Below are positions 1 to 64,000 of a DNA stretch of 64,000 nucleotides, one piece after another. This DNA comes from Trichormus sp. ATA11-4-KO1. GTDB lineage: Bacteria; Cyanobacteriota; Cyanobacteriia; Cyanobacteriales; Nostocaceae. The notes below the pieces were generated by a model that saw only the letters and a list, made by a program, of their open reading frames with translations, searched no databases and had not been told where the DNA came from. How positions within the stretch are numbered: the first letter of the stretch is position 1; every line of letters starts with the position of its first letter. The stretch spans positions 1 through 64,000 of the forward strand of contig JAHHIM010000055.1 in assembly GCA_019358915.1 (NCBI GenBank). Direction: 5' to 3'. The position numbers were made by a program, and so were the translations under genes.

Positions 1-252
1 TTTGTGGTGATTCATGGCTGCTCAAACCCCTTTTTTTTCTAAATATGTCTGTTTTTATTCCTGCTTGCTTTTTTTCTCTCAGTAATTTCCGTTTGTGACA
101 CTTGGGGGTGCGGAAGGTGGGTTTTAAATGCTTAATGGGATATCTACTTGATTGACACTGCTAAAGTAGTGCATGTAACTTTCTTGTGGAATAGGCATCT
201 TGCCTGTTCTGGGCAGGCTAGATACCCTACGATTATTATATTCATGCAAGGT

Positions 253-606
253 TTAGATAGGTTTTGAGGCTTTTTGAACTAACCAACGACTAAGCAAAAT
301 TACAAAGATAATACATGGAAACAGCCCTAAAGTTGTCGTGAACGCCCCAAAGTTGTATTCAGACAGAAGCAATCCGCCTGTAGTAGCAACCATATAAACT
401 CCACCTGAATAAGCGTACGCAACCAGCATTGTCAGTACCGACTTAAAACGATTTGGCAGCACAGCAGCAATAATCATAAAAATGCCCAGAATGATATCTG
501 CTATCAAAAACTGGTTGAATAATCTGCCATTAACGACCTCCCATCCCTGCCATATAAGTGTCAATCCACCGATCAAAAGCGAAAAAACACGAGCCAATCT
601 AATCAT
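253..606 (-). CDS. Small integral membrane protein (~117 aa, ~4 TM), probable target of the divergent MerR regulator
   Basis: Hydrophobic segments from ATG at 606 (MIRLARVFSLL...). The upstream part of the 200-aa ORF overlaps merR on the opposite strand and is probably non-coding. Confidence 0.7.
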   Translation of the reverse strand: MIRLARVFSLLIGGLTLIWQGWEVVNGRLFNQFLIADIILGIFMIIAAVLPNRFKSVLTMLVAYAYSGGVYMVATTGGLLLSEYNFGAFTTTLGLFPCIIFVILLSRWLVQKASKPI

Positions 607-658
607 TGGTCTACTCCTAAATAATTTGTCATGCTTTGCATAGTTCACACCTTCACAA

Positions 659-690
659 AGGCTAAACCCTGGAGTATACTCCACTGTCAA
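659..690 (-). promoter_or_regulatory. MerR-type promoter/operator: TTGACA, 19-20 bp spacer holding the palindrome TGGAGTATACTCCA, then TAGCCT
   Basis: Consensus -35 at 690-685 (minus strand), perfect 14-bp dyad at 670-683 and an over-long spacer, next to a divergent merR. Confidence 0.75.
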
Positions 691-722
691 GTAGTCTTTT
701 AGGAATTTTGCAGTTAAGTCAT

Positions 723-1079
723 ATGTTGATTGGTGAACTTGTTCAAAAAACAGGGCTTTCAAGAGATACGATTCGTTTTTATGAAAAAATTGGCCTCGTT
801 TCGCCATCTCAACGAAAAGCACGAAGTGGCTATAAAGACTACAGTGATGCCACAATTGAGCGGCTTCTCCTAATTACTCAAGCAAAAGCCTTGGGTTTTA
901 CCCTCTGCGAGATCAAGCAAGGAATTAACGCATGGCAAGATGGTGAATTTTCTCAAGACGAAAAAATTCAAATAATGCAAGACAAAATTGCCCAAGTGAA
1001 TGAGAAAATTCAACAACTCAATAATATCAAGACATATTTGATGGGTAAACTAGACAAAGTCAAGCGAGGAATACTGTGA
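723..1079 (+). CDS. MerR family transcriptional regulator
   Basis: MLIGELVQKTGLSRDTIRFYEKIGL HTH, AKALGFTL motif and C-terminal coiled coil. Confidence 0.92.
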   Translation: MLIGELVQKTGLSRDTIRFYEKIGLVSPSQRKARSGYKDYSDATIERLLLITQAKALGFTLCEIKQGINAWQDGEFSQDEKIQIMQDKIAQVNEKIQQLNNIKTYLMGKLDKVKRGIL

Positions 1080-1234
1080 ATGACGAAGTTTTACAATTTT
1101 ACGCCTTAATCCCAGGATTGACGCTATTTTGTAAATTGCACCTCACAAATAAACTTTCAACTCTATTTAGCGGTACTAACTTTTGATGTTTGTAAGTTAG
1201 AACTTTATTTTTACTGATAAGGAGTGGTACAAAG

Positions 1235-2980
1235 TTGATTCACCCCATTGTATGTTCTAAACATCTGAAAGCAGATATCCAACGACTAAAGCTAATTTCC
1301 CCAGGTTCTATATTTTCATTCACGCTTTGCCTGGGAGTGGCAAGTACAACGTTACTGAGTATAAGCCTTGGCAGCGTTATGGCTCAAATGCCATTCGTAA
1401 CCCATCAAATGGCTGAGAGAACAGTGTCTCAGGTTAACGTGTTATTTGTTAACCCAAGTGTCGCCGATGACACAACGGGTAATGGTAGTGAAGGCGCTCC
1501 TTTGAAGACAATTACCCAAGCTTTGCAAGTAGCCGCCCCCAATACAGTAATTATGCTCTCCCCAGGCATTTATAGTGCGGAAACTGGAGAGGTATTTCCC
1601 CTAGCGCTCAAACCGGGTGTTTCTATTCAAGGTGATACTCGCACCAAAGGACAGGGGATGACGATTCAAGGAGGTGGTGGATACCTCAGCCGCAGTTTTG
1701 GCGGTCAAAACGTCACCATCATCGGAGCAAACCAAGCCGCGTTAACTGGGGTGACAGTAACAAACCCTAATCCCCGTGGTTATGGTTTGTGGATTGAATC
1801 GAGTAATCCAGTCATCACGGAAAACACATTTACTGGTAGTACTCAAGATGGAATTTCCATAGCTGGCAACAGTGCGCCGATAATTAGCAAAAACCATTTT
1901 CATCGCAATGGGGCAAATGGCATCACCATTGGCGGTAATTCCCAGCCCGAAGTGCGGGAAAATGTCTTTGAACAAACGGGCTTTGGCATTAATGTTACTC
2001 AAAATGCCACGCCTATTGTAGTTAGTAATCAAATTCAGCAAAATCGGTCTGGGATTTTAGTCCAAGCCAAAGCTCGCCCAATTTTACGCAATAATTTAAT
2101 TCAAGGTAGTCAAGAAGATGGTTTAGTAGCGATCGCCCAAGCAATGCCAGATTTGGGTAATGCAGCTGAACCAGGCGGTAATGAATTTGTTAATAATACT
2201 CGCTATGACATTAATGCCAGTGCTGCCAAGCAAATGATTTTTGCTTTTGGTAATACCCTAGCTAAAAATCGCATCGCTGGTCAGGTAGATTTCAATCCTC
2301 AAGCAGCCCCCATAGCTAATAACTCAATACCCAATAGTGTGATCTCGGAAATTCCCGCCAATGGAGAAATCACCTTCGCTGCTCCCGGAGTATCCAGTAC
2401 TAATGAGCCTGTAGACCAAGGACAACTAGCCGATACACCACAAAAACCACCGACCCCCAGGACTGCTGGGTTTTCAGTTCTCAGCAGTTTGGCAGCTAGA
2501 GAAGACAATCAAGTCGCTTCTGGGGGAAGGGTGACTGCATTACCAGATGTGCGACCGAATCTGCCACAACTGAATTATGTCCGGATTAATCCCAACACAA
2601 TTGAGTTTGTTGCCCCCCAATTACCGCCTGGAGGACTAAATCAAGAGCAATCATTGCCCACAGCAGCAGACCCTCCCTTTGGTGAATCAGTACTCTTACC
2701 AGCTCCCAATGGCAACACTCGCAACCTGCAAAAAGCGCCAGTACCGCCAACTCATACTGCCAGAGTTCAGCAGGGTGTGCGTTACCGCGTGGTAGTTAAT
2801 GTCGCAACTGATCGGGAACGAGACATAGTGCGAACCTTAGCCCCTGGTGCATTTGCTACCATCTGGCAAGGTCGCAGAGTTATGCAAGTGGGTGTTTTTA
2901 GCGATCGCCGTAATGCCGACGAAATGCTAAAAGTACTCAATAGTAATGGTTTAAAAACTATCGTTGAGCCGTTGAATTAA
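1235..2980 (+). CDS. DUF1565 (parallel beta-helix) exported protein with C-terminal SPOR-like domain
   Basis: LFVNP...GNGS..APLKTITQAL DUF1565 start, beta-helix repeats, Pro-rich linker, C-terminal MQVGVFSDRRNA; start codon uncertain. Confidence 0.75.
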   Translation: MIHPIVCSKHLKADIQRLKLISPGSIFSFTLCLGVASTTLLSISLGSVMAQMPFVTHQMAERTVSQVNVLFVNPSVADDTTGNGSEGAPLKTITQALQVAAPNTVIMLSPGIYSAETGEVFPLALKPGVSIQGDTRTKGQGMTIQGGGGYLSRSFGGQNVTIIGANQAALTGVTVTNPNPRGYGLWIESSNPVITENTFTGSTQDGISIAGNSAPIISKNHFHRNGANGITIGGNSQPEVRENVFEQTGFGINVTQNATPIVVSNQIQQNRSGILVQAKARPILRNNLIQGSQEDGLVAIAQAMPDLGNAAEPGGNEFVNNTRYDINASAAKQMIFAFGNTLAKNRIAGQVDFNPQAAPIANNSIPNSVISEIPANGEITFAAPGVSSTNEPVDQGQLADTPQKPPTPRTAGFSVLSSLAAREDNQVASGGRVTALPDVRPNLPQLNYVRINPNTIEFVAPQLPPGGLNQEQSLPTAADPPFGESVLLPAPNGNTRNLQKAPVPPTHTARVQQGVRYRVVVNVATDRERDIVRTLAPGAFATIWQGRRVMQVGVFSDRRNADEMLKVLNSNGLKTIVEPLN

Positions 2981-3086
2981 TCAAGAAAAAGTTGGCTTAT
3001 CTCTCTGAGAGTATCACAGGGGATAAGCTAACCTGCACAAAGAATGCGCGGCACTTACCCAAAATAACTATGAATAAGAGGTTTAT

Positions 3087-3524
3087 ATGAAACGAGAGGT
3101 GATCACAAAGCGAGATATTCAAAATATCCAAAAGAATGTTGAACCATATGCAGGAGCTATTGACAACCTATCAATTCCAGAAAGAGATGATTATCAATCC
3201 AAGTTACTTAAATATATTCCCACTGAAGTTGTAGCTTTGTATTTTACACTTGATAATATTTTGAAGTCTTCCGTAGCAGACCAGCAATCGATCCAGACTC
3301 TGCTATGGATTATTTTTATCTTATTAATTATATCTACACCAATCTACCTGTGGCGTGTTACTAAAGTTAGGAAGAAAATACAATTACTGATTTCTACTTT
3401 AGCATTTGTTGTTTGGGTATTTGCATTAGGGGGAATTTTTGAAAATTTAGATTGGTATAGGCATTACTATGGAGCATTACTGCTTCCCAGTTTCACATTT
3501 ATAGTGCCTATTATTGAAGGTTGA
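3087..3524 (+). CDS. Hypothetical multi-pass membrane protein (3-4 TM)
   Basis: Good RBS (GAGG), LLKYIPTEVVALY motif followed by hydrophobic helices. Confidence 0.75.
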   Translation: MKREVITKRDIQNIQKNVEPYAGAIDNLSIPERDDYQSKLLKYIPTEVVALYFTLDNILKSSVADQQSIQTLLWIIFILLIISTPIYLWRVTKVRKKIQLLISTLAFVVWVFALGGIFENLDWYRHYYGALLLPSFTFIVPIIEG

Positions 3525-3758
3525 TATGTAGAGAAACAGGCTGAAAAGTTTCTTGTTGTCGGGCTTTTATTAGCAGTTGATGTTTCTAAGTACAACTTTA
3601 GGATAAATTTATGGCGAATTGAGGGTGGAAATTTAAACGCAAAGGAGAGGCAGCGCGTTGCGGGGGTTCCCCCCGTTCGTCGCGCCAAGGTTAGCGCAGA
3701 GTAACGCCAAGGTTTAATCAAGGCAATTTTTTTCGCTACAAACTTGTGAAATCATGTA

Positions 3759-4943
3759 CTAAGAAATTTGCGATATTCCATTATCTAGTACTAAATCAAT
3801 ATCCATCTCACTTAAGACTGTACTAATGGGAATACCATAAGTAATTCCTAGACCATTGTTTCCTCCTTTGAGAGTACCTGCAATGAGGAGAGCTAGAGCA
3901 TAACCATTTTCATCTATGATTAGTGAACCACTGTCTCCTTTAAGACTAAACGGTTTATTTCCTATGCCTTCAAATGCAATGATGTCAGGAAATCGGCAAC
4001 CTAACAAATTTTCATCATAGTTTAAGGTGAGATCGGCATTCATCAGAGCTATTTTTCCCCATGTTTGCCCAGTTCTACGTCCTATCTTAGTAAATTTTAG
4101 GTCTTTGGATACTTTGTTTATATTATCTTTATTGTGAAATCCTTTTAGCCGGCCTACTCCCTGGATTTCGTTTAATTTTACTAAAGATAAATCATTAATT
4201 TTGGCAATAGCTGCATCAACTAAATTAATGCTGTTAGCCTTAAGTTCAATAAAATCAATTAAAATACCAATTTCATTAATAGTAGTTCTATTTTCTTCTC
4301 TAAAAAATATATGGTCACTGAAAGGAGAAGTTAAAATTTTAGGAGGTAGGAAGGATAGTAGTTTCTGTAAAAACTTATTTTTTGGAAAACTCGCATTTCT
4401 TTCTTCTGGTTTTTTATTTAGCTGTTCTGCGTCTTGCATGACTAGTTGATGAAGAAAAACGGCATCCTTTCCCCGTTGACCTTTATTCAAGTTGGCTAGA
4501 ACATGATTATTACTTAATATGAATAAGTCTGAATGTCCACGCTTTTTGACAAAACAACCTAATGTTCCTACAAATTGCTGAGCAGCAATAGGATCACAGT
4601 GAGATATCGCCGCACCAAAACACACCTGGTAACCATAGGGTAATACAGGGCCTGTAACTTGAATATCTATGCTTTCTTCAGGAATCTTGCTAAAAATCGG
4701 AGCAATAATCTTTCTATCACGCTCTTCTGCTATGTGTACAGCAATCTGATAATCTTGCTTGCTACTTTGGCGAATTCCTAAAACTGGCACATGAAATGAA
4801 TCTCTATTTTCATCAGCAGGTGCAGCAAAAGGGTATGCACGCTCTAAACTGTCCCATAAAATGCTACTAGCTTCATTTCTGAGCTTTACAGCCTCTTTAA
4901 ATGCATTATTTTCATGAGATTTATACATGCTTAACATAGACAT
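3759..4943 (-). CDS. Trypsin-like (S1/PA clan, Nal1-like) cytoplasmic serine protease
   Basis: GTLGCFV, LSNNHVL (His), VDAAIA (Asp), KIGRRTGQTWG, GDSGS (Ser); no signal peptide. Confidence 0.85.
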   Translation of the reverse strand: MSMLSMYKSHENNAFKEAVKLRNEASSILWDSLERAYPFAAPADENRDSFHVPVLGIRQSSKQDYQIAVHIAEERDRKIIAPIFSKIPEESIDIQVTGPVLPYGYQVCFGAAISHCDPIAAQQFVGTLGCFVKKRGHSDLFILSNNHVLANLNKGQRGKDAVFLHQLVMQDAEQLNKKPEERNASFPKNKFLQKLLSFLPPKILTSPFSDHIFFREENRTTINEIGILIDFIELKANSINLVDAAIAKINDLSLVKLNEIQGVGRLKGFHNKDNINKVSKDLKFTKIGRRTGQTWGKIALMNADLTLNYDENLLGCRFPDIIAFEGIGNKPFSLKGDSGSLIIDENGYALALLIAGTLKGGNNGLGITYGIPISTVLSEMDIDLVLDNGISQIS

Positions 4944-5264
4944 TATTCAATTAAGCTAATCAGACTTCAGCTATAGTCATGCCGAAGTCTCAATAAATCA
5001 GGGATTTTAACTTATTTCCTTAAATTTTACATATTTTCAGTATATTCCCATATATTCTTTATGTGTTAAATTATATATAAGCATTTTTTGATAAAAACAT
5101 ATTTTTTTAGTCTCTGAGGCAGAAAAGCGCTTCCTTCCTGAGTAGGTAAATGGGCTAAACTCCTTCTCTTACCAGCTTCTTCTGAAGACGGCTACTTTTT
5201 TAAGTTGTATTTCAGAAAACTTTAAGTTTAGCAAAAGTTTAAAAAAACTTATATTACAAAGCAT

Positions 5265-5291
5265 AAAGCCTGGATGAACTCCAGGCTTTTT
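5265..5291. terminator. Intrinsic terminator-like hairpin AAAGCCTGGA-TGAAC-TCCAGGCTTT
   Basis: 10-bp stem with A/T flanks, just downstream of the 5336-5635 gene. Confidence 0.6.
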
Positions 5292-5335
5292 AATAAAAGA
5301 CGTATATTAAAGTTTTGAGCGGAATTCATGCTGTG

Positions 5336-5635
5336 CTAAATTATAATTGCCCCTACAATTTCAGTGTTTACAGGCACTCCTGCAACTTTTTTAGGAAGCT
5401 TTCTAGCAACTTCTTTCGGTAAAGGTGAAGAAAGATTAACTTCAATGGTATAACCTCGACCGCAAGCAGCTATACCGATAGCTTGAAGTTCTCTTTGCCC
5501 TTCTAAGATATGAGTTACCTCTTCTTTAGCAGAATGCGCTTTTTTTAAACACTCTTCTTCATTAGCCTTTTGGGCAGGGTTATTGACCCAGCGAGCCATT
5601 TTGTCAAAAAGAGAATTATTGTGATTATTCTTCAT
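5336..5635 (-). CDS. Small protein resembling the N-terminal (pro/regulatory) domain of Nal1-like proteases
   Basis: AIGI...GYTIEVNL...KLPKKVAGVPVNTEIVGAI pattern parallels LGI...DYQIAVHI...KIPEESIDIQVTGPV in the neighbouring protease. Confidence 0.6.
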   Translation of the reverse strand: MKNNHNNSLFDKMARWVNNPAQKANEEECLKKAHSAKEEVTHILEGQRELQAIGIAACGRGYTIEVNLSSPLPKEVARKLPKKVAGVPVNTEIVGAIII

Positions 5636-5906
5636 CGGAATGTTAAGCTCTACAAAAGGATTTGACTTTATCTGCAACACTTATTATAGCAAGAAAGTGT
5701 TTATGTAATCAATATTTTGAAATTCAAGTTTGATCAAGTTAAATGTTGTCAGTCTAAAAACCAGATTAAATATGCTCAAATCATATTTTCAGCAGATTGT
5801 CTCTGCAAAAATCAAACTTCTAAAATAACTCACACAAATTTTGTTTAGCATTACTAAATATCAATACTTGAGAGCTTCTTATCAGAGTCACCAAAATCTC
5901 AATTTC

Positions 5907-6659
5907 TTAATAGATTTCTGAGTTATTTTGAGCATTGAATTCCTCTTGGAGGTAGACGTGTTGTCGCTTTTCGCTGGACATGGCTTTGAGTTTTGATGTG
6001 AATGAATCAGAGCGATCGCTTGTTGCTGGTGTAAATTGCCCAATTGGGGGATGATTGGCAGATGGTGGCAGTAGTTTTGGCTGTTTGTGAGGTTTTGGTG
6101 ATGGGGAATGTCTGGGAAGATTACCTTGTAAGTTCAGCTTTGTTTTAGCACCAGAGGCAACGGGATTGAGAGTTGAAGACGCTAAAATATTTTCTACCGA
6201 CGTTTCTGCTTCTGCATTTGTCATTTCTAAGGTCGCCGTTTGATGACCATATCCATTATCAACCTCAACAGGTGCGGAATTTGCTGTCATTGGTGATGAT
6301 GGAGAATTCATGACTGGCTGATCGATGATTTGTTGCTTGATAGAAGGAAGTACTGGCGCTGCTAGTTCGGTTAAACTTTCGGGAAATTTGCTACAAATCA
6401 AGCGTTCAAATTCCATATTGAAATGATAAATTGCCTGGCCTCGTCGTTGCCAAAATGCTAATATTTGCTGTACTGAAATTCCTTTATAGCGACCTTGATA
6501 CAGCGCCTCAACTACTGCCAGGTGCAGCCAATTAATGGGGTATTGGGTTTGCCAACGGTTAACTAACTCACTGGCGGTATACCCACTGAGGTCAAAACTG
6601 TAGTGAATTAATAGGGCAATTGCCAAGTCAGCAGATGTTTGCGCGGCTGTTGTTAACAT
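5907..6659 (-). CDS. ftn6: Probable cell-division protein Ftn6 (DnaD-like N-terminal domain plus low-complexity tail)
   Basis: LLIHYSFDL...W...AVVEALYQGRYK.ISVQQIL.FWQRRG conserved cyanobacterial N-domain, recognised from memory. Confidence 0.55.
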   Translation of the reverse strand: MLTTAAQTSADLAIALLIHYSFDLSGYTASELVNRWQTQYPINWLHLAVVEALYQGRYKGISVQQILAFWQRRGQAIYHFNMEFERLICSKFPESLTELAAPVLPSIKQQIIDQPVMNSPSSPMTANSAPVEVDNGYGHQTATLEMTNAEAETSVENILASSTLNPVASGAKTKLNLQGNLPRHSPSPKPHKQPKLLPPSANHPPIGQFTPATSDRSDSFTSKLKAMSSEKRQHVYLQEEFNAQNNSEIY

Positions 6660-6787
6660 AGGACTATTGGCTTCAGGCGTTGGGTATAAATTATCTACCC
6701 AACGCTCATAGCCTAACGTGTTTTTAGCTATAGGATTGGTTACCAAGAGTTTCCAGGTTGATAAGCAGTGTTTTTCATTTTACTTGG

Positions 6788-8878
6788 TCAATTGCTGACT
6801 GTCGAAACAATATAGGGTGAATTAATAGTTGGCGTTCGCTGGATAGCAACTAATGCTTGATAAACCATTGCAGCTACTTCGGCGCGGGTTGCTTCTCGCG
6901 TAGGCAAAAGTTGTTGAGGATCAGGATAATTAACCACAATTCTTTGTTGTGTAGCAGTTACAACTGCCTGACGGGCGTAATCGGGAATGGTGTGACTATC
7001 TCTGTAGGTGAGTGCAGTGTTGTGATCAGATGTTGATAAAGCAAGTCCGTTAACTAAAGAAACAATTACTTGTAACTTTTGCACATTTTGATCAGGGCGG
7101 AAAGTGCGATCGCCAAATCCACTGACAAAGCCACCGCTAGCGGCGATTTGTAAGGCGTTATAAGCCCAAAAATCCTGGGGTACATCTGTAAAATCGGGTG
7201 CTGGACGTTTGGCAGTGGGATTAAAAGCCACGGCTACTAAAGCTGCATATTGGGCGCGAGTCATGGGTTTATTTGGCTGGTAGCTGCCATCTGCGAAACC
7301 ATGAGTTAAATTCATGCTGGCTAATCCCCGAATAAATGGTTCTGCCCAATGCCCCATAATATCGGTAAACGAGGGAATATCGACATCGGGGCTAATAATG
7401 TAAGGTGAGGCGATCGCTTTTTCTTGGCTAGCAGCTACTAATGCTTGATAAATTAATGCTGCTACTTCAGCGCGAGTAATGTCTCGTAGAGGTTCTAGTT
7501 GTTCAGGTTGGGGATAATTTACTACCAGCAGTTTTTGGGTGGCAATTGCCACAGCATTAATGGCATAACTAGGAATTTGTGCGCGATCGCGGTATACGTT
7601 TAACACATGGGGATTGCCGCCTGTTAGCTGTAACCCATTCACAATAGATACTATGGCTTGCACCTTCGTCAAATTTTGCCCGGCGCGAAATGTCCCATCG
7701 GGAAAGCCACTAATAAAGCCCATTTCCGCAGTTTTAAAAATGGCTGATGCTGCCCAAAAATCTGGTTTTACATCCGTAAATTTACTATTTTTATTGATAA
7801 CTGGTAACTGAAAAGTCTTGGCAATCACAGCAGCGTATTGAGCGCGAGTGATGGGCGCATCTGGTTTAAAAGTGCCATCGGGAAAACCGCTAATTGCACC
7901 TTTACTTACTAACGCTTCGACAAAATCCACAGCCCAATGTCCAGCCAGGTCAGAAAAACTAGTTTTACCGGAAATTGGTCGGGGATGATCTTCTTGAGCC
8001 ACGATAAAATCAACTCTTCCCTTCACCTGAGTCGGATTCAACTGGTTACCTACTGAAACTAGCTGCTGTGATGTAGTATTGTGTAAATCAAAGTCGCCAT
8101 TATCACGAAAAATGTTGCCAGCCGCATCTTGGCTATTACCTAAATCAGGTACTGCGCTGCCATTTACCAACATTCCCCCTTGGGTATTTTTGGTAATCAA
8201 ATTATGGCGCAGTACAGGCCTAGCGTTGCGAGAAAGCGCGATCGCTGAGCGGTTATCTGATATTGTGTTATTAGCTAACAAAGGGGCAGCAAAATCACTA
8301 ATTGCTATACCCAAAGGATTTTTTTGAAATACATTCCGCAGCACTTCTCCTTTGCTATTACGCGCCATCATTAAGCCACTAGCAGCGTTTTGCACAAACA
8401 CGTTATCCACAATTACGGGTTTAGCTGTACCCGTGACAAACACACCTTCCCGTCCGCACTTCAAGAAGGTATTATTAGCTGCTCTACATGTTGCCGATTC
8501 AATCCAAACGCCTGTTCCTTTAGCTACAGGGTTAGTAATAGTTACACCCAAGAGACTTGCATCCCCTAGCAACAGCATTGTGGCGTTTTGCATCCCAAAA
8601 CTGGGACTGTGAAATTCGCCACTCCCGGAAATCACAATTCCGGCACCTTTGTTATTTTCGTTACCTATTACTGTCACTTGCTTAGGAATCATCAGTGGAA
8701 ACACTTCTCCACTGGCGACACTGTAAGTTCCAGATGCTAACTGAATAATTGCTGGGGGTTTGTCTACTTTTAAAGCACGGGTGATACTTTTAAACGGACT
8801 CGACCGAGAACCAACATTGGTATCATTCCCTTGTGTAGGATTGACATAGAGTGTGGTAATGAGGGTAGAGTTCACCAT
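6788..8878 (-). CDS. DUF1565 plus S-layer homology (SLH) domain protein
   Basis: N-terminal DUF1565 beta-helix; repeated FSDL..HWA...GFPDGTFKPD.PITRAQ SLH motifs. Confidence 0.88.
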   Translation of the reverse strand: MVNSTLITTLYVNPTQGNDTNVGSRSSPFKSITRALKVDKPPAIIQLASGTYSVASGEVFPLMIPKQVTVIGNENNKGAGIVISGSGEFHSPSFGMQNATMLLLGDASLLGVTITNPVAKGTGVWIESATCRAANNTFLKCGREGVFVTGTAKPVIVDNVFVQNAASGLMMARNSKGEVLRNVFQKNPLGIAISDFAAPLLANNTISDNRSAIALSRNARPVLRHNLITKNTQGGMLVNGSAVPDLGNSQDAAGNIFRDNGDFDLHNTTSQQLVSVGNQLNPTQVKGRVDFIVAQEDHPRPISGKTSFSDLAGHWAVDFVEALVSKGAISGFPDGTFKPDAPITRAQYAAVIAKTFQLPVINKNSKFTDVKPDFWAASAIFKTAEMGFISGFPDGTFRAGQNLTKVQAIVSIVNGLQLTGGNPHVLNVYRDRAQIPSYAINAVAIATQKLLVVNYPQPEQLEPLRDITRAEVAALIYQALVAASQEKAIASPYIISPDVDIPSFTDIMGHWAEPFIRGLASMNLTHGFADGSYQPNKPMTRAQYAALVAVAFNPTAKRPAPDFTDVPQDFWAYNALQIAASGGFVSGFGDRTFRPDQNVQKLQVIVSLVNGLALSTSDHNTALTYRDSHTIPDYARQAVVTATQQRIVVNYPDPQQLLPTREATRAEVAAMVYQALVAIQRTPTINSPYIVSTVSN

Positions 8879-9371
8879 TGATTTCAGATTGCTGTAGATA
8901 GTCCTTCTTGATTGGTGGATAAGTTTCTAGTACTTCTTGAATAAATTTATTCCAGATTTTATTAGGCATCCAAATTCGATGTAAGTCTTTTTTGGCATCT
9001 TCATCATTTATCCCTTGATAAAGGCGGCGATAAAGATACATAAAGGCTGAGACTCTCATGTTAGCAGCACAGTGGACAAAGATTTTTTTATTGGCGTTTG
9101 CTTCCATAACGCGAAAAAACTCTGTTACATCTTCAATGGTTGGTTGTTCCCAAACTACAGGAATATGTATATATTCCATACTTTGAGATTCCACAATTTC
9201 TTGTTCATTGGGTAAAGCATTGTCTGATGTTGGCAATGCCAAATTGATAATTACTTGAAATCCTGATTCACTAATTCTTACTAACTGTTTTGCGGTTGGT
9301 TGTCCAGATGTGGCAATTACATCTGATATATTGAGAAAATTGTATATTTCTTCAAGACATTTGCTAGACAT
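8823..9371 (-). CDS. Protein-tyrosine-phosphatase-like (DUF442/BLH-type) protein
   Basis: ATSGQPT, VIINLA, FVHCAANMRVS (HCX5R-like). Confidence 0.8.
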   Translation of the reverse strand: MSSKCLEEIYNFLNISDVIATSGQPTAKQLVRISESGFQVIINLALPTSDNALPNEQEIVESQSMEYIHIPVVWEQPTIEDVTEFFRVMEANANKKIFVHCAANMRVSAFMYLYRRLYQGINDEDAKKDLHRIWMPNKIWNKFIQEVLETYPPIKKDYLQQSEINGELYPHYHTLCQSYTRE

Positions 9372-9400
9372 AGCTTTATTTTCGGGATTTCAATTAGGCG

Positions 9401-9865
9401 TTAAATTTCATACAAAGCACCATCTTTGTGTGTGAAAATGTGATGCCCATCAGTACTAGCTTTAGCAATTAGGTCATCATCTGGATAGTAAACCTCATCT
9501 TCGGGGGTTCTATCCCCAATTTCTAAATAAACTACCACTCCAGAGGAACGATTCACCAGTTGGTGTCCATCTTCCTCGCCAGAGGGAAAACCTGCCATCA
9601 TTCCTGGGGTGAGGATTTGCGCTCCTGCATTAGTAATTAGTGTCACTTCCCCTTCTATGACATAAATAAACTCATCTTGTTTGGTGTGCCAATGTCTGAG
9701 AGCAGAACAACTTCCCGGCGCTAGCGTCACTAAGTTAACACCAAAATTTTTCAATCCAGCCGCATTTCCTAAAGCTTGTTTTGCTCTCCCCATCACGAGA
9801 GGCTTAAATTCGTCAGGGTAGTTTGAAGTTCTTCGACTGGGGACATTTTTAGGGTTGATAATCAT
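9401..9865 (-). CDS. Cupin domain protein
   Basis: GVNLVTLAPG..SALRHWH..QDEFIYVIEGE and GHQLVN motifs. Confidence 0.88.
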   Translation of the reverse strand: MIINPKNVPSRRTSNYPDEFKPLVMGRAKQALGNAAGLKNFGVNLVTLAPGSCSALRHWHTKQDEFIYVIEGEVTLITNAGAQILTPGMMAGFPSGEEDGHQLVNRSSGVVVYLEIGDRTPEDEVYYPDDDLIAKASTDGHHIFTHKDGALYEI

Positions 9866-10295
9866 GGTTAACTTCCTGAACAAATTGGTTATATCGGAAC
9901 ATCAACTGAATTCCTCCTGTTTCATTTGTGAAGCCCCAGCGTTGATAAAACGGGATCATCTCTGGTAAACAGTACAGTGCAATATTCTCAACAGTGCGTA
10001 TTCGGGGATGATGAATAATTGCATCCACCAACTTAGCACCAAGCCCGAGATTTCTATGGGTAGGCTTAATAATCACATCGTAAATAGTCGCTCTATAGAC
10101 AAAATCAGTCAGAACGCGAGTAAAACCAATTAATTGTTCGCTGTCATCTACCAAACCAATAATAATATCGGATGCGGTTAGCATCTTGGCAACATCTTGA
10201 GATGTACGTTTTTTACTCCAAAATTCGTTTTTGTACAAATCTACTAGTTCTGCAATCTGGTTTTCCGTCAAATTCTTAATAATGTGGTAAGTCAT
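9849..10295 (-). CDS. GNAT family N-acetyltransferase
   Basis: LIGFTRVLTD...IYDVII.P.HRNLGLG acetyl-CoA motif; FYQRWGF. Confidence 0.9.
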   Translation of the reverse strand: MTYHIIKNLTENQIAELVDLYKNEFWSKKRTSQDVAKMLTASDIIIGLVDDSEQLIGFTRVLTDFVYRATIYDVIIKPTHRNLGLGAKLVDAIIHHPRIRTVENIALYCLPEMIPFYQRWGFTNETGGIQLMFRYNQFVQEVNHDYQP

Positions 10296-10299
10296 AATA

Positions 10300-10470
10300 C
10301 AATACCTTTCGGTTAAGAGAATGGTAGGTTAAATAGAACGCAGTGAAACCCGACAATAACAAAGTCTTGTGGATGTTGGTTTACCCTGCGTTCAGCCGCG
10401 CTGGGCGTGTCTAAGTTCCTCAAACTAACCTACAGTAAGATTAGTTTTTAGCCTTCACCGAACTGTATTG
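10300..10470. mobile_element. 171-bp MITE (Nezha-like) with 18-bp imperfect TIRs and 10-bp target-site duplication AGTCATAATA
   Basis: TIRs CAATACCTTTCGGTTAAG and CTTCACCGAACTGTATTG (15/18); direct repeats at 10290-10299 and 10471-10480. Confidence 0.85.
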
Positions 10471-10611
10471 AGTCATAATAGGGCTTTATCAAGTATGGCA
10501 GTTACCACATAGCCAGGGTATAAACTAATCATCCAACCCGGACACCAAAAGATTTTCCCGCCTGTTTTTTGCTATAACCAAGCCTGCTTCTATTTATGGC
10601 AAATCTTGGTT

Positions 10612-11382
10612 TCAAAAAAATAATTTAAATCGTGCTAATTGATTTTCAATCGCCCCAGTGAGTATTTTATTCAGTTCTGCGCTGTCTTGAAATTGTAAAA
10701 TTTGCTGTGTGGGCAAATCGAAGGGAAATTTCCCCTCGAAGTCTGGGTGTTGCATGTGCCCTAACAAAATTTGTTCTGAACGCTTACTTTGAATGGCATA
10801 GCCAATTTCTACACAGACATTGGGACTGGGGATCAATTGGCTAGTTTCTTTGCCTGCAATATTAGCAATGGGTGTAGTGTCTGCGATAAACAACAAACTC
10901 TTACGGATTTTTCGCATGATGGCACGGCTGAGTCTAATAGGAGCATCGCTAGGACGATGAGATTCTACTAATGCTAAAGGAAGACGCGATCGCAAGTTCA
11001 ACTCGGCCAAACTTTTTTGTAATTCCTCCCGCAAGGCATCACTCGCTACTGCATACTCAGTTTGAGAGGATAAAAAAATCGTTGGTTCTAACTGTGCTAG
11101 TAGTGCCTGTTTTGTGAAATAAATTTCATGACTAATTAAGTCAATGTTAGCTACGCAATAGCCACCACTACCTTCAATATAAAATTCAATATCTTCCCCT
11201 TCCAGATAGCGCCCAAACCATGTTGATTGCCTAACTTTGTCACTGTCTTCTAGAAAGTCCGCTCTTAATGCTGATTTCAGCAGGCTTTTTTTACTGAGGC
11301 GAATGTCTGGCGGACGCTTTTCCAGTTCTGCAATCGGCTCATAATCTTGAAGATACCATGCTCTGAGCGCAATAATTGACAT
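10612..11382 (-). CDS. Conserved cyanobacterial hypothetical protein with C-terminal TIR/nucleoside-deoxyribosyltransferase-like fold
   Basis: IMRKIRKSLLFIADTTP...PNVCVEIGYA...FPFDL motif. Confidence 0.65.
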   Translation of the reverse strand: MSIIALRAWYLQDYEPIAELEKRPPDIRLSKKSLLKSALRADFLEDSDKVRQSTWFGRYLEGEDIEFYIEGSGGYCVANIDLISHEIYFTKQALLAQLEPTIFLSSQTEYAVASDALREELQKSLAELNLRSRLPLALVESHRPSDAPIRLSRAIMRKIRKSLLFIADTTPIANIAGKETSQLIPSPNVCVEIGYAIQSKRSEQILLGHMQHPDFEGKFPFDLPTQQILQFQDSAELNKILTGAIENQLARFKLFF

Positions 11383-11504
11383 AAGGGGCTATTTCAAATG
11401 TCTCTTGCTATTCCACTTCGTATCAGCTTACACCAAATTGGGATAAGTAGCATTATTGGCGATTTCTCAAACAACTTTCTGGTAAAAACTGGAAGTTTCA
11501 GAGC

Positions 11505-11740
11505 TTAATTTAGTCTTACACTCGGTCGCACCCCTCAAAACAACAACACCCAAGCTTCTACTAACTTTAATAATTTCCTCACCCTTGTTTATTCTAGCCA
11601 GGGATGTAATTAACTTTCATCACCACAAACAAGCAATGAAAACCAGTTACAGCGCCCCCTGATTTTCAAATTTTGAGGAAATATCAGCGTTCGCGTTGGG
11701 TGTTGTTGGGTTTGAACGAGACAGAAATAAATTAAACAGC
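11505..11740 (-). ncRNA. Candidate structured RNA (long rod-like hairpin), family unknown
   Basis: Nested complementary blocks across ~235 nt; G-U pairs favour the minus strand. Confidence 0.45.
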
Positions 11741-12033
11741 GTCTTTTACCTCTTAGTGTATTACTAATTTAGCTGTTGCATCTGCCAGGGAAGCTTTGTA
11801 GCTTCAATTATTAGATTAGCATCTGTAATTGAATGTGGGATTTTTTTGCAACTAAACTTTACTTTTAATGCTAATAAAAGTAAATCTATCTTGAAGTTAA
11901 CTCCCCAGATAAATGCCTTGATGATTGATTTCAGCTAGCTTCTATGTTTTCGTCTCAGTTCATGGCTGTACTACTGTTAAACAGGTGTCTTTGCCTGTAT
12001 AGACTATTACTAGACTTTTATATTTCTCAACAA

Positions 12034-12774
12034 TCAATTATTGCGTTTTATTAAACGCAACATCAGGTTACCACCTTTAAATACTTCATACTCTACTGGT
12101 GTAAGCTCCGCAACCAATTCCTGTGTGTCTAAATCTGCCAATAAATTTTTCACATACTTATGAAGTTCTCCTTGAATACAAGGAACTGGAAAAATTCTGA
12201 CTTCTTTTCTACACACACGTAGTAACTCTAAAACTGCTTTTTTATGAAATTGATAATCAAAACTTTGCAGGTTTTTATTAAATAAATCACTGTATATGAA
12301 TAGAAAATTGCCACTTAAAACTAAATCAAAACTTTGGTTTAAAAAAGGTAGATTTGGCAAAGATGCTTGGATGTAATATTTTTTTTCTTTTCCCACAACA
12401 TAGGAACTAATAAAGCTTTTTAATGCTGATTCTGCATACTTTCTCATATCTTCCAATGACACATAAAATTTTTGACTAAATAATTGTAAATATTGCGAAG
12501 AGAATTTTATAGTCTCATCAATATCTAAATTTCCCTTGTTGATCATTAATTGTAATTCATCAGTATAAGCAGGATCACAACCAACAACATCTAATCCTCT
12601 TTGTCTAGCTTCCTCGACAAAAGAAGCTGGTCCAGCAGGACAGTCCAAAACTTTGCTATCTTTCCAGATAGATAAATCTAAATCAAACATTTTCAGATAC
12701 TCTGGCAAAGTTCGACCATAAAATAGGACTTCTTTGGGTAGATTGAAATTGGTATTAGTATTTTTTTTAACCAT
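12034..12774 (-). CDS. Class I SAM-dependent methyltransferase-like protein
   Basis: VLDCPAGPASF motif I; LPNLPF.NQSFDLVLSGNFLF; EVRIFP. Confidence 0.8.
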   Translation of the reverse strand: MVKKNTNTNFNLPKEVLFYGRTLPEYLKMFDLDLSIWKDSKVLDCPAGPASFVEEARQRGLDVVGCDPAYTDELQLMINKGNLDIDETIKFSSQYLQLFSQKFYVSLEDMRKYAESALKSFISSYVVGKEKKYYIQASLPNLPFLNQSFDLVLSGNFLFIYSDLFNKNLQSFDYQFHKKAVLELLRVCRKEVRIFPVPCIQGELHKYVKNLLADLDTQELVAELTPVEYEVFKGGNLMLRLIKRNN

Positions 12775-12979
12775 GAAAATTACTGCTATTCACCAATTTA
12801 GAGAATAACATAAGTTAGTCAGCGTAAATATGTGTAGTGGGGATAAGGTAGGAGACAGAAAGCAGGAGGCAGGAGAGATAAGGGTTTTAGCCTGTTCATC
12901 TTTCTTTACATAGTTGGGTTTGATTATGCTGGTTTACTGAAAAAGCTACATAGGAATAATTTATTCCCGAAGTAATAAC

Positions 12980-15739
12980 TCAGCCATTATTTAAGTTTTG
13001 AAAATTATCAATTGTACTTAGGTTGTTGATAGGCATTTCAATCCAGAATTCTGTACCTTTGCCTGGTTCTGAAGTACATTCCATGACTCCACCATGTTTC
13101 TCCACAACAATTTGGTAGCTGATTGCTAGTCCTAGTCCTGTGCCCTTACCCACTGTCTTGGTAGTGAAAAACGGGTCAAAAATTTGCTTTTTCACTTCCT
13201 CAGTCATTCCAGGTCCATTGTCAGCAATGCAAATTAGCAGCCGAGATTTATCTGTTGAAACTTTAGTAGAAATCCAGATAGTGGGTAAGGGAAGATTATC
13301 CTGAACCTCTGCGGCTGTTCTTTGATTCTCCAAGGCATCAATAGCATTACTGAGAATATTCATAAATACCTGATTCATCTGACCGGCATAGCATTCTACA
13401 CGTGGCAAATTGCCATAGTCTTTAATTATTTCAATGCCAGTCAGGTTGACACTGGATTTTAGTCGATGTTGCAAAATTAATAAAGTATTGTCTATGCCTT
13501 CATGCAGGTCAACAGCCTTGTTTTCAGCCTCATCTAAACGCGAAAAGTTGCGTAATGACAATACTATAGAGCGGATGCGATCGGCTCCAATTTGCATTGA
13601 AGATATGGTTTTTGGTAAGTCTTCTAGCAGAAATTCTAAATCAATCGCTTCAATTAATAAGCGAATTTCATTATTTGGGTAGGGATAATGTAATTTGTAT
13701 AGCTCTAACAATTCCAGCAGTTGTTGAGTGTAGTTACTAGTGTGGGACAGGTTGCCGTAGATAAAGTTAACTGGGTTGTTGATTTCGTGGGCGACACCTG
13801 CCACTAACTGTCCTAAACTGGACATTTTTTCGGTATGAATCAATTTTGCCTGTGTTTCTCGCAGTTCAGACAAAGTATGTTCTAATTGTGCCGCTTTAGC
13901 CCTGGCTTCCGTTTCGGCGGCACAACTTTGTTCGTAGAGTTGGGCTTGCTGAATGGCGATCGCCGCCTGATCTGCTAGCTGTTGCAGTAAATCAATTTCT
14001 GCATCCTGCCAATTTCTAGGACTATCACATTGATGAGCCACAAGTAATCCCCAGATATATGCACCCATATTAATAGGTACAATTAAGTTGGCTTGTACTT
14101 GCAAATTCTGCAAAAACTCCCGATGACAAGCACTTAAAGTTTCCGTTGACACATTATCAATTGCCCTGATTCTGCCCCGAAAATACAGACGAGCCGACTC
14201 ATCAGGAAAGCATGGTAGTGGTGCTTTCATGCCTAAAACAGACCTCCAGTCGCCATTGATTTCTTCCACAATTACCTCACCGCCAGATTCACCCAACATT
14301 TGGTAAATCAGTACCCGGTCTGAATTTAGCAAGGGACGGACTTCCCGGACTAGTGCTTGCAAGGTGGCTTTCAAGTCTAAGGTACTACGGATCTGGTCTG
14401 TAACTTGCTTGATGGCTTTGGTTAGCAGTAACGATTTTTCTAGTTCAGCAGTTTGCTCTTGTACCCGGTATTCTAAGTTGGTATTCAGTGTCTGCACCTG
14501 TTGGTACATTTGCTGCTGGTAAATTGCCATTGAGAAGTGATAGCACAAAGCTTGCCCTAGGGAAATTTCTTCAGGTTGCCACTGTGGCGCTTGCCCTTTT
14601 CTTTGTTCTCGCCAAACTTCAAAGGAAAGCCGGGGTAATTGTTGACGCTGATTTTGATCGTGTTTTCCTGCCCACAAAATTTCGTGGTCAAATGCGGGGC
14701 GAAAAATACTGATCACACCAATAAAATTTTGGCGATCGTGTAGAGGAATGACTAAAAGTCCACGAATCGCAGTCGCTTGGAAAGCAGCAGCCAAAACTTG
14801 CAAACGTGGTTCTTTGTAGAGGTCAGTAATTGCCCCAATATTACCTGGTTTAAACTCCGCTATCCAGTTTTGCCAAACGGGATGCTGTTCAATCAGACTA
14901 TTTTTTAACTCATAGGGCAGTTGTGGTTGTTCACCTGATGTATATACTTCCCCACTGTAATCAACGTAAATTCTCCCACCTACTCCATCGAAACTAGTAA
15001 TAACAGCTTCTAGCGCCTGCTGTAATTGAATTGTGGGTAGTTGATGCAACAGCGTGGTTACTCGGTTGATGGTGGCTTCTCGCTCTTGCTGGGCGCGGGC
15101 TTCGGTGAGTAAGTTACTTTGAGCGATCGCGATCGCCACCTGATCGGCAACTTGTTGTACTATTCTGAGTTCCCGCTTCAAAACCGTTCGCGGTTGGCTG
15201 TGATGGGATACCAACAATCCCCATAATTGCCGCTTTACTGATGTCCCTCCTGGGTCTTGATGTAAAATTGGCACTACCAGCGAAGACTGGACACCCATTG
15301 CCTTTAAGTATTGAATATGGCATGGGTCTACTTGCCGATAGTTGATATTTTCTGTTTGTAGATATTGGCCAGTTTCTTTTGACTTGAGCGGTGATAGTCC
15401 TATCTTCCCACTAGCTACATCCACTATCGAACGTTGCCGCACTACCAAAAACATTTCTCTGGCTGCTTGGGGAATATCATCTGCTGGGAAGTGTAGCCCC
15501 AATAGCGATGGCAAACGCTGCTCATGAATAGATTCGGCTATAACTTCACCGCTACCATCAGCGTCGAAGCGATACACCATTACTCGGTCTGTAGCCAAAT
15601 ATAAACGCACTTCGGCAACGGTAGCTGCTAGGATCTCTTGCAGTTCGAGCGATCGCCTAATTCGATTTGTGATCCGATGCAATAAATTTTCCTGGTTGAA
15701 TATTGGCTGCGAATTACTGGATTCATCAGTAAATGTCAT
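12980..15739 (-). CDS. aphC: Knotless phytochrome/cyanobacteriochrome histidine kinase (GAF-PHY-GAF-HisKA-HATPase), AphC/All2699-like
   Basis: GAF1 with PADDIP and DPCH (bilin Cys), last GAF with [12 protein letters not shown]-box, N/G1/F/G2 boxes. Confidence 0.78.
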
Positions 15740-16074
15740 TGCTGATTACACCTAAAATCAGGATATAAAACTTTTTGAAAACCTTTGTTCGGCAGTAATT
15801 ACCACTGGTAAGGCTGATTTTTCAAGAGTTTAAGATTAAGAAAAGGTTAATTAATTAAGACTTAATTCTATCTTTTCAAGATTGAGATGCATAGAGTAAA
15901 ACTAGGCAAAATCGAAAAATTCAAATAATGTTCTTATATTAAAAAAGTTTTTTATAAATCTTTAATAATTTACAGTAATTAACTAAGTAAACTTACTTAG
16001 CTAATTGCTATAAATTTTTTATTTAGGGGAATTTTATCATTCCCCTGTCACCACAAATATTTTATTACTTATAA

Positions 16075-16560
16075 TTAATCATACTTAGACTCACCGGAAA
16101 TTACTGAAAAAAGTCGTGATTGGCGAATCTCTTCACGCACAGCCATGAGGATTTTGCCAAGATGGTTTTGACCAGTCTTATCGGCACCACAACCCCAGAA
16201 ATAATCAGTTGGCGAATTTTCTACCAGTATCTCATTGCCTGTGGTGAGTAGAATATCTCTAATATCCTCATGAGCGAGAAACTTTTTGAGTACGGCTGCT
16301 TGCATAATTTTAGTTTTGACCACCTCCCAGTCTGGACGGAGTTGGCGAGTGCAGCAGCGCCCTAAAGCAGCAGCTTCTTCCGGAGTTTTGGCAGCTTGGA
16401 TCACAGGTATGATGACTGCATCTACACTACCTACAAACTTTTGTGCTTGATAATAATGCTCCACCGTTGACCAGTAAGTACCTTGAATTTGGATGCCGTG
16501 GCGAGAAAAGTTAGAAAAACAGCCATAAGGTTGCCAGACTTTGTAAAAGTATATTGTCAT
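16075..16560 (-). CDS. NADAR family protein (YbiA/RibX-like)
   Basis: YGCFSNFS, TVEHYYQAQKF, LVENSPTDYFWG, GQNHLGKILM. Confidence 0.92.
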   Translation of the reverse strand: MTIYFYKVWQPYGCFSNFSRHGIQIQGTYWSTVEHYYQAQKFVGSVDAVIIPVIQAAKTPEEAAALGRCCTRQLRPDWEVVKTKIMQAAVLKKFLAHEDIRDILLTTGNEILVENSPTDYFWGCGADKTGQNHLGKILMAVREEIRQSRLFSVISGESKYD

Positions 16561-16707
16561 TTGAAAATTGCTCTTTATATATCTCAATTTCTATGATGCC
16601 TGTAGATGCTAGCAGGAAGTCGTTAACTTTAGGCTGAAAGCTAGTACTCGCCTCAAGACAGAAGTATTACTTGGACAAAAATTCTATCGTGCTAGAAAAG
16701 CCTGTCT

Positions 16708-17211
16708 ATGAGGTTGACAATGGAGGCGAAGAGTGAGATTTCCCATCGGCGGATGCCACTGATTATTGCCGGGATTTTCCTTGGATTGGGGCTGGGAGGA
16801 TTTGTTGATGGCATCCTGTTGCATCAGATTCTGCAATGGCATCATATGTTAAGTAACATTCGACCTCTAAAAACCGTTTCTAACATAGATTTAAATATGG
16901 TCTGGGATGGCTTATTTCATGCTTTGGATTGGGTCTTGACAGTGGTAGGGGTAGGGTTACTGTGGCGGGCTGGAGGTCGAGAAGATGTTCCCTGGTCGAA
17001 TGGCACCTTTGTGGGTTCTTTACTTATTGGTGCTGGGTTATTCAATTTCGTTGAAGGACTGATTGACCACCAAATTCTCGGTATTCACCATGTGAAACCA
17101 GGGCCAAATCAGTTAGCTTGGGATTTGGCATTTTTATTGTCCGGCATGCTGCTTGTAGTGGTTGGTTGGATAATGCTACAAAATAGCAAAATTAGACAAA
17201 AATTAGATTAA
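16708..17211 (+). CDS. DUF2243 family membrane protein
   Basis: GGFVDGILLHQILQWHHM, DGLFH, EGLIDHQILGIHHV. Confidence 0.85.
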   Translation: MRLTMEAKSEISHRRMPLIIAGIFLGLGLGGFVDGILLHQILQWHHMLSNIRPLKTVSNIDLNMVWDGLFHALDWVLTVVGVGLLWRAGGREDVPWSNGTFVGSLLIGAGLFNFVEGLIDHQILGIHHVKPGPNQLAWDLAFLLSGMLLVVVGWIMLQNSKIRQKLD

Positions 17212-17241
17212 CCCCATCTCCTTAATTCCCACTCACCCCCT

Positions 17242-17847
17242 ATGTCCACAGATACCTTTGAAACAACTAGCTGGAGTTGGCAGCTGTCTCAATTCCAACA
17301 ACAAGTAGGAGAATGGTTAGAATACCAGTCTTACCGCTTTCAACAGGTGCTGCCAGAATTGTCTCCTGGGTCAATTAGTCCTTGGCTAGTTGATTTGCTG
17401 AAATTCCTGTTTTGGCTGGTACTGGGCTTATTTTTGGTTGTGGTGGGTTGGCGTTTGTGGCGAGAATTTAGTCCCTATGTCTATTCATGGCTGGCTGGGC
17501 GTGGTAGTTTCGACAATGCTGGGGGAAAAACCCATGTTAGTGATTTATCTGTAGCAGTTTGGTGGGAGCGATCGCAAGCACTTTACCGTCAGGGCAATTA
17601 CCGTGAGGCCTGTCGTTGTCTATATTCAGCAATATTGCAGCACTTACATGATACTCAGGTCATCCCTCATCAATTTAGCCGCACAGATGGCGAATATCTG
17701 CGATTGCTGCGCTCATCTGTAAGTTTGATCCAGCCTTATGAAACTTTAATTACGACTCACGAGCGATTGTGTTTTGGCAATGCGGAAATTTTGCCAGAAA
17801 ATTATCAGCAGTGTCAGCAAGCGTATCGGGAGATTTGCCAGAAATGA
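17242..17847 (+). CDS. DUF4129 domain membrane protein (MoxR-associated)
   Basis: One TM segment plus GNYREACRCLY...SRTDGEYL motif; operon with DUF4350 and MoxR. Confidence 0.75.
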   Translation: MSTDTFETTSWSWQLSQFQQQVGEWLEYQSYRFQQVLPELSPGSISPWLVDLLKFLFWLVLGLFLVVVGWRLWREFSPYVYSWLAGRGSFDNAGGKTHVSDLSVAVWWERSQALYRQGNYREACRCLYSAILQHLHDTQVIPHQFSRTDGEYLRLLRSSVSLIQPYETLITTHERLCFGNAEILPENYQQCQQAYREICQK

Positions 17848-18932
17848 AACGCTCAAATCGGACTGCTTGGCTGGGAGCGATCGCTTTAGGGGTAATAATT
17901 TTACTGAGTTTTATATCTGCCCCCAATATGCAAATTTACAGTGGTTCCACGTATAGCAAGGCGGCCGATGGCTATGGTGCGTGGTATGCTTACATGCAAC
18001 AGCAAGGTGTGACTATCCAACGTTGGCAAAAGCCTTTTGGTAATCTTGGGGATGATAATAACCCAGTTACCCTCTTACAAGTGAATAGCTACCTGAGAGA
18101 ACCTAGTTTGTTCCCGCAAGAGCGAGAATGGGTAGAAAAAGGCAATACTTTAGTAATTTTAGGTGTGCGATCGCGGGTGAGTGCAGCCAACTTTATCACC
18201 ATGCAGCGATCGCCTATTGGTAGCGTCAGAATTGCTACACGCAGACGTTACCAAAAAGCTGAGCCACAGCAAATTTCGTTAGGCGATCGTTTTGGGGGCG
18301 TTGTTTGGGAAGAACAGCACAAACAAGGCAAAGTAATTTTTTCTACCACTCCCCATTTAGCCGCTAACGCCTACCAAAATAATTTAAGTAATTTCTCATA
18401 TCTAGCTAACTTAGTTAATCAAAAAAATCATAAATTGCTTGTAGATGAATATATCCACGGTTACAAAGATGCTGATATCCAGCAGAGTGAAGGTAAAGCC
18501 GACTTATTTAGTTATTTTGCTCAAACTCCTGTATTCCCAGTCATCGTACAATTAGGCGTTTTACTATTGGTGCTAATTTGGTCTCAAAATCGCCGCTTCG
18601 GGAAGCCAGTAACTTTAGATACACCAGTTGTAGATAACAGTGAGGCGTATATCCTAGCTTTGGCGGGAGTATTACAAAAAGCTGAATCCAGCGACTTTGT
18701 TGTGGAGATGGTGGGTAAAGCAGAACAACTACAACTACAAAAAGCCTTGGGATTAGGGCAAGTACCGCTAGAGAGGCAAATTCTCCTGAAGCATTGGATA
18801 GAAAAAACAGGCACTAGTGCAGCAGAACTAGATGCGGTATTAAAGTTACAAACCCGAAAACAACCCATCAGTGAACGAGACCTGTTAAGCTGGTTGGGAA
18901 AATGGCGCACCCTAAGGGTAATTAAAAATTAA
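17844..18932 (+). CDS. DUF4350 domain protein (MoxR-associated)
   Basis: N-terminal TM, STYS...GYGAW, VDEYIHGY, RRFG after a second TM; ATGA overlap with upstream stop. Confidence 0.75.
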   Translation: MKRSNRTAWLGAIALGVIILLSFISAPNMQIYSGSTYSKAADGYGAWYAYMQQQGVTIQRWQKPFGNLGDDNNPVTLLQVNSYLREPSLFPQEREWVEKGNTLVILGVRSRVSAANFITMQRSPIGSVRIATRRRYQKAEPQQISLGDRFGGVVWEEQHKQGKVIFSTTPHLAANAYQNNLSNFSYLANLVNQKNHKLLVDEYIHGYKDADIQQSEGKADLFSYFAQTPVFPVIVQLGVLLLVLIWSQNRRFGKPVTLDTPVVDNSEAYILALAGVLQKAESSDFVVEMVGKAEQLQLQKALGLGQVPLERQILLKHWIEKTGTSAAELDAVLKLQTRKQPISERDLLSWLGKWRTLRVIKN

Positions 18933-18998
18933 TTGTTTAAAATTGTGCATTGCGTGTTTAAGTTGCTTTGCACCTTTGTATAAGTTATTTAAAGAATA

Positions 18999-19949
18999 AT
19001 GAGCGAAACCCATCCTGTCTTAATTCGCCTTGGTCAGAGGCTTAACAAAGTAATAGTAGGACAATCCAGCCTCATACAGCAGCTACTAGTAGGGCTGTTA
19101 GCAGGTGGACACATCATCTTAGAAGGAGTACCGGGAACTGGTAAAACCCTCCTGGTAAAACTTTTAGCGCAGTTTATCCAGGGTGAGTTTCGCCGGATTC
19201 AACTCACGCCGGATGTCTTACCATCAGATATTACGGGGACAAATATTTTTGACTTGAATAGCCGTAATTTCACCCTGAAAAAAGGGCCAGTATTTACCGA
19301 AGTGCTACTAGCAGACGAAATTAACCGCACTCCCCCCAAGACACAAGCGGCGCTGCTGGAAGCTATGGAAGAAATGCAAGTCACGCTAGATGGTGAAAGT
19401 TTACCTTTACCAGAGTTGTTTTGGGTGATTGCAACGCAAAACCCCTTGGAGTTTGAGGGGACTTATCCCTTACCAGAAGCACAGCTAGACAGGTTTTTAT
19501 TCAAGCTGGTGGTAGATTACCCCGATCAAGCTGCTGAAAAGCAAATGTTACTCAATCGTCAGGCGGGGTTTGCAGCGCGACGCTGGGATATTAGTAGTCT
19601 GGAACCAGTAGCAACGGTAGCTGATATTTTGCAGGCAAGGCAAGCAGTGAAAGCAGTTCAGGTATCGGAAGCAATTATTGATTATCTCTTAACGTTGGTG
19701 AGAACATCGCGTCAACATCCCGATTTAACCTTGGGTGCATCGCCTCGCGCTGCTGGTGCTTGGTTGCAGACATCTCAAGCAGCCGCATGGTTAGCTGGAA
19801 GGGATTTTGTGACACCAGATGATGTCAAAGCGGTAGCATCGCCGTTGCTGCGTCATCGCCTCATTCTCAAACCAGAAGCGATGCTAGATGGTTTACAAAT
19901 TGATGGGGTAATTGCGGCGGTAATTAATCAAGTGCCAGTACCAAGATAG
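18999..19949 (+). CDS. MoxR family AAA+ ATPase
   Basis: GHIILEGVPGTGKT, LLADEINRTPPKTQ, ATQNPLE.EGTYPLPEAQLDRF. Confidence 0.95.
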   Translation: MSETHPVLIRLGQRLNKVIVGQSSLIQQLLVGLLAGGHIILEGVPGTGKTLLVKLLAQFIQGEFRRIQLTPDVLPSDITGTNIFDLNSRNFTLKKGPVFTEVLLADEINRTPPKTQAALLEAMEEMQVTLDGESLPLPELFWVIATQNPLEFEGTYPLPEAQLDRFLFKLVVDYPDQAAEKQMLLNRQAGFAARRWDISSLEPVATVADILQARQAVKAVQVSEAIIDYLLTLVRTSRQHPDLTLGASPRAAGAWLQTSQAAAWLAGRDFVTPDDVKAVASPLLRHRLILKPEAMLDGLQIDGVIAAVINQVPVPR

Positions 19950-19955
19950 GGATTT

Positions 19956-19982
19956 CTGAGTGCTGAGTGCTGAGTGCTGAGT
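19956..19982. repeat. STRR heptamer tandem repeat (CTGAGTG)n
   Basis: Direct reading; same unit at 23871-23898 and, inverted, at 38834-38857. Confidence 0.85.
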
Positions 19983-20236
19983 AAAAACACAGGGAAAGAA
20001 TTTTGTTTCTTTCATTCTTAGCGGGTGGTGCGCCGCCCGTGGGGCGCTTCCAAGTAAAAAGATTTCATTGCTGGGGAAGCAGGGGGAGATTATACAGCCG
20101 TAGTCACATAGGTTAACGTGCGCCTCCGTTGGAGACTCACGTTAATTTAGCTGGCAAAAAATAACTGATAAAATTACTGAGCCATGAGATTAATAGTAGC
20201 AGGTATATTCGGAATTATACCCATCTCTAATTGCTC

Positions 20237-21679
20237 ATGAATCACCCCATAAACACATCTTGGCAAGAAGTCCGCGCTGCCTTTCAAAAAATTTGGGGTT
20301 ACGATGATTTTCGTCCGCCACAAGGAGAAATTGTCCGTAGTTTATTAGCACAAAAAGATGCGTTGATTATTATGCCTACAGGTGGCGGAAAGTCGATTTG
20401 TTTTCAACTTCCTGCACTGCTACAAACAGGTTTGACTTTAGTAGTTTCACCTTTAGTGGCACTGATGGAAAATCAAGTCCAAGAACTACTGCAATGTCAA
20501 CAAAAAGCGGCTCTTTTACATAGTGAGTTACCGTCATACCAACGCCGTGCAACACTACAAGCTTTGGAAAGACAACAACTAAGGTTACTGTATTTATCAC
20601 CAGAGACTTTATTGAGTGCGCCAGTTTGGGAAAGATTGCGTCACCCCCAATTACAAATCAACGGGTTGATATTAGATGAAGCCCATTGTTTAGTACAGTG
20701 GGGAGATACATTTCGTCCAGCTTATCGCAGATTAGGGGCGGTGCGGCCGGCACTACTCAAATCAAAACCACCGGGAACGAAAATCAGCATTGCAGCTTTT
20801 ACTGCTACTGCTGACCCTCCAGCCCAAAAAACTATTCAAACCGTTTTACAATTACAACAACCAGAAATTTTTCGCTTAAATCCCTACCGTCCAAATCTGC
20901 ATCCCAGTGTCCGCATAGCTTGGACACCACGGGGAAGAAAACAACAGTTATTAAAGTTTATTCAAAATCGATCACAACAAACTGGATTAATTTATGTGCG
21001 TACTCGCAAAGATAGCGAGAATTTAACTGCATGGTTAGCAGAGATGGGTTACGCCACAGCTAGTTATCATGCGGGACTGGGTGCAGCAGAACGCCGTGCT
21101 GTAGAAGCTAGCTGGTTAAGTAGCAAAATTCCTTTTGTGGTTTGTACTTGTGCTTTTGGTATGGGGATTAATAAACCAGATGTGCGTTGGGTAGTTCACT
21201 TTCATGCGCCGCACCTGATGTCGGAATATGTGCAAGAAATTGGACGCGCTGGACGAGATGGAAAACCAGCCCAGGCGCTAACATTGGTCAGTGAACCTAC
21301 GGGATGGTTAGATCCAGAGGATAAACAAAGACAGCAATTCTTTCATGAACAAATGCGATCGCAACAGCAAATAGCGCAGCAATTAGTGAAAAAACTACCG
21401 CCGCAGGGGGAAGTCAATGCGGTGACGCGACAATTTCCTGATGGTGCTACAGCGTTGGCTTTACTACATAGCAGTGGTCAACTGAATTGGCTTGACCCTT
21501 TCCATTACATGATTAATTCAGGAATGAAAGATCAGCCACCGATGCAACAACATACTGCTAAACAAATGAATCAATATTTGACTACTAAACAGTGCCGTTG
21601 GCAGTTTTTATTAAATGCCTTTGGTTTTGGTCAAGAAGCTGCTAACTGGCATTGCGGACATTGCGATAATTGTCGCTAA
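20237..21679 (+). CDS. recQ: RecQ family ATP-dependent DNA helicase (short form)
   Basis: MPTGGGKSICFQLP, LDEAHC..WG..FRP, YVQEIGRAGRDG, C-terminal CR...CGHCDNC. Confidence 0.9.
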   Translation: MNHPINTSWQEVRAAFQKIWGYDDFRPPQGEIVRSLLAQKDALIIMPTGGGKSICFQLPALLQTGLTLVVSPLVALMENQVQELLQCQQKAALLHSELPSYQRRATLQALERQQLRLLYLSPETLLSAPVWERLRHPQLQINGLILDEAHCLVQWGDTFRPAYRRLGAVRPALLKSKPPGTKISIAAFTATADPPAQKTIQTVLQLQQPEIFRLNPYRPNLHPSVRIAWTPRGRKQQLLKFIQNRSQQTGLIYVRTRKDSENLTAWLAEMGYATASYHAGLGAAERRAVEASWLSSKIPFVVCTCAFGMGINKPDVRWVVHFHAPHLMSEYVQEIGRAGRDGKPAQALTLVSEPTGWLDPEDKQRQQFFHEQMRSQQQIAQQLVKKLPPQGEVNAVTRQFPDGATALALLHSSGQLNWLDPFHYMINSGMKDQPPMQQHTAKQMNQYLTTKQCRWQFLLNAFGFGQEAANWHCGHCDNCR

Positions 21680-21768
21680 TTAGGGGACAGGTGATAGAGA
21701 ACTTTCTCACATCTGCTTTGGTGGCGATCGCTGTGAAGATGCGATCGCCCGGCAAACCTTACTTCTAC

Positions 21769-22770
21769 CTAAAATTGCTGCAAAAACCGCAAATCACTAG
21801 CATATAAGCGGCGAATATCATCGATTTGGTGTAATACCATCGCAAAACGTTCTACACCAAAACCTGCGGCAAAACCAGTATAAACTTCTGGGTCGTAACC
21901 CACAGCTTTGAGGACATTTGGGTCAACCATCCCACAGCCCATAACCTCCAACCAACGCCCATTCCACTGTAAATCCACTTCAGCTGATGGTTCGGTAAAC
22001 GGGAAATAACTGGCACGGAAACGAATTGGCAACTCACCAAATATTTCCTGCAAAAATACTTTAATGGTGCCTTTGAGGTCTGTAAATGTCAGTCCCTCAT
22101 CAATTGCTAAAAGTTCGATTTGGTGGAAAACGGCAGAATGAGTCGCATCGACATTATCTCGCCGATAAACTCGCCCTGGAGCAACAACCCGGATAGGTGG
22201 TTCCTCTTTTTCCATGTAGCGAATTTGCACCGATGATGTATGAGTACGTAGAAGATTACCATCTGGCAGGTAGAAGGTGTCCTGCATATCACGGGCGGGG
22301 TGGTCAGGTGGGGTATTAAGAGCCTCAAAATTATAATAATCTGTTTCCATTTCTGGCCCTTCAGCCACGGTGTAACCCATGCCGACAAAAATATCCAGCG
22401 CTCGGTCAATAATACCGTTAAGTGGATGAATACGACCTTGAGGGCGGAAAATGCCTGGCATAGTCACATCCAGAGTTTCAGCCTCTAGCTGCGCTTGAAT
22501 TTTGACAGATTCCAAGGCGGCGCGTTGCTGGTCTAGACTAGTTTGCAGAGACTCCTTGACTGTATTGGCGATCGCCCCAATTTTCGGTCGTTCCTCCGCA
22601 CTCATCTGTCCCATACTTCGCAACAATGCCCCCAATTGTCCCTTTTTCCCCAGATAGCTAACTCTGAGTTCCTCTAGACGTTCTAGGGAATCGGCGGCTG
22701 CGATCGCTTTTTCTCCTTCCTGCCGCAGTGCTAAAAGTTGAGCCTCTAAATTGCTAGGCTGATTCGTCAT
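21769..22770 (-). CDS. pheS: Phenylalanine-tRNA ligase alpha subunit
   Basis: [37 protein letters not shown]. Confidence 0.98.
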
Positions 22771-22919
22771 GCTAAACAGTTGTTTATTCTTATTGATTAT
22801 TTGTCTGCCAATTGTGCATCAACGGCAAAGGTTGAAACCCAACCCCTTCCTACAAGTTTAGAGGCGATCGTCCTTATCTTGCCGAGGTTTTTTTGAAAAA
22901 AATGCCAACTTTTACAAGA

Positions 22920-23060
22920 TTGGGGAATGGGTATTGGGTATTGGGGTGAAATGGCTTCTATCATTCTCCCTCACTCCCTACTCCCTTTTATTTGGACACA
23001 GACATTGACAATTGACTCTTGACTCTTGACTATTAACTATTGACTATTAATTATTGACTC
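22920..23060. repeat. STRR heptamer repeats (TGGGTAT/TGGGGAA and TTGACT[CA]) in the pheS-surE divergent region
   Basis: Direct reading; the TTGACTN array abuts the surE ATG. Confidence 0.75.
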
Positions 23061-23858
23061 ATGAAATTACTCATTAGCAATGATGACGGGATTTCTGCCT
23101 TGGGCATTCGTGCCCTAGCCAACTGCTTGGCAGAAGCTGGCCATGATGTAACTGTAGTTTGCCCAGATCGGGAGCGATCGGCAACCGGACATGGACTAAC
23201 CATGCACCAACCTATTCGTGCCGAGGTTATTGAGTCACTTTTTCATCCCGCCGTCAATGCTTGGGCTTGTGATGGTACTCCGTCGGATTGTGTGAAATTG
23301 GCACTATGGGCTTTGCTAGAATCTCCCCCTGATTTGGTTCTCTCTGGCATTAATCAAGGTGCCAATTTGGGCACGGAAATCCTTTATTCCGGTACTGTTT
23401 CAGCCGCTATGGAAGGAGTAATTGAAGGTATTCCCAGCATAGCACTGAGTCTTACCAGTCATACCTCCAAAGATTTCCAGCCTGCTGCTAAGTTTGCCCA
23501 AACTCTCGTAGAGCAACTAACAGTCAAACCTCTTCCAGATTTGATGTTGCTTAACGTCAATATTCCAGCTGTTAAATGGGAAGAAATTGCCGGAGTAACT
23601 CTCACTCGTCAAGGAGTGCGCCGTTACGTAGATGTTTTTGACAAGCGAGTTGATCCTCGTGGCAAAATCTACTACTGGTTAACTGGAGAAGTTTTAGAGG
23701 ATGTGGAACCACCAGAAGGTTTAAATCTGCCGCAAAACGTGCCTATTGATGTACATGTTATTCGCAAAAACTACATCAGCATCACGCCGTTACAATACAA
23801 CCTCACCTATGCCACTGGACTGGATAACTTGTCTAAGTGGAAATTCCAGTTTCCCTGA
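23061..23858 (+). CDS. surE: 5'/3'-nucleotidase SurE
   Basis: [34 protein letters not shown]. Confidence 0.97.
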
Positions 23859-24224
23859 AGTAAGACAAAGTGCTGAGTGTTGAGTGCTGAGTGCTGAGTA
23901 TAAACCCAGTTGCTTCATGGCTTTGAGCAATCAATAATGTCCTAATCTATGTGACTACGGCTATAAATGCATTACAGCAAAATTTAGGCTATAAAGTAGA
24001 AGCCAACTTGATATTAATGATACACATACATCATTAAAAATTGGGGCAACCGCCTTGTAATACAATCACCTACGTTATCTACTTTTACACAACTTACTTT
24101 AAACAGGGTATGCTGTTTTACTAAGTAATATTTTTTCTACTAAATACTGTCAGACAGCATAGACTGAACAAAGCAAGTAACATTTGTGTTATTGATCGCC
24201 CGCTCAATCCAGCAAGCAACACCC

Positions 24225-25121
24225 ATGTCCAGGATAGAGAACCAATTTACCGTGCAATTTTGGGGCGTTCGCGGGAGCATCCCTAGTCCAGGTACTAACA
24301 CTGTTCGTTACGGCGGTAATACCCCTTGCGTTGAGATGCAAGTGGGCGGTAGACGCTTAATTTTTGATGGTGGTACAGGACTGCATGTTTTGGGACAATC
24401 TTTATTACCCAAAATGCCGATAGAAGCTCATATATTTTTTACCCATTCCCACTGGGATCACATGCAAGGATTTCCTTTCTTTGTTCCAGGGTTTGTCCAG
24501 GGGAATAAATTTCATATTTATGGCGCGATCGCTCCTGATGGTTCCACTATAGAACAGCGTCTCAATGATCAGATGCTGCACCCAAATTTTCCTGTGCCTT
24601 TACAGATCATGCAGGCAAATTTGAATTTTCACGACGTTAAACCGGGGGAGGCTATATATGTTAACGACATTACCATAGAAACGGCATCGCTTAACCATCC
24701 AGGTGAGGCTGTCGGATACCGAGTTAACTGGCGTGGTGGTGCTGCTGCTTACATAACTGATACTGAACATTTTCCTGATAGGCTAGATGAGCATGTCTTG
24801 TGGTTATCTCGGAACGCGGATATCTTAATTTATGATTCCACTTATACCGATGAAGAATACCATTCACCAAAATCGCCAAAAATTGGCTGGGGACATTCTA
24901 CTTGGCAAGAAGCTGTGAAAGTTGCCAAAGCTGCTAACGTCAAGACTCTCGTGATTTTTCACCATGATCCTGCCCACAACGATGAGTTTTTGGATCGTGT
25001 CGGTGAACAAGCGTCTGTGGAATTTCCCGGTGCAATTATGGCGCAGGAAGGAACAGTGCTTCAGGTTCCTATCTCAGTTTCCTTATCAGAATCTTTTCCT
25101 GTCAGCAAATTATCTATGTGA
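24225..25121 (+). CDS. MBL-fold metallo-hydrolase
   Basis: FWGVRGSIP, THSHWDHMQG (HxHxDH), GHST, FHHDP. Confidence 0.9.
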   Translation: MSRIENQFTVQFWGVRGSIPSPGTNTVRYGGNTPCVEMQVGGRRLIFDGGTGLHVLGQSLLPKMPIEAHIFFTHSHWDHMQGFPFFVPGFVQGNKFHIYGAIAPDGSTIEQRLNDQMLHPNFPVPLQIMQANLNFHDVKPGEAIYVNDITIETASLNHPGEAVGYRVNWRGGAAAYITDTEHFPDRLDEHVLWLSRNADILIYDSTYTDEEYHSPKSPKIGWGHSTWQEAVKVAKAANVKTLVIFHHDPAHNDEFLDRVGEQASVEFPGAIMAQEGTVLQVPISVSLSESFPVSKLSM

Positions 25122-25185
25122 AGGTTGCAGTCGGAGCGATGGGAGATTTTAGATTAGATTGGTGATCAAGAGCTGTTAGCGCCAG

Positions 25186-25374
25186 AGCTGACCTGACGAA
25201 TACGCCGTGACCACTGGAGAACAAGCTATGTGGGTTCTTAGACAATCACAAATGCCTGTAGACCCTTTCTCTTGTGCGGCTGGACGCAGGAGCAAACCCC
25301 GCCACCACCTAAATGCAAAAAGTCTAGTTCTGCAAGAAGTTTCTTGTCCTCCAGGCGGCTTCCGTCAGGTAGCT
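25186..25374 (+). ncRNA. ssrS: Probable 6S RNA (SsrS/SsaA)
   Basis: ~190-nt rod: ACCTGACG/CGTCAGGT, CGCC/GGCG and CTGGAGAACAAG/CTTGTCCTCCAG closing stems, a central bubble, and GGCGGC near the 3' end as in 6S RNAs; strand inferred. Confidence 0.6.
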
Positions 25375-25415
25375 TGTAGCTAATGGCTAAATAAACCTAA
25401 AATCCCAGAATCCAC

Positions 25416-26474
25416 GTGCTAAATTTGTCTAAAAATGGATGTTCTGTGTGGGTTGCTTCTTCGACCGAAGGGCTGCTTAGACCAACTGCTGTGGCGCTTG
25501 GCAAATTTGATGGTGTGCATCTTGGTCATCACAAAGTTATTCAGCCAATTTTGCCGCCAGCAACGGGTAAGGGGAGACGAGAAAATGCAGAGAATTTACA
25601 CAAATACTCTCCCACCTCACCAACCCAACTACAAGAACAGACATACTCGACAGTTGTCACCTTTGATCCCCATCCACTGGAATTTTTTACGGGTCAACCC
25701 CGGGCTTTGCTAACACCACTGGATGAAAAAGTCCAACAATTGCGATCGCTGGGAGTAGAACAACTGGTACTATTACCCTTCGATAAAGAATTATCAGCTT
25801 TATCTCCGGAAGATTTTGTAGACAAGATTTTGGTGCAACAACTCCAATGTCGGCGAATTAGTGTTGGGCAAGATTTTTGTTTCGGCAAACAGCGCCGTGG
25901 TACTGCCAAAAATTTGCAATTACTAGCCGCCAAGCACCATATCCCCGTTACCATCGTTCCCTTACAAACTTATACCGATAACGCGCCCACCCAGGAGGCT
26001 CCCATTAGCACTTCACTGATCCGTCACTCTCTAGAAAGTGGCGACATCAAAAACGCCAACTTACTCCTGGGACGACCTTACACCCTCATCGGTGTTGTTG
26101 TTCAAGGTCAACAAATGGGCAGAACGATTGGTTTTCCTACCGCCAACCTCCAATTACCAAATGACAAGTTTATCCCCCGCCAAGGTGTTTATGCTGTCCG
26201 CGTTGCCATTCTGAATGAGACAGCAGATGCGACTACTTTATCTCAAGGCTTGGGTGTGATGAATATAGGTAATCGCCCCACGGTAAATGGTAGCAATTTA
26301 TCTGTAGAGGTACATCTATTTGATTGGTCTAGTGATTTATATGGCAAAAAACTAGCTGTACAGCTAGTCGAATTTTTGCGACCAGAACAGAAGTTTTCTT
26401 CTCTAGAAGCCCTGAAAACTCAAATTCAACTTGACTGCACCGTTGCTAGAGAGGTTTTGAATTCTCAATGCTGA
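25416..26474 (+). CDS. ribF: Bifunctional riboflavin kinase/FAD synthetase
   Basis: GKFDGVHLGH, TFDPHP, ISTSLIR, GRTIGFPTANL, NIGNRPT, EVHLFD. Confidence 0.96.
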   Translation: MLNLSKNGCSVWVASSTEGLLRPTAVALGKFDGVHLGHHKVIQPILPPATGKGRRENAENLHKYSPTSPTQLQEQTYSTVVTFDPHPLEFFTGQPRALLTPLDEKVQQLRSLGVEQLVLLPFDKELSALSPEDFVDKILVQQLQCRRISVGQDFCFGKQRRGTAKNLQLLAAKHHIPVTIVPLQTYTDNAPTQEAPISTSLIRHSLESGDIKNANLLLGRPYTLIGVVVQGQQMGRTIGFPTANLQLPNDKFIPRQGVYAVRVAILNETADATTLSQGLGVMNIGNRPTVNGSNLSVEVHLFDWSSDLYGKKLAVQLVEFLRPEQKFSSLEALKTQIQLDCTVAREVLNSQC

Positions 26475-26583
26475 GTTCTCAATGCTGAATGGGAACACTG
26501 TAGATAAGGGAATGGAGAATAGAGCATAGGTGATTCTCCATTCCAATTTCTTGCCCAATTACCAATCCCTCCCACTGTGGTGC

Positions 26584-27492
26584 ATGAGAGAAAACATTGA
26601 CGCTCTAACACAAAATCTTGCTCGTACCATCGTTGGCAAACACGAAGCAATCCGCTTAGTCCTAGTCGCTCTGTTAGGTGGTGGACATGCATTGCTAGAA
26701 GATGTCCCTGGAGTTGGCAAAACTCTCCTCGCTAAATCCTTAGCTCGTTCACTGGATGGCAAGTTTCAACGGCTACAATGCACCCCCGATTTACTCCCAA
26801 CTGACATTACTGGCACAAATATTTGGCACCCCAAAAGCGGCGAATTTACTTTTCTTCCTGGGCCAATATTTGCCAATGTGCTGCTAGCCGATGAAATCAA
26901 CCGCGCCACACCCCGCACCCAGTCGGCTTTGCTAGAGGTGATGGAAGAGCATCAGGTAACTGTTGATGGTGTCTCTCGTGTAGTTCCCCAGCCTTTCTTT
27001 GTGATTGCTACCCAGAACCCCATAGAATATCAAGGGACTTTTCCCCTACCAGAAGCCCAGATGGATCGGTTTATGTTGTCGTTGAGTTTGGGCTATCCTT
27101 CGGCACAAGAAGAAATGGAGATGCTGCAAAACCTGCAAAATCATGTCAAGGTGGCGGATTTGCAGCCTTGTATTACTTTGGCAGAAGTAGCTCAATTGCG
27201 TGAAATCTGCTCTCAGGTAAGAGTAGAAACTTCTTTGCAACAATATATCCTGGAATTAGTACGGGCAACACGGCAGGATGAAGAAATTACTTTGGGTGTC
27301 AGTCCGCGTGGTACTGTGGCATTACAACGAGCTACCCAAGCCCTAGCTTTTCTGTTGGGGCGTGATTACGCTATTCCCGATGATGTGAAATTTCTCGTTC
27401 CCCACGTTCTCTGTCATCGCCTGATTCCCAGAGGCGGGCGCAGTGCCAGAATTGTTGTTGAGCGGTTATTAAGGTCTATTTCTATTCCTTAA
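26584..27492 (+). CDS. MoxR family AAA+ ATPase
   Basis: GHALLEDVPGVGKT, LLADEINRATPRTQ, ATQNPIEYQGTFPLPEAQMDRF. Confidence 0.95.
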   Translation: MRENIDALTQNLARTIVGKHEAIRLVLVALLGGGHALLEDVPGVGKTLLAKSLARSLDGKFQRLQCTPDLLPTDITGTNIWHPKSGEFTFLPGPIFANVLLADEINRATPRTQSALLEVMEEHQVTVDGVSRVVPQPFFVIATQNPIEYQGTFPLPEAQMDRFMLSLSLGYPSAQEEMEMLQNLQNHVKVADLQPCITLAEVAQLREICSQVRVETSLQQYILELVRATRQDEEITLGVSPRGTVALQRATQALAFLLGRDYAIPDDVKFLVPHVLCHRLIPRGGRSARIVVERLLRSISIP

Positions 27493-28688
27493 ACAAATCG
27501 CTCGGTAAATTCATAGATCAAATCAACTCTTCCCTTGCGTAACATGGCTGGATCTAATCTTTCAGTGGTGTTGCAAGTCATCAAAACTACTAACCTCTGC
27601 TTGATTTGAATTCCCGAATCATCTATCACACTTTGATATAAAGTCCCATCTAACAAACTCAGAATGTGTTCTGTTTTGTTACTATATTGTGCTACTTCAG
27701 ATGAACGATTTTGTGCTAGGTTATCAGCTTCATTGATGATGATACAAATACGCTCTAAATAATGTGGTGGCACAAAGTTAGCGATCGCATCATGATCCAA
27801 AATGAAAATTACATATCCTAAAGGTACAATAATTTCTTTTGCTACTGCCTGTGTCCATACCGTTTTACCCGTACCCGGTTCACCATGTACCACTACAGCC
27901 AACTGGTTCTGATTGAGAACTGCCTGTTGTACTGTATCAGTAAAGTTTTGAATATCTGCCGGAAAGCTACGAATGAGATATTGACTGTGAACCTTGCCCA
28001 CACGACTTTGATATCCACTCAGCATCACTGCTAAATCATAAGTTGCTTTATTAACAAGCGGTGAGATATTTGTGGCCATTAAAGTGTAATGTCGTCGTCC
28101 ACGTTCATAGGATTCAATTTGCAGCCAAATATCGTGCTTTGACCAGTAAGCATAAACTGTATTTATAACATCTAGACGTTCCCAACTTGTAAATTTATCT
28201 ACGGGGAAATAAAAATTTCTTTCTAAATAATTTTGGGTAATAATCTCAGGTCTACCTAATAGTTGCAAAACTCGTAATACAGTAATTTCTTGCAGGCGAT
28301 TAAGCACGTAGTCAATAGGAATGCTGCTACGACTAACAAATTGGATTATAGGCGTTTCTGTGCTCAAAATGTCTTTGTATCGATGATCCGGTGATTGAGG
28401 ATCAGGTGTGATGTAATTCCAAAACTTTTCTATCTCGTAACGGGTATTATCAGATACAACATTTAATAGATTAGCCCACCAAGTATAATTATTTCTTCCT
28501 AAAACTTCAGCAAAACTACTGGCTAGATTCAAACCTTTCTGAGTTAACTCGCCTGCGTCGTTATGCAACAGTTGCCATAAAAATTCCCAGTCTAATTCCC
28601 GGTTTAATGGTCGCCAACCACTAGCAACTAAACTTTGATGGTTATTATTAGGAGTATTTTCGGTGCTTCTAAAATAATCAAATTCCAT
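27489..28688 (-). CDS. AAA+ ATPase with uncharacterised N-terminal region
   Basis: HGEPGTGKT Walker A, IIINEAD atypical Walker B, TCN..ERLDPAMLRKGRVD SRH. Confidence 0.8.
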   Translation of the reverse strand: MEFDYFRSTENTPNNNHQSLVASGWRPLNRELDWEFLWQLLHNDAGELTQKGLNLASSFAEVLGRNNYTWWANLLNVVSDNTRYEIEKFWNYITPDPQSPDHRYKDILSTETPIIQFVSRSSIPIDYVLNRLQEITVLRVLQLLGRPEIITQNYLERNFYFPVDKFTSWERLDVINTVYAYWSKHDIWLQIESYERGRRHYTLMATNISPLVNKATYDLAVMLSGYQSRVGKVHSQYLIRSFPADIQNFTDTVQQAVLNQNQLAVVVHGEPGTGKTVWTQAVAKEIIVPLGYVIFILDHDAIANFVPPHYLERICIIINEADNLAQNRSSEVAQYSNKTEHILSLLDGTLYQSVIDDSGIQIKQRLVVLMTCNTTERLDPAMLRKGRVDLIYEFTERFV

Positions 28689-28719
28689 ATTTTTTATTTG
28701 ATACTTCCCTGTCAAAAAG

Positions 28720-29190
<471 letters not shown>

Positions 29191-29780
29191 CTATTATCTA
29201 CTGAAAATTTTTGTCATGGATTAAATTAGGGCGTAAGACTTAATTGATTACCGAATTTGTGTCAATTAATAAAGCTATGGTTTTGATTTTTTAGTTTGTT
29301 GGCATTTATTGTAGTATAAAAGTTACATTGTAGTCAAGTAGCTATAAGGTTTAGAAAAAAGGATGTATTTTTTCCCAATTATGCTTAACTATTAAATAAT
29401 TAAACTAAATATTTAGCAGATTAGTATTCTTGATTGCATAAAAAGTTAACAGTGAGCTATACTTACTATTGTGTATTTTTAACTCTACGGAAATAAGTAA
29501 TACCCAAGATACTACGGTGAATTAGAATTTGTTATATCAATTTTTTATAAATTTCTGCGGAAAATATTCTGTAATTTTGCGTATAATCGAGGGGTACTTG
29601 CTAAACCCATCAGTTTGAGGTTTTATTTTCCCTATGCTTGTTGCGTAGATTTACAATTATCAACTAAACAAATCAAAACAAGAGCCAATCCTGGATTAGC
29701 TCCATCCTATCCCTCTCAGGATATCTCGTCTATTATCTTAAACAAGACGATAAATCCCCATTAAATCTTCTGGAGAAGAG

Positions 29781-30236
29781 ATGTATCTGGCACATTCATT
29801 CATGAGTGATGAAAAGAAGCAAAGCTCTCAGCAGCCCTTAATTTTGGCAGTAGAAGACCATGATGATAGTCTACTGCTGATTGGTTATGCCCTTGAGTCA
29901 CTTGGCTGTAGATTTATTTGTCAAACAGACAGTTCTACTACGTTATTGGTGGCAAAAGAGTATCAGCCAGACCTAATTATGTTAGATATTTTGTTACCAG
30001 GTCTTAGTGGGACCGATGTTGTGCATTATCTAAAACAAGAACCCCTAACTTGCAAAATTCCAGTAATCGCAGTTACAGCTTTAGCTAGTCGAGAAGATCG
30101 AGAACGGCTCATTTCGGCGGGTTTTGATGATTACATCAGTAAACCTTACATGATCGAAGACCTAGAGGCGATACTTTGCCGTTTGCTAGGTGGTAAGCTA
30201 AATTCTCGCTCGACTCTTAAAAGTGCTGAGTGTTGA
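29781..30236 (+). CDS. Single-domain response regulator (CheY/DivK-like)
   Basis: LAVED, PDLIMLDI, AVTALA, YISKP. Confidence 0.9.
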   Translation: MYLAHSFMSDEKKQSSQQPLILAVEDHDDSLLLIGYALESLGCRFICQTDSSTTLLVAKEYQPDLIMLDILLPGLSGTDVVHYLKQEPLTCKIPVIAVTALASREDRERLISAGFDDYISKPYMIEDLEAILCRLLGGKLNSRSTLKSAEC

Positions 30237-30249
30237 GTAGAGGAAAAAA

Positions 30250-31380
30250 TTAACTTTGTTTTGGTAGCGTGACAGTGAAGACACTACCTTGACCTGGCTC
30301 CGAGGTAAGTGCAATTTTGCCACCATGTGCTTCGACGATACGGCTCGAAAGATGCAGGCCTAAGCCACTACCTGATCTTTTATTTCTACCTTGGCGAAAC
30401 CGTTCAAAAACGCTTGCTTGGTCTTCGGGAGCAATTCCATAACCTGTGTCTTCAACCTCAACTATTACCCAACCTTTATCCTGAGAATTAGCTGATTTTT
30501 CCCAAATACGAATTTCTATACCTCCTGTATCTGTAAACTTGATGGCATTCCCAATCAAGTTATTAAATACACGCCGTAATTCTAGCGGATCACCCATTAC
30601 TACACCAGCAGTTTCTTCTTGTTGATCTAACTTACTAGTATCTATTTTCAGCGTTAAATTCTTCTCACTAGCTAGAGGATTGAGTTCACTAACTACTTCT
30701 TTAATAATCTCCGGGAGATGGCAAATTTCATCATTTAAGGTCTTTTTGCCGGCCTCAAAACGAGAGACTTCTAGCAGGGTGTTTACCATTTGCATTAAGT
30801 TTTGATTACTGCGAATCATCACGGCGATCGCCTGTTTCATTTCCGGGGAAATTTTGCAGAATGTTTCCTGTTCAAACAAACTCAGCATCCGATCAGCAGC
30901 TACTAGAGGGGTACGTAAATCATGGGTTAGGCGCGATACAAAGTCTTCGCGCTGGCGGGCCATTTTTTTTTGTTCGTCAAGACTGTGCTTCAGGCGCAAC
31001 AGCGATCGCACTCTGGCTAAGAGTTCATCAGTATCAAATGGTTTACGAATAAAATCATCTGCACCAGCATCTAAGCCTTCCACAACACTGGATTCGTGAA
31101 AGGCAGTAATTAACAGAATGGGAATATAGCTAACATTGAGGTTGGGGTTTTTGCGAATCCGCCGTGTGACTTCATAACCATCCATTCCTGGCATCATCAC
31201 ATCTAGTAAAATTAAATCGGGTGGAGACTGTTCAATGTGCTGCAAAGCTGATACACCATCTGCAACTAAGTCAATCTCATACCCTTCACTTTCGAGAATA
31301 GTCTGAACCAAAATAAGATTATCTCTAGTATCATCAACGGCGAGAATACGATCAATTTTAGAATTTTCTACAACAGACAT
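30250..31380 (-). CDS. Hybrid sensor kinase (REC-HisKA-HATPase)
   Basis: LAVDD/LLDVMMP receiver, THDLRTPL, NLIGNAIKFT, GSGLGL. Confidence 0.92.
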   Translation of the reverse strand: MSVVENSKIDRILAVDDTRDNLILVQTILESEGYEIDLVADGVSALQHIEQSPPDLILLDVMMPGMDGYEVTRRIRKNPNLNVSYIPILLITAFHESSVVEGLDAGADDFIRKPFDTDELLARVRSLLRLKHSLDEQKKMARQREDFVSRLTHDLRTPLVAADRMLSLFEQETFCKISPEMKQAIAVMIRSNQNLMQMVNTLLEVSRFEAGKKTLNDEICHLPEIIKEVVSELNPLASEKNLTLKIDTSKLDQQEETAGVVMGDPLELRRVFNNLIGNAIKFTDTGGIEIRIWEKSANSQDKGWVIVEVEDTGYGIAPEDQASVFERFRQGRNKRSGSGLGLHLSSRIVEAHGGKIALTSEPGQGSVFTVTLPKQS

Positions 31381-31411
31381 GACTTATCAACTTTTTTGAA
31401 AATACAATAAT

Positions 31412-32746
31412 TTATAGTTTGAGGTTAGGGAAACCCATCGATACTTTGCTGAAATGAAAAGGAGACTGGTGGGGATTTTGAGCAGAACAAACAATCTCAT
31501 GACTATCCATGTGAAAAGTAGAGCCGTTGTTGTCTGCGGTTGGTAATGATAGTTGGCGTGGTATTTCAATTTTGAACATTGAACCAACGCCCAATTGACT
31601 TTCCAAAATAATTTTTCCCCCCATCATTCGCACCAAGGAATCTATGATTGCTAACCCTAAACCTGTACCAGGATATTTGCGAGTAATACTTTGATCGACT
31701 TGTCGAAAAGCTTCAAAAATATGTTTAAAATCTCTAGGAGCTATACCAATACCTGTATCGCGAACTGCGATCGTTATGCGATTTTTAGAAATTTCCTTAA
31801 CCTCAACCCAAATCCTACCAGATTCTGTAAACTTAATGGCATTAGATAAAAGATTTACCAAAATTTGCCGCACACGCACTGAGTCATTAAATACTAAAGG
31901 ATTTTGCAAGTCAGCTTGGACTTGCAAAGACAGCTTTTTTGCTTCAGCCAAAGAGCGCATTTCGGCTACGGCAATATTAATTACTTTTGTTAAATCAAAT
32001 AATTCTGGTTTTAACTCTAGCCTTCCTCCTTCCAATTTAGAAAAGTCGAGAACTTCATTTAATAGCATGAGCAAATGCTTACCATTATTCAAAATTCGCT
32101 CCACCATGTCTGTTTGCTGGTGGGTAAGTTGACCGAACTTAGGGCGCAATAATATTTGAGAAAAACCAATGATGGCATTCATGGGAGTTCGCAGTTCATG
32201 AGACATAGTTGCCAAAAACTGGGACTTGAGCCGTGATGCTTCTAATAGTTTGAAATTTTGCAACTGAATTTGTTGTCTTTGACTCTCCAATTCTTGATTC
32301 TTGCGAATTAGCTGCTCATTAGTTTCTCTCAACTGCTGATTTACCAAAGCTGTCTGCATTTCAGCGCGGTGTACCCGAATTGCATGGCGCAAAACCTGTG
32401 CTAGAGTTTCTGAACATACTCTAGATTTAGAAAGATAGTCTGTAGCACCAGCTTTCATCAATTCGACAGCAATTTGTTCGTCTCCCTGAGATGTGAGAAC
32501 TACTAAAGGAACTTTGATTTCCGAAGAGCGTAGTTTTTGGATTAGCGTCAAACCGTCCTGATCTGGTAAGCGATAATCGAGGAAAACACAGTCGTAGGGA
32601 CTATTTCTCAAAGCAGAAAGTGCATCATGGCCATCACCTACCTCAGACAGTTCCATGCAAACACCTGCTTGCGTCAGAGCGCGACGCACTGCCATGCGAT
32701 CTGCTTCTTCATCATCTACAACCAAAATTCTCAGCGTCTCTTCCAT
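31412..32746 (-). CDS. Hybrid sensor kinase (REC-coiled coil-HisKA-HATPase)
   Basis: LVVDD/FLDY receiver, SHELRTP, NLLSNAIKFT, GTGLGL. Confidence 0.92.
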   Translation of the reverse strand: MEETLRILVVDDEEADRMAVRRALTQAGVCMELSEVGDGHDALSALRNSPYDCVFLDYRLPDQDGLTLIQKLRSSEIKVPLVVLTSQGDEQIAVELMKAGATDYLSKSRVCSETLAQVLRHAIRVHRAEMQTALVNQQLRETNEQLIRKNQELESQRQQIQLQNFKLLEASRLKSQFLATMSHELRTPMNAIIGFSQILLRPKFGQLTHQQTDMVERILNNGKHLLMLLNEVLDFSKLEGGRLELKPELFDLTKVINIAVAEMRSLAEAKKLSLQVQADLQNPLVFNDSVRVRQILVNLLSNAIKFTESGRIWVEVKEISKNRITIAVRDTGIGIAPRDFKHIFEAFRQVDQSITRKYPGTGLGLAIIDSLVRMMGGKIILESQLGVGSMFKIEIPRQLSLPTADNNGSTFHMDSHEIVCSAQNPHQSPFHFSKVSMGFPNLKL

Positions 32747-32913
32747 TGGTTTTTACTTTCGCTGTCAAATACAGGTTGATGTATAGCATTTCTATTTTCA
32801 AAGTATCCAACTAAATAATTTTGATTTTAGATGGGGTTTTGATGGATATTTACCCCTCACTTGATTGCGTCTTAATTTTCGTACTCAAATCTCCCCACAA
32901 TTTGAGTTACTTA

Positions 32914-33116
32914 TAGGACTTACGCAAAATTTGCCAAAAAGCTTAATTTATCTAACCGCCAAGACGCCAAGAATTCATGGCATTGCTGAATCAGAATATG
33001 AAATGCTAAAATCACCCTGATTTTTCTTTGTACCTTTGCGCCTTTGCGCCTTTGCGCGAGATAAATTCATATTTTCGATCAGCAACGCCGAATTCATAGA
33101 GTGTGCGTAAGTCCTA
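32914..33116. mobile_element. MITE with TAGGACTTACGCA TIRs and 5-bp TSD (ACTTA), containing a second MITE
   Basis: Perfect 13-bp TIRs; ACTTA at 32909-32913 and 33117-33121. Confidence 0.85.
32979..33089. mobile_element. Nested 111-bp MITE (GGCRTTGCTG TIRs) with 8-bp TSD GAATTCAT
   Basis: GGCATTGCTGA...TCAGCAACGCC ends; GAATTCAT at 32971-32978 and 33090-33097; internal (CTTTGCGC)n. Confidence 0.85.
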
Positions 33117-33990
33117 ACTTAAATCAGATAGTATGTTGATCCTTTTCTTGGCATTTTCTGGAATTGAATTCACCTATTTGATTTTCAACTGGTTAATTAA
33201 ACAGTGTATGAGAATTAAAATTGAGAAATGTAGCTCAATGGGTAATAACCAATGGCTTTCACACAATTAATTAGCAACCTCACAATAACTGGTTACTCCA
33301 GTAGAAGAAACCAACATAAAGTAAAATAAAATACTTTATCGAGCCTCACAACAATTGTAAATGAGCGAGTTAACGCCCGTCCTCAGTCATTAGTGAGAGT
33401 TGCGTAGCAAAAACATGTACCATAAGCCTGAGCAGTTATACTCATTCAGTTGCTGAGGTGAAATAAAATGGAAAGCGCCGTCAACAGCAGCAATAGAATT
33501 CAAAAGCATCGTACCTCCTTCTGCTTCACAGTCTTTTGGAAGATCGCTAGATCGATGCCAGTATTTTCTTTGCGATCGCTGTTTTCTAGCGTTGGTAAAA
33601 TCACAAAACTTTTCCAGGTTTGGTTAAAGTTAACATGTAAGCATCGATCACTTTCTTCTATGGGAGCTTCAACTGGTTCTGATTTGTTCATTTCTTTGAG
33701 CTTTTTTCCCAGCTTTAGAATAATATTAATTATTAAATGAGTTGTTACTCTTGAGGTCATGACAAAAGTTAGAGTTCGTCCCAATATTTCATATTTTCTT
33801 GTAAAATAGCCATATATCTTCAGCTAGATTTTTGTCTGTATTTAGAATGAAAAAAGCAGAAATTTATTATTTCTATCGGTGGATGCAGGTTTGCTAAAAC
33901 ATCATCTATCTTTGGTTTGGGAAAATTCAGATAAACTGCTTAAAAAAGGTCATAGTTTGCAAGATGCAATCAGCAAAAGCGGGTATAGCA

Positions 33991-34716
33991 ATGAGTGAAA
34001 TAAGCATTATTTTAATTGAGGATCATGACCTGACGAGAATGGGACTAAGAGCTGCATTGCAGTCTCACAGTGCATTGCGAGTAATTGGTGAAGCCGCAAA
34101 TGCTACCCAAGGACTAAAACTTTTGGAAACGGCCAAGCCGGATGTGGCAGTGGTAGATATTGGCTTACCTGACATGGATGGCATTGAACTCACCCGTAAG
34201 TTTAGACGCTTTCAAGCGGAAACTGGGCAAACAGCTACCAAGATTTTGATCCTGACAATGGATCACACAGAAGATGCCGTACTAGCAGCTTTTGCGGCGG
34301 GTGCAGACTCTTATTACATGAAAGAGACAAGCATTAATAAATTAACAGAGGCAATACAAGCGACTTATGGCGGTAACTCTTGGATTGATCCAGCGATCGC
34401 CAACGTGGTATTGCGGAAAATGCGGCAAGGTATTCCAGTAGGAGATAGCCAACCATCTGATAAGCCAAAAACAGTAAAAATCGAGGCATTGGCGACGGAA
34501 TACGAACAAGTTTTAGAAACCTACCCTCTGACACAACGCGAACTAGAAATCCTCGAGTTAATTGTCGCTGGATGTAGTAATGGGCAAATTGCTGAACAAC
34601 TCTACATCACAGTTGGGACAGTTAAGACTCACGTTCGTAACATTTTAAATAAACTCTGTGCTGATGACCGTACCCAAGCTGCTGTGCGCGCATTGCGTTC
34701 TGGTTTAGTAGGGTGA
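33991..34716 (+). CDS. NarL/LuxR family response regulator
   Basis: LIEDH receiver, VVDIGLP, LTQRELEIL...TVKTHVRNIL HTH. Confidence 0.93.
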   Translation: MSEISIILIEDHDLTRMGLRAALQSHSALRVIGEAANATQGLKLLETAKPDVAVVDIGLPDMDGIELTRKFRRFQAETGQTATKILILTMDHTEDAVLAAFAAGADSYYMKETSINKLTEAIQATYGGNSWIDPAIANVVLRKMRQGIPVGDSQPSDKPKTVKIEALATEYEQVLETYPLTQRELEILELIVAGCSNGQIAEQLYITVGTVKTHVRNILNKLCADDRTQAAVRALRSGLVG

Positions 34717-34719
34717 GGG

Positions 34720-35016
34720 CGTGATAGGTGATAGGGGACAGGTGACAGGGGACAGGGGGACACGGGGACAAGAACAAAAATACTCCCCCATTCCCCAGGG
34801 CTGATTCGTTCCCTAAAAGGGTTAAAATTGCAAGGGCAAATCCACAATTAAGACCGAAAATTTTGGCATCTTCAGTCCGAAATACCTGATTTTTCTTTGC
34901 GTCTTTGCGCCTTTGCGTGAGATTATCCTCTTGACAAATCTCTAACACAAGCGAATGAAACAGCCCTGCCCCATTCCCCACTCCCAATGCCCAATGCCCA
35001 ATGCCCAATGCCCAAT
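34720..35016. repeat. Cluster of STRR repeats (GGGGACA)n, (CTTTGCGY)n and (CCCAATG)n between convergent genes
   Basis: Direct reading. Confidence 0.8.
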
Positions 35017-35021
35017 TCCCT

Positions 35022-36371
35022 TTAACCTAATCTTTCCTGTAAACAATTAGCAATCCGTCGTGCTGCACCTGGTTTACCCATGCGCCGCAGTCCGTTTTCG
35101 GAAATTATTTGCAAAGTATCAGGATTTTTGAACAGCGATCGCATGACTTGGGCAACTTTTGCTGGTTGGTCTACTAAAATCAAAGATGCTCCTAACAGAC
35201 GGCTTTGAGCTTCGGCAAAGGCTGGGGTATATTGGGGGCCATTACCAGGAATAGCGATCGCAGGTTTCCCTAAACCAACAAATTGTTCTGTTGCTGTACC
35301 TGCCATGGCGATCGCTACATCTCCCCAATGTAAACAATCGTTGTAAGCTTGTTGTGTGAGCAACAAATAAGCGTTTCTTTGATTAAAGATTAAGGCATTA
35401 GTATCAGCAAGTGGAATAGGACTTTCCGAGTGGGGTTGCCAACCTTGAGATTGAAGAGTTTGACATAAAATATTATTGTCTAGATTAGGTGCGATCGCCC
35501 CCAAAAATACCACGCTTCCAGAAGTGTGTAAAATAGAATCCCGTTCCTGGAAACTAGCCAGTAATGCAGATACAGCCGTCATAATTACTTCCCAGTTCTT
35601 ATATGCTTCCGGGGGACGAGAACCAGGTAATAAAGTCACAACTAATGGTCTAGCTATTTCTTGCTGTTGGGCATCAGCACTGTAAAATTTTGGGGATGAA
35701 AACGTAGGTTCTAAATCATCCATCATTGGATTGCCTAAATCAAAAGCCGGAATTGACCACTGTTGTAATATTTGCGTAGTCAACGCATCTCTAGGGAACA
35801 CAGCCTGACAACGGCGACGACTCATCAACCAACGTTCCCAAGGATGATAAATCGAACCAGAAAAATTTTCCCAACGTGTAGCTTTTGATTTCCTGGGTAA
35901 TAATCCTACTTCATCTCGGACATAGTATTCTGATTTTGCCGTACCCACAAAAGCATAATTAGCACCACTGAAAGTGGCAAATAATAAAGGTACAATATCT
36001 CCTACAGCTAAAATAGCTACCTTGTTGCCTAATTTTTTGTGATAACGCACCCAACGACGCATAGCTTTAATTTGCTGGAGAGTTAGTTGCACTAAACCGC
36101 CACGCACATCTCGTACTAGTTGGCGACTATCCATATACACAAAACCACCAGAAGGCATAGTGCGGACTGAACCGATAAGCGGGATATTTAACTTTTGGTA
36201 AGTGTGTCCTTCACCCACCAAAGGTAAAGCAAAGATATCTGGGGGGTTTGCTTGTTGCTGGAGTTCCTGCAAAATGGTAACAGCGATCGCATCTTCACCA
36301 TGACCATTACTTAAAACTAGTAGTTGCAAACCAGAGGTCGCATCTGACGATAATTGGGATACATTACTCAT
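35022..36371 (-). CDS. Lipid-A-disaccharide-synthase-related glycosyltransferase-like protein (TIGR03492-type)
   Basis: LSNGHGED, PSGGF, GTAKS, LLPGSRP, AMAGTATEQ.VGLGKP, GPQYT..FA. Confidence 0.8.
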   Translation of the reverse strand: MSNVSQLSSDATSGLQLLVLSNGHGEDAIAVTILQELQQQANPPDIFALPLVGEGHTYQKLNIPLIGSVRTMPSGGFVYMDSRQLVRDVRGGLVQLTLQQIKAMRRWVRYHKKLGNKVAILAVGDIVPLLFATFSGANYAFVGTAKSEYYVRDEVGLLPRKSKATRWENFSGSIYHPWERWLMSRRRCQAVFPRDALTTQILQQWSIPAFDLGNPMMDDLEPTFSSPKFYSADAQQQEIARPLVVTLLPGSRPPEAYKNWEVIMTAVSALLASFQERDSILHTSGSVVFLGAIAPNLDNNILCQTLQSQGWQPHSESPIPLADTNALIFNQRNAYLLLTQQAYNDCLHWGDVAIAMAGTATEQFVGLGKPAIAIPGNGPQYTPAFAEAQSRLLGASLILVDQPAKVAQVMRSLFKNPDTLQIISENGLRRMGKPGAARRIANCLQERLG

Positions 36372-36511
36372 AAGAAACAAAATATGAAAATTAACTGTCT
36401 TTTTGGGCAAGAGGTATCAATGAGGATATCAATCAACCAAGGTGGAAGTTAGTATTATCCTCATGAATTCAACTCACTACAACTAACTACCAGTTAATTA
36501 AACTAAATATT

Positions 36512-38554
36512 ATGCGAATTTCTTCTGCTGCAATTTTTACTTTAGCTACTTTGGCAGCTAGCAATATTACACAACAAGCAACGGCTACAACTATTACAGC
36601 CGCTTCTGTGGATGAATCTGCTGAAAACTCAGTAGTGCCAGTCATGGAAGAAACACCTGCGCGAGTAGAGGCTATTTCATCCCCTGAAACTGTGGCTACA
36701 GAAAAATTTTCCCCAAATTCTGTAGTTGTGCCAGCAAGTGTAAATCAAAATTCCCCAGTTGCCCTCACACCAGCAACCAAAGAAAATCTCCTCATCGCCT
36801 CCTCTGCTACTGACAATAATTTAGTAGTCACCGCTACAAATATCCAAGTAGTCGGAGCAACTCAGGAATTGCAGCAGATTGTTCGCCAAGTGATTAAAAC
36901 CCAAGCGGGTGGCGAAACCAGCCAAAATCAGCTAAAAAGTGATGTGGCAGCGATTTTAGAGACTGGTTTATTTGCCAGTGCCAACGTCAATAGCAGCAGC
37001 ACACCAGCCGGATTAAATGTAGTGTATCAGGTGCAACCAGTGGTAGTGCGATCGCTACAACTTTCAGGAGCCAAAGCACTCACCTACCAAGTGGCACAGG
37101 AACGTTTTCAATCCCAAATCGGCAAACCCATCAGTCCAGAAGGACTCAAACAAGCCGTACAACAAGTTGATAAATGGTATACCGATAATGGTTATCAACT
37201 AGCCAACGTGTTATCGATTAAACCGAACCGCGAAGGCATTCTCACTGTAAATGTAGCTGAAGGTTTGGTGGGTGACATCAAATTTCGCTTTATTAACGAT
37301 GAAGGTAAAACCACTGATAGCAAGGGTGAACCAGTAGGGGGACGTACCCAACCAGATTTTCTGCGGCAGCAATTAACACTAAAACCAGGGCAAATCTTTC
37401 AAGAAAATACTGTCAGGCAAGATGTCCAACAGTTGTATCGCACTGGCTTATTTGAAACCGTAAATGTTGCCCTCGCAGGAGATGCCACAAAAGTTGATTT
37501 AATTTACGAACTCAAAGAATTTGGGGCCCGGGCGATTAACTTAGGTGGTAGTTTTAACGCTGATTTAGGGCTATTAGGGACATTAAGCTATCGAGATCAG
37601 AATATCGGTGGTGTTAACGATAACTTGGCTGTTAATGTGGGCGTTAGCCGCAGCGATTTGCAGTTTGATACTAAATTTACCAGCCCCTATCGCTCAACTG
37701 AACCCGATCGCCTAGGCTACACTATCAATGCCTTCCGTCGCCGGGAAATTTCCGCAACGTTTGATGACAGCATCAAATTGGCTAATGGCGATAAAGTGCG
37801 GGAAGGTCAAATCGGTGCTGGTATTAGCCTCCAGCAACCGCTTGACGACTGGAATACATCTTTAGGATTCAACTATACTCGCACCAGTATTCGCGATCGC
37901 CAAGGTAATATTACCCCAACAGACGAACAAGGCAATCGCCTCTCTGCCAGTGGTACAGGTATCGATGACCTAACTACTGTATCCTTCACCGCCTCCCAAG
38001 ACAAACGCAATAACCTCATCAATCCCACTCAAGGTTCGTTACTGAGTTTGAGTACAGAACAATCCGTACCTGTTGGTCAAGGGAATATTTCCATGAATCG
38101 CCTCACAGCAAATTACAGTCAATATGTGCCAGTGAAGTTATTCAACACTAATAATCAACAGCCACAAGTCTTCGCGGTCAATTTCCAAGCTGGCACAGTG
38201 ATTGGCGATTTACCACCTTATGAAAGTTTTAACTTGGGTGGTTCCAATTCAGTGCGGGGTTACGATGCTGGAGAGGTTGGCAGTGGCCGCACTTATTTAT
38301 TAGCTTCCGCAGAATACCGCTTTCCCATCATGCCAGTGTTGGGAGGTGTGTTATTTGCCGATTTTGCTTCAGACTTAGGCTCCGGTGATACTGTATTAGG
38401 AGATCCGGCTGGCGTGCGGGATAAACCAGGTTATGGTTTTGGTTATGGGGCAGGAGTACGTGTAAACTCACCTCTAGGCTTAATCCGGGCTGATTATGGC
38501 ATTAATGACCAGGGAGAAAGCAAAGTACATTTAGGTATAGGTCAAAGGTTTTAA
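36512..38554 (+). CDS. BamA/Omp85 (Toc75-like) outer-membrane protein
   Basis: Signal peptide, POTRA repeats, LGGSNSVRGY, SAEYRFP, YGAGVR..SPLG.IRADY, terminal F. Confidence 0.92.
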   Translation: MRISSAAIFTLATLAASNITQQATATTITAASVDESAENSVVPVMEETPARVEAISSPETVATEKFSPNSVVVPASVNQNSPVALTPATKENLLIASSATDNNLVVTATNIQVVGATQELQQIVRQVIKTQAGGETSQNQLKSDVAAILETGLFASANVNSSSTPAGLNVVYQVQPVVVRSLQLSGAKALTYQVAQERFQSQIGKPISPEGLKQAVQQVDKWYTDNGYQLANVLSIKPNREGILTVNVAEGLVGDIKFRFINDEGKTTDSKGEPVGGRTQPDFLRQQLTLKPGQIFQENTVRQDVQQLYRTGLFETVNVALAGDATKVDLIYELKEFGARAINLGGSFNADLGLLGTLSYRDQNIGGVNDNLAVNVGVSRSDLQFDTKFTSPYRSTEPDRLGYTINAFRRREISATFDDSIKLANGDKVREGQIGAGISLQQPLDDWNTSLGFNYTRTSIRDRQGNITPTDEQGNRLSASGTGIDDLTTVSFTASQDKRNNLINPTQGSLLSLSTEQSVPVGQGNISMNRLTANYSQYVPVKLFNTNNQQPQVFAVNFQAGTVIGDLPPYESFNLGGSNSVRGYDAGEVGSGRTYLLASAEYRFPIMPVLGGVLFADFASDLGSGDTVLGDPAGVRDKPGYGFGYGAGVRVNSPLGLIRADYGINDQGESKVHLGIGQRF

Positions 38555-38861
38555 TCAGTCGCGGTAGGGGCGAAGTGCGATTTTCCCCTACTGTATGATG
38601 AATAAGACAAAGCTGTTACGATAATCGTGAGTTTTTTTCACTTCGGGATTCTCAAACATAAATCAATTCTGTATGTAGCGATTCCCAGTTGAGTGAGGTA
38701 CAGACCATTGTCGGGGCAATTCCTGAATTGCTTCTGACTAAGTAACTCAGCAGATGAGGAAATGCTATGAAGATATGGCAAAAATTTGTGGTTTAGAATT
38801 GCCTGAAGACTCAACAAACAGTAACATCTGCTTACTCAGCACTCAGCACTCAGCACTTCTT

Positions 38862-40400
38862 ATGTTAGCAGGCACAATTTTGCAGGGTGGCAAATATACC
38901 CTGATCCAAGAAATAGGGCGCGGTGGCTTTGGCATTACGTTTAAGGCTACCCATCACTACTTAGGTCAGGAAGTAGTGATGAAAACCATTAATGAACGAC
39001 TGCGACAACATCCTGATTTTGCTAAGTTCGAGCGCCAATTCCAAGATGAAGCCAGAAGATTAGCTACGTGTATTCATCCCAATATTGTCTGGGTCAGTGA
39101 CTTTTTTGTCGAAGATGGCCTACCTTACATGGTGATGGAATACATTCCTGGGGAAACCTTGGGAAATGCATTTGTACTGCCAGCAATACCCTTACCAGAA
39201 GCCATAGCAATTCATTACATCCGTCAAATTGGGGCAGCATTACAGGTAATACACAACAATGGTTTACTGCACCGGGATGTCAAACCAGATAATATTATCC
39301 TCCGTCATGGAACTCAAGAGGTAGTACTCATTGATTTTGGCATTGCCCGCGAATTTAATAATGGTGTCAGGCAAACTCAGACAGGAATGGTTTCTGAGGG
39401 CTATTCTCCCATTGAACAATACTTAACCCAAGCACCGCGCACACCCGCTACAGATGTTTATGGTTTAGCCGCAACTTTGTATGCTTTATTAACAGCACAA
39501 GTTCCCTTACCTGCATTATTGCGCGATCGCGAAAAAATGCCTTCTCCCCGCGAACTGCAACCCCATCTGAGTGCAGCAGTCAATCAAGCAGTAATGCGTG
39601 GTATGGCTGTAGAATCCCGTTTTCGTCCGGCGACAGTCGCCGAGTGGTTACAACTACTGCCGGGAAATGTGATAAATACACCTCAAGTAATTCCCACGCA
39701 AGCAATACCGACAATTAATTTATCTCTGAAGCAGCAACGAGAAAAATTTCCGCAAGAAACCATCCTCAGTCGGATTAAGCAGCCATCAAAGTCTCACAAA
39801 CACAGGGCTGCTCAAGTATATATAGGAATAGGTGTAGCCGTTGTTGCTGCTACAGCAGGTTTTGGTGTAACTAGCCTATTTTCTTCTTCTGAACCACAGT
39901 CATCCTCACCACCGCTATTTGAAAGGCGGATAGTAGAGCCGACTAATCAAAAACCTACCTTTGATTCTCCTTCTTCCTCTCAGGAAGAGGAGAATAGTAC
40001 CACACAAAATTCTCGAACTTCTTCCCCAAGTAATTCTGCACCAGTCTCAACTCCCAGGCGACGCCAGCGCAACCTTCCTGTTGCTCAAGATGAATCTCCA
40101 AAGACCACTAGTAGCAGTAGTTCAGAAAAATCAACGCCAACCAACCCTGATCAATCTTCAGTCAAACCTAGCATCGCTCCCACACCGTCGTTAGTAGAGA
40201 GGCTAAGGGCTATCCGTTCATCTCGTGATGCTTCACTAGAAAATACTGTACCTGCTTCAAGAAAAGATTCTATCTCACCCCCATCGGTAAGACCATCAAA
40301 TCCTGTAATTATACCAACAGCGCCACCACCTGTGGAATCAAAACGCTCAGATCCTCCGCCAGTGATTGTCCCAACTTTGGAGATGAAGCCAAATAATTAA
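38862..40400 (+). CDS. Hanks-type Ser/Thr protein kinase with TM segment and Ser/Pro-rich tail
   Basis: [26 protein letters not shown]. Confidence 0.93.
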
Positions 40401-40682
40401 CCTAAATATTGCCGCTCAGGCTACGCGATTAATCAGCTAAAACCTATTCTTAGTTTTTGTATTCAAGGTGGGTAAAAATTACCTAAAATTTTGTCCAATT
40501 TTAGGCTTTCCACCTTTGTGACTTTGAGCCTTTGTGGTTCAAAAGTTATTTTTTTACCACTAAGACACTAAGACACCAAGAAGAATACATTACACCTTGA
40601 AAGGGCTAGTCCTAATTTATACTCGTCTTTAGTTCCTAGCTTCTTTTCCATTGGTGCTGGTGTACACAGTTCATGATGGCTA

Positions 40683-40865
40683 CTAGGGAGCTTTTTTATC
40701 CTTGTCTAATGCTTCCTGGATAGCACGTCTACAGAACTCTGGAGGGTCATCTTTTGACTTTACTTCTTCCTTCATTTCCTTTGTGACACGGAAACTTAAT
40801 TGGTCTGATAGTTCTTTGCTCGGTTGATTTCCAAAATTTTCAGGCTTACCCTTGCGGTTAGACAT
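40683..40865 (-). CDS. Small ribbon-helix-helix (CopG-like) protein
   Basis: QLSFRVTKEMKEEV...EFCRRAIQEAL pattern. Confidence 0.6.
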   Translation of the reverse strand: MSNRKGKPENFGNQPSKELSDQLSFRVTKEMKEEVKSKDDPPEFCRRAIQEALDKDKKAP

Positions 40866-40995
40866 TTGTGTAGAAACATGAATATAGCTTGAAGCCGATG
40901 AAACCATCGGCTTATAGTCTTAAATCGGTGGTGTTCTTTGTCTAGGAAACTGGTACACCACCGATACCACTTTGAGAAAGAGGCATTACTATTCT

Positions 40996-41373
40996 ATGTT
41001 CACTCGTACTGAGTTAGAACTGTTGACCGTTCCGCAGTTAAAAATTCTCTGCAATCGCTACGGTTTACGAGCCACTGGGAACCCAGGATATAAAACCAGT
41101 TACATCACTACCCTCATGGCATTCCCCGTATTGGCAGTACATCAGGTAGAGAAGGGTGAAGGGTTGAAGTCACCCTTATTCGGTAGTCTCCAGGAAATAA
41201 ATACTGCATTAGATGAGATGGGTAATCCCACACCTGAGCAATCGGCGCTGCTAAGAATTTCTTTTGAAGGTAGGAGGATGAGTATTCCGGATAGGTATAA
41301 CCAAGAGAAACTGATAGCTATTTACAAGGCTAAAAACCACTTAGAAGAAGTAATTAGCTTACTGGCAATGTAG
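40996..41373 (+). CDS. Hypothetical protein with SAP/HeH-like N-terminus
   Basis: LTVPQLKILCNRYGLRATG...K..YI motif; RBS GAGG upstream. Confidence 0.6.
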   Translation: MFTRTELELLTVPQLKILCNRYGLRATGNPGYKTSYITTLMAFPVLAVHQVEKGEGLKSPLFGSLQEINTALDEMGNPTPEQSALLRISFEGRRMSIPDRYNQEKLIAIYKAKNHLEEVISLLAM

Positions 41374-41380
41374 AGTTAAT

Positions 41381-41430
41381 TAGTTAGGACTTTAGTCCCG
41401 TCTGTAGGGACTAAAGTCTCTACTACAAAC
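41381..41430. repeat. Degenerate REP doublet (GGACTTTAGTCC...GGACTAAAGTC.CTAC)
   Basis: Same family as the REPs flanking the RAYT gene. Confidence 0.75.
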
Positions 41431-41437
41431 TGGTAAA

Positions 41438-41522
41438 CGGAGAGGGGGGGATTCGAACCCCCGTTGAGTTGCCCCAAAACGCATTTCGAGTGCGTCGCAT
41501 TCAACCACTCTGCCACCTCTCC
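41438..41522 (-). tRNA. trnS: tRNA-Ser(CGA)
   Basis: GGAGAGG acceptor stem, ACGCA-CTCGAAA-TGCGT anticodon arm, long variable arm, GGTTCGAATCC T-loop; CCA not encoded. Confidence 0.97.
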
Positions 41523-41634
41523 AGTTATTTATTCACGCTTGTGAATTTAGGGAAATGTTATTGCATATCCTCTGTCATCATAGCATCCCGATATGTGAAG
41601 GTTTTACCTGAAGTTGATAGAAATGCGATCGCTT

Positions 41635-42744
41635 CTAAGTCAAAACCAAGTTATCTCTGTGAATTACGGTATCTGCACCGACATAACCCAAAATTGTCGC
41701 TATTTCCCGCGAATGACAACCACGAATTTTTTGCAGTTCATCGCTGTTGTAGTTAACCAGTCCTCTGCCAATTTCGTTACCACTGGTGTCACACAATTGC
41801 ACTGCGTCTTGAGTGTCAAATTCCCCTTCTACTACCTTAATGCCAGCTGCCAATAACGATTTTCCTGCCTGGGCGATCGCCGCGATCGCTCCGGGATCTA
41901 AATATAATTTCCCCGCAGGCACTAAACCGTAGGCTATCCAACGTTTACGAGCAGAAGTTGGTTCAGGCTGTGGTTGAAAGTGAGTACCCAGGGGTTCCCC
42001 TTGTAAAATTTTTTCGATATTCTGAGGAAAACGCCCTTCAGTAATTACAGTCCGCACTCCGGCCGCAATGGCAATTCTCGCAGCCGAAATTTTGGTTACC
42101 ATGCCACCAGTACCCCATTGAGAGCCTTGAGAGCCTGTTTGCACCTGCAATTGTGTTAATTCTTTGATGTTACTCACCAAAGATATGGGACGAGCATCAG
42201 GTACAGAACGCGGATCAGCTGAGTACAGCCGATCTACATCGGTGAGCAAAAATAGCCAATCTGCTTCTACTAAGCTGGCAACTAATGCTGAAAGGGTGTC
42301 ATTATCGCCAAATTTCAGTTCGTCCACTGCTACCGTATCATTCTCATTCACCACCGGAATCACTCCCAGTCCCAGCAGTTCTCGAAAAGTGTTGTAGGCG
42401 TTGAGATAGCGGCTGCGCTGTACCAAGTCGCTGCGAGTCAGTAACACTTGGGCTATGGGCTGTTGCAAGGTAGTAAATAAATCATCATACACCCGCATTA
42501 ACCGTCCTTGTCCGACTGCTGCCACTGCCTGTTTGAGGGCGATCGCCTTGGGACGTTCGGTTAAGCCCAACCGCGCACAACCCACTCCCACAGCACCAGA
42601 GGAAACCAAAATCACTCGATGGCCTTGCCGCCTTAAGTAGGAGAGTGTTTCCGCCAAGGTGGCAATGGTGGAAAGTGCTAGTTGTCCGGTTTCTGGTTTT
42701 GTGAGGCTAGATGTGCCAATTTTGACAACGATCGTTTTGGTCAT
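41635..42744 (-). CDS. proB: Glutamate 5-kinase
   Basis: [43 protein letters not shown] domain. Confidence 0.97.
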
Positions 42745-42943
42745 TGGTCATTTTCAGTAAAAAATTGTAAAGCGCCAGTCACTCTATATATGAGTTCTGA
42801 CGCTTTACGGGTTTATATGTATTTGTTATACGCTAAGGTCTTTATTTGGCTGACCCCATGTTATTAATACTTATGATCCCCGATTTTTGTATCCTGGGGC
42901 AATTCCTTAATTATTTCTTTAGATTTACTTTCCTGACGATTTG

Positions 42944-43489
42944 TTAACTTTTGTGAATCTTGGTTTGTTTGGGAGTAATGGAAGCTCCCAAGATTTCCGA
43001 GAACCAAACTTCAAAATTGCGGATCGGATGAGAGCGGAGGACAGCATCGGGATGGACAATAGGTTCTACTAAAATAGTGAACATTCCCAGGCGATTACCC
43101 GCGATGACATCCGTAAACAAGCGATCGCCTACCATCCCCACGCGCTGAACGGGTAGATTCATCGCTGTGAGTGCGGCTCTGATTTTGCGTCGTGAGGGTT
43201 TGGCTGCACCCAGGTAGTAGGGCAAATTAAGAGAGCGGGCGATACCACCAATCCTAGCTTCACTGAGGTTATTACTTACCAAACACAACTCTGCATAGGT
43301 ACGGATTTGCTCTACCCACTGTTGTAGTTCCGGTGAAGCTACCCCCACTGTAATCGGAACTAAGGTTTCATCTACATCTAGCACCAGCCCCTTTAGCTCA
43401 TATTGTTGGATAATTTCGGGTGTCAGATTTAACACTGAACCTGCTAAAATTAGGTCTGGCTGTAAGAGCTTGTTCCAAGTCATAGTCAC
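42944..43489 (-). CDS. YqeG family HAD IIIA phosphatase
   Basis: LDVDETL, VSNN, AKP, VGDRLFTDV.AGNR. Confidence 0.9.
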   Translation of the reverse strand: MTMTWNKLLQPDLILAGSVLNLTPEIIQQYELKGLVLDVDETLVPITVGVASPELQQWVEQIRTYAELCLVSNNLSEARIGGIARSLNLPYYLGAAKPSRRKIRAALTAMNLPVQRVGMVGDRLFTDVIAGNRLGMFTILVEPIVHPDAVLRSHPIRNFEVWFSEILGASITPKQTKIHKS

Positions 43490-43629
43490 AATATCAAAAG
43501 TGAAAAATCAAAATATATAGATGCTTTCAATCAACCATCTTCCTCCAATAGTCACTAGTCAAAGAGTGAATAGTCAAGAGTCAGTTGAGCGTTTCCCTGA
43601 AGAAACCTTGCTAAACTTTTTTCTCACCT

Positions 43630-44133
43630 CTATTTCCGCATCTGACTAACCAAGTGCGCGATTTCTGGCAAAATCAGCTTTTCCATCCCCAAGCGCACAG
43701 CATTACTAGAACCAGGAAGCGAGAAGATTAGCTTATTTTGATAAACACCAGCCACAGCGCGAGAGGCGATCGCTCGTGAACCAATTTCTGCATAACTTAA
43801 AAATCGAAACAACTCCCCAAATCCGGGTAAGGTTTTCTCTAATAATTTCTCAATGGCATCATAGGTAGTATCTCTTGGTGCAATACCCGTGCCACCATTA
43901 AATATGACAACATCTAAATTTGCAGTTTCACCTAGCAGTTCTATCTGTGCTTGAATCTGCATTGGCTCGTCTTTGATAATTACATAAGCTCCTACAACAT
44001 GGTTAGTGCTAACGAGCAATTGCTGAATTAGCTGACCACTTTTATCTGTTTCTGGGGAGCGAGTATCACTAACCGTAACCACAGCACAAGTTACGGTGAT
44101 TCCTGGTGAGTCTGGGTGAGGTTGTAGTGACAT
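43630..44133 (-). CDS. moaB: MogA/MoaB family molybdopterin adenylyltransferase
   Basis: [37 protein letters not shown]. Confidence 0.88.
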
Positions 44134-44226
44134 AGAGGTATGAGGGGGATGACAGAGATGATGGGGATCAGGGGGGATGGAAAAAACCAAATTTTCATTC
44201 CCCATTCCCTACTCCCCTCTCCATAG

Positions 44227-44565
44227 TTATTCAGCTTTGTTAAATCCCAAACCATTTTGTTCGGCGTACCGCTCCATGAAGCGCATAAAGCGATCCCATT
44301 CTTCGGCGGATTTCATTAAATAAACTGCTTCTAAGGCTTCCGGTTTACCGTTGACGAATTTACCCTTGACTTCGCGGGTAACTATTTCTCCTTCTTCATC
44401 AATCAGGTACATCCCGGTGACTTCTTCAGTACTGCCTTGATCTAAAATTTGCGGATTGGTAAAAATAAACGTTGCTGTACCACTGTCACCACTGCGCGAT
44501 CGCGTCAACCGCACCTCTGGAATTACTTCTTCGTCAATACCTCTAGAAAACTGGATTTTTGCCAT
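44227..44565 (-). CDS. psb28: Photosystem II assembly factor Psb28
   Basis: [38 protein letters not shown]. Confidence 0.96.
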
Positions 44566-44699
44566 GATGGGTGTATTTAAAGTTTTGTAATGGTTAATTT
44601 TTTATTCTCTCATTATTTGGGAAATGCTGAAAACCCGAATATTTTTAGCTGAGATTGGTAGACAGCCTGCTTTAGTAGCATAAGTGAGTCAATAATGCA

Positions 44700-44946
44700 A
44701 TGGATAAACTAGAAAAATACCGCAATTCTATCAAGAATATATTGACTGAATATTCAAGGATTTGCAGCAAGCGATACCTACGATCAGCTACGCTAACACT
44801 TGGCTTTTGATGAACAAAGAGATCAGTATCTTTGGTTTAGGTTTGGCTGGGAAGAAAAAAGGCAAATGCAGCATATTATTATGTATCTCTGCATTAAAAA
44901 CGGTAAAATTTGGGTTGAGGCAGATGCTACTGATTTATGCATTTAA
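44700..44946 (+). pseudogene. xisI: Frameshifted, truncated XisI-family pseudogene
   Basis: MDKLEKYRNSIKNILTEY start, then in another frame LAFDEQRDQYLWFRFGW...IKNGKIWVEADATD, which aligns with the intact XisI at 56555-56890; C-terminus missing. Confidence 0.8.
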
Positions 44947-45056
44947 AGTTTGTGTGAAAAATTTCTAGCCTAGATGTTAGTTCCTGTGATGTTGTGGGTA
45001 ACCTTTTTACTAGAGGTTTACATTAGCTAAGTATTTTCCACAGGAAGCAATAAAAC

Positions 45057-45452
45057 ATGACTGGTTCAGGGGAAGATTATTTCATTGCCCGTCAGAAGAA
45101 AAACGAGCGGCGAAAGAAGCGATTAGCAATAGTATCGATTATTTCATTTGCAGGTTCTACTGTGTTTGCAGCAGTGCCGATGATACAACGAGCTATGCAA
45201 AGTCCCCCACCAGAACCAGTATCTGTTGAGTCTTCATTACAACAACAAGTCCAGGGTTATGAGTTGGTTTTACAAAAAGAACCCGAAAATCAAGTTGCAC
45301 TGGAAAAACTATCTTTGTTGCGAGTGCAATTGAAAGACTTTAAGGGTGCGATCTCTCCTTTGGAAAAGTTGACCAGCTTACATCCTGATCGGCAAGATTA
45401 TAAGGTAATTTTGGACAGTATTAAAAAACGGCAGATAGAGAGTGATCGCTAG
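45057..45452 (+). CDS. Small membrane-anchored TPR protein
   Basis: Basic N-terminus, TM segment, VLQKEPEN..AL...AISPLEKL..LHPD TPR. Confidence 0.75.
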   Translation: MTGSGEDYFIARQKKNERRKKRLAIVSIISFAGSTVFAAVPMIQRAMQSPPPEPVSVESSLQQQVQGYELVLQKEPENQVALEKLSLLRVQLKDFKGAISPLEKLTSLHPDRQDYKVILDSIKKRQIESDR

Positions 45453-45481
45453 ATTCATCGAACAAATAGAATAATGTAATT

Positions 45482-48400
45482 ATGAATAATAAAAATACTA
45501 ACTTTGAACTTAACTGCTTAATTCCTCCTGAAATTAAAAATGATGAATTTTATGTAGCAATACAAAAAATTGCGAGAGAAGAAAATATAAGAACGGTTTT
45601 AGAAATTGGATCATCATCAGGGGAAGGAAGTACAGAAGCTTTTGTTACTGGATTAAGGGAGAATCCTAATAATCCGCAATTATTTTGTATAGAAGTTTCA
45701 AAAAGTAGGTTTAATGAATTAAAAAAAAGATATGAAAATTATAATTTTGTCAATTGCTACAACGTTTCTTCTGTAAAAATAGAAAATTTCCCTGAAGAAC
45801 AAGAAGTTATTGATTTCTATAACAATATTCAAAATAATCTCAAGTTATATCCACTTGATATAGTTCTTAACTGGCTAAAGCAGGATATTGAATATGTAAG
45901 TCAATCTGGAGTATCTGAAAGTGGCATTGAAAAAATTAAGCTAGAGCATAATATCAATTATTTTGACTTGGTTTTAATAGATGGTTCTGAATTTACTGGA
46001 TATGCTGAACTAAATGAAGTATATGGAGCTAATTTTATTTGCTTAGATGATATTACAACATTCAAAAACTATCAAAATCATCAGAGACTTCTTGCAGATA
46101 AAAACTATATATTAATTTATCAAAATACTAATGTTCGTAACGGTTATTCTATTTTTAAGAAAATTGATCCTATAGAAAACCATATATCTAAATATGAAAC
46201 CTCTGAGCAACTACTTGTTAAAAAAATTGTTAAACAAGGAATGGTTGTTTTTGATGTTGGAGCCAATGTTGGTGATTATTCTATTTTGCTAAGTAAACTT
46301 GTAGGTGAACCTGGAACTGTTTACTCTTTTGAACCAGCATCAGATACTTTCAACAAACTACAAGAACGAATTTGTCAATTTAATTGCAGTAACATTTATT
46401 CAATACAAAAAGCAGTTTATTCAAAAAATAATCAAATCGAATTTAATGAATTTCCAGAAGATTTTTCCGTCTGGAATAGTATTGGTAAGCCAAAAATGCT
46501 AGATCCAAATGGAACAGGAGAATATGTACCTATTATAAAAACTGAAATTGTAGAAACAATTACCCTTGATTGTTTCTGTAAACAGCATAATATTCAAAAA
46601 ATTGATTATTTAAAAATTGATGTTGAAGGAGCAGAAAGCGATGTATTGCAAGGAGCTATAGAATCACTACAAAAAAAAGCTATTCGCTTTATCCAGTTTG
46701 AAATATCACAAAAAATGCTCGAAGGATTAAATCGTGAGGCTAAATCTACTTTCGAGATTCTAATTAAAAATGGTTATGAATGCCATCGCATTACTCACAG
46801 TGGGGATATTGGAGAAGAAGTAAAAAACTCTAATTCTTTTTATGAAAATTATATAGCTTTTCCTTTATTACCCATTCATTTTTTTACCATTGTTCTCAAT
46901 GGAGAACCATTTATAAAATACCATATTGAAGTATTTAAACAACTACCATTCAAATGGCATTGGCATATTGTTGAAGGTGTAGCAGATTTAAAACATGATA
47001 CTGGGTGGAGTGTTGGTTTAGGTGGACATATTAGTGATGAACTCCATAAAAATGGTCGTAGTCATGATGGTACTACAGAATATCTAGACGAAATAGCACA
47101 ACTCTATCCTGATAATGTCACAATTTACCGGAAACCGGAAGGTATTTTCTGGGACGGTAAGTGCGAAATGGTTAATGCACCATTAGCCAATATCAAAGAA
47201 GAATGTTTACTTTGGCAGGTAGATGTAGATGAATTATGGACATTAGAACAAGTTTGTACTGCTAGAGAAATCTTTATTAGTAATCCTCATAAAACTGCTG
47301 CCTTTTATTGGTGTTGGTATTTTGTTGGCGAAAAACTAATTATTAGTACTCGTAACTGTTATGCTCAAAATCCTAACCAAGAGTGGCTAAGAACTTGGAG
47401 ATTTAGACCAGGGGCATTTTGGGTAGCACATGAGCCTCCAGTATTAGTAGAAACTTTGCCAAATGGACAATATAAAAATGTTGCTACTGAAAATCCTTTT
47501 TTACATCAAGAAACTGAAAATTTTGGTTTAGTTTTTCAACATTTTGCTTATGCTACAAAAGAACAATTACAATTTAAAGAAAAATACTATGGTTATAGTA
47601 ATGCTGTAGCTCAGTGGGAAGTTTTACAAAAAATACATAGATTACCAGTTTTATTAGGAGAATATTTTTCATGGGTCAGAGATGAAACTCAGGTAGACAA
47701 TGCAAAGTCACGCGGAATAGTCCCAATTGCACAAAGAAAAATTCACAGCAATGATTGGCAATTTTTACAACCAGATGAAGTACAGCAACAAATTGCACAA
47801 ATTAGAAAAACAACACCAATAATTTTGGTTGATGGTGTATTTTTTCAACTCTACCAAACTGGTATTGCCCGTGTATGGAAATCTTTATTAGAAGAATGGG
47901 CAGATAACGGGTTTGCAAAACACCTTATAGTCCTTGATCGTGCTGGAACCGCTCCTAAAATTTCTGGTGTTAGATACCGTAACATAGCACCTTACGACTA
48001 TAAAAACACTACTGCTGATAGAGAAATGCTACAGCAAGTGTGTGATGAAGAAGGCGCAGATTTATTTATCTCTTCTTACTACACTACCCCTATGACAACT
48101 CCTTCTGTATTCATGGCGTATGACATGATACCAGAAGTTATGGGATGGGATATGAATAATCCCATGTGGAGAGAAAAGCATCAAGCTATCCAAGCAGCAT
48201 CTAGTTACATAGCAATATCAGAAAATACGGCGCATGACCTTACTAGATGTTTCCCAGATATACCAAGAGATGCTATTACCGTAGCTCATTGTGGTGTTAG
48301 TGCTACTTTTTCACCAGTCAATCCTGAAGATATTAATGATTTCAAAACTAGGTATGGTATTACCAAACCTTATTTCTTATTAGTTGGTGCTGGTGGTGGT

Positions 48401-49303
48401 TATAAAAATAGTATGTTATTCTTCCAGGCTTTTGCTCAACTTGCCAGCAGTTCTGGATTTGACATTATCTTGACCGGAATTGGTGGTGTATTATCACCTG
48501 AATTTAGAGCTTATACATCAGGTAGTATAGTTCATACACTGCAACTTAGCGATGAAGAGTTAGCAATAGCATATTCTGGTGCTGTAGCGTTGGTTTATCC
48601 TTCTAAATACGAAGGATTTGGGATGCCGATAATTGAAGCAATGGCTTGTGGTTGTCCTGTGATTACTTGTCCTAATGCCTCAATTCCCGAAGTTGCAGGA
48701 GAAGCAGCACTATATGTGAATGATGACGATGTAGATGAACTAGCAAATGCACTCTGTGAAGTGCAAAAACCTAGCATTCGTCAAGCATTGATTATTGCTG
48801 GTTTAGTGCAAGTACAAAATTTTTCCTGGTCAAAAATGGCGAAAACTGTCAGTTATGTCTTAGTGGAAGCTACACTTCTGACTTTAAATCTTAAGGAAAT
48901 TAATTTTATTATTTTCCCTGATTGGTCACAACCAGAAGAAACAATTGGTTTAGCATTAGAGCGAGTTTTTAAGGTAGTAGCAACTCATCCTGATAGTGAA
49001 AACATTACTTTACTGGTCAATACTAATAACATTGCTGTAGAAGATGCCGAACTATTTCTATCTAGTGTGGCAATGAGTATTATGATGCAAGAAGATTTAG
49101 ATATTACCGCAGGATTAACAATCTCTCTTGTGGCAGATTTAGCAGATATTCAATGGAAAGCTTTACGGACTCGCATCAACGGCAGAATTATCATAGAACA
49201 TGAAGACAAAGACGCAATAATTCAGGCGAAATCCGAGAATATAACAACTTATGAATTAGAAAGTTTAATTCCAGTTAGAGACAAACAGTTTTTTTTTACT
49301 TAA
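45482..49303 (+). CDS. Multidomain methyltransferase/FkbM methyltransferase/glycosyltransferase (GT4) fusion; probably the 5' part of a larger gene
   Basis: VLEIGSSSGEG, FDVGANVG...SFEP, KIDVEGAE, LLWQVDVDELW, YPSKYEGFGMP.IEAMACG.PV. Confidence 0.85.
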   Translation: MNNKNTNFELNCLIPPEIKNDEFYVAIQKIAREENIRTVLEIGSSSGEGSTEAFVTGLRENPNNPQLFCIEVSKSRFNELKKRYENYNFVNCYNVSSVKIENFPEEQEVIDFYNNIQNNLKLYPLDIVLNWLKQDIEYVSQSGVSESGIEKIKLEHNINYFDLVLIDGSEFTGYAELNEVYGANFICLDDITTFKNYQNHQRLLADKNYILIYQNTNVRNGYSIFKKIDPIENHISKYETSEQLLVKKIVKQGMVVFDVGANVGDYSILLSKLVGEPGTVYSFEPASDTFNKLQERICQFNCSNIYSIQKAVYSKNNQIEFNEFPEDFSVWNSIGKPKMLDPNGTGEYVPIIKTEIVETITLDCFCKQHNIQKIDYLKIDVEGAESDVLQGAIESLQKKAIRFIQFEISQKMLEGLNREAKSTFEILIKNGYECHRITHSGDIGEEVKNSNSFYENYIAFPLLPIHFFTIVLNGEPFIKYHIEVFKQLPFKWHWHIVEGVADLKHDTGWSVGLGGHISDELHKNGRSHDGTTEYLDEIAQLYPDNVTIYRKPEGIFWDGKCEMVNAPLANIKEECLLWQVDVDELWTLEQVCTAREIFISNPHKTAAFYWCWYFVGEKLIISTRNCYAQNPNQEWLRTWRFRPGAFWVAHEPPVLVETLPNGQYKNVATENPFLHQETENFGLVFQHFAYATKEQLQFKEKYYGYSNAVAQWEVLQKIHRLPVLLGEYFSWVRDETQVDNAKSRGIVPIAQRKIHSNDWQFLQPDEVQQQIAQIRKTTPIILVDGVFFQLYQTGIARVWKSLLEEWADNGFAKHLIVLDRAGTAPKISGVRYRNIAPYDYKNTTADREMLQQVCDEEGADLFISSYYTTPMTTPSVFMAYDMIPEVMGWDMNNPMWREKHQAIQAASSYIAISENTAHDLTRCFPDIPRDAITVAHCGVSATFSPVNPEDINDFKTRYGITKPYFLLVGAGGGYKNSMLFFQAFAQLASSSGFDIILTGIGGVLSPEFRAYTSGSIVHTLQLSDEELAIAYSGAVALVYPSKYEGFGMPIIEAMACGCPVITCPNASIPEVAGEAALYVNDDDVDELANALCEVQKPSIRQALIIAGLVQVQNFSWSKMAKTVSYVLVEATLLTLNLKEINFIIFPDWSQPEETIGLALERVFKVVATHPDSENITLLVNTNNIAVEDAELFLSSVAMSIMMQEDLDITAGLTISLVADLADIQWKALRTRINGRIIIEHEDKDAIIQAKSENITTYELESLIPVRDKQFFFT

Positions 49304-50967
49304 GCAATAAACTTTACTCTCAGGGCAAATGGCAAGAAGTGATCGCTCAATTTCAAGAACTACTAAAAATCCAATCATGTGATGCAGAAATTTATGGGCG
49401 ACTAAGTGAATGCTATAAACATTTAAACTTACTGGATGAATATTTTCAAACTCTCCAGCAAGGGATTCAAGTTCACCCTACAGATGGTAGTTTGCATTTC
49501 TCGTTAATTATTGACTTGCGGCGTAGTGGGCGTATTCAAGAAGCAATTACTTATGCTAAAAATGCCTGTCAATGCCTACCTGATGATTACACTTTCCAAA
49601 TTCTTAAGTATTTAACAGTTCCATCAATATACGACAATCCAGAAGAAATTAACTTCTATCGCCAACGCTATACTCAGGGACTGCGAGAATTAATTCAACA
49701 GACATCTCTAAAAACGCCTGAAGAGAAAACGAATGCTTTAGCCGGTATAGGTCGGCTAACTAACTTTTATTTATCATATCAGGCACAAAATGATATTGAA
49801 TTACAGCGTCAGTATGGCAATTTAGTCCATGAAATAATGGCAGCTAACTTTCCTCAATGGGTAGTTCCTTTATCTATGCCTCAGCTTCAGCCGAATCAAA
49901 AAATTCGGATTGGCTACACTTCACATTACCTACATTCCTATAGTGGAACATTGTGGCTGACTGGCTGGCTACGTTACTGTAATCATGAAAACTTTGAAAT
50001 CTATTGTTACTACACAGGAAATAATCCAGATTTGGTAACTCAACAATTTCAAGAATATAGTGATGTATTTCACCATATTCCGCATAATTTATCAGCAGTT
50101 TGTGAACAAATAATTTCAGATAAGCTACACATTTTGGTTTTCCCGGAAATTGGCATGAACCCGCAAACTATGCAAATGGCAGGTTTGCGACTTGCACCTG
50201 TGCAATGTACAGCTTGGGGACATCCGGTAACAACAGGCTTACCGACAATTGATTATTTTTTATCTAGTGAGTTAATGGAACCAGAAAATGCTCAATCACA
50301 TTACTCCGAGAAATTAATTCTTTTACCAAATATTGGTGTTTCCTACCCTAAACCTTATATTCCGCCAATAGTTAAAAGCCGTGCAGATTTCCAATTATCA
50401 GATGATGCAGTAATTTATTTATGTTGCCAAGCACCTTTTAAATATTTACCACAATACGATTTTGTTTTTGCAGAAATTGCTTGCCGTGTTTCACAAGCGA
50501 AATTTGTCTTTTTGCGTGGTAAGTTACTTCAGCAACGTCTGAAACGCGAGTTTGCTGCTGTTGATTTAAATAGTGAAGATTACTGCGTATTACTCACCGT
50601 ACCAGAACGCCTAGATTATTTAATGATTAACTTACTTGCAGATGTTTATCTAGATACATTCACTTGGTCTGGTGGTAATACTACCTTAGAAGCGATCGCC
50701 TGTCATCTTCCTGTTGTTACCTGTCCTGGAGAATTTATGCGGGGTCGTCACTCTGACAGCTTTCTGAAAATGCTAGGAGTGACAGATACCATTGCTGAAA
50801 ATACAGCAGAATACGTTGATATTGCTGTCAAATTAGGACTAGACCCCGTTTGGCGACGTAGCGTATCAGAAAGAATGAGTCAGCGTCAAGATTATTTATT
50901 TGATGATCAGGTTTGTGTCGCAGGTTTAGAAACCTTTTATCAAGATGTTTTAGAAAAAAGTTCGTAG
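49279..50967 (+). CDS. TPR plus GT41 (SPINDLY/OGT-like) glycosyltransferase; probably the 3' part of the upstream gene
   Basis: KIRIGY, LVFPEIGM, RLAPVQ..WGHPVTTG.PTIDYF, DVYLDT..SGGNTTLEA; frame open from 49279. Confidence 0.85.
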   Translation, partial: RQTVFFYLSNKLYSQGKWQEVIAQFQELLKIQSCDAEIYGRLSECYKHLNLLDEYFQTLQQGIQVHPTDGSLHFSLIIDLRRSGRIQEAITYAKNACQCLPDDYTFQILKYLTVPSIYDNPEEINFYRQRYTQGLRELIQQTSLKTPEEKTNALAGIGRLTNFYLSYQAQNDIELQRQYGNLVHEIMAANFPQWVVPLSMPQLQPNQKIRIGYTSHYLHSYSGTLWLTGWLRYCNHENFEIYCYYTGNNPDLVTQQFQEYSDVFHHIPHNLSAVCEQIISDKLHILVFPEIGMNPQTMQMAGLRLAPVQCTAWGHPVTTGLPTIDYFLSSELMEPENAQSHYSEKLILLPNIGVSYPKPYIPPIVKSRADFQLSDDAVIYLCCQAPFKYLPQYDFVFAEIACRVSQAKFVFLRGKLLQQRLKREFAAVDLNSEDYCVLLTVPERLDYLMINLLADVYLDTFTWSGGNTTLEAIACHLPVVTCPGEFMRGRHSDSFLKMLGVTDTIAENTAEYVDIAVKLGLDPVWRRSVSERMSQRQDYLFDDQVCVAGLETFYQDVLEKSS

Positions 50968-51018
50968 TAAGCACTTCAGTGCTTTCAAAAACCAGAGGAC
51001 TAAAGTCCTCACTACAAG
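50961..51018. repeat. REP doublet (GTAGTAAGCACTTCAGTGCTT...GAGGACTAAAGTCCTCACTAC) left of RAYT
   Basis: GTAG/CTAC ends, two short palindromes; near-identical copy at 51721-51777. Confidence 0.9.
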
Positions 51019-51021
51019 CTT

Positions 51022-51666
51022 ATGTATAAATATCGGCAACTTACACCAAAACAAAAAGCTGAATTAGTTGAATATCGCTTGAGTCGTGGCTATCCACCCC
51101 ACTCGCCACCACATCTGATACGTGATCAACAGTTTTATTTGTTAACAGTAGCTTGCTATGAACATAAGCATCATATACAGTCTGAATCTCGTCGTCAGCA
51201 GCTATTAAATATGATATTTGATAAGTTTGGCACCATTGAAAATAATGATGGAAGCGCTGAAGCGCTTACTACGGCGCTTACTACGAACTTAACAATCTGT
51301 GCTTGGGTTATTTTACCCAATCATTATCATTTATTAGTCCAAGTTGCCAATTTTGATATCTTAGGTGGCTTGTTTCGTAGAATACATGGTGTGCTTTCTC
51401 GACAATGGAATCTTGAAGACAATATTACTGGGCGCAAAATCTGGTATTCTTGGAGCGATCGCGCTATTCGCTCTCAAAGACATTACTATACGACTCTTAA
51501 CTATATTCATTACAATCCAGTCAAACATGGTTTTGTGAAATCACCTTATGACTGGGTAGAAAGTAGCGTTCACTGGTATTTACAAGCTCAAGGTAGGCAA
51601 TGGCTACGTGATTGTTGGGTTCAATATCCAGTACAAACTTATGGCAGCGATTGGGATAACTTTTAA
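51022..51666 (+). mobile_element. REP-associated tyrosine transposase (RAYT/TnpA-REP, Y1 HUH family)
   Basis: YLLT, WVILPNHYHLL (HUH), DRAIRS, YIHYNPVKHG (catalytic Tyr); flanked by GTAG REPs. Confidence 0.92.
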
Positions 51667-51672
51667 CTTTTT

Positions 51673-51777
51673 CTTCAGTGCTTTCTAAAAGATGAGGACT
51701 AAAGTCCTCACTACGAGCAGTTCGTAGTAAGCACTTCAGTGCTTTCAAAACCAGAGGACTAAAGTCCTCACTACGAG
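51673..51777. repeat. Two tandem REP doublets right of RAYT (first one truncated)
   Basis: Direct reading. Confidence 0.9.
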
Positions 51778-51778
51778 C

Positions 51779-54010
51779 TTATTTGTTATATCTTAGCCAC
51801 ATTTGCTGATAAGCTTTCTCCATCTCCAAAGTAAACTGCTTACCATTCCATAGCGGTGCTGTTTGTCTTGACTGTCGCAACTTCCAAGCAACTTGTTGTC
51901 TTAAAACAGCATCTTTACCCAACCTCACACCCCAGTCTACATACTCTGCGTCTGTCCACGCGATACCTTCTGTAACGCCTACATTCATCATCATCGTGTA
52001 GCTGTTACGCGCTGCAAATTGTTCTCCTACTCTGGTTACTAAGGGAATACCCATCCAGAGAGTTTCTAGTGTTGTCGTCGCACCATTGTAAGGGTAAGTG
52101 TCTAATACTACATCAGCAATAGCTAAATTGGCTCTGTGGACTGCTTCAGTGGGGTCTTGGGGTAAAAATCGCAGCCTGGAAGCATCTATACCCTCTTCTT
52201 CGGCTATTTTGTAGAAAAACTGTTTAATTGCTTCTTCCTCAGCATCACCTTTAATTAAAAAGTAGCTATTGGGTACCTCTTTAATAATTTTCATTTGCCA
52301 TCTTGTAGTTTCAGGATGACGTTTATATCCCCGTTGAGCGCTGAGATATATGACAGCATCGCTAGGAATATTTAACTCATCTCGCCGTAGTGTGGGTATC
52401 CCTACCTCGAAGCCATCAACGGCTATGTATGTATGAGGTAATCGCCAAATTCTTTCTGTATAATATTCCTGTGCTGAATCTGGTAATACGTAGGGGTCGG
52501 CAATAAAGTAATCAATTGCAGGTATACCGGAAGCATCCCAACCTAGCCAAGTAACTTGAATTGGGGCAGGTTTGAGAGCCATGACTGTACAACTAATATC
52601 TAGAGTTATGCTATCTAGGTTTATTAAAATATCGATTTCATCTACATGGATTTGTTCGGCAACTTCTATAGCTGTAATTCCTAATTTATTAGCTTTATCC
52701 GATTTGTTTACAAACCATTCCTGTGCAAATATATCTAGCGGATTATAGTTGATGAGATAAGTATAAATTTCAAAATTCTCATGATTGTGATGTTGGAATA
52801 GCCAGCGTGATAACCAACCTACAGAATGTCTTTTTAAAGCGTAAGATACATAGCCAATTTTTATTTTTTTATTAGATGTTGCTGTTTGTTGATGCTGACT
52901 ATTACTCTGGGAATAACGCTCGAAAGCTTGATGATATGTGGCTTGTGTATTTTTTTGACAAATTTGTGCTAATTGATTATGAATTGTTCTAAAATTTTCA
53001 GGACTATCTTTAAGGTGAGGTATAGCGAAAGATGGTGTTAATAAACGCAGAGTTCTTACTTCATCTAAAATAAGAGGCTGGGTTTTAATAAACTCTAGTC
53101 GCAAATTCTCTAAATGTTGACTTGTTAAGCATATTTCCTGCCAATATCCACCAGCAGATAATAACCCACGTAGCACTAAATAAGTAGCATAAACTTTGTC
53201 AGAAATTTCTATAGACAAGGAAAGACATAACTTAGCTTTTTCTATACCCTGAGAATAATTTTTAGCATTTTGATAAAAAATTGCCAAATGTCTTGATATC
53301 TCTAATAATATTGTGGGATTATTTGGAGCCTGGTTTAAATATAATTCTAAAAGACGCGCTGCTGTTGCTGGTTGTGCAAATGTGTGACCAATTTTCATGA
53401 CAGCAGATAGAAATATATCAGCGAAGTCTGGTGTATTTATTAAATAGGATAAGCAAGATTGTATGAAGTTTATAGATGATTCATTTAAAGGTGGGGTATC
53501 TAGAACTTGCTGTAATACTTGTAACAATAATTCTAAATCAACATGAACTTGTGAATTCAATAATTCAATAATATCTAATTCTGCAAATTCTATACTTTCA
53601 TAATTATTCTGTTTAAAGGTTAGATAGACTATTTTTAAAAGATTATTAACATCGTAATTATTGATTTCCCTTATATGTTGCCGAATTGCCCAGGCAAGAG
53701 TAAATTGTTCTAGATTTTCCTGTCTTTTTGCTTCTAGTTGTAAGACTTGTGTGAGTTCTTGTGTGTAAGGTTCAATACTTTCTGCTTCTATATCTGCCAA
53801 TGGTATCATCCAAGTCATTTGTGCTTCTACTTCTTTTCCTTGTAAAAGGATCATTAAACCTAAATGCCAATAATGTGATATTATATTAGATTCAAATTCT
53901 ATTGCTTGCTCATATAAATTAGCAGCTTGTTCGTATTGTCCTGCTATCAAGTACTGATGCGCTTGCTGTTGCCAGTTAATAACTTTATTTTCTGAAATCT
54001 CAGTTTTCAT
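51779..54010 (-). CDS. ogtA: O-linked GlcNAc transferase-like (TPR plus GT41, SPINDLY family) directly downstream of pilA
   Basis: KIKIGYVS..RHSVGW, LKPAPIQVTWLG, DVVLDTYPYNGATTTLETLWMGIP; pilA-ogtA order as described in Nostoc punctiforme. Confidence 0.8.
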   Translation of the reverse strand: MKTEISENKVINWQQQAHQYLIAGQYEQAANLYEQAIEFESNIISHYWHLGLMILLQGKEVEAQMTWMIPLADIEAESIEPYTQELTQVLQLEAKRQENLEQFTLAWAIRQHIREINNYDVNNLLKIVYLTFKQNNYESIEFAELDIIELLNSQVHVDLELLLQVLQQVLDTPPLNESSINFIQSCLSYLINTPDFADIFLSAVMKIGHTFAQPATAARLLELYLNQAPNNPTILLEISRHLAIFYQNAKNYSQGIEKAKLCLSLSIEISDKVYATYLVLRGLLSAGGYWQEICLTSQHLENLRLEFIKTQPLILDEVRTLRLLTPSFAIPHLKDSPENFRTIHNQLAQICQKNTQATYHQAFERYSQSNSQHQQTATSNKKIKIGYVSYALKRHSVGWLSRWLFQHHNHENFEIYTYLINYNPLDIFAQEWFVNKSDKANKLGITAIEVAEQIHVDEIDILINLDSITLDISCTVMALKPAPIQVTWLGWDASGIPAIDYFIADPYVLPDSAQEYYTERIWRLPHTYIAVDGFEVGIPTLRRDELNIPSDAVIYLSAQRGYKRHPETTRWQMKIIKEVPNSYFLIKGDAEEEAIKQFFYKIAEEEGIDASRLRFLPQDPTEAVHRANLAIADVVLDTYPYNGATTTLETLWMGIPLVTRVGEQFAARNSYTMMMNVGVTEGIAWTDAEYVDWGVRLGKDAVLRQQVAWKLRQSRQTAPLWNGKQFTLEMEKAYQQMWLRYNK

Positions 54011-54038
54011 AGTAGTATTAATTTCATCAAAAAATGCT

Positions 54039-54068
54039 AAAAAAGGTGAGTATCATTTACCCACCTTT
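54039..54068 (-). terminator. Intrinsic terminator between pilA and ogtA
   Basis: Minus strand AAAGGTGGGTA-AATGA-TACTCACCTTT followed by a U-run. Confidence 0.7.
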
Positions 54069-54117
54069 GAATAAGATTGCTGACAATATTGTTACCAGCA
54101 AATTATTATGTAACTGT

Positions 54118-54690
54118 TTATTTGACTGCTCTTTGAGTACCAGCGCAGTCAATGCTCTCAATGGGAGTTCCCTGAGGGACTCCATCATCTACTGAACCAG
54201 TACTGATTAAGGGTTCGATAGTCTCACATAATACAGCTATTGTGGTTGCCTCTCCAGTTCCTCCACCTGCTGTTTGTCCAATAGCGACAAAACCACCGTA
54301 GCCTTTCAAAACAGCAGGATTACCAGCAGGAGTTGTTGGCTTGGCTTTAATAGATGCACCTGCAGTGCCTAAGGCAGCAAGGTCGTAGGTATAGTTTTCT
54401 GTTTGTGTCTTGATACCCAGTCCTAGTTTGTTAAAATCAGCTTGAACAGTCACAAAGTTGGGATTTTCCAGAATATAAGCTTGTTGAGCGCGGTTTACGG
54501 AACCAACATAGGTTTTTGCTTCTGAGGCGCGGGCTTTGTTAGCTTGGTTGAGGAAGGCGGGTAATGCAATAGCCGACAAAATACCGATGATGATAATAAC
54601 AACTAGCAATTCAATTAGGGTAAAACCTTCTTCTTCTTTCTTTTTGTTGAGAATGGATTGGAGAAATTTGGCTTTAAATTCAGTTTTCAT
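54118..54690 (-). CDS. pilA: Type IV major pilin
   Basis: Prepilin site EG|FTLIELLVVIIIIGILSAIALP; NRAQQAY; C-terminal Cys pair. Confidence 0.93.
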   Translation of the reverse strand: MKTEFKAKFLQSILNKKKEEEGFTLIELLVVIIIIGILSAIALPAFLNQANKARASEAKTYVGSVNRAQQAYILENPNFVTVQADFNKLGLGIKTQTENYTYDLAALGTAGASIKAKPTTPAGNPAVLKGYGGFVAIGQTAGGGTGEATTIAVLCETIEPLISTGSVDDGVPQGTPIESIDCAGTQRAVK

Positions 54691-54736
54691 AAGTGTTTTC
54701 CCGTAGGTGTCAAGTGGTGTGGTGTTCTGAATATAA

Positions 54737-54743
54737 CTTACCC
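54737..54743 (-). promoter_or_regulatory. SigF-type -10 element GGGTAAG upstream of pilA
   Basis: Matches the GGGTAA motif known for SigF-dependent cyanobacterial pilA promoters, ~50 bp upstream of the ATG. Confidence 0.55.
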
Positions 54744-54956
54744 ACTTGCTATTTTTGATCTATCACTTCTGGTAAAAAAAACTTTCTCGCTAAGATTTCA
54801 ACCCCAGATAGTGATGAGATAACGGGTTACACAATCAAAATCCTCACATCCAAAATGCCATATACATAAATAAGCCCCTAGTGTTAATCAAGGGCTTAAG
54901 TAAGTTAGTGGGAATAAATCAAACTACATTAAGTAATATAAAAAAATGAAATAAGC

Positions 54957-55049
54957 TTGTAGTAAGAGCTTTAGCCCTTTTTTGTAAAGCCCTGCGGGCA
55001 TGGCGCAGCCTCTCGTAGAGAAGAGAGGACTAAAGTCCTCACTACAAAC
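54957..55049. repeat. REP doublet of the RAYT-associated family with an internal insert
   Basis: GTAGTAAGAGCTTTAGCCCTT...GAGGACTAAAGTCCTCACTAC. Confidence 0.8.
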
Positions 55050-55102
55050 TTAGGTTAATCATGCTATATTAAACGTAGTCGTTATGAGTTTGCTTAACTG
55101 GT

Positions 55103-56470
55103 ATGAATTCGACTGTAGAAAACTTAGTGATTATTGGTTCTGGGCCAGCCGGATACACAGCCGCCATCTATGCAGGAAGAGCGAATTTAAAACCTGTGGT
55201 GTTTGAAGGTTTTGAAATGGGGGGTTTACCTGGTGGACAACTCATGACAACGACGGAAGTGGAAAACTTTCCAGGGTTTCCCCAAGGTATTACTGGGCCG
55301 GAACTCATGGATCAGATGAAGGCGCAGGCTGAACGTTGGGGGGCTGAGTTATATATTGAGGATGTGATCTCAGTGGACTTGAGTCAGCGTCCTTTTACTG
55401 TGCGATCGCCAGAAAGGGAAATCAAAACCCATAGTATAGTTATAGCCACTGGTGCGACTGCCAAGCGTTTGGGTTTACCTAGTGAACATCAATTCTGGAG
55501 TCGGGGTATCTCTGCTTGTGCAATTTGCGATGGTGCGACACCAATTTTCCACGGTGCGGAATTGGCTGTGATTGGTGCTGGTGACTCGGCGGCGGAAGAG
55601 TCTATTTACCTGACTAAATACGGTTCTAAAGTCAATCTGCTCGTGCGTTCTGATAAGATGCGAGCATCTAAAGCCATGCAAGACCGGGTTTTAAGTAATC
55701 CCAAAATCCAAGTGCATTGGCACACTGAAGCTGTGGATATCTTCGGTGATGGTCACATGGCAGGGGTGAAAGTGCGGAATAATCAAACTGGCGCAGAAAG
55801 CGAACTCCACGTTAAAGGTTTATTTTACGCCATTGGCCACACTCCCAATACTGCTTTATTTAAGGGACAACTAGAACTGGATGAGGTAGGTTACATTCTC
55901 ACCAAAAACAATTCTGTAGAAACCAGTGTAGAAGGTGTGTTTGCTGCTGGCGACGTGCAAGACCATGAATTTCGTCAAGCAATTACGGCTGCGGGTACTG
56001 GCTGTATGGCAGCAATGTTAGCAGAACGCTGGTTATCTGTTAATAATTTAATTCAGGAATTTCATCAAAAACCGGAAACTCCAGATAACGAATGGGAACA
56101 TCAACCAGCCAAGAAAACTGAAGCGGAAGAAGAAGCTGGATTTGATTTGCAGGCGACACGCCATGAAGGGGGTTATGCCTTAAGGAAATTATTCCACGAA
56201 AGCGATCGCCTACTCATGGTCAAATACGTTGCGCCTAGTTGTGGCCCTTGTCATACCCTCAAGCCTATCTTAAATAAGGTAGTAGATGAATTTGACGGCA
56301 AGATTCACTTTGTGGAAATTGACATCGACAAAGACCGAGATATTGCCGAAAATGCTGGAATTACAGGAACACCAACGATTCAATTCTTTAAAAATAAGGA
56401 ATTGTTAAAGGAAGTCAAAGGTGTTAAGCAAAAGAGCGAGTATCGCCAGTTGATTGAAAGCAATCTTTAG
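55103..56470 (+). CDS. trxB: NADPH thioredoxin reductase fused to thioredoxin (NTRC)
   Basis: [23 protein letters not shown]-terminal SCGPC thioredoxin domain. Confidence 0.95.
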
Positions 56471-56554
56471 AGAGTGGAGAGTGGAGAGTAGGGAGTATTT
56501 ATTTCTAGTTTCCCATCTCCCCATCTCAATATTCTTTTTGAACGCAAATTAGTA

Positions 56555-56890
56555 TTAGGCCACAGCATATCCGGTGTGTTGTCTAACGTTTGGCGGGTGA
56601 AATCCTAAGACAATTTGATCTTTGGGAATACCTGCGGCTACTAATTCGTAGGTCACGCCATCTTCTGTATCATCTCGTTGCACCCATATTTTGCCATTAA
56701 TAATGTCAAGATGAACTAAGCAACCGTGAATTCGTTTCACACCATCCCAACCTAAAGTTATCAGTAAATAGCTGTCATTTTCACTATCAAAGACTGTTTT
56801 ACATTCAATCGCTGCATGAGAATAAGAAATTTGTGTATAGGGTACTAACACGTCTTTAATGATGCGTCGATAATTATCTAAGGTATCCAT
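56555..56890 (-). CDS. xisI: XisI family protein
   Basis: KIWVQRDDTEDGV..ELVAAGIPKDQIVLGFHPP. Confidence 0.93.
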   Translation of the reverse strand: MDTLDNYRRIIKDVLVPYTQISYSHAAIECKTVFDSENDSYLLITLGWDGVKRIHGCLVHLDIINGKIWVQRDDTEDGVTYELVAAGIPKDQIVLGFHPPNVRQHTGYAVA

Positions 56891-57294
56891 TGGATAATCC
56901 TCTCAGTTTCTGGATTAAAAATGAGTAACTTCAGATTCTCAGCTTCTATTAAAAGTGTACCAATTGGTTCCTCAAATAAGGCTGTAAATACGCTGTCGCG
57001 CACTGCCAAATATAGTGTTCTTTCTGGTTCCAAGCGATGGATAACAGCACGATACATGACAAATCCGCCAATAGCATCTTTGAGGTCAGCTATTTCTGAA
57101 GGACTGACAAAACTTTTAATTTCTACAGCTATTTTTTTAGTTCCTTGTTCTGCGGCTAAGAGTTGTTTAGCTCCTAAATCTACATACATATCTTTTTGAC
57201 CCCACTTTAAATGTAAGCGGTCATCTGTAATTATCCAGCCTGCTTGAATTAAGGCATTCTTAACAGCATCATGATAAATATCTCTTGCAGGCAT
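56878..57294 (-). CDS. xisH: XisH family protein
   Basis: MPARDIYHDAVKNAL, DLGA, KIAVEIKSF, EPERTLYLAV. Confidence 0.93.
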   Translation of the reverse strand: MPARDIYHDAVKNALIQAGWIITDDRLHLKWGQKDMYVDLGAKQLLAAEQGTKKIAVEIKSFVSPSEIADLKDAIGGFVMYRAVIHRLEPERTLYLAVRDSVFTALFEEPIGTLLIEAENLKLLIFNPETERIIQWIP

Positions 57295-57440
57295 ATCTAT
57301 ACAAATAAACACAATACTCATATTTCATCTGGAGGCGGAACCTTTTATGAGCATTCCCCAGCAGAACCAAGGAACCAACGCATCCCTAAACCGTAACCTT
57401 ATATGTAAAATAGTATCTTGCTTTATGCAGGCGATCGCAC

Positions 57441-58337
57441 ATGGCCATTACCAAACGTCAGCTACCAACATTTTTACGTTTTGCCCAAAATCCCCATCTT
57501 TCGCAGAAATTAATGCTAATTGGGTTAGCCATTACCCTCTTTTTCATCTTCCTAGTATTCTTCGCTCCCCTATTGCAAGCTTGGGGATGGTTGCAAAACC
57601 CCAAGGAATTTCTCTCTAATCCCATTCAAGAACCACCATCAGCCGAACATTGGTTTGGAACCAGTCGTTTAGGACATGATGTATTTTCCCGCACATTATT
57701 TGGCGCTCAAGCTGCACTGCAAGTAGTTATATTAGCTACAGCGCTCAGCATGATTATCGGTGTGCCTTTGGGTATGGTAAGTGGCTATCTTGGCGGTAGA
57801 CTGGACAAGATGTTGCTATTTATCATGGATAGCATCTACACTTTACCAGGGCTACTACTTTCAGTGACGCTGGCGTTTGTGGTGGGGCGAGGCATCTTAA
57901 ACGCGGCGATCGCTATTAGTATTGCTTACGTTCCCCAATATTATCGCGTTGTCCGTAATCATACTGTAAGTGTGAAAATGGAAGTATTCATTGAAGCCGC
58001 TCAAGCAATGGGTGCTTCTACTTGGGTTGTCCTATCTCGCTATCTATTTTTTAACGTAATTCAAAGTGTCCCTGTACTATTTACCCTGAACGCCGCCGAT
58101 GCGATTTTGGTTTTAGGCGGACTGGGCTTTTTAGGGCTAGGACTTCCTGAAGAAGTGCCAGAATGGGGACATGATTTAAGACAAGCTCTAGAAGCCCTAC
58201 CCACGGGTATTTGGTGGACTACCCTCTTTCCCGGTTTAGCAATGACATTGATGGTGGTAGGGTTATCACTACTTGGTGAAGGGTTAAATGAGTTTGTCAA
58301 TCCTCGATTACGGCGAGAAAATGGAATCCGGAAATAG
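57441..58337 (+). CDS. Peptide/nickel ABC transporter permease (DppC/OppC type)
   Basis: PPSAEHWFGT..LG.DVFSR, EAA motif (FIEAAQAMGAS), LGFLGLG..PEWG. Confidence 0.9.
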   Translation: MAITKRQLPTFLRFAQNPHLSQKLMLIGLAITLFFIFLVFFAPLLQAWGWLQNPKEFLSNPIQEPPSAEHWFGTSRLGHDVFSRTLFGAQAALQVVILATALSMIIGVPLGMVSGYLGGRLDKMLLFIMDSIYTLPGLLLSVTLAFVVGRGILNAAIAISIAYVPQYYRVVRNHTVSVKMEVFIEAAQAMGASTWVVLSRYLFFNVIQSVPVLFTLNAADAILVLGGLGFLGLGLPEEVPEWGHDLRQALEALPTGIWWTTLFPGLAMTLMVVGLSLLGEGLNEFVNPRLRRENGIRK

Positions 58338-58407
58338 TCAATCCCTGGTGGGGGAATTAAAAATTAATTTTTAATTTTTAATTGGTGCAAAGTGACCAAA
58401 TAATTAC

Positions 58408-58447
58408 TAATTCGTAATTCGTAATTCGTAATTCGTAATTCGTAATT
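58408..58447. repeat. STRR (TAATTCG)n with an inverted arm at ~58517-58528
   Basis: Direct reading. Confidence 0.85.
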
Positions 58448-58583
58448 AAAGAGGGTACAGAGCTACCACTGATTGTAACTACTTACAGCCTGGCGGCATT
58501 CGTAGGCTCTATTATCAATTACGAATTATGTTGACTGTTTCCTCGTCTAATATATTTGTTGATTGTATTACTGAGAGAGTTGA

Positions 58584-58784
58584 GTGAAAGATAACATTTC
58601 TTTAATCGCGGCGGCGGCTGGTGGGTTTATGCTTTCTGTTGCCTTGGCTGGTCTTTTACGCGGTACACCAGTTACAAGTTGGCAACAATCAACTTTTCAT
58701 TCGCCAATGGTGACTGATTTACGCGTCACACCCAAAAAGACGGAAAACTCAGAATTTTTTCGCACCATAACGTCAAAAAGCTAA
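58584..58784 (+). CDS. Small hypothetical membrane-anchored protein
   Basis: N-terminal hydrophobic helix, purine-rich RBS. Confidence 0.5.
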   Translation: MKDNISLIAAAAGGFMLSVALAGLLRGTPVTSWQQSTFHSPMVTDLRVTPKKTENSEFFRTITSKS

Positions 58785-58895
58785 TACCATTTCTTTATAA
58801 GATGTGACTAATTAGTCTGCATAGTGTTGATGTAACCCCAGGTATTCCTGCGGGTTGAATTTGCTAAAGGGTTAGGTCTGTTTCCTTTTTCTCAG

Positions 58896-59792
58896 GTGAT
58901 AAATTCTCAAGTAATTGGTATTGATGTGGGGGGAACAGCAATTAAGCTGGGACGCTTCCTCCCGGATGGGACTTGCTTACAATCTTTGACTGTGGCAACT
59001 CCCCAACCATCGACACCAGAAGCAGTTCTGGTTGTAATATTAGATGCGATCGCTCAAGTTGACCCATATAATCAAGCTGTTGCCATTGGTGTTGGTACTC
59101 CTGGCCCTGCTGATTCCACAGGACGCATTGCCCAAATTGCCATCAATTTGCCAGGATGGCACAATGTGCCTTTGGCAGATTGGCTAGAAGCTAAAACGGG
59201 CAAACCTACTGTTATTGCCAACGATGCTAACTGTGCAGGGTTGGGAGAAGCTTGGTTGGGAGCTGGTCGCCACTTTCAAAATTTCATCCTCTTGACCTTG
59301 GGGACTGGGGTTGGTGGTGCAATTATTCTAGATGGCAAACTGTTTGTGGGACATCAAGGAGCAGCTGGAGAATTAGGTTTAATCAACTTCCAACCTGATG
59401 GCCCAATGTGTAAAAGTGGCAACCAAGGTTCTTTGGAACAGTACACCTCGGTGACAACAATTCGTCGCCGCACCGGAAAGGAACCCGCCGAGTTAGGCGC
59501 TCTTGCCGAAGCGGGAAATACCGATGCCTTGCTATTTTGGCAAGAATATGGTAAGGATTTGGGAACTGGGTTGGCTAGTCTAATTTACGTTTTGACACCA
59601 CAAGCGATCGTCATTGGTGGTGGTATTAGTGCTAGCTTTGAGTTTTTCTTCCCCGCAGTCCAGGCAGAAATTGAAAAGCGAGTGATGCTAACATCTCGCT
59701 TAGGTTTACAAATTTTACCGGCAGAATTAGGTAATTCGGCGGGAATGTTAGGTGCAGCAAAATTGGCTTGGGAAAATTATATGAGGTCTTAA
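58896..59792 (+). CDS. ROK family sugar kinase (glucokinase-like)
   Basis: GIDVGGT, GTPGP, NDANCA.LGE, LTLGTGVGG, GELG, C.SGN.G.LE. Confidence 0.92.
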   Translation: MINSQVIGIDVGGTAIKLGRFLPDGTCLQSLTVATPQPSTPEAVLVVILDAIAQVDPYNQAVAIGVGTPGPADSTGRIAQIAINLPGWHNVPLADWLEAKTGKPTVIANDANCAGLGEAWLGAGRHFQNFILLTLGTGVGGAIILDGKLFVGHQGAAGELGLINFQPDGPMCKSGNQGSLEQYTSVTTIRRRTGKEPAELGALAEAGNTDALLFWQEYGKDLGTGLASLIYVLTPQAIVIGGGISASFEFFFPAVQAEIEKRVMLTSRLGLQILPAELGNSAGMLGAAKLAWENYMRS

Positions 59793-59925
59793 ATGCAAAT
59801 AATCCCAGCTAAAAAAATCAGCCGGGAGAATTTTATTTTGGTGCAATTGCCCTATCACACGATATTGCGTCCAGTTATAAGTCATTATCTGGACTTAGTA
59901 TTGGGCTAATTAGTACTACTGCAAT

Positions 59926-60285
59926 TTACTTATTACCTGTGACTCTTTCCAAAAAATTCTGTACATTCTCTTCCACCGAGGTTGCACTTTGTGAATTTTC
60001 AGGACGCTTCATTTTGTCAATATCAGCATCCCCCTGAACCTCATTAAGTCCCTTATTTGACTTTTCTTGAACCTCTTTCAGTTTTGGTGGTTCAGATTTA
60101 GCAATTTCGTCAGTTTTTCGTTGAGTTTCTAGAAGTTGTGTAGGACCTTCAGTTGGGCTACTTTGATAGCTACTGATTGCAAAAGCAGGTAAGGCGCTAG
60201 ACAAAAATATCAGTGCGCCAACAGTAGCCACAATTACAAACCGTACTGGGCGTAAGATAGATAAAACAGGAGCAAAAATCTTCAT
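59926..60285 (-). CDS. Small exported hydrophilic hypothetical protein
   Basis: Signal peptide ending PAFA; GLNEVQGDAD..KM..PENS motif. Confidence 0.7.
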   Translation of the reverse strand: MKIFAPVLSILRPVRFVIVATVGALIFLSSALPAFAISSYQSSPTEGPTQLLETQRKTDEIAKSEPPKLKEVQEKSNKGLNEVQGDADIDKMKRPENSQSATSVEENVQNFLERVTGNK

Positions 60286-60791
60286 TTGTCATCCTCAATA
60301 ACAGCATTAACAACGCAAGATTTGCACATTTAGAGATTACTTTATGCCTTGATTCAGTAAAATCAGAGCATTAAATTATCAATGTGCGCTTATATCTTTA
60401 ATTACTTAAACTATGAAATCTTGAAGAAATCTTTTTGTATTTACGCTTTGAATATTAACGTTTGTCAATATACAATTAATTATTGCGATTTATACAGATA
60501 TTCTTCCAAATTTCATCTTTTACACTTTTACTGGAAAATGACTTACGCTTGTATCGACCTGTGGAATGAAGTTTATTTTATTTATATTGGTGATAAAATC
60601 ACCCTCTAGGTAGATCGGCTAAATATAAATTTGTTAGCCTAACGACTTCATTAACAAAATTACTCAGATTTATTTATTTAGTCTGCACACTAAAAGCGAT
60701 CGCCTGATCATCCTCTATGATTCATCAGGTTAAATTATATTGATTTTCAAATCAAATAGGGTGAGCAATACTACTCACCCCAACAATCATG

Positions 60792-61256
60792 TCACTCACT
60801 CATGACAGAAGTGCAAGCTTGTGCTTCTTGCCAAAGTTTATGCAAAAAAAACTCAATGCGTGAAGCGTTGGGCGAAGCCCTCCCCGTTCGCATATTGTCT
60901 TTACTCACAGAAGAATCGCGATCGCTATTAGGTGCATCGCTCATAGTAGTAACAAACACACCTACAGCATCTTGAGAACTATCTGATAGCCAAGAACCCC
61001 GCAAAGTAACTTCTATATACTTGCTATCGCAGGCACACAGTGCAATAATTTCACTGTCATATTGTTTTACTTCAGCTTTCAGCACCTCTACCCCTGGCAA
61101 ATCCACAGGAAGCAAAAAGGAAGCAGTACTAGGTTCAATGCACAGACTTTGCCCGACGCGCAGTGCCAAAATCACTCGCTGCGCCACCCATTCCTCTAGT
61201 GACTGAGTGAGATATTCTAAATAAAAGCTCCCTTCGGTGTAAGTTAATTTCAGCAT
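60792..61256 (-). CDS. Alr0857 family protein
   Basis: MLKLTYTE..FYLE.L..SLEEWV..RV.LALR.G..L.IEPSTASFLLP; recognised from memory. Confidence 0.75.
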   Translation of the reverse strand: MLKLTYTEGSFYLEYLTQSLEEWVAQRVILALRVGQSLCIEPSTASFLLPVDLPGVEVLKAEVKQYDSEIIALCACDSKYIEVTLRGSWLSDSSQDAVGVFVTTMSDAPNSDRDSSVSKDNMRTGRASPNASRIEFFLHKLWQEAQACTSVMSE

Positions 61257-61272
61257 TCCTTATGCTCTCCTG

Positions 61273-61839
61273 TTATTCCAGGTTTGCTTGCACATCTATC
61301 CAGAACTGTGTGGCGCTGTCGCGCCCAGCTTCACTAAAGGCAAAAGCAATTGCCGGGTGGAGTGGAGCTTTTGGTTGGTTACGCAACTGCATACCAGCTT
61401 CAAATAATGTACGGTCTCCTTTACGGGAGTTACATCTTTCACAAGCTGTGACTACGTTATCCCAGGTGTGTGAACCACCTCTAGATCGTGGTATCACATG
61501 ATCTAGCGTCAGACGTTTGCCGCTACTGCAATATTGGCAACTGTGATGGTCTCGCCGCAACACTTCCCGCCGATTGACTGGCGGAACTTTCCACATCCGC
61601 TCTTTGGAGGCGATTTTCAAGCGAATGTGTTTTGGTACATGAACTACCAAACTGGGTGAATGAACTCGCCATCCACCTGCTGCGGCAAAACCTAGGGGTT
61701 CAGCTTTGTTGCTTAATAACAACACAATTGCCCGCTTGATATTAACTCGACACAGTGGCAAGTAATTTTGAGAAAACACTACCACGGATTGTTCTAACAC
61801 CTGCATTGCGTTCTTGTAGCGTATCGAAGATATCGTCAC
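61273..61839 (-). CDS. HNH endonuclease (McrA-like)
   Basis: RRD.H.CQYC...LTLDHVIPRSRGG..TWDNVVTAC..CN.RKG; RBS AGGAG. Confidence 0.92.
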   Translation of the reverse strand: MTISSIRYKNAMQVLEQSVVVFSQNYLPLCRVNIKRAIVLLLSNKAEPLGFAAAGGWRVHSPSLVVHVPKHIRLKIASKERMWKVPPVNRREVLRRDHHSCQYCSSGKRLTLDHVIPRSRGGSHTWDNVVTACERCNSRKGDRTLFEAGMQLRNQPKAPLHPAIAFAFSEAGRDSATQFWIDVQANLE

Positions 61840-61854
61840 AACTTCGCTCCTTAT

Positions 61855-61892
61855 AAAAAACCCCCGCTTCTTGTTTGGATGAAGCGGGGGTT
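61855..61892 (-). terminator. Intrinsic terminator in the 5' leader of the HNH gene (attenuator)
   Basis: AACCCCCGCTTC-10 nt-GAAGCGGGGG followed by U6, ending ~15 nt before the HNH start. Confidence 0.8.
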
Positions 61893-61918
61893 AAAGTTTG
61901 ACAGGAAATTTTCCGGTC

Positions 61919-62167
61919 TTATGTCGGTACAGTATTCCTTAGTCTGTACCCCCCGCTTCTTACATATATTTGTGGTTTGACATTCAGCAGACTTATGCTG
62001 ATATATCTAAAATCATAATTACCCTCTGTGATTTGCCGATGATCTCGGTTACCATCGCCCATAAATAAATACTCCACTCCCATGGCGGCTGATTCCCAAT
62101 TGGCTCGGCAATTGGTAGCACGCAAAGAAGTAGAGATGGGGTACACAAATTTCACAGAAAATTTCAC
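61919..62167 (-). CDS. Putative 82-aa leader peptide of the HNH-alr0857 attenuator
   Basis: ORF ends ~27 nt before the terminator and its 3' end (RSGG codons) carries the antiterminator sequence. Confidence 0.4.
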   Translation of the reverse strand: MKFSVKFVYPISTSLRATNCRANWESAAMGVEYLFMGDGNRDHRQITEGNYDFRYISISLLNVKPQIYVRSGGYRLRNTVPT

Positions 62168-62238
62168 CTATTGAACATTCCTTTAAACATACTACACTTG
62201 TATTACTATCCTGTCTATACCTTTAAGGAGAAAAAGTT

Positions 62239-62574
62239 ATGCATACGATCGCTCGCACCCCAACTACAGATATGGAAGTTACCAGCATCCGCCTAGAACG
62301 GGAACTCAAAGATAAACTCAAAGAAATTGCTGGCAATCAGGGATATCAAGCTTTGATCCGAGATATCCTGTGGAATTATGTCCAGCAAAAATCAGGTGAG
62401 TGGAAACCTCGATTTTCGCGCTCCGATATTCGAGCTAGTATAGCTGCCACAGCTCAGCAAGAAGAACGTTGTGTACTCACAGGCCAGCTAATTCAGCCCC
62501 AACAACCGATGTTGTTAGGACTAACGAGGAATGGCGACATGGTTCCTCTCAGTGTCGAAAGTTTAGCTGGATAA
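62239..62574 (+). CDS. Ribbon-helix-helix (CopG-like) DNA-binding protein with C-terminal domain
   Basis: VTSIRLERELKDKLKEIA...YQALIRDILW; strong RBS AAGGAG. Confidence 0.75.
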   Translation: MHTIARTPTTDMEVTSIRLERELKDKLKEIAGNQGYQALIRDILWNYVQQKSGEWKPRFSRSDIRASIAATAQQEERCVLTGQLIQPQQPMLLGLTRNGDMVPLSVESLAG

Positions 62575-62878
62575 CTTTTATCTGTGTCAATGCAGCTCAT
62601 TTACTCATGTGAGCTGCATTCAAGTGTTTAGCTAAATTCCTGTATTAGGTAGACTTTAAAAAAACTTATATGCTATGAGTCATTAAATTTTGTGAAGTAC
62701 CATAAATGACTTTGAAATCACAAAGGTGGAAAACCCAAAATCGGACAAAACTTTAGGTGATTTTTATCAACCTTGCAGGGCTGGGGTACATGGACTCGAT
62801 CTGACTAAAGTTTCATTTCAGCTAAATTTCAGTGTAATGACGCTTGACAGGTGGAAACTATCAGCATATTTAATAAGT

Positions 62879-63022
62879 GGCGTTGCTAAATCAGAATACA
62901 TGTTTTTTTTCTTTGTACCCACGCGTTAGCGGAGCTGATACTTACAGCAAACTACGTGCACACTGTAGCGATACGCTGTACTAGTGTGCTAGGGAAAATT
63001 CATATTTTCAACCAGCAACACC
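62879..63022. mobile_element. Degenerate MITE of the same family as 32979-33089
   Basis: GGCGTTGCTAAATCAGAATA...TCATATTTTCAACCAGCAACACC ends; TSD decayed. Confidence 0.7.
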
Positions 63023-63552
63023 CAATACATCATTTATCGACAAGAGAAACTACATCAAAAACATCCACACTCAAGTAGCCATCGAAGTTTTTTCTCAAGC
63101 TCTGCCATAATAGGATTTTAATTTTTGTCAACCCAATATAAAATCAAAAGTGGTTTAGTAAAAAAAAATACCTAGTCTATTCAAGAGCATAGTATTATTG
63201 CGGTTCAATTTCTCAAGTTATGGTCTCAATTCTGGAGAAATTACGGTTTATGTATAGTTACAGACAATGTATCCTAGTCCCATGTTAGTTAATTAAGTCT
63301 GCAGAAAAAGCCAAACAATAGCTGGATAAATCGTTTTAGTATATTCCGAGTATTTTGATACTTATGTAGACATCAGTTTAATATACCAGTAACTTGGTCA
63401 TCTGAAATAGAAAGGGGCTATAACAGGTGAGAGAAAGTCTTCATAAGATATTTCCCACTCATCAGGGTAGTAGCAACGTAACTAACGGTGAAGAATATGC
63501 CAAGAGATTGGGTGCAGAAACAATGGGGTAATTATCCAAGAGCGTGCCAGGA

Positions 63553-64000
63553 ATGAAAAAGTATTTATCATTGCCGCCACAGTCCCCAGATGACCTAGAG
63601 CGACTACAACCATACCCAGTTAAGCTGATGCAGCATCAGGAAGAACCAGTCCATCATCTGGCACAAAGAATTAACCACATCATTGCCAACACTTCGGGAA
63701 CGGCATTGATGTTACAAGAAATTGCCCAATTGCTAGGAGTTACCTTTGAAGTAGACTGTTGCTGTTTAGTTACAGTTAATAGTGACGCCTCAAGTGACGC
63801 GACTGCCGCTAATTGGTGCGCTGACGAGTATCTGGGAATGCCACACCCCAGCGAAATGTCCTCGATGGAACAGTTAATGATGGACTTGCCTGTTGTGCAA
63901 TGTGCAGCTGAACCATTAACGATTGAAGACATTTCGACTATTCAAAACAGCTTGATAGTTGGCTGTCAATATCTGCCGTTACCGATTAAAGCTGTTTTGG
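63553..64000 (+). CDS. GAF-domain protein (probable sensor), running off the window edge
   Basis: Open frame MKKYLSLPP...MLQEIAQLLGVTFEVDCCCL...LTIEDI...IKAVL with GAF-like pattern; no stop within the window. Confidence 0.65.
   Translation, partial: MKKYLSLPPQSPDDLERLQPYPVKLMQHQEEPVHHLAQRINHIIANTSGTALMLQEIAQLLGVTFEVDCCCLVTVNSDASSDATAANWCADEYLGMPHPSEMSSMEQLMMDLPVVQCAAEPLTIEDISTIQNSLIVGCQYLPLPIKAVL

Follow-up and report, generated by a model that had tools for sequence, protein, structure and literature searches.

The closest described enzyme is rice NARROW LEAF 1 (NAL1; PDB 8PME, 8PMM and 7Y77; Pfam Nal1_C PF25819 and NAL1_N PF25608), which shares with the protease studied here a trypsin fold, a His/Asp/Ser triad and a small alpha/beta N-domain. 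In rice NAL1 this N-domain stays attached and serves trimer contacts (PMC12012508). The bacterial protease differs from NAL1, whose hexamer depends on a long N-terminal segment, in lacking that segment, in the loss of the ATP-binding residues and in an extra insert of 35-50 residues in the protease domain. A separate gene encodes a free N-domain at the bacterial locus, whereas the NAL1 paper mentions neither such a gene nor bacteria.

The alpha-lytic protease and streptogrisin pro regions (S1; PDB 2PRO, 3PRO and 4PRO) are the top fold match of this free domain, and the alpha-lytic pro region acts in trans for folding, according to the available part of PMC2289522. Those enzymes are secreted and have the pro region only in cis, whereas the enzyme described here is signal-less and is accompanied by a second, separately encoded domain. 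The accessible portion of PMC6993865 describes SUB1-ProM (MEROPS I9) as a stand-alone propeptide-like inhibitor whose modelled tail reaches into the active site and is one residue short. The present locus resembles it, as far as that portion goes, in the small separate gene beside the protease, a candidate propeptide fold and the tail that is one residue short, but SUB1-ProM is eukaryotic, acts in the subtilisin clan and has an unrelated fold, whereas the protease here is a bacterial enzyme of the trypsin clan.

Pepco (Trypco1/2), EACC1 and bacterial gasdermin are likewise small non-enzymatic proteins that lie beside a protease and are swapped among protease classes. Trypco/Pepco occupy the slot beside the protease that is held by the membrane gene described below (PMC7159879, available part), and they were shown to be a cleavage-activated pore (PMC12642450, available part). 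In the vWA-MoxR-VMAP ternary systems, the membrane family lies between EAD-trypsin and EAD-VMAP genes. Unlike Pepco, EACC1 and gasdermin systems, the locus studied here encodes an all-helical four-pass protein, and a protease without a fused sensor and with its own putative inhibitor. Evans et al. 2025 do not include the membrane family among those they name. Our literature search found no description of it (it may be drawn as an unnamed TM gene in the source data of PMC7159879), no description of a protease paired with a free N-domain, no paper on Nal1-like proteases under that name, and nothing joining NAL1 ATP-binding to prokaryotic trypsins or NARROW LEAF 1 to bacterial horizontal gene transfer.

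Results

Based on the ORF list and a Pfam scan, we identified an insert of exactly three genes between core genes in the window, that is, the whole 64,000-nucleotide stretch of Trichormus DNA analysed. They encode a four-helix membrane protein of 145 amino acids (positions 3087-3524, forward strand), a NAL1-like protease of 394 amino acids (3759-4943, reverse strand) and a small protein of 99 amino acids (5336-5635, reverse strand, counted from an ATG; 114 amino acids if a GTG at 5680 is used), as proposed in the earlier note. The block is AT-rich, as also stated there, with a GC content of 34.8% versus 41.7% for the genome, within the lowest 1.2% of 2,025 windows. It represents an insertion, because the same two flanking genes adjoin, 50-350 bp apart, in 5 of 14 other genomes of the family. 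The gap in HIP1 sites that had been remarked upon is real (2908-6012), but 324 of the 4,860 gaps in the genome are equally long and hold 25% of inter-site bases, so we rejected the lack of HIP1 sites as evidence. No family was assigned in a Pfam scan of the flanking gene that the earlier note labelled ftn6-like (5907-6746).

A dispersed repeat of about 170 bp (3586-3760, no strand assigned) lies between the convergent 3' ends. It has 12 other partial matches in the genome, is absent at the same-genus locus L009 and is outside the module proper. The interval between small gene and protease contains one terminator-like hairpin (5265-5289, reverse strand), where 1.6 are expected by chance, and promoter and repeat scans of the locus revealed nothing above chance level. 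We found no paralogues of the three genes in the same genome, no sensor gene within the three-gene insert, and no MoxR, vWA, VMAP or EAD genes at this locus, where the VMAP link exists only through relatives of the membrane protein. The PADLOC 2.0 protein models gave no hit; the best score (E 0.022) aligned the membrane protein to the membrane region of ThsA, and the other two proteins gave none.

The protease matches Pfam Nal1_C (E 8e-10, 38.7 bits against a cut-off of 26.1) and rice NAL1, both in a PDB sequence search (E 1e-6) and in a profile search (E 2e-12). H147, D243 and S338 are invariant across a 111-row protease alignment and there is no hydrophobic signal stretch, in agreement with the earlier description of a cytoplasmic trypsin-like protease with an intact triad. 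The Pfam scan gave no NAL1_N match, and NAL1_N is only a weak lead in the Atlas (score 0.81, 17% of members). The N-domain (residues 12-103; 4635-4910, reverse strand) has Pro38-Phe39 in a loop, and its last residues, Pro102-Tyr103, lie at the putative pro/mature junction. The protease domain contains a clade-specific insert at about residues 166-224 (4272-4448, reverse strand), a candidate membrane anchor or trigger loop; the spacing from His to Asp is 81-97 residues in the six closest proteases versus 48 in 95 of 111. Relative to L009, 32 of 49 changes fall within the insert, and its amphipathic core (residues 189-197) is unchanged. The amphipathic moment of 0.70 is inside the family background range (maximum 0.74, mean 0.57), and thus membrane anchoring is only a lead.

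The small protein is predicted to consist of an N-terminal amphipathic helix followed by an alpha-beta-beta-alpha-beta core. BLASTP detected no usable similarity between it and the protease (E 9.5), and a 4-row profile gave a weak match to the N-domain (E 0.002). With a 137-row profile (hhalign), it aligned in the same register to protease residues 12-103 (P 80%, E 1.3e-5, 72 columns), which bears out the claim that it mirrors the N-terminus of the protease. On this profile evidence, the small protein and the protease N-domain are homologous, the former being free-standing. A chain of matches leads on to the plant enzyme, from NAL1 to A5 (E 7e-6) and from A5 to the small family (P 97.6%); the direct match of A5 to the protease N-domain is weak (P 24%). 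Through A5 and the small family, the profiles identify the N-domain as homologous to NAL1's ATP-binding domain.

The small-protein model has the pro region of alpha-lytic protease as its top Foldseek match (E 0.047). In VIA, it aligned to alpha-lytic pro regions with Z 6.5 (rmsd 3.2, 67 aligned), in a tie with KH-II of ribosomal S3 (Z 6.4), and it fits both pro-region domains (chain 10-84 and 84-165). It also aligned to NAL1 residues 92-172 (Z 5.1, rmsd 2.8), and NAL1 is absent from the best 50 matches of a wide VIA search. By sequence, members of the small family match streptogrisin and alpha-lytic protease. There is no family for the small protein or the membrane protein in Pfam, NCBIfam or PADLOC, none of 137 small-family members matches the Pepco/Trypco, EACC1 or gasdermin families, and PDB sequence searches with the small-protein and membrane-protein profiles returned nothing useful.

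Counted from the last conserved Gly, small-family tails most commonly end at +5 (53 of 135), where proteases have Arg/Gln/Leu/Tyr followed by Ala (61 of 111). Small-family tails thus end most often at the putative pro/mature junction of the protease, as expected of a product-like inhibitor. Sister-clade small proteins terminate in Ala-Phe/Tyr. The small protein of this locus ends at +4 in Ile-Ile-Ile and has no P1-like aromatic residue, which counts against an inhibitor. Together, tail and fold favour the small protein as a likely decoy-propeptide inhibitor, one of the roles first suggested for it.

Searching 80 metagenomic protease loci with an independent profile, we found the small gene no more than 1.5 kb away in 59, a count that iteration raised to 61. 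It also lies beside the protease in 21 of 23 loci of the same family, and was seen at none of 75 control loci. It adjoins 11 of 79 phage-borne proteases. Some loci carry two small genes or a tandem fusion, sister loci adjoin EAD4-STAND genes, and the surroundings of the metagenomic pairs are mostly ordinary genes. Across the phylum, the small-protein profile detected its own genome only (1 of 401), in a first look that easily misses short genes. The conserved core unit is the protease plus a free N-domain, and the pairing is near-obligate.

The membrane protein carries an N-terminal MxR(E/Q)(I/V)(I/V)T motif, a flexible linker and a DxYxxRLLKYIPxE motif. As the earlier note anticipated for a convergent TM protein with a soluble N-tail, the model (overall pLDDT 85.6) places four helices past residue 36 (46-61, 66-90, 97-114 and 126-142), preceded by a low-confidence linker (17-35) in which residues 21-30 have a pLDDT of 54. 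The tail motif and this low pLDDT point to Pro20-Tyr21-Ala22 (3144-3152, forward strand) as a predicted cut site. The family is unnamed: no Pfam or PADLOC family takes more than 4 of 97 members, and 0 of 97 match the Pepco/Trypco, EACC1 or gasdermin Pfam families. We rejected an identity with Pepco, given these counts, the 0 of 137 small-family matches and the all-helical model. Fold searches with the membrane model gave no specific match and no known pore (best Z 6.6). Three family members have an N-terminal peptidoglycan-binding domain, so the tail could be outside the cytoplasm.

In 20 of 27 other cyanobacterial loci, the membrane gene immediately follows an EAD1/EAD8-Trypsin_2 gene, and it has a VMAP-C gene beside it in 11 of the 27. 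It is also behind an EAD-trypsin gene in 18 of 19 further loci of the same family. Across all phyla, with L026 counted once and 99 of 487 neighbours scanned, 41 of 80 loci have a peptidase gene in the membrane gene's neighbourhood (33 S8, 5 NAL1-like, and C14, C11, M48 and M14); none was seen in the other 39. The S8-linked loci mostly belong to one Bacteroidales lineage. In many genomes, the membrane protein thus has the behaviour of a protease-linked effector, and its recurrent placement beside Trypsin_2, S8, NAL1-like, C14 and C11 proteases supports its earlier designation as a candidate effector. It accompanies a NAL1-like protease in about three lineages, and at none of 80 metagenomic protease loci. 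Of the three-part system that had been proposed, the widespread co-occurrence of protease and free N-domain therefore stands and the fixed membrane third gene does not. Several third genes can replace one another, of which the membrane gene is one; its family is found mostly with proteases unrelated to this one.

The tail motif tracks the class of the neighbouring protease. Pro-Phe/Tyr is present in 7 of 7 NAL1-linked tails, in 1 of 100 others and in 0 of 19 copies that were held out, although the motif was picked after the sequences were seen and 5 of the 7 are close kin. EAD-trypsin-linked copies have Leu/Phe/Tyr-Glu/Gln-small (19 of 20 and 17 of 18). At L100 the Pro-Phe/Tyr is at the extreme N-terminus of the membrane protein. 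In a quick tree, the L026 membrane protein is placed among S8-linked copies, in whose tails Tyr/Phe-Pro is frequent. A different third gene, in the sister clade, bears Ala/Pro-Phe/Tyr-Ser.

Discussion

Given the analyses above, we slightly favour a system in which an inhibitor-gated NAL1-like protease acts on a cleavage-activated four-helix membrane effector, probably in an anti-phage or other conflict response. We predict cleavage by the protease after Pro-Phe/Tyr, also at Tyr103 in its own junction, in which case the N-domain would act as a pro-region. The free domain may bind the protease in trans, its C-terminal strand running along the substrate groove, and would hold it off as a decoy propeptide. 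A trigger, perhaps read by the hypervariable protease insert, would remove or overwhelm the inhibitor. Cleavage after Pro20-Tyr21 would then strip about 21 residues from the membrane protein and release its activity, and the infected cell of the filament would lose membrane integrity.

The small protein could instead be a folding helper or structural subunit needed for activity, either a second pro-domain in trans or a ring-assembly partner, which we consider unlikely. The trans action of the alpha-lytic pro region (PMC2289522, available part), both of whose domains the model matches, and the loci with two small genes or a tandem fusion are in its favour, and the attached domain of rice NAL1, through which trimers assemble (PMC12012508), argues for a structural role. 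However, many proteases do without a small gene, notably phage-borne ones and about a quarter of the metagenomic set (adjacent in 61 of 80), and the tail length mirrors a cleavage product; helper and inhibitor roles are also not mutually exclusive. It is very improbable that the free domain is a sensor of ATP or a second messenger gating the protease, like the ATP-binding N-domain of NAL1. The domains are homologous and the equivalents of K139 and D166 are invariant in 18 of 18 rows of other bacterial subtypes, but the small protein lacks the basic R120/R122/K123 hairpin and has other residues at the K139 and D166 positions, and the protease N-domain has lost the basic residues and kept only the Asp (in a low-confidence alignment). 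We therefore rejected nucleotide sensing for this clade.

Other alternatives concern the membrane protein, which might be cut or bound for signalling, or serve as an anchor or sensor that recruits and activates the protease, rather than being lethal. This is about as doubtful as a folding helper. The membrane model matches no known pore, some family members have the peptidoglycan-binding domain, and the amphipathic character of the protease insert and small-protein N-terminal helix, seen in this clade only, is consistent with membrane recruitment. Against this, in VMAP systems the family sits where proven death effectors are otherwise found, and the protein has no large soluble domain to release, only a tail of about 21-35 residues. 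Still less probable, in our view, is a membrane gene that travels along with conflict islands and has no functional tie to this protease, the real unit being the two-gene pair. The gene is convergent with the protease here and not co-transcribed, and the metagenomic protease loci and the 39 peptidase-free membrane loci fit such a view. However, the three genes occur together at different chromosomal sites and in differing order (L009, L010-L011, L012, L026 and L100), the tail motif shifts with the class of the adjacent protease, and the membrane gene is conserved, with 9 silent versus 3 replacement codons against L009.

We hold a bolder extension of the inhibitor-gated protease and membrane effector only tentatively. 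The membrane proteins may form a new, widespread helical death-effector family, exchanged between three or more unrelated classes of protease as the short cut site in the N-tail was rewritten, and may supply the effector that is missing from cyanobacterial EAD-trypsin/VMAP systems. At this locus, the effector would be wired to a bacterial NAL1 relative guarded by a free copy of its own pro-domain, and loss of the inhibitor would fire the system.

The prediction of cognate and non-cognate cut sites makes the whole reading cheap to test. If it is true, the few bacterial death proteins known to be activated by proteases would be joined by an unnamed all-helical effector family, and the cyanobacterial VMAP/EAD-trypsin systems would have a concrete substrate whose cut site is predicted. 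We would also learn how bacteria regulate their relatives of NAL1, the rice yield protease, and a pro-region would be a suggested origin for the ATP-binding domain of NAL1.

Genomic setting of the insert

All three open reading frames described in the earlier note are present: a membrane-protein gene (3087-3524, forward strand; 145 aa), a NAL1-like serine protease gene (3759-4943, reverse strand; 394 aa) and a gene for a 99-aa free homologue of the protease N-domain (5336-5635, reverse strand). The block is AT-rich, as had been noticed (34.8% GC over 2981-5906 against 41.7%, among the lowest 1.2% of windows). Its lack of HIP1 sites had also been noticed, but 324 of 4,860 gaps are equally long and the gap is thus ordinary. 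With 52 sites in the window versus 0.29 expected, the host, a cyanobacterium, is rich in HIP1, and the closest named homologues come from Nostocales. The two flanking genes end only 50-350 bp from each other in five of the 14 other genomes from the same family (in the remaining nine the neighbour was not seen within the 1.5-kb flank), and on this basis the block is an insertion into a site that is otherwise empty. The same-genus genome carries it at the same site, and at three further loci (L010-L012) all three genes occur at different sites, on one strand and in the order membrane-small-protease. No sensor gene was found within the insert. A dispersed repeat of ~170 bp (3586-3760) has 12 further partial copies in the genome and is absent at the same-genus locus. 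Nearby, a MerR-family regulator gene (708-1079) is divergent from a gene for a small membrane protein without a Pfam match; this pair (253-1079) is unrelated to the three genes discussed here.

The protease and its free N-domain

The protease matches Nal1_C above the Pfam cut-off, its H147/D243/S338 triad is invariant in 111 aligned rows and it contains no hydrophobic stretch, in keeping with the intact, cytoplasmic trypsin-like enzyme first proposed. Rice NAL1 is its sole strong PDB match in sequence and profile searches. Relatives are numerous (at least 5,104 among 8,000 candidates scored) and patchily distributed (6/61 relatives, 23/301 same-family genomes). The catalytic His and Asp are 81-97 residues apart in the six closest proteases versus 48 in 95 of the 111. 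Residues 166-224 hold 32 of the 49 amino-acid changes relative to the same-genus protease (L009), with 189-197 unchanged, and probably form a loop that evolves fast, with an amphipathic core; the hydrophobic moment of this core is not above the family background. NAL1-like proteases also occur at 79 loci on viral contigs (L268-L346). Upstream of another (L212:6960-7277) is a 105-aa gene with a Cys/Ala-rich C-terminus that, as an impression only, resembles a peptide precursor. In one protease (P0259) the small domain forms the C-terminal end, a fusion that may reflect read-through or an assembly artefact.

The likeness of the small protein to the protease N-terminus was borne out by a 137-row profile, whose alignment covers residues 12-103 of the protease (P 80%, E 1.3e-5); the N-domain scores E<0.01 in 27 of 120 proteases, and the best reversed control scores 0.067. 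A four-row profile recovered 197 representatives, nearly all of 70-110 aa. The top structural matches of the small-protein model (pLDDT 86.6) are alpha-lytic protease pro regions, tied with ribosomal S3 KH-II, and the model aligns to NAL1 92-172 (Z 5.1). The profile of a bacterial subtype matches both NAL1 residues 113-169 (E 7e-6) and the small family (P 97.6%). Members of this subtype (L156, L169, L171, L181, L189 and others in alignment A5) keep the ATP-contact Lys and Asp of NAL1 in the protease N-domain and in the free copy, and given these residues ATP binding may predate plants.

Co-occurrence of all three genes had been predicted. The protease and small gene are a conserved pair, but the membrane gene is absent from all 80 metagenomic protease loci. 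An independent profile places the small gene within 1.5 kb of the protease at 59 of these loci, and iteration of the profile on the same loci raises this to 61 (downstream in 55). The small gene lies within 1.5 kb at 21 of 23 same-family protease loci versus 0 of 75 control loci; one exception is a contig end and the other (L200) has a divergent look-alike spotted by eye. Phage-borne relatives mostly lack it (present in 11/79). A second Nostocaceae clade (L101-L110, L201-L209; L098/L198) has two small genes ahead of a 382-aa protease, one with a hydrophobic N-terminus, and L098 has a tandem two-domain version.

After the last conserved Gly, the tail of the small family is most often five residues long (53/135; 40/91 within loci). 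At the matching +5 position Arg is the commonest protease residue (70), ahead of Gln (11), Leu (11) and Tyr (8), and the next residue is Ala in 61 of 111; this pattern, directly before the protease domain, appears P1/P1'-like. Positions +2 to +4 are more similar in 64 cognate pairs than in all 2,000 shuffles, with kin among them not independent; 30 of the pairs reach +5. The junction of the present protease is Pro102-Tyr103-Gly, and the small protein ends one residue earlier. A tail one residue short is also described for SUB1-ProM, a stand-alone, propeptide-like protein of proven inhibitory action whose gene lies next to those of its proteases (PMC6993865). These tail features favour an inhibitory role for the small protein.

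A membrane-protein family that follows proteases

The predicted 3-4 TM protein with a soluble N-tail agrees with our model, in which a low-confidence linker (residues 17-35) precedes a conserved Lys-Tyr-Ile-Pro kink and four helices. Topology can be read off basic loops by the positive-inside rule, and loop 90-98 suggests four passes with the N-terminus inside. Family, structure and fold searches gave no match; a word search found 96 relatives. In the genome collection the gene was located 245 times, and 80 of these loci were kept; in the cyanobacterial order it is present in 25 of 401 genomes.

The membrane protein is not a fixed partner of the NAL1-like protease, which it adjoins at 5 of the 80 membrane-gene loci and at L100. 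Instead, the family follows proteases across genomes. An EAD1/EAD8-Trypsin_2 gene lies directly upstream at 20 of 27 other cyanobacterial loci, a VMAP-C gene adjoins at 11 of the 27, and a second sample, drawn from the same family, shows the EAD-trypsin arrangement at 18 of its 19 new intact loci. Across phyla, a peptidase is encoded close by at 41 of the 80 loci: one S8 cluster accounts for 30, mostly from a single Bacteroidales lineage, other S8 for three, NAL1-like for five (L026 has both types), and C14, C11, M48 and M14 for one each. At the other 39 no peptidase was found among the neighbours scanned (99/487). In ~28 Bacteroidales genomes (L017-L082) the membrane gene directly follows a signal-less S8 subtilase inside a carbohydrate-use region, and L026:2-4679 encodes a NAL1-like protease, small gene, membrane gene, clostripain and subtilase in a single run. 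Family members fused to an N-terminal peptidoglycan-binding domain also occur (L070:233-937, L235:1492-2202).

The predicted cut site in the N-tail appears to track the class of the neighbouring protease. Pro-Phe/Tyr, a motif chosen after the sequences were inspected, occurs in 7 of 7 NAL1-linked copies versus 1 of 100 others, and in 0 of 19 held-out copies. Nine of 95 database proteins contain it, seven being top matches or the L026 protein and two having no known context. Within this clade, the NAL1-like proteases themselves have Pro-Phe/Tyr, both in the loop of the N-domain and at the junction. EAD-trypsin-linked tails have Leu/Phe/Tyr-Glu/Gln-small (19/20 and 17/18), and their proteases show the Thr...Ala-Leu-His-His pattern typical of Glu/Gln-specific enzymes. 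Each motif could also be lineage heritage. A quick tree of 84 rows, in which the S8 group was reduced to 11, needs three changes for the NAL1 label, at least two forced by strong branches, and the L026 copy nests among S8-linked copies, whose tails are often Tyr/Phe-Pro.

At five sister-clade loci (L193:7761-8147, L194, L195, L196 and L211, e.g. L211:7050-7412) another small hydrophobic gene takes third place behind NAL1-like proteases. This unnamed family (120-128 aa, no Pfam match) has a C-terminal hydrophobic hairpin and an Ala/Pro-Phe/Tyr-Ser linker, sharing Ala/Pro-Phe/Tyr with the protease loop and the small-protein C-terminus, and is a further candidate effector. Sister cassettes adjoin, or are transcribed away from, STAND and death-like adaptor genes, which could act as their sensors (EAD4-NB-ARC/NACHT at L193, L194 and L196, a WD40 repeat protein at L195, HTH-TRADD-N at L200).

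Proposed mechanism and alternatives

We propose that the protease would be latent in the cytoplasm, with both the N-domain it carries and the free copy restraining it; once triggered, it would cut the membrane protein after Tyr21, and the trimmed protein would damage the membrane. We give this reading as a whole slightly better than an even chance. The small protein might instead be a helper or structural subunit, which we think unlikely; folding of the enzyme in trans is described for the alpha-lytic pro region (PMC2289522; bioRxiv 10.1101/2020.08.30.274340), a precedent for a helper role. Nucleotide sensing is suggested by NAL1, in which residues 89-172 are described as an ATP-binding domain forming trimer contacts (PMC12012508). 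This role is very improbable, because the NAL1 phosphate-binding residues map to a hairpin and a Lys that are both lost from the small protein.

For the membrane protein, a signalling or anchor role is unlikely, and a mere passenger gene is less likely still. Trypco1/2 are reported to adjoin trypsins in VMAP-type systems (Kaur et al. 2020, PMC7159879), and Pepco (Trypco) and EACC1 are reported as cleavage-activated pores (Evans et al. 2025, PMC12642450). The features tested did not place the present genes in Pepco, EACC1, gasdermin or VMAP systems, and the membrane family is not named in the available text of PMC7159879 (whose source data may show it), PMC12642450, PMC8195603 or PMC10907252.

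Literature searches found no description of the small-protein or membrane family and, as far as they reach, these are two undescribed families. In our best reading, latency followed by cleavage, the three genes would function in the manner of a protease-effector module, one equipped with a stand-alone propeptide inhibitor.
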